Below are positions 1-32,000 of a DNA stretch of 32,000 nt, one piece after another. The DNA is from Staphylothermus hellenicus DSM 12710. GTDB lineage: Archaea; Thermoproteota; Thermoprotei_A; Sulfolobales; Desulfurococcaceae. Numbering within the stretch: the stretch's first letter is position 1; the number at the start of each line of letters is the position of its first letter. The stretch lies in contig NC_014205.1 of NCBI RefSeq assembly GCF_000092465.1, positions 510,001 to 542,000 of the forward strand. Reading direction: 5' to 3'. The notes beneath the pieces are model-generated. The model had not been told where the DNA came from and did not search any database. It was given only the letters and a program-made list of their open reading frames with translations. Made by a program: the position numbers and the translations under genes.

Positions 1-928
1 TAACCTGATTCATAGGCGGCAGTTTTTCAATTATTTTCTTAGCATTTTCAAGAATATAGCTTATTCCTTCTCTAGTAACAATATTTGCTTCTTTCTCATT
101 TATGGATAAATCTTCTGCTGTAGGACCTATAAGTAGTGTTTCTTCAATTGTTTTTAATATGTATACTCCTTTTGTTTTGGGTGTTGGTGTTGTATGTATG
201 ATTTTGTCTGGTTTGGGATGAGCTGTTTTATCAAATAATATGTATTGGCCTCTTCTCGGATGAATAGTATAGTCATTTATGCCTACCATACGAGCTATTT
301 CATCGGCAAATAGGCCGGCTGTATTAATAACTATGTCTGCTTCGTAAACATTATTGTTTGTAACTACTTCTTTCACTTGTTTATCCCTAGTAACTATATT
401 AACCACTTTCTCTCCCAGAACAAATCTCACACCATTATCTACGCTGTTCTCAGCTAAGGCTATACATGCTTGGACAGGGTCTATTGAGCCAGCTGATGGA
501 GCATATAGTCCTGCCACACTATTCTTATTTATACTGGGCTCTAGCTTGAAAAGTTCTTCACCCTCAACAATCCTAACGCCTGGAACACTGTTTCTCCTAG
601 CTAGTTCGAGATAATGTTTTAATACATGGTATTCTTCCTCATTTGTTGCAACAATTATTTCTCCCGGCCACTTATTCGGTATATCTAGTTCTCGAACCCA
701 TTCATACCATATATTATGCCCTTCCAGGCAGAGCTTTGTTCTTAAAGGATGCTTATCAGGATCCTCTTCGTGGCATGGATGAATAATTGAAGTATTAGCT
801 TTACTAACCCCCCATCCAACATCGGGGTTTTTATCAATAACAGTGATTTCTAGGTTTTCGAAACGTGACAGAACCCTTGCAATACTTAACCCTACAATGC
901 CTGCTCCAATAATTATAACTCTATACAC
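1..928 (-). CDS. FAD-dependent oxidoreductase, DAO family (GlpA/LhgO-like). Only the N-terminal ~309 codons are present; the gene runs off the left edge.
   Basis: Hand translation of the minus strand is open from GTG at 928 (TTG at 931 is also possible) down to position 1. It begins VYRVIIIGAGIVGLSIARVLS, a GxGxxG FAD Rossmann motif. Later stretches (INTAGLFADEIARMVG, HPRRGQYILFDK, GVYILKTIEETLLIGPTAED) are typical of DAO-type flavoproteins. It is absent from the ORF track because there is no stop in the window. Confidence 0.75.
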   Translation of the reverse strand, partial: MYRVIIIGAGIVGLSIARVLSRFENLEITVIDKNPDVGWGVSKANTSIIHPCHEEDPDKHPLRTKLCLEGHNIWYEWVRELDIPNKWPGEIIVATNEEEYHVLKHYLELARRNSVPGVRIVEGEELFKLEPSINKNSVAGLYAPSAGSIDPVQACIALAENSVDNGVRFVLGEKVVNIVTRDKQVKEVVTNNNVYEADIVINTAGLFADEIARMVGINDYTIHPRRGQYILFDKTAHPKPDKIIHTTPTPKTKGVYILKTIEETLLIGPTAEDLSINEKEANIVTREGISYILENAKKIIEKLPPMNQV

Positions 929-1002
929 CAAATCTTTACACTCCACTAGGTTTTTCATGAAGCAATAATTATGTTTTTATTTTGGAAAAAAATTTTATTG
1001 TC

Positions 1003-1083
1003 GGCCCCGCCGCGCGGACCTGCTCATCCCAACCCCCCATGTGTATGAGGGGTTATTTGCAGGTCCAGAGGCTCGGGGCCCCA
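1003..1083. ncRNA. GC-rich structured RNA candidate of unknown class (long irregular hairpin)
   Basis: 55 of 80 nt are G/C by hand count, inside an AT-rich divergent intergenic region. Nested helices: GGCCCCG 1003-1009 with CGGGGCC 1074-1080; GGACCTGC 1016-1023 with GCAGGTCC 1059-1066; AACCCC 1031-1036 with GGGGTT 1049-1054, plus CAT/ATG around a GTGT loop. On the plus strand a TATA-like TTTTTATT lies ~26 nt upstream. On the minus strand a T7 run (986-992) follows immediately. The strand is therefore unresolved. Confidence 0.45.
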
Positions 1084-1194
1084 TATAATTAATAATGTAT
1101 ATTGGGTGGATTAGTATTTATTTCATGTTTGATATTTTATTTATGTATAATACGGGAATCGTGACTGAATTGTTTATAGGAGGGGTTATAGTGG

Positions 1195-2754
1195 ATGAGC
1201 CGAGGTAATAATGGTAAATATTATCTACCGAGTAGACAGTACAGAATCGTCGAGGTTCTTTTGAATACTGGGCCGCTCAGTGTTGAAGAACTAGCTAGGG
1301 CTTTGAATGAGAAGCCCGAGAATATAATGAGGGATCTAGCTGAGCTTGAAGCTAAAGGATTGCTCAGAGTAATTCGTAGAATTAAACAAGTACCAGTAAT
1401 TACTGGTGAGGGCCGCGAAGTTCTGATTAAGAGGACGCCGGAGGAGAGAGTTTTTAGGGTAATGTATAGATGTGCTGGTAAGAGTGTCGGGGATTTCCTA
1501 GAATGCGTTGGCAGTGAAGCAGGTATTGATAAGCAAAAGGCTCGAATAGGTTTTCAGTATCTGGTAAGGAATAAATGTTTAAGTGTTATGAATGGAATCG
1601 TTGTTGTCGATGATGAATATGATTGTCATAGAGCTATAGAGGATGCTTCAATTATAAGATCTGCTCTTGAAAAAATAATGCGTGGTGAAACCATAGGGAA
1701 AGACATTGTTAATGTTCTAAAACGTAGACGGATGGTAAGAATCGAGAAAAAGACAATAATAATCGTTGAACCCAGCAAGGTTCTCGAGAAACTATTTAGA
1801 GAAGGATTAATAGCGAGAAGGGAATTATTAACCGTAGTTACCCCTAAGCCGAGGAGTGAATTAGAAAAATATATTATCAAAGAATTCGACTTAACAATTC
1901 CGCCTCCCAAACCAGTTGGTGGAAGACTAAATGCTTATATCGAGTTCCTCGATCTGGTCCGCGACATATTGGTTTCTATGGGTTTTGAAGAAGTTAAAGG
2001 CCCACATGTTGAATTAGAGTTTTGGAATTTTGATGCATTGTTTCAAGCACAGGATCATCCTGCTAGAGAAATACATGATACTTTCTTCTTAAAAACAGAT
2101 TTCAAAGGCAAAGTACCGGAAGAGCTTCTCAGTAGAGCTGGAAAAATACATGAAATAGGCTGGGGGTATAAGTGGGACCCCATTAGATCTCTTAGACCCA
2201 TTCTCCGCAGCCAAACTACAGCTGTATCTGTTAGAGCAATCTATGAGAGGGGGGAGGGGGAATATAGGGTTTTCAGTCTAGACAGAGTATTTAGGCCTGA
2301 AACACTTGATGCTAAACATGCTATGGAGTTCTACCAACTAGATGGTATCATAGTCGGTAAAAATGTTACGTTTAAACATTTACTAGCATTTTTCAAAGAA
2401 TTCGCTGCAGCTCTAGGGATTAGGGAAGTATGGTTTAAACCTGGATACTTCCCATTCACAGAACCAAGCGTTGAAGGCTTTATTAAGCATCCCAGTCTTG
2501 GATGGATCGAGGTGTTTCCAGGCGGGGTGTTTAGGCCTGAAGTAATGGAGATCCTGGGAGCGCCTGGTGTTAGAGCTATTGCTTGGGGAATAGGTATTGA
2601 TCGACTAGCTATGGCCGTGCTCGGACTAGACGATATCAGGGATCTATTCAGTAAAGACCTTGATTTCCTCCAGAAACTCCCAACACCTATACTGCCATAC
2701 TTCATATCAAAGACTCAGGCTTCAGATGTTAGAGTTGTAAGTGCTCCGAAATAG
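1195..2754 (+). CDS. pheS: Phenylalanyl-tRNA synthetase alpha subunit (archaeal type with N-terminal winged-helix extension)
   Basis: Class II aaRS motifs are present: motif 2 RVFRPETLDAKHAMEFYQLDGIIVG and motif 3 GIGIDRLAMAVLG. A GGAGGGG Shine-Dalgarno-like sequence lies ~10 nt upstream of the ATG. Confidence 0.93.
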   Translation: MSRGNNGKYYLPSRQYRIVEVLLNTGPLSVEELARALNEKPENIMRDLAELEAKGLLRVIRRIKQVPVITGEGREVLIKRTPEERVFRVMYRCAGKSVGDFLECVGSEAGIDKQKARIGFQYLVRNKCLSVMNGIVVVDDEYDCHRAIEDASIIRSALEKIMRGETIGKDIVNVLKRRRMVRIEKKTIIIVEPSKVLEKLFREGLIARRELLTVVTPKPRSELEKYIIKEFDLTIPPPKPVGGRLNAYIEFLDLVRDILVSMGFEEVKGPHVELEFWNFDALFQAQDHPAREIHDTFFLKTDFKGKVPEELLSRAGKIHEIGWGYKWDPIRSLRPILRSQTTAVSVRAIYERGEGEYRVFSLDRVFRPETLDAKHAMEFYQLDGIIVGKNVTFKHLLAFFKEFAAALGIREVWFKPGYFPFTEPSVEGFIKHPSLGWIEVFPGGVFRPEVMEILGAPGVRAIAWGIGIDRLAMAVLGLDDIRDLFSKDLDFLQKLPTPILPYFISKTQASDVRVVSAPK

Positions 2755-2785
2755 TTTAGGATAAGGGGTTTGGGGAAGGAATGCT

Positions 2786-3445
2786 TTGCCATTAATATAC
2801 GTGCTTGATACAAGTGCTGTAACTGATCCCAGGCTTAGAGAGGTTTTTGGAGTTAAAACTTTAGATGGTGTTGTCAGAGAATATGCCCGCCTACTTATAA
2901 GGTCCCATATAGTCTTAGGCGCTGAATTCTATACAACACCTAGTACAGCATTAGAGCTGAGAAGCTTCCTTGAAAGAAACAATGTTAGTAGAGAAGCAAT
3001 TGATATGTTAATGGGAGCCATAACTATTAGATCACCCGACCTATACACTACTCGAATACCAGCAATAATTATGAGTGACTGGATACATGACATGTTAATC
3101 AGGATAACAAAGGGGTTAAGAGTGGCTGAAAATAGTGTACGTAGAGCGGCTCGAAAAGGATATGATTATGGGATAGCAAAGAATAAGAAAGGATTGGAGG
3201 AGAGCGTTGCACAATCAATACATGAGCTTAGAGAAAAGTATCGAGAAGCTACTCGTAAAGGTGTTATTGATACGAGAGTTGATTTCGACCTTGTAGTATT
3301 AGCTCATGAAATAAACGGGGAACTAGTAACTAATGATACTGGGATAATGAAGCTATGCATGCAAATCGGTGTAAAATATATTGAGCCCCCTAGATTTATC
3401 AATAAATTATTCCTATTATTACGGGAGAGAACAGGCAGGGTTTAG
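2786..3445 (+). CDS. HARP-type RNA-free RNase P candidate (UPF0278, PIN-like metallonuclease)
   Basis: 219 aa with a TTG start. The N-terminal IYVLDTSAV is a PIN acidic motif. Other matches: EFYTTPS, IRSP, RITKGLRVAE, LREKYREATRKGVIDTRVDFDLVVLAHEINGELVTNDTGI and IGVKYIEPP. These line up with my memory of Aquifex Aq_880 and archaeal UPF0278 proteins. No HMM search was possible. Confidence 0.75.
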   Translation: MPLIYVLDTSAVTDPRLREVFGVKTLDGVVREYARLLIRSHIVLGAEFYTTPSTALELRSFLERNNVSREAIDMLMGAITIRSPDLYTTRIPAIIMSDWIHDMLIRITKGLRVAENSVRRAARKGYDYGIAKNKKGLEESVAQSIHELREKYREATRKGVIDTRVDFDLVVLAHEINGELVTNDTGIMKLCMQIGVKYIEPPRFINKLFLLLRERTGRV

Positions 3446-3447
3446 GG

Positions 3448-4695
3448 TTGGAAACAGTTCTTCCCCCTAACCAATTAGAGTTTTTCTTGAAGAGACTTTT
3501 GAACTATATATTAAAAGCACATGTAAGCTATGATAAAGCCTTTAGGACAATTATTCACAAATATAGTTTTCCTAGATGGGCTCTACGCATATTTTACAAG
3601 GTAGGATACTATACTGTAACCTATTATTATTCTCTGAGATGGTTATCTGCAAAGAACGGTTACGGAACAAAGCCTGCTGGAATAATAAATTATTTCTCTA
3701 GAATAGGCTTCAGTATTAGAAGGGCGAGATCCCTTATAAGAGACGAAGTTAAACAATTATCTAGAACTAAAAGAATAAGTCTCCTGCATAGTTATCCAGA
3801 ATTCCTCGTGAAAGACTTATTAAATCATATGAGCGAGAAAGAACTGGATAAAATGCTTAAAAAACTTAATGTAAGGAAGAGATGGCTTAGAATAAATACT
3901 TTAAAAACAAGTTATGAATCAGCTTATAAATGCCTAGAAGAAACCGGTATTATTTATCAGAGGAAAAATTTCCCAGACTACATGGTTTATGTAGAGCATC
4001 CAAAATGGGATCCGATAGGTCATAATAAATGTGTGAAAAATGGATATGTTGTTCCACAGGATTTAGCAAGTGCATATGTTGTAGAAGCATTAGAACTAGA
4101 TCGGGATAAGTATTTCTTAGATGCCTGTAGTGCTCCTGGGCTAAAATATAGTTTAGCATTTATGCTTACAGATAATAAACTATATGGTTTCGCTATTGAT
4201 CTAAGCTCCAAGAGAATGAGAACCGGACAAATACTTCTTAAAAGACTTGGCGTTGATTCTTCCCGAACAATATTGATCAATGCAGATTCTGGAAACATTA
4301 AGTTGAGTAGGGTTTTTGATTATGCTTTAGTGGATGCTCCATGTAGTGGATTAGGCTCTGTTTATTCTGACCCGGCTGTTAAATTAAATACGAATAGAAG
4401 ATCCAAGCTGGAACAATACCATAAAAAACAATATAGGATTCTCAAGAATATTCTAAGATATGCTAGGAGAGTAGTATATGCTACATGCAGTATTCACCCA
4501 TTAGAGGGAGAAGAAGTTATTGAGAGAATAGTTAATGAAGGATTAGCTGAAACCAATAAAATAAATTTACCTGGTTTATCAACAGCTTATAAGGGCTTTA
4601 ATATCAGTAACAGCACCTATAGAGTATTACCGCATACAATGAATAGTCAAGGATTCTATATAGCAGTACTGGAAAGCAAGGTGGCTGGTAAATGA
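3448..4695 (+). CDS. RsmB/NOP2/Sun-family RNA (cytosine-C5)-methyltransferase
   Basis: SAM-binding motif DACSAPGLK, catalytic motif IV DAPCSGLG and motif VI ATCSIHPLEGEEV. The TTG start lies 2 nt after the upstream stop. Confidence 0.85.
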   Translation: METVLPPNQLEFFLKRLLNYILKAHVSYDKAFRTIIHKYSFPRWALRIFYKVGYYTVTYYYSLRWLSAKNGYGTKPAGIINYFSRIGFSIRRARSLIRDEVKQLSRTKRISLLHSYPEFLVKDLLNHMSEKELDKMLKKLNVRKRWLRINTLKTSYESAYKCLEETGIIYQRKNFPDYMVYVEHPKWDPIGHNKCVKNGYVVPQDLASAYVVEALELDRDKYFLDACSAPGLKYSLAFMLTDNKLYGFAIDLSSKRMRTGQILLKRLGVDSSRTILINADSGNIKLSRVFDYALVDAPCSGLGSVYSDPAVKLNTNRRSKLEQYHKKQYRILKNILRYARRVVYATCSIHPLEGEEVIERIVNEGLAETNKINLPGLSTAYKGFNISNSTYRVLPHTMNSQGFYIAVLESKVAGK

Positions 4696-5675
4696 AGCTA
4701 AAAACAGTTTATGGTCCTCATCCTAGTAGATGTTTCGATTGGAGCCTCGGAGTAGATGTATTACTTCCTCCCAAAAGATGCCCATACAACTGCGTCTATT
4801 GTCCATTAGGGAGAACATCTATTAAAACCATGAAGCCGGCAATGCTCATAGATCCGGGGACTGTTAAGAAAGAACTCGAGGAATTCATACAAGTTAATGG
4901 ATGCATATTCAGCAACATATTAGTATGGGGACACGGTGATCCACTGCTCAACTATCATACACCACTAATAGTTAGAACAATAAGAGAAACCATTAATCAA
5001 TATGGTTGTAGATCAAGTATTAGAATTAGAACAACAGGGTTCGCTTTAGGAGAGAAATGGGCTTTACCGCTACTCGACATTGTAGACGAGATAATTATTC
5101 CCTTTGATGCTGCAGGGGAAACTAGACAAGTAATAAATGATCCTATGGATAATGCAAAGATAAGCTTATTAATAGAGACATTGAGAAACATACCTAAAAC
5201 ATATAGGAGAAAAATAGCCTTTGAAACTAATCTTTTAAAGATAGATGGAATAAAAAACTCTGATCTCCCAATACTAGATGAGCTAACAAGCTATATTAGT
5301 TCAACGGGTATAATGAAGATTTATTTGAAAACAGTAAATAGGCCTTCATGGAAACAAATGATTAAACCTGTTAAAGGAAGATTATTTACAAGGGTCAAGG
5401 ACTACCTGGTGGATAAAGGATACACAGTTAAGGAATGCACGCGTGAAAAACACAGCACAATAATTATATCCTCCGATCTAGAGGAAGCTTTAATTAATCA
5501 TCTCCTGAGGAAACCTCTCAGCACAGACGAGATCAGAACAATATATGGTAATAGAGGAATAGTACTTGCTGAAAAAATGGTGCTGGAAAACCTTATAGAT
5601 AAGATCCCTTGGGGGCAGAAACTATTTTTTAAGGTGAAACAAACAATTGATCTTTATAAATGGATTAGGAGATGA
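4692..5675 (+). CDS. Radical SAM domain protein (function unknown, possibly RNA modification given the operon context)
   Basis: CxxxCxxC cluster motif CPYNCVYCPLG near the N-terminus. Its ATG overlaps the upstream stop (ATGA), which implies translational coupling. Confidence 0.75.
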   Translation: MKLKTVYGPHPSRCFDWSLGVDVLLPPKRCPYNCVYCPLGRTSIKTMKPAMLIDPGTVKKELEEFIQVNGCIFSNILVWGHGDPLLNYHTPLIVRTIRETINQYGCRSSIRIRTTGFALGEKWALPLLDIVDEIIIPFDAAGETRQVINDPMDNAKISLLIETLRNIPKTYRRKIAFETNLLKIDGIKNSDLPILDELTSYISSTGIMKIYLKTVNRPSWKQMIKPVKGRLFTRVKDYLVDKGYTVKECTREKHSTIIISSDLEEALINHLLRKPLSTDEIRTIYGNRGIVLAEKMVLENLIDKIPWGQKLFFKVKQTIDLYKWIRR

Positions 5676-5681
5676 TGTTTT

Positions 5682-5807
5682 ATGGAGGAAAGCATTGAAT
5701 CTAAGATAAGGGAATTAGAGAATAGAATAAATATTCTTGAGCAAAGAATTGATAGAATAGAGAAGATCATTGATGAGATCTATGTTTTGCTTCGCGCGCA
5801 TCTATAG
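5682..5807 (+). CDS. Possible 41-aa coiled-coil micro-protein
   Basis: ATG..TAG ORF found by hand: MEESIESKIRELENRINILEQRIDRIEKIIDEIYVLLRAHL. It shows heptad-like I/L spacing and starts 7 nt after the radical SAM stop. It is too short for the ORF track and there is no homology evidence. Confidence 0.3.
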   Translation: MEESIESKIRELENRINILEQRIDRIEKIIDEIYVLLRAHL

Positions 5808-5876
5808 AATGTTTCTTTTTATCAAGATAAATAGCTAGTGTTTCCGTGAATAGTGCTGCTAAAGCAAAGTAGAAAC

Positions 5877-7850
5877 TTAATATGAGTGCTTCATTAATTG
5901 GATCCAGCTCTGACCCCTCCTTACAACATAGGTTATCCCGCCGCGTAGAGTAATAATAACCTCGTCAGGGATCATGCTATGGACTTCTATTTCGTTCCAA
6001 CCAGCTTTTAGATCATGCATAATAGTATATTCTGTCTCTCTCGATCTAAGCGTTATCCTTACTGCTTCAATGCTGAAAGGCGACCAAATATATGCTACTC
6101 CGCCAGATACTCTTAGATGAAATGGTGGTATGTCGTATTCAATTTTTATTTTTGTCTTAAATTCTTCGAATATTCTATTCCTCCTGTTCCACCCAACTAT
6201 TTTTAGATCAGCATTGTGGATGCCCATCTTCGCCCATACTATATAGAGTGGAATCATTGTTTCGCCTCTTCTAACATTTCTTATAATATTAGTTGTTCCA
6301 AACAATGAGTTATCCTTGGTTGTTAGAACCATGTATAGTTCATCAATTGGTATAATTGAATTTATAGTTATAGGTATGAATGGTCCTAGTTGGCTGGGTA
6401 TGACTGTTGATTGTATACTTAGTTTCTTAAATGCGCTTTTCAGTTCTTGCACCTTTATACTTATATCATCTACTACGGGAAGGAAACCAGGTATTGAGAT
6501 CTCTATGGTGGCTTTGTACTCGCCGGGTTTACTGCCTCGATCAGCTACTATGATCTTGTTTTCACGAGTAGTTATTAATAGTTGGCGGGAACCCCTTCTT
6601 AATACTCTTATATTAGGAACTATTTCCCCTACAGGAATTTCAACTAGACTGTTAACCGGTAACTCGATTTCTTTTAGTTTAAAACTAATCGTTTCTCCTA
6701 GGCTCATATATATGATCTTTGGTATATCCCCTGGGGACCTATATCCTACTAGAACCTCGTCTCCCTGTATACTTATACCTCTAATGCTTCCCGTTATTGA
6801 GTATTTTCCGATATAATCGAACTTTTTACCTTTTCTAGCATATAGATACAAAATACCATTAGAGCCGATTAGTAAGTATTTTCTTGATAGATTTGCAGTG
6901 CTGGTATTTGATGGTGCTTCTAGAGAAGATATTTCATCGCCGGTTAATGGATCGATTAAGTAAATGTTTCTATTGTCATGGACAAGTATTTCTTCTAAAC
7001 CAGTGTTTATATAGGGTGTATAAATGGTCCCATTAAAGCCTCTGCGCCAGAGAGCTGTCTTATTCTTTAGATCAACTGCTAATAGTTCAGAGGTATTATT
7101 CAACACTATTAATCCACGGCTATGATCGTAGTATGCTATTGTATTGGGTATGAGGAATTGTTTAGGAATAAGTGTTTTTGGAATTGAGTATTTCTTTACT
7201 GAGCGATCCCATAAATGGAAGAATATATTTGTTTTCTTACTTGTTGTCTCAATATAGGAAAACCATAATCCATTCCATCCTCCTAGTAGGAGTTTTTCGT
7301 GTTCTTTAACAGTATATTTTTCTTCATCTTTACTATATACTATGACGTCTTTACACTTAGTACCGGGTGGGCCGGTGGTATGTGCTAAAGCAATTATTCT
7401 ATCTCCAACAACGCCTACATCAACATGTATGATAGTACATGTTTTTTTCGAGAAAAACCCGGTTTTAATATTGGATAATTGATAAACAGTTCTTCTACCA
7501 TCAAGAACTATAAATGAATGGGTTCCGTCCGCTAATTGAACAGCTAATCCATGATATTGACCATTATATACGACATTATATAGTGAACCATATATGGGAC
7601 ACATACTTCTATCGTTAAAAAATAAATGATCAACTCCTGACACGTTTTTTACATATGTTCTATAAAGCCTGCCGGCACTAACATATACGAAACTTTTACT
7701 ATACGCTAAGCCGGGATAGGGGCTATGTTCTCCTTTTTTATATATATAAATACTTCTCGGCTTAGCGGGATCGAGTTCTTCACCGATCACCGCATCCTCG
7801 ATAATCATAGGCATCATATATATTTTTTCTTTTACCATTAAACACACCAT
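5877..7850 (-). CDS. Large hypothetical protein, beta-rich (beta-propeller-like N-terminal two thirds, Ig-like C-terminus?)
   Basis: 657-aa uninterrupted ORF. Repeated strand-turn patterns (e.g. ALWRRGFNGTIYTPYI..ILVHDNRNIYLIDPLTGDEI) resemble PQQ/WD-like blades. No signal peptide, no TM segment and no catalytic motif that I recognise. Several Met codons near the start leave the exact start uncertain. Confidence 0.6.
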   Translation of the reverse strand: MVCLMVKEKIYMMPMIIEDAVIGEELDPAKPRSIYIYKKGEHSPYPGLAYSKSFVYVSAGRLYRTYVKNVSGVDHLFFNDRSMCPIYGSLYNVVYNGQYHGLAVQLADGTHSFIVLDGRRTVYQLSNIKTGFFSKKTCTIIHVDVGVVGDRIIALAHTTGPPGTKCKDVIVYSKDEEKYTVKEHEKLLLGGWNGLWFSYIETTSKKTNIFFHLWDRSVKKYSIPKTLIPKQFLIPNTIAYYDHSRGLIVLNNTSELLAVDLKNKTALWRRGFNGTIYTPYINTGLEEILVHDNRNIYLIDPLTGDEISSLEAPSNTSTANLSRKYLLIGSNGILYLYARKGKKFDYIGKYSITGSIRGISIQGDEVLVGYRSPGDIPKIIYMSLGETISFKLKEIELPVNSLVEIPVGEIVPNIRVLRRGSRQLLITTRENKIIVADRGSKPGEYKATIEISIPGFLPVVDDISIKVQELKSAFKKLSIQSTVIPSQLGPFIPITINSIIPIDELYMVLTTKDNSLFGTTNIIRNVRRGETMIPLYIVWAKMGIHNADLKIVGWNRRNRIFEEFKTKIKIEYDIPPFHLRVSGGVAYIWSPFSIEAVRITLRSRETEYTIMHDLKAGWNEIEVHSMIPDEVIITLRGGITYVVRRGQSWIQLMKHSY

Positions 7851-7952
7851 ATATTAATTATGAGGCATACATGATAGTATAGTATTTGTCTTCAAATATG
7901 TATTTTTAACTATGTCATTTATAATAAAATATCTTTGAGGAGGGAACAATAA

Positions 7953-9089
7953 ATGCCTATACGGCATGCCTGGTCAAGAGCTTTACCTAGTAATTGTAGC
8001 TTAGATGCTGTCAGATTTAGAGAAGAATATATAGAGTTAAGATTGTATTGCGCTGATTCTATGACGCTATATACTGTTAACTTCATCAGCGGCAAAGTAG
8101 ATATTAGAAGAATAGGCGAGCCAGAGCTTCGAGGCGCTGTTGAGAGGAAAAGAGAATTCAGAATACTTACTTGCTATAAGGGATATGGTAATAGGGCTTG
8201 GAGCAAGATCTATAGGGGACTAAATACTAAAATGATTTGTAGAAAAGATGTGTGCGTTGTCGCTAATTTGAAGCCTAATTATGCATTAGATATTAGCGCT
8301 GTTACCAGTAATGGTGATGTATTAGAGTCAGTTACTGTTGGTGGTGTATATCATTTTGAGGTTGCGGGTTCTGATAACCTGATTGTTGTTACTACACGTG
8401 GAATTAGGGCTGATTCAACTACTACGATGTTGATCGATGGATCCACTGGATCAGTAATTGATCATGTAACAGGATTCGGTGGATCAGCTGTATCTAGTTT
8501 AGACTATGTATTTGTTTATGGCGAACATGAAGGTAAAATAATTACTCATGGATATAATAATGAAGGAGAAGAAATAATTCCTGGAGGAGAAGAGGGTTTA
8601 CCTATTCTACCACCATTCAATCCTATACCTCATAGAGTTCCTGGTTCAGAGATTTTTGAGGTTAAAAAAGTTGTTTTGATGGAGAAAAACTTTTTGAAAC
8701 TATATAATCCCGAAGATTATGTCATAGAATATACTCTGCTAAAACCCCCATTTACACGTGGAGTATTCAATATTAATATACATAATTATAGCGCGACAGT
8801 TCTTGCTCAGATTATGGGTTGGCCGTTCATTATAAACTATGATTTTAAAGGCAGGGTTATTTGGAGTAGTCATATTATTAGAGATACTATATATGGTATA
8901 GTTACGGGGAATATAGTTGCTCTATATGTTGATAATGGTAAAATACGTGAGACAAAACTATATAGTGTTAAAGACAACACTCTCGTTCTTGAAGAGTCTT
9001 TCGGCCCCAATGCATTACCATTACTTGTTAGAAGAAGCAATATATTATTAACTGATGGTAGAGTTGTTGCTTCCTATATGATGGAGTGA
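7953..9089 (+). CDS. Hypothetical protein, beta-rich, no recognisable motif
   Basis: 378-aa ORF with a GAGGAGGG Shine-Dalgarno-like sequence 8-15 nt upstream. It is divergent from 5877-7850 across a 102-nt AT-rich spacer. Confidence 0.6.
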   Translation: MPIRHAWSRALPSNCSLDAVRFREEYIELRLYCADSMTLYTVNFISGKVDIRRIGEPELRGAVERKREFRILTCYKGYGNRAWSKIYRGLNTKMICRKDVCVVANLKPNYALDISAVTSNGDVLESVTVGGVYHFEVAGSDNLIVVTTRGIRADSTTTMLIDGSTGSVIDHVTGFGGSAVSSLDYVFVYGEHEGKIITHGYNNEGEEIIPGGEEGLPILPPFNPIPHRVPGSEIFEVKKVVLMEKNFLKLYNPEDYVIEYTLLKPPFTRGVFNINIHNYSATVLAQIMGWPFIINYDFKGRVIWSSHIIRDTIYGIVTGNIVALYVDNGKIRETKLYSVKDNTLVLEESFGPNALPLLVRRSNILLTDGRVVASYMME

Positions 9090-9096
9090 TGATGGA

Positions 9097-18335: not shown

Positions 18336-19202
18336 TTGAAGGCCGGTATTATTGGAACAGGCTTGATGGGCTCTGCATTAGCAAAGTGTTTATCTTCTAA
18401 GGGAATAGATCTACTAGTTTATAATCGTACAAGGTCTAAGGCTGAAAAACTGTGTGAGGATATTAAATGTAAAGTTGTAGATTCACCTAAGGATATGAGT
18501 GTTGCAGACTATATTGTGATCTTTGTATTTGATGATGAGGCACTAGATAATGTGGTGTTTGGAGATAATGGTTTAGCATATATGGATAATAAGGAAGTAT
18601 ATATATTGAATTCTTCAACGGTTTCTCCACGAATAAGCGCTGTTATTAATAAGAAACTCTCTAGTCTAGGGTTTAAGCATTATTATGAAGCACCAGTATA
18701 TGGCAGCGTTGATGAAGCTTCTTCATGTAGTCTAGTATCGATGCTTGCAGGTTCCTCGAAGAATCTAGATGATGTTGTAGAATTTGCTAAGAACTATAGT
18801 GTTGAAACCATATATGTTGGAGAAATACCTAAAGCAATGGCATTAAAGCTTTCCCTCAACAATATTGGTTTATCTCTTCCACCCATAATTGCTGAAAGCC
18901 TAGCTATTCTAGAATCATATAATGTTGATCTAGAGAAATTCCTACATATATCTGAGAAACTATGGTTTGGCCGATTAGTTAAACGATACATTGAAAGAAT
19001 AAGGAATACAGGGAAGATTAGATTTACAGTCAAAGGCGCTGCAAAGGATTATAGATTAATAAGCACTACTCTAAGCATAAATGAATATCCTTCAATTCTG
19101 TCTTCAGCTCTTAAAAACTTCTATACATCTGCAATAAGCAAATATGGCGGGGTAGACTACCCTAAAGCAGCTAACTGGATCCTGAAAAAACCATTAGGTT
19201 AA
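18336..19202 (+). CDS. NAD(P)-dependent beta-hydroxyacid dehydrogenase (3-hydroxyisobutyrate/6-phosphogluconate dehydrogenase-like)
   Basis: N-terminal MKAGIIGTGLMGSALAKCL Rossmann GxGxxG motif. The size and the central region (..NSST..P..) fit the family. It starts 15 nt after the cupin gene, so the two are probably co-transcribed. Confidence 0.75.
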   Translation: MKAGIIGTGLMGSALAKCLSSKGIDLLVYNRTRSKAEKLCEDIKCKVVDSPKDMSVADYIVIFVFDDEALDNVVFGDNGLAYMDNKEVYILNSSTVSPRISAVINKKLSSLGFKHYYEAPVYGSVDEASSCSLVSMLAGSSKNLDDVVEFAKNYSVETIYVGEIPKAMALKLSLNNIGLSLPPIIAESLAILESYNVDLEKFLHISEKLWFGRLVKRYIERIRNTGKIRFTVKGAAKDYRLISTTLSINEYPSILSSALKNFYTSAISKYGGVDYPKAANWILKKPLG

Positions 19203-19231
19203 GAACGATAAACATATTTTAAATTATTTTT

Positions 19232-19666
19232 TTACCTAACAATGATCACTGTAACAGGTGAGTTGCTTGCAATACTTATTGCTTTACTTCCAATAGTTAT
19301 TTCGCTTGTTAATGTTCTTCCACGTGCTCCCATCACTACCATATCATAGTTTCCACTTATTATTTCCTCCAAGATTTTTCCTGCCGTACTATTTTCTGCT
19401 GGGTCGAACTCTAATTCTTTGAATTCAGCTTCAATGCCTTTATTCTCGATTCTTTTCCTAGCTTTTTCTAATGGTTTAAAATCTACATGGTATCCTTTAG
19501 GTCTTGCAAATACAACTGTTACATGAGAACCATAATGCTTTGCAAGATCAGCTGCGAGATCTAGTGCTTTTAGACTATTCTCACTACCATCTACTGGGAC
19601 AAGTATTCTCCTAAACATAAAGCTTATCTCATATGTTGGTGCTTCTTTGTAAGCCATGTAAACCAC
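19232..19666 (-). CDS. Universal stress protein (UspA family)
   Basis: RRILVPVDGSENSLKALDLA ... DMVVMGARGRT ... GSKAISIASNSPVTVIIVR. The likely true start is Met17 (coordinate 19618). Confidence 0.85.
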   Translation of the reverse strand: MVYMAYKEAPTYEISFMFRRILVPVDGSENSLKALDLAADLAKHYGSHVTVVFARPKGYHVDFKPLEKARKRIENKGIEAEFKELEFDPAENSTAGKILEEIISGNYDMVVMGARGRTLTSEITIGSKAISIASNSPVTVIIVR

Positions 19667-19708
19667 CTAATTATATTATATATGTAAAAGGCTTTATCAG
19701 ATTTTATA

Positions 19709-20755
19709 TTATCCTAAAAACTTTCCCATTCCTAGAACAGAATCAGTTAACCTAATACTTTTATCTGGATAACCATCAGTTCTCGCCAAGCCTCTAATAG
19801 CATCTATATTTTCCGGCACAACAATTGATTCTTGGTGAACTGCTTGTAAGAACCATAGCTCATTTTCCCTTGTAAATATGCTATCTTTCCATATGATCAG
19901 CTCGGGTATATCATATCTAGGCCTTAGCAGATCTCTTGCCGACTCGACGATCTTTGCGGTTGAATCGATTCCTGTTTTTTCAGCATCGATAACAACTATT
20001 CTATTATAACTAGATAGCTCATCAATTATTTCGTCCCTGTCAACCCTTGTTTTTAACACCATATATACTGAGTGGACATGCATTAGGGTCGTTGGAACAA
20101 TAACTGCGGCTGTCTCTATGTCAATGTTTGGTATTACTGTTTTAACATCTAATGCGTGATGACTAGGTATTTTTGGCGGGTTAAGTTTTATAGAGTTAAC
20201 TGGCCCCCTCTTATCCTCCTTGGGATCAGCTGCTCTCCGTATAATTGTTGCTCTTACCTTTTCAATACCATAAGCATTATTGAGTACACATATAGCTCTG
20301 AGCAAGCCTGTAGTATTACAGCTTACCACTCTTATACTGTTCGCTTCTAATGCTTCTTCAGCGTTGCAATACGAGTTAAAACTTATATCTGCTACATCAG
20401 GTTTTTCCCCGCCTTGATAAATTGCTTTCAGTTTTCCTTTAATAATTAGTTCATCATAGTATTTCTCCTTATAGTAAGAACCATATCCTCCAGGTGTTGC
20501 ATCAACAATTATGTCTACTTGCTCCAATAGATCCTCTATTGTTCCCTCAACTTTGAAGCCTTTACCCCTAAACTTATCTATACGATCCTTTACTGTGTAG
20601 ACTGATATACCCTTTTGTTCTGCTACTAGGTATCCATAATCCGGTGTTACCTTGACTACGCCTACTAGTTCCATATCAGGCATCCTAGCTACTGCATCAG
20701 CTATTCTTTTCCCAATTGTTCCATAACCATTTATACCAACCCGTATCTTAGACAA
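19709..20755 (-). CDS. gap: Glyceraldehyde-3-phosphate dehydrogenase, archaeal type II (phosphorylating)
   Basis: IRVGINGYGTIGKRIADAV at the N-terminus and the catalytic VVSCNTTGL. TTG start. Confidence 0.92.
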   Translation of the reverse strand: MSKIRVGINGYGTIGKRIADAVARMPDMELVGVVKVTPDYGYLVAEQKGISVYTVKDRIDKFRGKGFKVEGTIEDLLEQVDIIVDATPGGYGSYYKEKYYDELIIKGKLKAIYQGGEKPDVADISFNSYCNAEEALEANSIRVVSCNTTGLLRAICVLNNAYGIEKVRATIIRRAADPKEDKRGPVNSIKLNPPKIPSHHALDVKTVIPNIDIETAAVIVPTTLMHVHSVYMVLKTRVDRDEIIDELSSYNRIVVIDAEKTGIDSTAKIVESARDLLRPRYDIPELIIWKDSIFTRENELWFLQAVHQESIVVPENIDAIRGLARTDGYPDKSIRLTDSVLGMGKFLG

Positions 20756-20827
20756 AAATTATCACCTCTGAACAATCTATTTTATGGAAACAATTGAAAA
20801 GAAGATCTTATTGTGAAATAGATAGTG

Positions 20828-22072
20828 TTATCCTAGAAACATTTTAGCAGATAATTCTAATGCTTTAAGCGCTGGCAGAGTCTCTCCCGATAAGAATAAT
20901 AATAATGCGTTTCCTCCTGTTGATACATGTATATGCTCGTTTAGCTTAGATTCATCAATCATTGATGATAGGTGTCCGCCACCTATTAATACGAAAGCTT
21001 TACTATTATATGCTGCATCCAACAACTTAATTGTTCCATTTCTGAATCTCTCATCTTCAATAACTCCTGCCGGCCCCCTCATTACAACTATTTTAGCGTC
21101 TTTGATGAACTCGCTATATATTCTAGTTGTTTGTTCTCCTATATCCATTATTTTACCATTTATTTCCCCGATACTGACGTTTCTAGTTTCTCCATCAATT
21201 AATACCTTGAAATCTATCGGGGTCTCAACAGGTGCACCCATCAATAAAACATATCTAGCTTTTGGGATTAATGGGAGTATTCCTTTTTCTTCTAGGAATC
21301 TCATGTTTTCCTTGCCAAGCCCTATTCCTTTAGCTACTAGGAACAATTGAGCTAGTAATCCTGTTGTCAGTATTCTATCAGCCATTTTATTTCTTACAAG
21401 GTTCTCAATTACTCTGAGCAGGTCTCGGACCTTTGTTCCTCCGAGAACAAATATTCTAGGCGATTCGAAGCTTTCAACAACTCGTTTCAAAGCCATTATT
21501 TCTTTTTCGAATAATGGTCCTGCCGCGCTTGGTAGTACTAGTGGGAAACCCACTATGCTTGGCTGGCTTCTATGAGCTGTAGCAAATGCATCATTAACAT
21601 ATGCATCAAATAATGGAGCTAGTCTTCTGACAAATATTGTATAGCTTTGCTTCTCCGGTGTAGCCTCGATTACCTCCTCTGATACAAGCCTTAGATTATC
21701 CAGTAACAGTATTTCTCCTGGTTTAAGTTTTCGTATAGCTTCCCTAGCAGTAGGCCCTATAACATCATTAACAAATTTTATATCATAACCTGTATATTTA
21801 GACAAGAGCTCAGCGTGTCTTTCCAGCGTTATAAAATCTGGTTCTCCAGGCCTCCCCTGATGCGAGCCTAAAACTAGTGCTGGACTATATTTTTCAACTA
21901 TTTCCTTAATTGTTTGTGAATGCACTCTTATTCTTCGATCATCGAGAATTTCTCCTTTGTCGGGATCAATTGGTACATTAATATCTATTCTCATAAATAC
22001 TCTCTTTTCACGTATATTTATTTCTCTAAGTGTAGGTATTCTTGGAATCCTCATGTTTGTCATAGTTATCAC
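20828..22072 (-). CDS. pgk: Phosphoglycerate kinase
   Basis: RVFMRIDINVPI (R.D.NVP motif), GSHQGRPG, and C-terminal HVSTGGNALLLFLSGETLPALKAL. It lies directly upstream of gap on the same strand. Confidence 0.92.
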   Translation of the reverse strand: MITMTNMRIPRIPTLREINIREKRVFMRIDINVPIDPDKGEILDDRRIRVHSQTIKEIVEKYSPALVLGSHQGRPGEPDFITLERHAELLSKYTGYDIKFVNDVIGPTAREAIRKLKPGEILLLDNLRLVSEEVIEATPEKQSYTIFVRRLAPLFDAYVNDAFATAHRSQPSIVGFPLVLPSAAGPLFEKEIMALKRVVESFESPRIFVLGGTKVRDLLRVIENLVRNKMADRILTTGLLAQLFLVAKGIGLGKENMRFLEEKGILPLIPKARYVLLMGAPVETPIDFKVLIDGETRNVSIGEINGKIMDIGEQTTRIYSEFIKDAKIVVMRGPAGVIEDERFRNGTIKLLDAAYNSKAFVLIGGGHLSSMIDESKLNEHIHVSTGGNALLLFLSGETLPALKALELSAKMFLG

Positions 22073-22181
22073 CCATGAAACATATATATTTATAATAAAC
22101 TATATATAGATATTTAGAAATGATTGTTTGAACATATAACAAAAATGTTCGGTGTGGCAAGTAATTTTTTATGATGATTGT

Positions 22182-22568
22182 TTAAAAAATCCTCATAGGC
22201 TTCTTCATAATTGCCTTATTAAGGATCTTAACATAGTTTATTCTATTACCAAATCGTATTCTCAATGAGATCTCTCCTAAATAGTTATTGATAACACTGT
22301 CGGATACAATTGGGTTAACAATAACAATGCTCCATCCTTTATCCGCTGCTATTCGTAACGAGTGTTTAAGTCTTGGAATATATGTGTTCTCAATTTGTGA
22401 AACAAGATCCCTTTTATACGGTAAAATAATTACTATAGATCCCTTCCTTGTTTTTGGTATTAATAGTAAATGATAAGCTAATGCCTCAATGTTCTTAGCC
22501 CAATAAATTCATATGTCTCCTATATCCTCGATGAATGGCAGGAACATATAATGTGGCTCTCTTGACAT
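22182..22568 (-). pseudogene. 129-codon ORF of unknown function interrupted by one in-frame TGA (22509-22511)
   Basis: Hand translation gives ATG(22568) MSREPHYMFLPFIEDIGDI, then TGA. The same frame continues as IYWAKNIEALAYHLLLIPKTRKGSIVIILPYKRDLVSQIENTYIPRLKHSLRIAADKGWSIVIVNPIVSDSVINNYLGEISLRIRFGNRINYVKILNKAIMKKPMRIF to a TAA. The downstream 108 codons have no ATG/GTG/TTG start of their own before codon ~85, which is why the ORF track misses them. Confidence 0.5.
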
Positions 22569-22898
22569 TTGTATGTTTCTACTTCGTGGAAATATTCTTA
22601 TATATGTTTATCTAATATTGTATTTGATGATGAGATATAATCCCACAATCTATATGGTGTAAAACTAGCACCGAATGAGTGCTTGGCTGGGAACGCCCTC
22701 ATGATGAGGGAAGTTATTTGTTCCCTAGAAAGTCCCTTAATGAAGTTAGGTAACAACATAAAAAGAATTGAAAGATAACTGGAAATACAATATAAAATTG
22801 ACTGAGAGTAAAGTGAAATTAATGCATGGAGCTATAATAGGCGACCCGATAATTATAGTTGCTTAGATACTAGAAGTAGTGAGAGAGAAAAGTAGAAT

Positions 22899-22909
22899 AA
22901 AAAATAAAA
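22899..22909 (-). terminator. Oligo-T terminator of the DHOD/PreA-like gene
   Basis: The minus strand reads ATTTTATTTTTTATTC, beginning 8 nt after the stop codon at 22918-22920. Confidence 0.55.
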
Positions 22910-22917
22910 TGCTTGTT

Positions 22918-24150
22918 TTAGTCTAGTTCCTCCTCGAAATGGATAGCTCTTGTTGGGCAGACACTTGTGCATAGACCGCATCCATAGCATAGATCATGGT
23001 TTACTTGTGCAATTCGTTTCCCTTCCTCACTGGGTAATACTTTTACAGCATTATAGTCGCATACTTGTTCACAGAATCCGCATCCTATACATTTCCTTGG
23101 ATCAACTACTGGTGGTTTCGCCCATACACGGCGTGGCTCCGGCTTTAAGTATTTTAGAGCTTTACCTTTAACATCTAATATGCTATCATATCCGTGCCTC
23201 TTAAGCCATGATTCTATTTCTTTCTCTATTCTCCTAAATACGCCTAGCCCCTCGATTAGGGCGGCTGTACATATTTGAACAGCTGATGCTCCAGCCATGA
23301 AGTATTCTATAACGTCGGTACCCTTAGAGATACCGCCGACACCGATGATTGGTAAATGAGTGTTTTTAGCTGCCTCCGCTACAACTGCTAATGCTAATGG
23401 TTTTAGCGCTGGCCCGCTCATCCATCCATAACCATTTGGTCCGCCAACAATTGGTAATCCTGTCTCTATATCTATGTGTAGAGCTGGGCCAATAGTGTTT
23501 GTAGCAACTATTCCATCAACACCTACTTTTTCAAGCTCCTTAACAAGTTCTGGAATATTCGGTGTGAAGGGGCTTAGCTTAGCAAATATCGGTATATCAA
23601 CAACTTCTCTTAGTGCTTTAGCTGCTTCAACTACTGGTCTATAATCTTTTCCTATATAATGTGTTGAGAACTCTATGGCGTTAGCACCTGCTTTCTGAGA
23701 TTTTGGACCGAGCAATCGGAGTTCTTCGGGTTTATAGCCTATACTTATAATGAATGGAATGCTTTTCTCCTCAGCATATTTTTTAACCATGGGATATTCT
23801 CTTTCAAAATAATGCTCTGCCGGTATATCACTCCATAATTCAGCGTTTAATAAAGCATATATGAACCTATAATTTCCGCTGTCAGCATTCACTATCCGTA
23901 TGTTTCCTGGCCCAAGAGTTTTAAGAATTTGCGACCTAACAATGCCTCGATCAACAGCACCCATACTAGGTCTTGGAACAATTGCTGGCCTAACACTAAT
24001 TGTCTTAGCTACAACAGCGCCGACGCCATTGTCTATCAAAGCCTTCATCATTTCAGCATCTCTAGACACTGGACAAGCAGCATTCATTAATGGATTCTTC
24101 ATTTTAAGACCGGCAACCTCGACTTCTAAACTAACCATTACCAATCCCAC
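22918..24150 (-). CDS. Dihydroorotate/dihydropyrimidine dehydrogenase-family flavoprotein fused to a C-terminal 2x[4Fe-4S] ferredoxin domain (PreA-like)
   Basis: TIM-barrel DHOD motifs (NAACPVS.., IIGVGGISKGTDVIEYFMAGASAVQICTA) plus CIGCGFCEQVCDYNA and CYGCGLCTSVCPTRA. Confidence 0.85.
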   Translation of the reverse strand: MGLVMVSLEVEVAGLKMKNPLMNAACPVSRDAEMMKALIDNGVGAVVAKTISVRPAIVPRPSMGAVDRGIVRSQILKTLGPGNIRIVNADSGNYRFIYALLNAELWSDIPAEHYFEREYPMVKKYAEEKSIPFIISIGYKPEELRLLGPKSQKAGANAIEFSTHYIGKDYRPVVEAAKALREVVDIPIFAKLSPFTPNIPELVKELEKVGVDGIVATNTIGPALHIDIETGLPIVGGPNGYGWMSGPALKPLALAVVAEAAKNTHLPIIGVGGISKGTDVIEYFMAGASAVQICTAALIEGLGVFRRIEKEIESWLKRHGYDSILDVKGKALKYLKPEPRRVWAKPPVVDPRKCIGCGFCEQVCDYNAVKVLPSEEGKRIAQVNHDLCYGCGLCTSVCPTRAIHFEEELD

Positions 24151-24380
24151 CTAGAAGTTACTCTAGGAAAATATTCTCGCCTATAAATAAAATATGTTGT
24201 GGAAACAACAATTGAAGCATGCAAATAAAAATCCACTATATCCTAAGCGAAAAACTCGGGTTTCTTTTAAACAATTAAATAAGCAAGACATAATTTTTAA
24301 TTACCGGCTGAAACATGTGGTATTGCTTTTAGGGAATATTTATATGCGTGTTTATCCAGCATTGTGTTTGGTAATGATAA

Positions 24381-24588
24381 AGGGGCCCGCGCCCAATATG
24401 TGGGGAAAGACTAAGCCTGAATGGGCGCGGGGCACGGAAGCATTGAAGATGAGGGAAGCAACCCGTTCCCCTCGATGAAACCAGAGAGGAAAGCCTAGTA
24501 GTAGCAAAAGCAACAAATGCTACGGCTAGCCAGAATGGATGATGAAGGCCAGGACAAAAGAATGGTGAAGAATACCCCCTGTTGCTGA
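24381..24588 (+). ncRNA. GC-rich island: one ~200-nt structured RNA or a cluster of small RNAs, class unknown
   Basis: Hairpin A is CCCGCGCCC 24386-24394 with GGGCGCGGG 24423-24431 (28-nt loop). A K-turn-like hairpin spans 24450-24476: U-GA, then GGGAA/UUCCC around an 8-nt loop, then CUC-GA-U. Hairpin C spans 24495-24529 (CTAG..GTAGC/GCTAC..CTAG). A possible closing helix pairs AGGGG 24381-24385 with CCCCT 24576-24580. A TATA-like AATATTTATATG sits ~26 nt upstream of ~24367 on the plus strand. The overlapping ORFs on both strands look like GC artefacts. Confidence 0.45.
24539..24588 (+). ncRNA. Box C/D sRNA-like module (weak)
   Basis: The layout is ATGATGA (C) - 12 nt AGGCCAGGACAA - AAGA (degenerate D') - ATGGTGA (C') - 16 nt - CTGA (D). 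The C box is canonical. The D' box and the 16-nt second spacer are off-consensus, and there is no terminal stem. Confidence 0.3.
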
Positions 24589-24727
24589 CTATTATAACAA
24601 TTATCATTATCCTAGATGATCAAAATATCGTTGGCAAATAAATAGTTATTGTAAAATAATTGAGGATAAGAAAAGTTTTTGCGGAAAGTTATAAAAATAA
24701 ATAATATGTTTTACTTAAAGATCCTTC

Positions 24728-24916
24728 TTAACCACATATTGGGTAGTCGTCGGGGACTTTTGCTCTGAAGTATTTGCCTGTTTCTGGGTCTTGGAATAAT
24801 CCTACTTTAACACCCTTTCTTCCCTTAGGGCTTAACTGCCATACCTTCTTAGGAACAAGCTCTACTTCTTTACCACTAGGTGTTCTGACCTTAACTGATT
24901 TCGTACAGGCTGGCAT
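24728..24916 (-). CDS. cren7: Chromatin protein Cren7
   Basis: [62 protein letters not shown] is near-colinear with Sulfolobus Cren7 (..[54 protein letters not shown]). I prefer the ATG at 24916 to the GTG at 24925 because of the TATA spacing. Confidence 0.93.
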
Positions 24917-24930
24917 GATTATCACCCAAT

Positions 24931-24938
24931 ATTTTATA
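24931..24938 (-). promoter_or_regulatory. TATA box of cren7 (short or absent leader)
   Basis: The minus strand reads CTCTATAAAATATTGGGTGATAATCATG. TATAAAAT begins 22 nt upstream of the ATG, consistent with a very short 5' UTR. Confidence 0.45.
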
Positions 24939-25177
24939 GAGTGTTATGGGTTATTTAACTTTTACTTATGGCAACATAAAATTTTTATATAGAAACATAA
25001 CACTCTGTATAATTTTTTAAACATATAATAATAGTGTAGAGTATTAAGATAACTCATTCAAGTTTATATAGTTCAAGGAAGATTTTATGAATACACATAA
25101 CTTTTCAATAATAATGAACTATATATTTAGTCTAAGAGAAATGATAGAGAATATTAGAAAAAGATAAAAAACAATAA

Positions 25178-26665
25178 TTATTTTTTAGGTAGTTCGAGAA
25201 CATCTAATTGATATTCTCCCTTACTCAATAGTCTATCCCATAGTTTCTCAACGGTTTTATGAACGTACTCAACTGCTTTTGCTTCATCTATCGTTAATAG
25301 TTTTCTATCCCTCATAATTATTTTGCCATTAACAATTACTGTTCTAACATCTCTACCGTTAAACGTATTTATTAAGTGTCCATATACTGTTTGTTCATTG
25401 ACGGGTGTTGGCGTATATTCTGGCTTGATTATTATAATGTCTGCTTTCTTGCCTTTCTCAATGCTTCCAAGCTCTTTTTCTACACCGAACATTTTTGCAA
25501 CGTTAATAGTTGCCATCTCTACTACTTCTTGAGGAGTCATCAGTCTTGGGTCCAGGTTCCATACTTTATGTATCAGGTATGTGGACCGCATATTTTCGAA
25601 TACGTCGAAAATGTATCCATCATTACCTATTCCAACATTTATTCCTAGCTTCATCATTTTAGGTATTGGCGGAACACCTACAGCGTTTAACATGTTGCTC
25701 ATAGCATTGTGTGCTACATGTGCACCTGTTTTCTTAATTATAGCTAATTCATCATCATTAGCTTGGACAACGTGAACTAGTATAACGTCGGGGCCTAGGA
25801 ATCCTAGTTTCTCCATTCTCTCAACAGGCCTGATCCCGTATCTTTCAAGGTTGTGGTATACATCAACTAATCCCTCCTCAACATGGATAGATAGTAGTGC
25901 ATTATACTTGTTCGCTATTTCTCGAGCCATCCTGAATAATTCATCTGTGACAGTAAAGCTTGCATGTAGATATATTGCTCCCTTAACGAGTTTGTTTGGA
26001 TCATTATTGTTTTTCTTAATAAATCTCTCATTCTCCCTAACACCCCTAATACCTTCCCCAATGCTTCTACGCTGTGTTGCTTCAAACGATAATATTCCCC
26101 TCAATCCTACTTCGTTCACGGCTTTCTCCATATGATCAAGTATTCCTTCTATAGCGTTTGGAGCACTAATGTTGTCGAAGAACATTGTTGTACCACTCTT
26201 AACGAAATCAATAGATCCTATTAATGCTGCTGCATACGCGTCTTCATGTGTTAACAATACGTCTAAAGCCCACCAGATCCTCTGCAGGTTCTGCATGAAA
26301 TCAGTTGGTGGATCGATTTTTGCGAACCAAGGACTAGCCCTTAGTAGTTCTCCGTAGAAATGAGTATGGGCACATAGGAACCCCGGCATAACAATTGATC
26401 CGCGGGCATCAATTACTTCTTCAGCCGTATATTTATCGGCTCCATCTCCTCTGCCAACACCAACTATTTTATCTTCATCAATAGCTACATATCCAGGATT
26501 ATAGATCCTGCGCTTATCATCCATTGTAACAACTAGCCCGTTTCTTATAAGGATGGATACCTTTTTAACCAAGAATACTTCACCACATATTGTTCTCGAG
26601 TTGATATAATATATTATGGTGGCCACATAAATAAGCTTAGCAGAAGAATAGAATGATCCAAACAT
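25178..26665 (-). CDS. Amidohydrolase of the ATZ/TRZ-MtaD-SsnA group, SsnA-like
   Basis: VMPGFLCAHTHFYG carries the HxH metal motif. PTDFMQNLQRIWWALDVLL, FVKSGTTMFFD, VGLRGILSFEATQR and GVRENERFI run colinear with my memory of E. coli SsnA. The first 31 codons (MFGSFYSS..) look non-native, so the start is probably the TTG at 26572 (MVKKVSILIRNGLVV). Confidence 0.75.
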   Translation of the reverse strand: MFGSFYSSAKLIYVATIIYYINSRTICGEVFLVKKVSILIRNGLVVTMDDKRRIYNPGYVAIDEDKIVGVGRGDGADKYTAEEVIDARGSIVMPGFLCAHTHFYGELLRASPWFAKIDPPTDFMQNLQRIWWALDVLLTHEDAYAAALIGSIDFVKSGTTMFFDNISAPNAIEGILDHMEKAVNEVGLRGILSFEATQRRSIGEGIRGVRENERFIKKNNNDPNKLVKGAIYLHASFTVTDELFRMAREIANKYNALLSIHVEEGLVDVYHNLERYGIRPVERMEKLGFLGPDVILVHVVQANDDELAIIKKTGAHVAHNAMSNMLNAVGVPPIPKMMKLGINVGIGNDGYIFDVFENMRSTYLIHKVWNLDPRLMTPQEVVEMATINVAKMFGVEKELGSIEKGKKADIIIIKPEYTPTPVNEQTVYGHLINTFNGRDVRTVIVNGKIIMRDRKLLTIDEAKAVEYVHKTVEKLWDRLLSKGEYQLDVLELPKK

Positions 26666-26754
26666 TTATGGTGTCAACTATCTTTAATGGCTAATAATTA
26701 AGAATTAATAGTAAGAAGAAAATAAGAAGAGGAGAAGAAAGAGAAAGTAAGAAG

Positions 26755-26760
26755 AAAAAA
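26755..26760 (-). terminator. Oligo-T terminator of arcC within a polypyrimidine tract
   Basis: The minus strand has a T6 run 10 nt after the TAA stop (26771-26773), followed by ~50 nt of C/T-rich sequence. Confidence 0.5.
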
Positions 26761-26770
26761 TGATTAGTTA

Positions 26771-27742
26771 TTAGTCGGGAACTATTCTTGTGCCTGCTTT
26801 TCCTTTTAGTGCTTCATAGGCTTGTGTTAGGTGTCCAATGATTGCTTGTTTACCGCCGTTCTCAATAAATCTTATTGCTGCGAGAACTTTTGGCCCCATA
26901 CTGCCTGGTTTAAAGTGTCCTTCCTCATAGTATTTCTTTGCCTCACTAACAGTTAATACATCGACTGGTTTCTGGTCTGGTTTACCATAGTTTAAATATA
27001 CTTTATCTACGTCTGTGAGAATCATGAATGTCCCAGCACCTATGGCTGTTGCTAATCTTTCGCCTGCAAGATCCTTATCTATAACGGCTTCGACGCCGTG
27101 GATTAGTCCTTTATCATTTTTATATACAGGTATTCCTCCACCACCACTCGCTATAACTATGAATCCTTCGTTGAGAAGTTTTTTAACAGCTTCTATTTCA
27201 ACGTGGCCCTTAGGATCTGGTGATGGAACAACCCGTCTCCAGCCGCCGCGGGGGTCTGGTTTAACAGTCCAGTCGAACTCTTTTGCTAGTTGTTTAGCTT
27301 CTTCCTCGTTATACCATGGACCAATATATTTTGTGGGGTTCTGGAAGGCTGGATCGTTCTTATCCACTATTGTTTGTGTAACAATAGTTACTATTCCCTT
27401 AACTATTTTGCCGAGCAATCCTTGTTCTTGGAGCTTATTGTATAGGCTCTGCTGTATCAAGTATCCAAGCCATCCTTGGCTCATAGCTCCGGCAATATCT
27501 AGTGTCATAACATCTAGTCCTTTGAGTTTTTTGCCTGCAAGCATCCATTCAGCAATTATGCCGACTTGTGGGCCATTACCATGTGTGATAGCTACTTTGT
27601 ATCCTTCACTAATTATTTTTACTAGGAACTCTGCGCTGCGATAGGCGTTTTTCCAGTAGTTTTCAGGAGTGCCTTTCTCCCCTTTAGTTTGGAACGCGTT
27701 GCCGCCGAATGCTACTACTATGTATTTCTCGTGTCTATCCAT
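26771..27742 (-). CDS. arcC: Carbamate kinase
   Basis: [33 protein letters not shown] and [11 protein letters not shown] match the amino-acid kinase fold signatures of carbamate kinase. Confidence 0.9.
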
Positions 27743-27915
27743 ATAGTCTACACCACTCCCACAATTTCTATGTATTAACGTAATTATTCAGTAGTGAACA
27801 TAGTATTTTAGGGTTTTTCCCATATTATCAGCTTCTTAAAAGAATCCAAGGTTTCTTGGATAGGATACTGTATCTTATACTCAATAGTTCCTTGTGGTAA
27901 AGTTGTTCTGAACTA

Positions 27916-28695
27916 TTAAATCATGAATTCAGGTATTCCATTAGGCTTATAGGCTATTCTAGGCTTTAACTTGTTTTTCCTCAATAATTCAACTACGTGT
28001 GGATATAGTATTATGTATTCTGGATCTATTTCTTGGGCTAATACTGAATGTATTTCTCTGAGTCGATCTAGGAATTTCCTGATGTTTTCTTCCGGTGAGA
28101 AACTAAGCATAACTGCTGGATATACTTGTTCTCCGGGTTTGAGACCTGCATCTATTAGGTTTTCTAATGCTTTAAACTGGTATTCATAGTATTTCTTATC
28201 CGCCCCTGTTAACTGCTCGAATTCTTCAGGGGTTGTTCCTTTAAATGATACTCTTACAGCTATTTTTCTATAGGTAGCAAGTTCTTCAGCGTATTCGCGA
28301 TGATATCCTATTAATAAACCGTTTGTCTCCAGTATAAATACAAATTTTGTCTGATCAAGCAGTTCAAGTAATTGTAGTAGGTGCTTCATAGTAATAGTTG
28401 GTTCTCCCCCACTAAGCCTAATATACCTATATTTTCTCTTCTCAGCTATTCGTGTCAGTTTCTCGTAGACTTGTTGAGGGGTTTGAAAGAATCCTTTATT
28501 AGTATAGAAGCTATATCTCCAAGACCAGCAAAACTTGCATCTCAAATTACAGCCGACAACATCGCCGGTAGCTATGCCTCCATACCATCTGCCTCCTCTG
28601 AAACGATAATATCTTCTCTCTTCTAAACCATCCCTAATCCTTGCAACTCCTCTATATACGATACTGGATAACTTGAATGGATCAAATCCAGGCAT
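27916..28695 (-). CDS. Radical SAM domain protein
   Basis: CxxxCxxC motif in VVGCNLRCKFCWSW, followed by a GGEPT SAM-binding segment (RLSGGEPTI). Confidence 0.75.
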   Translation of the reverse strand: MPGFDPFKLSSIVYRGVARIRDGLEERRYYRFRGGRWYGGIATGDVVGCNLRCKFCWSWRYSFYTNKGFFQTPQQVYEKLTRIAEKRKYRYIRLSGGEPTITMKHLLQLLELLDQTKFVFILETNGLLIGYHREYAEELATYRKIAVRVSFKGTTPEEFEQLTGADKKYYEYQFKALENLIDAGLKPGEQVYPAVMLSFSPEENIRKFLDRLREIHSVLAQEIDPEYIILYPHVVELLRKNKLKPRIAYKPNGIPEFMI

Positions 28696-28853
28696 TAAAG
28701 GTTTCCCTCATAAATATTCTATTTTCTAAACCGTATATACTTCTCTATCAAATATTCTTAGAGAATGAGATGTTTGCTGGAGGGAAAACAATATTATATT
28801 TTATAGAAAGGATGATCTAGCAGTAGTAATGGTTTAAAATATTATTGTATGGT

Positions 28854-29228
28854 TTATTCTTTATCCTTATTTCTTTCTTCTTCAAGTCTTTTCCTAAATA
28901 ATTCTTTCAGTTCTTCATCGCTCCTTTTCCTATATTCTGGAATAAGTAGTTCTCTATGCTCTGGATACTTTATGAAATAATATATTGAATAACTACAAAT
29001 AGGTTCTACTAACCAATTATTCTTCTTCGCCAGCTCTATAGCGTACTGCATTAGTTTCTTCGCAACCCCCTTTCCTCTGTGTTGTGGAGGAGTATATGTT
29101 TCAACTAATTTCATAACACCATTTTCAACTCTATACCTAATAAAGGCTTTAGAATTATCCGGTAATCTAGCATATATCACCCTCGATGTATGCTTGATCT
29201 CAAGTATATCGCTCATTTTTCTCACCAT
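28854..29228 (-). CDS. GNAT-family N-acetyltransferase (small YjdJ-like type)
   Basis: TYTPPQHRGKGVAKKLMQYAIELAKKNNWLVEPICSY matches the acetyl-CoA-binding R/Q-x-x-G-x-G/A motif. The likely start is Met5 (MSDILEI). Confidence 0.7.
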   Translation of the reverse strand: MVRKMSDILEIKHTSRVIYARLPDNSKAFIRYRVENGVMKLVETYTPPQHRGKGVAKKLMQYAIELAKKNNWLVEPICSYSIYYFIKYPEHRELLIPEYRKRSDEELKELFRKRLEEERNKDKE

Positions 29229-29359
29229 CTACTTTACATGAAATACTCATATTTATGAACTCTTAAAGAACGTTATTATTATTTATTTCAGAGATATATC
29301 TCTTATCAATACTCTAAAATTTCTTTCATAAACATATTTAATATATTGGTGAGCATGAT

Positions 29360-30310
29360 TTGCCGATTAAAGTATATCCATTAGCATTTGATTCCATGGG
29401 TGTTAGAAGCCAGGCTGTGCTTGTTGTTGTTAATGGTTATAAAATACTGATCGATCCTGGAGTCGCGCTTGCCCCTAAAAGACATGGGTTGCCCCCGACA
29501 GATCTGGAGTTGAAAGCATTGGATATTGTAAGGAGGAAAATCATAGAAGTAGGGAGGAAATCCGATATAGTAATTGTCACCCATTACCACTACGATCACC
29601 ATCCATATCCCAATGATAAGGAAATGTATGAAGAGATCTTTACTGGGAAAAAAGTTTTTATGAAAGCATACGAAGACGAAGTCACTGGTTCAGCTAGGAG
29701 TAGAGGCAAAAAATTCCATAAAAACATTAAGGATATTGCTTCAGAAATAATTGTAGCTGATGGCAATAAGTTTAGGATCGGTAAAAACATTATATTAGAG
29801 TTTTCACCCCCCGTATGGCATGGACCAGTTGGGAGCAAGGTTGGAAGAGTAATAATGGTTAATATCAGGAAAGGGAGAAGCTCATTTATACATAGCTCCG
29901 ACGCACAGAACCTAGCAGATCCAGATGCATTAAAATGGGTTCTCGAGAAAAAACCAACATTCATAATAATAGATGGCTACCCCACAATCCTAATGGGATG
30001 GAGGGTTTCAAAAAAGGACTTCGTTGAAAGCATAGAAAACGTGAAAAAAGCTATAACTGATACACCGGCTAAAACAATAATCCTCGACCACCACATTGTC
30101 AGAGATAAGAATTTCAAGGAAAAAATGAAGGAAATCTATGAATTAGCAGAGAAACACGGAAAAAAAGTATTAACAGCCGCTGAATACATGGGTCTCGAAA
30201 ATTTACAGCTTGAAGCACTGAGAAAAGATATTAAGAAAGGAAAAGTCAAGCTTAACGAGCATGATATAGAGAATTACTATAAGAAACTATATTCTAAAAT
30301 AAAGATCTAA
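29360..30310 (+). CDS. MBL-fold metallo-hydrolase
   Basis: VTHYHYDHH matches the HxHxDH motif, with a later SSDAQ/DHH. TTG start, 316 aa. Confidence 0.7.
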   Translation: MPIKVYPLAFDSMGVRSQAVLVVVNGYKILIDPGVALAPKRHGLPPTDLELKALDIVRRKIIEVGRKSDIVIVTHYHYDHHPYPNDKEMYEEIFTGKKVFMKAYEDEVTGSARSRGKKFHKNIKDIASEIIVADGNKFRIGKNIILEFSPPVWHGPVGSKVGRVIMVNIRKGRSSFIHSSDAQNLADPDALKWVLEKKPTFIIIDGYPTILMGWRVSKKDFVESIENVKKAITDTPAKTIILDHHIVRDKNFKEKMKEIYELAEKHGKKVLTAAEYMGLENLQLEALRKDIKKGKVKLNEHDIENYYKKLYSKIKI

Positions 30311-30481
30311 CCCGCGAATGGGAAGCAAATATTTTATCTATTCTCTATTCTTCGGTGAAAAAAATAAAATATACAGTTAAAAACATAAACCCATACTTGC
30401 TGCACACATATGGATACATAGAATATGCTTCCATAGATAGATATTACAAAGCACTACTTAGTTCTCTAGAGTTAAAACCAT

Positions 30482-30772
30482 ATGTGCCAAATAAAAAACC
30501 TTGTCTCATCCATCCATCAATTAAACTGTAGTAAATGCCCATACAGAAACACATGCATATATGGCTTAACACGAAGCATCTTCAAGTACTCCAACGGTAT
30601 TATCCAGTCAATAAGCTATATTCAAGGCAGAATACAGAAACACTTAACTAAAAGAATGAAGCATAGAAGCAAGCTCGAAGAAACAATAATGGATCTGATC
30701 CTACGTGAAGATTTTAACAACATCCATAAAAGCTATACTGAACTAATAGGCTCCATAAAAAACACTGATTAA
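30482..30772 (+). CDS. Questionable 96-aa ORF, no recognisable motif
   Basis: It is the only ORF in a 650-nt gap. The C-terminal third (MKHRSKLEETIMDLILREDFNNIHKSYTELIGSIKNTD) looks protein-like. The N-terminus is Cys/Asn-rich and may not be real. Confidence 0.25.
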   Translation: MCQIKNLVSSIHQLNCSKCPYRNTCIYGLTRSIFKYSNGIIQSISYIQGRIQKHLTKRMKHRSKLEETIMDLILREDFNNIHKSYTELIGSIKNTD

Positions 30773-30962
30773 TTCTAGAAAAACTAGTTAATGTAAATGC
30801 TGCAGTGCTACAACCTTAATTCTTTTAAAAAGATGAAAGAATAATTATTTATAAGATTTTAATATAGCTATATGTTTGTATAGGCTATAATATTATAGTT
30901 TTTGTTTTCAGCATATGTACTCTTTGGGAGTTTGGCGTTGGTGTCTAGCAGGGGTTAGAGTT

Positions 30963-31313
30963 CTAGTGTAGTTCTAGTTTGAGGCCCAAACTTCTTAGTC
31001 TTTCAAAATCTTTATCCTTGGTAACTAGTACATAGTTTCTTGATATAGATGTTGAGGCTATGAGTAGGTCTGCGTCTGGGATGAGTTGTCCCATATGCTT
31101 TAGTGAAGTATATAGTTCGCAGTACTTCATTATTACATCATTGTCTATGCCTATAACCTCATATATCCTTTCAAGAAGCTCCTTAACACGCTTTCTCTTA
31201 TGTTGCGGGACACCTCTTAGTACCTCAATAAGTGTAATAACCGATATTGCTCCTTCAACAAGTTCTCCCCGACGTAAATAATCTATCAACACACTTGTAT
31301 CATAGATCTTCAC
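30963..31313 (-). CDS. vapC: PIN-domain ribonuclease toxin VapC
   Basis: The N-terminal IYDTSVLID carries the first PIN acidic residue. Further matches are TLIEVL, DADLLIASTSI and VTKDKDFERL. GTG start; 116 aa. Confidence 0.85.
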   Translation of the reverse strand: MKIYDTSVLIDYLRRGELVEGAISVITLIEVLRGVPQHKRKRVKELLERIYEVIGIDNDVIMKYCELYTSLKHMGQLIPDADLLIASTSISRNYVLVTKDKDFERLRSLGLKLELH

Positions 31314-31486
31314 CGTAGCCTAAACCCATCCCTAAAACTCTTGCTAGACCTAATAATCTCCTCATAATCCCTATCATCAAGGATTCTTCTAAGCTCCTCA
31401 AATGCCTCACGAATACTACTCCAATCACGCTCACCCTTCTCCCTCTCCAACAACTCCTTAACCTCCCTCAGCACTGAAACTTTCAA
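31310..31486 (-). CDS. vapB: VapB-type antitoxin, ribbon-helix-helix-like (58 aa if TTG start, 54 aa if GTG at 31474)
   Basis: Hand translation gives TTG-AAA-GTT.. = MKVSVLREVKELLEREKGERDWSSIREAFEELRRILDDRDYEEIIRSSKSFRDGFRLR. Its TGA overlaps the vapC GTG (GTGA). The frame opens only 15 nt upstream, at a TGA formed at the spacer/repeat border. It is below the ORF-track size cutoff. Confidence 0.6.
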   Translation of the reverse strand: MKVSVLREVKELLEREKGERDWSSIREAFEELRRILDDRDYEEIIRSSKSFRDGFRLR

Positions 31487-31955
31487 TTTTTCTAAATTGT
31501 TTCAATAGAAGCGGTTAAGAAGGGCTATTATCACATGGATCGCTTTCAATTTTTCTAAATTGTTTCGGTGTCTGTGTCTGGCTAGGAGTAGTTGTTTCTG
31601 ATCCACTACCTTTCAATTTTTCTAAATTGTTTCATATGTTTCCACTGCTATCAAGTGCTTTAACCCTTATTATCTTTCAATTTTTCTAAATTGTTTCTTT
31701 ACTTGGAAGCCGTGTGGGACATAGAATCTAACCGTTTGCTTTCAATTTTTCTAAATTGTTTCCAAACATTTTGAAAACACTTGATAATTCCCATAGGCTC
31801 CCTTTCAATTTTTCTAAATTGTTTCTTTATTACTAGATACCAATTGTTAAACCTTGCCTCAATTCTTTCAATTTTTCTAAATTGTTTCGCTCCATATTTG
31901 GCTTGACAAAAAGCTAAAAACGTTGATAACTCTTTCAATTTTTCTAAATTGTTTC
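31480..31955 (-). CRISPR. CRISPR array: 8 identical 24-nt repeats and 7 unique spacers (39-43 nt)
   Basis: The plus-strand repeat CTTTCAATTTTTCTAAATTGTTTC starts at 31480, 31543, 31610, 31674, 31739, 31802, 31865 and 31932. Its reverse complement GAAACAATTTAGAAAAATTGAAAG ends in the canonical archaeal 8-nt crRNA handle ATTGAAAG, so crRNA sense is the minus strand and the leader should lie to the right. Spacer lengths are 39, 43, 40, 41, 39, 39 and 43 nt. The 45 nt after the last repeat contain no new repeat, so this is either the leader or an unusually long spacer cut by the window edge. Confidence 0.95.
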
Positions 31956-32000
31956 CTCGGTCTAGCTGCTGCAAACAATGAAAGCATAAGCCCCTCTTCA

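Follow-up and report, generated by a model that had tools for sequence, protein, structure and literature searches.

The gene cluster headed by pheS

The window (the whole 32,000-nt stretch of Staphylothermus hellenicus DSM 12710 DNA analysed here) holds four same-strand genes at 1195-5675, whose ORF calls are separated by 31 nt, 2 nt and -4 nt, exactly the co-directional layout with two gaps and an overlap that a sequence-only reading of this DNA had described. The cluster begins with pheS (1195..2754, + strand), which encodes an archaeal-type PheRS alpha subunit with an N-terminal wHTH (NF003210, 540 bits; PF01409, 259 bits). A 31-nt spacer carrying G-rich SD-like motifs (2755..2785, +) leads to the gene for a 219-aa HARP of the PIN_5 type (2786..3445, +; PF08745, NF003345, TIGR03875). 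Then come a TTG-initiated gene for a 415-aa RNA m5C methyltransferase of the NSUN/RsmB family (3448..4695, +; PF01189, 108 bits) and, joined to it through a 4-nt ATGA overlap, a gene for a 327-aa radical SAM (rSAM) enzyme with a C-terminal winged-helix-like domain (4692..5675, +; PF04055, 40 bits). Directly 3' of the latter lies a conserved 41-aa coiled-coil ORF (5682..5807, +), recognized in relatives by tblastn. The window contains no tRNA gene, tRNA-Phe included, and a CRISPR repeat was its sole match to Rfam at the gathering threshold. The gene for PheRS beta, pheT (10341..12017; PF17759, PF03484, PF03483), lies on the - strand, with 7.6 kb between it and the pheS stop; its location on the other strand, put at 7.5 kb, had been pointed out in support of the idea that pheS travels apart from its partner. 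The distance and orientation stand, but the argument drawn from them is weak: only the 41-aa ORF and three further genes separate pheT from the rSAM gene in the window, and in several relatives pheT is convergent behind the rSAM gene, following it immediately in genus g11 and in G006. Since some relatives have pheT adjoining the 3' end of the cluster, pheS has not gone from its partner's neighbourhood.

The operon-like packing that had been claimed is borne out by the short junctions and by SD-like GGTG/GGAG motifs in S. hellenicus or its relatives. Upstream of pheS we find TATA-like TTTATTTA/TTTATGTA at 1136-1147 and GGAGG 8-15 nt ahead of the ATG. No TATA-like box (allowing at most one mismatch) occurs in the pheS-HARP spacer or the other intergenic gaps; in relatives this spacer measures 9-25 nt and places GGTGAT, AGGTG or GGAG just 5' of the start codon. 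Some 26 nt before the HARP start, TTTAGGATAA is a possible weak internal promoter, and weak A/T-rich TATA-like octamers lie within coding sequence at 4655 and 5653. The octamer at 5653, TTTATAAA, is ~26 nt ahead of the ATG of the 41-aa ORF and may provide it with a promoter of its own; a T5 run follows this ORF at 5816-5820. The TATA/T-run scan behind the octamers and the T run is a simple one and is indicative only. From the layout we infer that pheS, harp, the methyltransferase gene and the rSAM gene, perhaps together with the 41-aa ORF, are probably co-transcribed and translationally coupled.

In the methyltransferase the DAPCSG and TCS catalytic-Cys motifs are visible, and a weak match to the RsmF/B ferredoxin-like domain (26.2 bits) falls just below the 27-bit cut-off. 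The protein scores under all NCBIfam equivalog cut-offs (PRK14902 RsmB is best, with 173 vs 319 bits; the tRNA C49 MTase model gives 64 vs 550). Its nearest PDB entries are NOP2/NSUN1, MJ0026 and PH fmu, and it diverges most among the 5 paralogs in the genome. The rSAM enzyme carries CPYNCVYC (CX3CX2C) at 30-37; two further cysteines, C14 and C249, are invariant. Foldseek comparison of its AF2 model (pLDDT 90) returned generic radical SAM cores only (PFL-AE, NifB, TYW1, viperin, RlmN; TM ~0.5), a sequence search of the PDB gave no match, and the ESM Atlas yielded unnamed rSAM/wHTH clusters only. Profile searching led to a broad family without a name; PF04055 is the sole Pfam match and no NCBIfam model scores above its cut-off. 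Full-length orthologs are nearly restricted to the Desulfurococcaceae (GTDB sense; 27 of 28 genomes). Homologs of this enzyme bear the COG label Taw1/TYW1 (4-demethylwyosine synthase). We rejected that assignment, which is also the JGI label, as the protein lacks Wyosine_form (PF08608); the gene that does match PF08608, the true Taw1, is at genome position 585110, 72 kb from the cluster. Likewise rejected was a methyltransferase-rSAM fusion in G006, entered as a 738-aa open frame, since a TGA splits it into two ORFs. The 41-aa ORF matches no Pfam family and keeps its position and strand in at least nine relatives, whether HARP is present or not (tblastn). The rSAM family is uncharacterised and is not Taw1; together with the conserved ORF behind its gene it forms part of the modest novelty of the locus.

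HARP and the coexisting RNA-based RNase P

The hallmarks of HARPs are homo-oligomerisation, ranging from tetramer to dodecamer, and cleavage of the 5' leader of pre-tRNA. The 219-aa protein is a genuine member of this family and possesses its catalytic residues. The proposed UPF0278/HARP assignment passed a full-length profile search well above the curated cut-offs: 225.6 bits for PF08745 (cut-off 27; E 5e-67; positions 2-200 of 205), 378 bits for NF003345 (cut-off 260; spanning 1-218 of 219) and 241 bits for TIGR03875 (cut-off 95). The peptide strings quoted for it are present, and the HARPs in the PDB (7f3e, 8kd9, 7e8k, 7og5) match at E 4e-26 to 3e-20. Residues D8, D162, D166 and D184 align with D7, D138, D142 and D160 of Aq880, all four of which are essential there (PMC8405995). 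They are invariant in alignments of 11 and of 18 sequences (the 18 being Desulfurococcales HARPs); a loss of conserved acidic PIN residues, which the sequence-only reading had named as refuting its claim, is not seen at these four positions. When the elbow-binding residues in the protruding helical domain of Aq880 (R94, R96, K99, R102, R125, R129 and R133) are taken as reference, six of the seven basic positions are kept, as R106, K109, R112, R149, R153 and R157, while R94 is replaced by L104; the position of Aq880 E141 is occupied by Val. The genome has one copy of HARP, and comparison with the sister species gives a dN/dS of 0.039 for HARP and 0.034 for pheS, showing that HARP is under purifying selection.

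The protein is already catalogued and is not new: S. hellenicus appears as P8 in Table S1 of PMC12153264 (2025), as HARP+, ligase YES and co-localised No. A number of bacterial HARPs failed to act on pre-tRNA as recombinant proteins, and some HARPs are inactive although they oligomerise (PMC12153264). Given these cases and the E141 to Val and R94 to Leu replacements, RNase P activity of the S. hellenicus HARP is not guaranteed. A search for an RNP enzyme alongside HARP, proposed earlier, gave a clear answer: the RNP enzyme is complete, the genome containing an RNase P RNA (RF00373, 162 bits) and encoding Pop5, Rpp30, Rpp29 and Rpp21.

The HARP slot among relatives and the Rnl3 ligase

The order pheS>HARP>m5C>rSAM is found in the genomes of 7 relatives and in 11 GenBank MAG loci, and in G004 and G010 a divergent ligase gene stands upstream of HARP>m5C>rSAM. 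About 19 genomes of the same family have a HARP-less pheS>m5C>rSAM arrangement with a 13-40-nt junction, and 4 further HARP-less genomes of the family show pheS>rSAM. The methyltransferase tree, rooted on other-family homologs which may be paralogs, unites the HARP carriers in a single clade of 13 (SH-aLRT 99-100) that is embedded in lineages without HARP. Desulfurococcaceae HARPs are themselves monophyletic (99), and their branching agrees with the methyltransferase tree. The nesting of all carriers in one clade of the rooted trees indicates that HARP is, on this phylogeny, a single and later insert into an older pheS/methyltransferase/rSAM cluster. The adjacency HARP>m5C-MTase>rSAM is kept across ~8 genera, a new though modest observation. 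Outside the Desulfurococcaceae, no NSUN-type gene was seen near HARP in ~40 loci, within flanks mostly of up to 5 kb per side (in some cases ~1.5 kb or a short contig). A pattern-based scan of genome contigs covered Desulfurococcales almost exclusively, HARP contexts in Euryarchaeota falling outside its scope.

HARP and an Rnl3 (TIGR01209) ligase are both present in 18 of 41 relatives and both absent from the remaining 23. The S. hellenicus Rnl3 gene lies at genome positions 976368-977453 (TIGR01209, 345.6 bits; PF09414 and PF18330), ~460 kb from HARP and thus far beyond the <5 kb taken as co-localisation. HARP presence tracks this unlinked ligase, not the neighbouring genes.

Interpretation and comparison with known systems

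The account we consider likely is that a functional HARP was inserted once into an older housekeeping cluster and is partnered with Rnl3, rather than being the centrepiece of an operon for tRNA-Phe or for tRNA modification. The pheS > m5C-MTase > rSAM backbone, conserved across the Desulfurococcaceae (GTDB sense), would predate HARP, which would have been placed once, exactly between pheS and the methyltransferase gene, in the ancestor of one sub-clade. Vertical inheritance under strong purifying selection, with two later lineage losses, would account for its present distribution, and the gene would borrow the promoter of the housekeeping operon. The product would be a small, oligomer-forming, protein-only endonuclease of the RNase P type with a PIN domain, in a hyperthermophilic crenarchaeon whose bulk tRNA 5' maturation is presumably still carried out by the RNA-based RNase P. 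Its evolutionary partner would be the Rnl3 (Pab1020-type) ligase, with which it appears to be gained and lost jointly even where the two are 460 kb apart; given this joint gain and loss, the most likely role is accessory RNA 5'-end processing tied to RNA ligation or circularisation. Both the substrate of HARP and its link to ligase activity are points that we infer. Of the dedicated tRNA maturation/modification operon suggested by the sequence-only reading, the operon-like packing is borne out, but construction around HARP is not supported: the backbone exists without HARP in most of the family, HARP is a derived insert whose presence agrees with Rnl3 in 18/18 and 23/23 genomes, and outside-family HARP loci have no NSUN gene in the flanks covered.

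The sequence-only reading in its strongest form, to which we give a small share of the probability, would make HARP, the NSUN-type methyltransferase and the rSAM enzyme members of one functional unit for RNA maturation/modification, a prokaryotic parallel to PRORP-methyltransferase partnerships; the pheS linkage could point to tRNA-Phe. Of the 11 genomes in the family that carry HARP, 10 have the methyltransferase and rSAM genes directly after it, the gaps measuring 2 to ~25 nt. The 2-nt gap and ATGA overlap are consistent with translational coupling. Partnerships between PRORP and methyltransferases are documented in eukaryotes (PMC10941002). Against this, the methyltransferase-rSAM pair is conserved in ~19 genomes that have no HARP, HARPs of the other families searched have no NSUN neighbour in the flanks examined, and HARP presence follows the ligase instead of the methyltransferase or rSAM genes. 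The JGI 'wyosine synthetase' label on rSAM homologs speaks for the unit, as does the persistence of the rSAM gene beside pheS in genomes that lack the methyltransferase. Against it, the enzyme is devoid of Wyosine_form and the genuine Taw1 gene is a separate one at a distance of 72 kb; the apparent fusion in G006, too, dissolves into two ORFs. As a counterpoint, HARP>m5C>rSAM has survived a rearrangement that swapped the upstream neighbour (pheS or the ligase), so that it holds in two arrangements; this is a hint that expressing HARP together with the methyltransferase is selected for, in keeping with the proposed unit. A more specific version, which we regard as quite improbable, would have HARP recruited, in this Desulfurococcaceae sub-clade, as a partner of the NSUN methyltransferase and the wHTH rSAM enzyme, in convergence with mitochondrial and plant assemblies. 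The three would act on a specific RNA, such as tRNA-Phe or the precursor of a small RNA, and the unlinked Rnl3 would then seal its ends.

Could the genes be adjacent through genome compaction alone, with separate promoters and neither a functional nor a regulatory link? The genome is small (1.58 Mb) and densely packed, and crenarchaeal promoters can sit in upstream coding sequence, as the TATA-like octamers at 4655 and 5653 might. The order pheS>(HARP)>m5C>rSAM is nevertheless kept in >30 genomes with junctions of at most 40 nt, a start/stop overlap and SD-like motifs typical of operon-internal genes, which makes compaction alone very improbable in our judgement. Least credible of all, in our judgement, is the notion of HARP as a PIN toxin resembling VapC, or as a selfish or defence element, that came to lie in a housekeeping operon. 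By structure PIN_5 belongs with the VapC-type PIN domains, HARP-ligase pairs have been hypothesised to be TA systems (PMC12153264), and the patchy distribution (18/41 relatives) would suit such an element. However, there is no adjacent partner of antitoxin size, inheritance has been vertical across many genera with the site unchanged, the HARP dN/dS of 0.039 is on a par with that of pheS, and the basic tRNA-elbow residues are conserved; moreover, a T. kodakarensis ligase knockout grows without defect, according to the citation of that work in PMC12153264.

On what HARP does in archaea that also have an RNA-based RNase P, the locus contributes three facts without settling the matter. Joint gain and loss of HARP and Rnl3 within one order, even when unlinked, strengthens the published partnership hypothesis. 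The slot fixed before the methyltransferase and rSAM genes in one clade, with related genomes that have or lack HARP, offers a natural comparison for substrates. The pheS-linked rSAM/methyltransferase pair is in addition a lineage-specific candidate RNA-modification module, as yet unstudied.

The S. hellenicus protein resembles Aq880-type HARPs (PF08745; TIGR03875; 7f3e, 8kd9, 7e8k, 7og5, 8ssf) in its full-length profile match, the four Asp, the Thr-Ser of the DTS motif and a protruding helical hairpin with 6/7 basic residues. It differs in having ~14 more residues at the hairpin tip, in belonging to a Thermoproteota sub-family (NF003345) and in the E141 and R94 replacements, and it is known here from its sequence. 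Like S. hellenicus, all HARP-encoding archaea described also have the RNP RNase P. The HARP-Rnl3 partnership (Seshadri & Gopalan, mBio 2025, PMC12153264) recurs here in that both genes are in the genome and co-occur perfectly within Desulfurococcales; in contrast to the co-localised pairs, the two genes are apart, and HARP occupies a fixed slot in the pheS/m5C-methyltransferase/rSAM cluster, a context that the main text of that paper does not mention. With Taw1/TYW1 the cluster rSAM enzyme shares a radical SAM core, a comparable size and a gene position adjoining pheS, and PH TYW1 (2yx0) is among its Foldseek hits (TM 0.50), but it has neither the Wyosine_form domain nor the Taw1-type auxiliary cluster motif and carries a C-terminal winged-helix-like domain instead. 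Finally, PRORP systems (human mtRNase P, PRORP-TRMT10C-SDR5C1; Arabidopsis PRORP2-TRM1A/B) offer a parallel in that the S. hellenicus nuclease gene adjoins, and is probably co-expressed with, that of an RNA methyltransferase. The families are unrelated, the nuclease being PIN_5 rather than NYN and the methyltransferase NSUN m5C rather than TRM10/TRM1, and the pairing in S. hellenicus is one of adjacent genes, its methyltransferase occurring in most relatives without HARP.

The HARP gene and its cluster

The four co-directional ORFs and the junction spacing proposed by the sequence-only reading were fully borne out: pheS, the archaeal PheRS alpha gene (1195-2754, +; NF003210, 540 bits), is followed after a 31-nt gap by a PIN_5/HARP gene (2786-3445, +), after a 2-nt gap by an RsmB/NOL1/NOP2/Sun-type m5C methyltransferase gene (3448-4695, +) and, with a 4-nt ATGA overlap, by a radical SAM gene (4692-5675, +). 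A TATA scan placed TATA-like octamers 50-60 nt 5' of pheS and found none at <=1 mismatch at the three junctions, where G-rich SD-like motifs occur in S. hellenicus or in relatives. Judged by sequence, we infer that the cluster genes are co-transcribed. Upstream, between a glpA-like gene and pheS, lies a GC-rich hairpin (986-1080, -) with ACA and a T7 run after it; its folding energy is -52 kcal/mol (z -5.2 vs shuffles) and it has no Rfam match at the gathering threshold.

The same reading took the 219-aa second gene for a HARP (an Aq880-type protein-only RNase P), and sequence comparison confirms it: the family profiles match (NF003345, 378 bits, from end to end; the 'RNA ligase partner protein' model TIGR03875, 241 bits; PF08745, 225.6 bits), as do all solved HARPs by sequence (7f3e/8kd9 from Aquifex, 7e8k/7e8j, 8ssf and 7og5; E 4e-26 to 3e-20). 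The four catalytic Asp are kept: Aq880 D7, D138, D142 and D160, shown to be essential (PMC8405995), align with D8, D162, D166 and D184, and all are invariant across Desulfurococcales HARP alignments. Six of seven proposed tRNA-elbow-binding basic residues are also retained, the R94 position being Leu. The protein departs from Aq880 in having Val at the E141 position, which varies across the order, and ~14 additional residues at the helical-hairpin tip. Since dN/dS against the sister species (0.039) equals that of pheS (0.034), HARP is under strong constraint.

The genome (a single contig of 1,580,347 bp) carries one HARP copy beside the RNA-based enzyme, the coexistence that the sequence-only reading had asked about: the archaeal RNase P RNA is present (RF00373, 162 bits vs a gathering score of 84), and Pop5, Rpp30, Rpp29 and Rpp21 are all encoded. 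Because Seshadri & Gopalan 2025 (PMC12153264) list Staphylothermus hellenicus P8 DSM 12710 in their Table S1 as HARP-positive and ligase-positive, not co-localised, this HARP was already catalogued, and neither its identity nor its occurrence alongside the RNP enzyme is new for this genome.

The methyltransferase and radical SAM genes and adjoining features

The methyltransferase contains the catalytic-cysteine motifs DAPCSG and TCS; in the profile search it fell under every NCBIfam equivalog cut-off, with a family-level PF01189 match (108 bits). The radical SAM protein matches PF04055 only (40 bits), with CX3CX2C at residues 30-37, a winged-helix-like C-terminal domain and invariant C14 and C249. 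Its predicted fold is confident (pLDDT 90), the structural matches being generic radical SAM cores only, and full-length orthologs are nearly confined to the Desulfurococcaceae. The JGI label 'wyosine synthetase' is a COG-level over-annotation, as no Wyosine_form domain is present in the protein and a genuine Taw1 is encoded elsewhere in the genome.

Directly 3' lies a 41-aa coiled-coil ORF (5682-5807, +) with the conserved C-terminus IDEIYVLLRAHL and no Pfam family match; its position is conserved in at least nine relatives, HARP-bearing or HARP-less, and a T5 run follows at 5816-5820. The presence of TTTATAAA ~26 nt 5' of its ATG suggests that it may have its own leaderless promoter. Beyond it, a divergent orphan pair (5877-9089; 657 aa, -, and 378 aa, +), kept beside the cluster in many relatives and without Pfam or NCBIfam match, and a Na+/H+ antiporter gene separate the radical SAM gene from pheT (10341-12017, -). 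Further away, a single Rfam match, to CRISPR-DR27 (38 bits; 22750-22774, -), falls between pgk and a dihydroorotate-dehydrogenase-like gene.

Gene order in relatives and history of the proposed insertion

Synteny was compared in 40 relatives, then in 150 genomes of the class, plus 44 GenBank loci. The family-wide backbone is pheS, methyltransferase, radical SAM; ~19 family genomes are HARP-less with these genes directly adjoining (pheS-methyltransferase junction 13-40 nt). The pheS-radical SAM link is the most persistent in the family, since it is kept in four genomes of genus g14 (L127, L131, L132, L136) where the radical SAM gene comes directly after pheS and no m5C methyltransferase was matched with the query used. 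In genus g11 and in genome G006, pheT lies convergent and immediately 3' of the radical SAM gene; an apparent methyltransferase-radical SAM fusion in G006 was rejected as an artefact. HARP itself occurs between pheS and the methyltransferase (seven relatives' genomes and 11 MAG loci), or beside a divergent ligase gene and ahead of the methyltransferase and radical SAM genes (G004 and G010). In other families of the order it adjoins the Rnl3 ligase (Pab1020-type RNA ligase) or stands alone, with no NSUN-type gene within the flanks examined (mostly up to 5 kb, some shorter).

In the methyltransferase plus radical SAM tree all 11 HARP carriers fall in a single clade of 13 (SH-aLRT 100) that includes two HARP-less members. 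Rooting the methyltransferase tree on the closest other-family homologs leaves the carrier clade (99) nested, with HARP-less lineages branching earlier; family HARPs are monophyletic (99), with a branching order that agrees with the host-gene tree. In the simplest history, the three-gene backbone would be ancestral, HARP would have inserted once, exactly at the pheS-methyltransferase junction, and vertical inheritance would have been followed by loss once or twice. Gain of HARP rather than loss is the likely direction, with the caveat that the outgroup sequences may be paralogs.

The ligase and the physical neighbours as possible partners of HARP

HARP and the Rnl3 ligase (TIGR01209) share one distribution among 41 genomes, both present in 18 and both absent from the remaining 23, although in S. 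hellenicus they lie ~460 kb apart (ligase at genome 976368-977453). The methyltransferase and radical SAM genes, unlike the ligase, persist without HARP, so comparison across genomes links HARP with the ligase, in agreement with the published work, rather than with the genes beside it. Only in G010 among the 18, a genome just 70% complete, is the pair not intact: the ligase beside an intact HARP is a pseudogene fragmented with TAG stops (L060 2200-3056). At the S. hellenicus Rnl3 locus (genome 976368-980900; L071 4321-8875) the ligase is followed co-directionally by a 217-aa orphan, a DUF72 gene, an RsmF_N-type NSUN-family methyltransferase and a UPF0113/PUA protein; HARP and Rnl3 thus each lie near one of the genome's five NSUN-family paralogs.

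This pattern undercuts the proposal of a dedicated tRNA maturation operon around HARP and, equally, the argument that pheS left pheT for tRNA-processing genes, leaving that functional inference only partly supported. What is new here is a modest comparative-genomic refinement: a proposed single HARP insertion into an older cluster, perfect HARP-ligase co-occurrence within the order, and an uncharacterised pheS-linked methyltransferase/radical SAM module. A local functional link among HARP, methyltransferase and radical SAM protein has a low probability. We keep it as a reading because 10 of the family's 11 HARP carriers have the three genes adjacent in this order (gaps of 2 to ~25 nt), even where the upstream neighbour has switched from pheS to the ligase, and because eukaryotic protein-only RNase P enzymes offer a precedent in cooperating with tRNA methyltransferases (PMC10941002).

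Follow-up and report, generated by a model that had tools for sequence, protein, structure and literature searches.

A CRISPR repeat overlapping a truncated vapB gene in Staphylothermus hellenicus as a probable rearrangement scar

Our analyses support an origin by rearrangement for the overlap between the trailer-end repeat of a small CRISPR array and the start of a vapB-type antitoxin gene (here vapB') in Staphylothermus hellenicus, which is very probably a unique and derived scar and not an evolved device. This view is founded on comparison with ~57 related loci, of which 11 belong to close orthologues and 46 come from metagenomes, and among which vapB' constitutes a one-off copy, truncated and internally deleted, so that the overlap looks like the trace of a join. 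That vapB' and the downstream toxin gene vapC are still expressed, by read-through from the array leader and from an internal start codon, is close to an even matter, and to the explanation as a whole, combining scar origin with read-through expression, we give a probability of about one half. The stretch of DNA analysed, referred to throughout as the window, comprises 32,000 nucleotides of the S. hellenicus DSM 12710 genome, and all coordinates are positions within it unless otherwise indicated.

The CRISPR array lies on the minus strand (31480-32000) and continues past the end of the window, with its leader beyond position 32000. Eight identical copies of a 24-nt repeat, GAAACAATTTAGAAAAATTGAAAG, occur in the window at a spacing of 63-67 nt (31480-31503, 31543-31566, 31610-31633, 31674-31697, 31739-31762, 31802-31825, 31865-31888 and 31932-31955, all on the minus strand). 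The complete array is found on an identical Logan contig (L002), where its 10 repeats, all identical, enclose 9 unique spacers, each 39-45 nt long. On the far side of the array this contig carries ~800 nt of 31% GC with no called genes, that is, an AT-rich leader upstream of repeat 1, with TTAAAATA roughly 23-30 nt ahead of that repeat; the location of this AT-rich, gene-free stretch makes the vapB side the trailer end in crRNA sense. The trailer-end (tenth) repeat (31480-31503, minus strand) is identical to the other copies, and its 3' end, ATTGAAAG (31487-31480), is the expected 8-nt 5' handle of a crRNA, established Cas6 biology predicting a cut between 31488 and 31487. Identical direct repeats, unique spacers of similar length, the handle and an AT-rich leader on the opposite side are all as in a crenarchaeal array of type I-A/III style.

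The first-pass annotation had noted that vapBC pairs are known to cluster near crenarchaeal CRISPR-cas loci. No cas domain was detected among the ORFs of the window (31 kb on one side) or in the 3.4 kb beyond the leader, so that neither adjacent cas genes nor a Cas6 gene accompany the array within this span, and that setting therefore does not apply to the S. hellenicus locus. An Rfam scan of positions 30800-32000 returned neither CRISPR-DR nor any other family. Both the exact repeat and its degenerate form GRAAYAATYTAGAARAATTGAAAG gave 0 matches in the genome contig collection; the exact repeat also gave 0 matches in metagenome contigs and in viral contigs, as did the cores of spacer 1 and spacer 9 in viral contigs. 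The source genome is apparently absent from these collections. A further, degenerate repeat considered inside vapB' (TTAGAAGAAT, 31392-31383) was rejected, as it lies at an unsuitable distance (103 nt) and agrees at no more than 10 of 17 bases. Besides this cas-less array of 10 repeats, the S. hellenicus genome has two other CRISPR arrays.

At the junction, our coordinates agree with the initial description of an array, vapB and vapC fused in line on the minus strand. The last repeat (31503-31480) gives its TTGAAAG to a 58-aa ORF (31310-31486, minus strand) opened by TTG 31486-31484, which indeed overlaps the PIN-domain gene (31313-30963) by GTGA; the alternative GTG, 6 nt beyond the repeat, was located at 31474; and between the array and vapB' neither intergenic space nor a canonical TATA box is present. 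The stretch homologous to the vapB orthologues starts at TCA 31477, 0-2 nt past the last base of the repeat at 31480 (junction 31477-31480, minus strand), and promoter, ribosome-binding site and 7-11 N-terminal codons have thus been lost from vapB'. In their place, the array occupies the position of the orthologues' TATA-like box, TAGTTAT repeats, GGTGAT, start codon and codons for (M)xKYxTI, and the 58-aa ORF falls short of the native start of the 75-aa form by just 4 codons. Since just one of the three frames through the 3' end of the repeat contains a start codon, an abutting ORF has a 1-in-3 probability of sharing the frame of the TTG, an outcome that chance could produce. A join within 2 nt of the repeat edge and an ORF start so near the native one are together tidier than the usual random breakpoint and count against a pure scar view. 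One possible cause of the join, microhomology of the TTGAAAG repeat end with the native start (TTGAAGAAG in L012), is not established, because an additional 12-nt deletion would still be needed.

The product of vapB', a truncated and internally deleted gene of the PF02697 antitoxin type, comprises 58, 54 or 47 aa when read from TTG 31486, GTG 31474 or TTG 31453, respectively; the NCBI annotation (Shell_0589) adopts the 47-aa form, and the Logan gene caller the 54-aa form. None of the three versions matches PF02697 at E<=1, and the 58-aa product has no Pfam or NCBIfam match of its own, its putative identity as a VapB resting on homology to full-length PF02697 antitoxins. The orthologue P0002, which matches positions 2-69 of the 69 in the PF02697 HMM with 31.7 bits, is the closest sequence in alignment A2, with 79% identity to vapB' (the BLASTP value is 67%). 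Alignment with homologues places a 39-nt in-frame deletion at 31412-31417 (minus strand), which drops 13 residues (FLLxLxxExxxLx), a near-invariant L and E among them, that are present in 21 of 21 aligned homologues and in nearly all of the 46 metagenome loci. Furthermore, the near-invariant Y-x-T-I is lost in the 58-aa form, which has K-V in place of T-I (MKVSV as against YxTISV). The consensus of the 21 homologues reads MxxYxTISVPxEVKxxLEKxKGxxDWGxFLLxLxxExxxLxxxxAFxEL..., and among these sequences vapB' alone is without both the 13 residues and YxTI. Helices are predicted at 15-25, 30-56 and 59-75 in the structure model of the full-length protein (pLDDT 87), and the second is shortened to 22-35 in that of the window VapB' (pLDDT 77). 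The loss of YxTI, the helix deletion and the failure to match PF02697 weaken the proposal that the TTG within the repeat is the only start to provide a ribbon-helix-helix antitoxin with its N-terminal strand.

The vapC gene (30963-31313, minus strand) is intact and codes for a 116-aa PIN-domain toxin, its GTG start lying in the GTGA overlap with the vapB' stop. The protein matches PF01850 (PIN) with 41.4 bits against a cutoff of 23.6 (E=2.6e-10) and retains every invariant residue of the family (D5, E30, D80, D82, D100 and D102); NCBIfam VapC models match it below their cutoffs. The C-terminal half of vapB' is likewise highly conserved (dN/dS 0.056, compared with 0.18 for vapC), both values mostly reflecting the history that preceded the fusion.

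The 46 metagenome loci were gathered by alignment of VapC, as the VapB alignment had no stretch conserved enough. Nearly all related vapC genes are preceded by a PF02697 VapB of 75-79 aa with its own 5' signals, and the 11 close orthologues have in common a TATA-like box, TAGTTAT direct repeats, GGTGAT and a start codon. The orthologue-type TATA-like box, the TAGTTAT repeats and GGTGAT are all absent from the window vapB', which is therefore without the promoter and operator of its own that an autoregulated type II toxin-antitoxin (TA) operon has. A CRISPR array was found near the related vapC in none of the 11 orthologue and 46 metagenome loci (the latter checked within 2 kb), and the repeat is absent from the other 14 loci compared (13 vapBC and 2 syntenic, one of these being the array-truncated L004). 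Orthologous vapB genes with unrelated 5' ends and no adjacent repeat, the outcome named beforehand as refuting a coupling of vapBC to the array, are thus what the 11 and 46 loci present.

At the syntenic locus of a related Staphylothermus contig (L015), neither array nor vapBC is present between the OTCase and MBL genes. Array and vapB'C are contained in an indel of ~1.85 kb (2277-4131 on L002) that is specific to S. hellenicus. Beside vapC, a frameshifted gene remnant (30361-30760, plus strand), corresponding to residues 183-315 of a 325-aa protein intact in L015, marks local rearrangement and decay.

According to the explanation that we favour, a PF02697-VapB/PIN-VapC cassette would have been joined to the small orphan array at the distal edge of its trailer-end repeat (at most 2 nt away), and the join would have stripped vapB of its promoter, TAGTTAT repeats (a putative operator), GGTGAT, start codon and first 7-11 codons. 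A separate in-frame deletion of 39 nt would have taken the 13 residues from the long second helix, and the in-frame TTG of the ATTGAAAG handle would be a product of chance, at the odds given above. As vapB'C is without a promoter, any expression would have its source in pre-crRNA started in the leader and running through the terminal repeat. The leader promoters that drive archaeal arrays are strong, and S. hellenicus encodes Cbp2, which has been proposed to favour long CRISPR transcripts and to suppress internal signals (PMC3597662). Runs of at least five T on the sense strand are absent from spacer 4 to the vapC stop; with no promoter of its own and no intervening T-run, array read-through offers the simplest route to the transcription of vapB'C. 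Such read-through might be weakened by the pair of T5 runs that spacer 3 contains, and the first sense-strand runs after vapC (T5, T5 and T6, 30757-30831, minus strand), 130-200 nt downstream, are candidate archaeal terminators. The earlier claim that read-through pre-crRNA carries vapBC is supported by the missing promoter and T-runs, and finds no counterpart among the orthologues, from which the arrangement is absent. The predicted fold of the last spacer, the repeat and the 5' end of vapB' was not significant (z = -1.6; the calculation assumed 37 C, whereas the organism grows at 85 C).

Translation of such a transcript would most plausibly begin at TTG 31453, which is preceded by a Shine-Dalgarno (SD)-like motif, or at GTG 31474, either start being more plausible than a 5'-OH A-UUG end made by Cas6. 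The SD-like GGAGGT (31461-31466, minus strand) precedes the in-frame TTG 31453 by 7 nt and may be incidental, given that it sits inside conserved coding sequence (REVKE); SD-like GAGG/GGTGA motifs occur upstream of many ORFs of the window. The N-terminally shortened antitoxin would keep its conserved C-terminal half, which is, by analogy with other VapB proteins, the toxin-binding part, and vapB' would be translationally coupled to the intact VapC via the GTGA overlap. Its autoregulation has presumably been lost, as the N-terminal half, normally operator-binding in type II antitoxins, is damaged and the 5' control region is gone. A Cas6 cut at the terminal repeat would merely part the last crRNA from the vapB'C tail. 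Both lesions keep the reading frame and vapC is fully intact, which would fit a module that is expressed and still under selection, perhaps as the first-pass annotation proposed, and weighs against the scar view.

That proposal, which we regard as very unlikely, was that Cas6 cuts the read-through RNA and leaves a quasi-leaderless A-UUG message translated from TTG 31486, by which the TA pair would be coupled to transcription and processing of the array; taken by itself, the statement that vapB'C is driven solely by the CRISPR leader, with a Cas6 cut at the terminal repeat setting the mRNA's 5' end, appears to us quite unlikely. A message released by Cas6 would suit the intact terminal repeat with its ATTGAAAG end, the in-frame TTG, which would fill positions 1-5 of the Pfam domain with MKVSV (xTISV in the family), the lack of a promoter for vapB' and of a terminator between it and the array, the intact vapC, the conserved C-terminal half of vapB' and the unusually precise join. 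However, the arrangement is unique to the S. hellenicus genome, all orthologues having 5' signals of their own, the N-terminal domain so restored is damaged anyway (13-residue deletion; T,I to K,V), the in-frame TTG has one chance in three of arising at random, and GGAGGT stands 7 nt ahead of the NCBI-annotated start, TTG 31453. In place of a TATA-like box ~26 nt upstream of TTG 31486, such as a leaderless mRNA would have, lies spacer 9. The products of Cas6 carry a 5'-OH. Archaeal leaderless mRNAs, in contrast, are described as 5'-triphosphorylated, UUG is avoided on fully leaderless S. solfataricus mRNAs, and a 5' phosphate is reported to matter in bacteria (review, PMC7531240), which argues against a message combining a 5'-OH with UUG.

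It is possible, if doubtful, that the promoterless pair is barely expressed, or that transcription ends within the array or the RNA is degraded once Cas6 has cut it, both genes then drifting to pseudogenes and owing their intact look solely to how recent the join is. Such decay would account for the two independent lesions of vapB' and its failure to match PF02697, and has parallels in the adjacent frameshifted remnant, in the 69 pseudogenes reported for the genome (PMC3236042) and in the decayed vapB next to an intact-looking vapC at four other loci (L033, L044, L054 and L058); the T5 runs of spacer 3 could, moreover, end part of the array transcripts. Yet both lesions are in frame, VapC has all its invariant residues, no terminator is present from spacer 4 to vapC, strong leader promoters have been described (PMC3597662), and a vapC transcribed without a working antitoxin should be counter-selected, whereas it is intact. 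Independence from both read-through and Cas6 would follow if the terminal repeat held a cryptic promoter, an unlikely reading, in which the TATA-like TTTAGAAA (31496-31489), after the purine-rich GAAACA, directs a start ~26 nt downstream, near 31466, and TTG 31453 is used. The geometry fits, with the box centred at ~31492.5, the start at ~31466, GGAGGT at 31466-31461 and TTG 31453 forming a short SD-bearing leader that ends at the start codon annotated by NCBI, and TATA-like motifs do occur in the spacers, occasionally in the repeats, of AT-rich crenarchaeal arrays (PMC3597662). Several points speak against it: TTTAGA deviates from TTTAWA, the core sequence, and the array yielded no canonical box; each of the ten repeats would be equally active as a promoter; Cbp2 has been proposed to suppress internal signals of this kind (PMC3597662); and in the orthologues the SD-like motif is simply part of the conserved coding sequence.

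The locus has in common with archaeal type II VapBC systems (PF02697, VAPB_antitox, VapB with PIN VapC) a full-length PIN VapC, the 4-nt stop/start overlap and a homologous vapB', and differs from them in that vapB' is without promoter-operator, GGTGAT, native start, 7-11 N-terminal codons and 13 internal residues, fails the Pfam model and has a CRISPR repeat as its 5' end. In the CreTA system of haloarchaeal type I-B, a crRNA-like antitoxin guides Cascade to repress a small RNA toxin. The coupling first envisaged for S. hellenicus was of the same kind, namely CRISPR-dependent toxin control in which loss of the machinery is penalised, whereas vapB'C belongs to a classical type II family with two protein partners, and we identified no guide of crRNA type directed against vapC. 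Cleavage of mRNA leaders by Csy4/Cas6 has been engineered. Similarly, MazF makes leaderless mRNAs in E. coli (cited in PMC7531240). Only under the Cas6 model would the locus share with such processed mRNAs an endoribonuclease cut just upstream of the start that sets a new 5' end; here, in contrast, the cut is hypothetical, the message would be an archaeal one that opens with UUG and carries a 5'-OH, and an internal start led by an SD-like motif is available too. In Sulfolobales, CRISPR-cas cassettes hold interspersed vapBC pairs, for which a role in CRISPR-Cas maintenance has been proposed (Garrett et al. 2015, PMC4390879). Both there and in S. hellenicus a vapBC pair adjoins a CRISPR element in a crenarchaeon, although theirs are complete and stand among cas genes, while here the pair is fused without intergenic space to an orphan array of 10 repeats.

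If still expressed, vapB'C would be a natural protein TA operon with a CRISPR array as its sole source of transcription, and would bear on the persistence of orphan arrays and on the fate of RNA past the last repeat. Were the 5' end of its mRNA indeed defined by Cas6, a classical TA pair would be wired to the transcription and processing of an orphan array, and might stabilise the array or tie growth arrest to CRISPR expression. On present evidence, the locus chiefly illustrates how, in variable regions of hyperthermophile genomes, TA cassettes and small arrays are reshuffled and decay. It further shows that one abutting ORF in three can be lengthened by the TTGAAAG end of this repeat class, which calls for caution in automated gene calling, as the three different starts called for the vapB' gene (58-, 54- and 47-aa forms) indicate.

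The CRISPR array at the end of the window lies on the minus strand and comprises eight identical copies of GAAACAATTTAGAAAAATTGAAAG (31480-31955) spaced 63-67 nt apart, the trailer-end copy (31503-31480) being identical to the others. Two Logan contigs bearing an identical VapC, L002 and L003, reach beyond the window (L002 is 100% identical to it across the 3.3 kb compared) and contain the complete array, with exactly 10 identical repeats and nine unique spacers of 39-45 nt. On its far side are ~800 nt of 31% GC with no called genes, including TTAAAATA about 23-30 nt ahead of repeat 1, and past this leader region the Logan contigs encode a 172-aa ORF and then ornithine carbamoyltransferase (OTCase). 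The crRNA sense was fixed by ATTGAAAG at the repeat 3' end together with the AT-rich leader, which places vapB at the trailer end. Neither the window nor the 3.4 kb past the leader contains a cas gene, and the array neighbours are housekeeping genes, e.g. those for PheRS, PGK, GAPDH and Cren7. According to its genome paper, S. hellenicus has three CRISPR arrays as well as 69 pseudogenes (PMC3236042). A lone degenerate copy of the repeat, GGAATAATCTAGAAGAATTGAAAG, occurs in the presumed leader ~360 nt upstream of repeat 1 in the same orientation (L002 2455-2478, outside the window); it agrees with the array repeat at 20/24 positions and may be left over from an older array or from another repeat variant. 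The leader-proximal spacer 1 (L002 2839-2881, also outside the window) has within it a short tandem repeat, GCCCTCTT GCCCTCTT GCCC, and a search of viral contigs for a 24-nt core that overlaps part of it gave no exact match.

At the trailer end, a TTG inside the last repeat (31486-31484) starts a 58-aa ORF (31486-31310, minus strand), here termed vapB', whose stop overlaps by GTGA the GTG start of vapC (31313-30963, minus strand), a 116-aa PIN-domain gene (Pfam PIN, E=2.6e-10). The terminal repeat, in-repeat TTG, ORF and GTGA overlap, as well as the in-frame alternative GTG at 31474, 6 nt beyond the repeat, were all correctly described in the first-pass annotation. Three starts have thus been called for this one gene: the TTG at 31486 of the longest ORF, the GTG at 31474 (54 aa, Logan gene caller) and a TTG at 31453 (47 aa, NCBI annotation, Shell_0589). 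Since only one of the three frames of the repeat 3' end has a TTG, another containing TAG and TGA and the third no start codon, an abutting ORF would be in frame with TTG by chance in one case out of three.

None of the three forms of the vapB' ORF matched Pfam or NCBIfam. The nearest relative of its product is P0002, a 79-aa VapB matching PF02697 (VAPB_antitox) across HMM positions 2-69 of 69, and an exhaustive search with P0002 retrieved 58 relatives, typically 75-79 aa long, 21 of which were aligned to give the consensus MxxYxTISVPxEVKxxLEKxKGxxDWGxFLLxLxxExxxLxxxxAFxEL...SSxEFRExFxLR. In contrast to xxYxTISV in all aligned relatives, vapB' begins with MKVSV, in which K and V stand in place of the near-invariant T and I and the Y is missing. 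Also unlike all of them, it lacks the 13 residues FLLxLxxExxxLx, near-invariant L and E among them, which corresponds to an in-frame deletion of 39 nt near 31412-31417. AlphaFold2 models P0002 (pLDDT 87) with an N-terminal coil (1-14) and helices at 15-25, 30-56 and 59-75, and the 58-aa product (pLDDT 77) with a coil of six residues (1-6) and helices at 7-17, 22-35 (shortened) and 38-56. The N-terminal domain is damaged from any start, so the earlier argument that only the TTG at 31486 yields a proper antitoxin no longer holds.

Each of the closest VapC orthologues (67-78% identity) is preceded by a PF02697 vapB of 75-79 aa, in unrelated genomic contexts and without CRISPR. The array repeat was absent from all 14 other loci compared, allowing up to three mismatches. 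Eleven orthologous 5' regions share a TATA-like box, direct TAGTTAT repeats and (A/G)TGGTGAT, followed by TTG/CTG ... TAY GYN ACN ATH TCN GTN; none of these shared 5' signals is present upstream of vapB' in the window, where homology to the orthologues starts at TCA 31477, 0-2 nt past the last base of the repeat (31480). Orthologous vapB genes have unrelated 5' ends and no adjacent repeat, the pattern that the first-pass annotation itself had named as the mark of a chance juxtaposition. Similarly, when metagenomes were scanned with a VapC profile, 80 loci were retrieved, of which the 46 sharing at least 42% VapC identity were analysed: no CRISPR-like array lay within 2 kb of any of them, and a full-length vapB was present in nearly all. 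Four metagenome loci (L033, L044, L054 and L058) carry an intact-looking vapC after a decayed, N-terminally disrupted or very short vapB, reflecting either recurrent decay of the antitoxin 5' half or assembly errors. Two to three direct TAGTTAT/TAGCTAT repeats lie between the TATA-like box and (A/G)TGGTGAT upstream of orthologous vapB (L005 and L012, 2207-2276; L010, 1556-1625; L001, 53-122; and L018), and plausibly serve as the operator in this VapB subfamily. The (A/G)TGGTGAT element is either SD-like or an in-frame start: GGTGAT could act as SD for a TTG start (75-aa form) or belong to an in-frame ATG/GTG start (79-aa form).

In the nearest relative available, the Staphylothermus contig L015 (MBL protein 91% identical), the OTCase-MBL interval contains neither array nor vapBC, and L002 2277-4131, which spans a portion of the leader, the array, vapB'C and a further 190 nt, is replaced by ~600 unrelated nt. 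Furthermore, vapC directly adjoins a frameshifted remnant in two reading frames (30361-30760, plus strand), which corresponds to residues 183-315 of a protein (325 aa, function unknown) that is intact in L015, the first 182 codons being gone. This is a hot spot of rearrangement, and we consider it highly probable (roughly 85%) that the trailer repeat of an orphan mini-array and a vapBC cassette were joined in a lineage-specific rearrangement. Neither element is new in kind, one being a CRISPR array and the other a VapBC pair of PF02697/PIN type, and their fusion is a curiosity seen in a single genome.

We regard it as rather unlikely that vapB'C is a silent fossil. The native promoter is lost. 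In VapC, all residues that are invariant in the family are retained. Relative to the closest orthologue, dN/dS was 0.18 for vapC; within vapB' it was 0.056 over the C-terminal half and 0.29 over the N-terminal part, values mostly reflecting pre-fusion time. Both vapB' lesions keep the reading frame, although a single in-frame deletion, with odds of one in three, is weak evidence. These features are consistent with ongoing selection for an antitoxin still possessing its C-terminal half, which by analogy with other VapB proteins would be the toxin-binding part.

The first-pass annotation proposed that read-through of the array, cut by Cas6 in the terminal repeat, releases an essentially leaderless A-UUG vapBC message. 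Its read-through component is plausible, as vapB' has no promoter of its own and no intergenic space to the array, archaeal arrays are described as being transcribed from strong leader promoters, and S. hellenicus encodes Cbp2 (Shel-1510), a repeat-binding protein whose proposed role is to promote long CRISPR transcripts (PMC3597662). Read-through remains the simplest way in which the pair could be expressed. On the sense strand, spacer 3 has two runs of at least five T (31920-31908), and no others follow until 130-200 nt beyond the vapC stop (30831-30757). The two T5 runs within the single spacer 3 (31908-31920, minus strand, crRNA sense; ACGTTTTTAGCTTTTTGTC) are potential archaeal terminators that could attenuate transcription of distal spacers and vapB'C. 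The Cas6-defined leaderless start is weaker, and we judge it improbable. Cas6 products carry a 5'-OH. Archaeal leaderless mRNAs are described as 5'-triphosphorylated, a 5' phosphate is reported to matter in bacteria, and S. solfataricus avoids UUG on fully leaderless mRNAs and cannot do without an SD motif for its distal cistrons (reviewed in PMC7531240). Here an SD-like GGAGGT (31466-31461) lies 7 nt upstream of the in-frame TTG at 31453; many window genes are preceded by SD-like motifs, and in orthologues GGAGGT is also ordinary coding sequence. A weak TATA-like TTTAGAAA in the repeat (31496-31489) might instead direct transcription from near 31466, but it departs from the canonical core and recurs in all 10 repeats, and Cbp2 is proposed to suppress signals of this type. 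If vapB'C is expressed today, array read-through with an internal start would most likely be responsible, and the significance of the fusion is modest unless vapB'C messages prove Cas6-dependent at their RNA 5' ends.

A separate 219-aa PIN_5 (PF08745) ribonuclease-domain gene, located between the PheRS alpha and RsmB-like genes (2786-3445, plus strand), is unrelated to the vapC beside the array.
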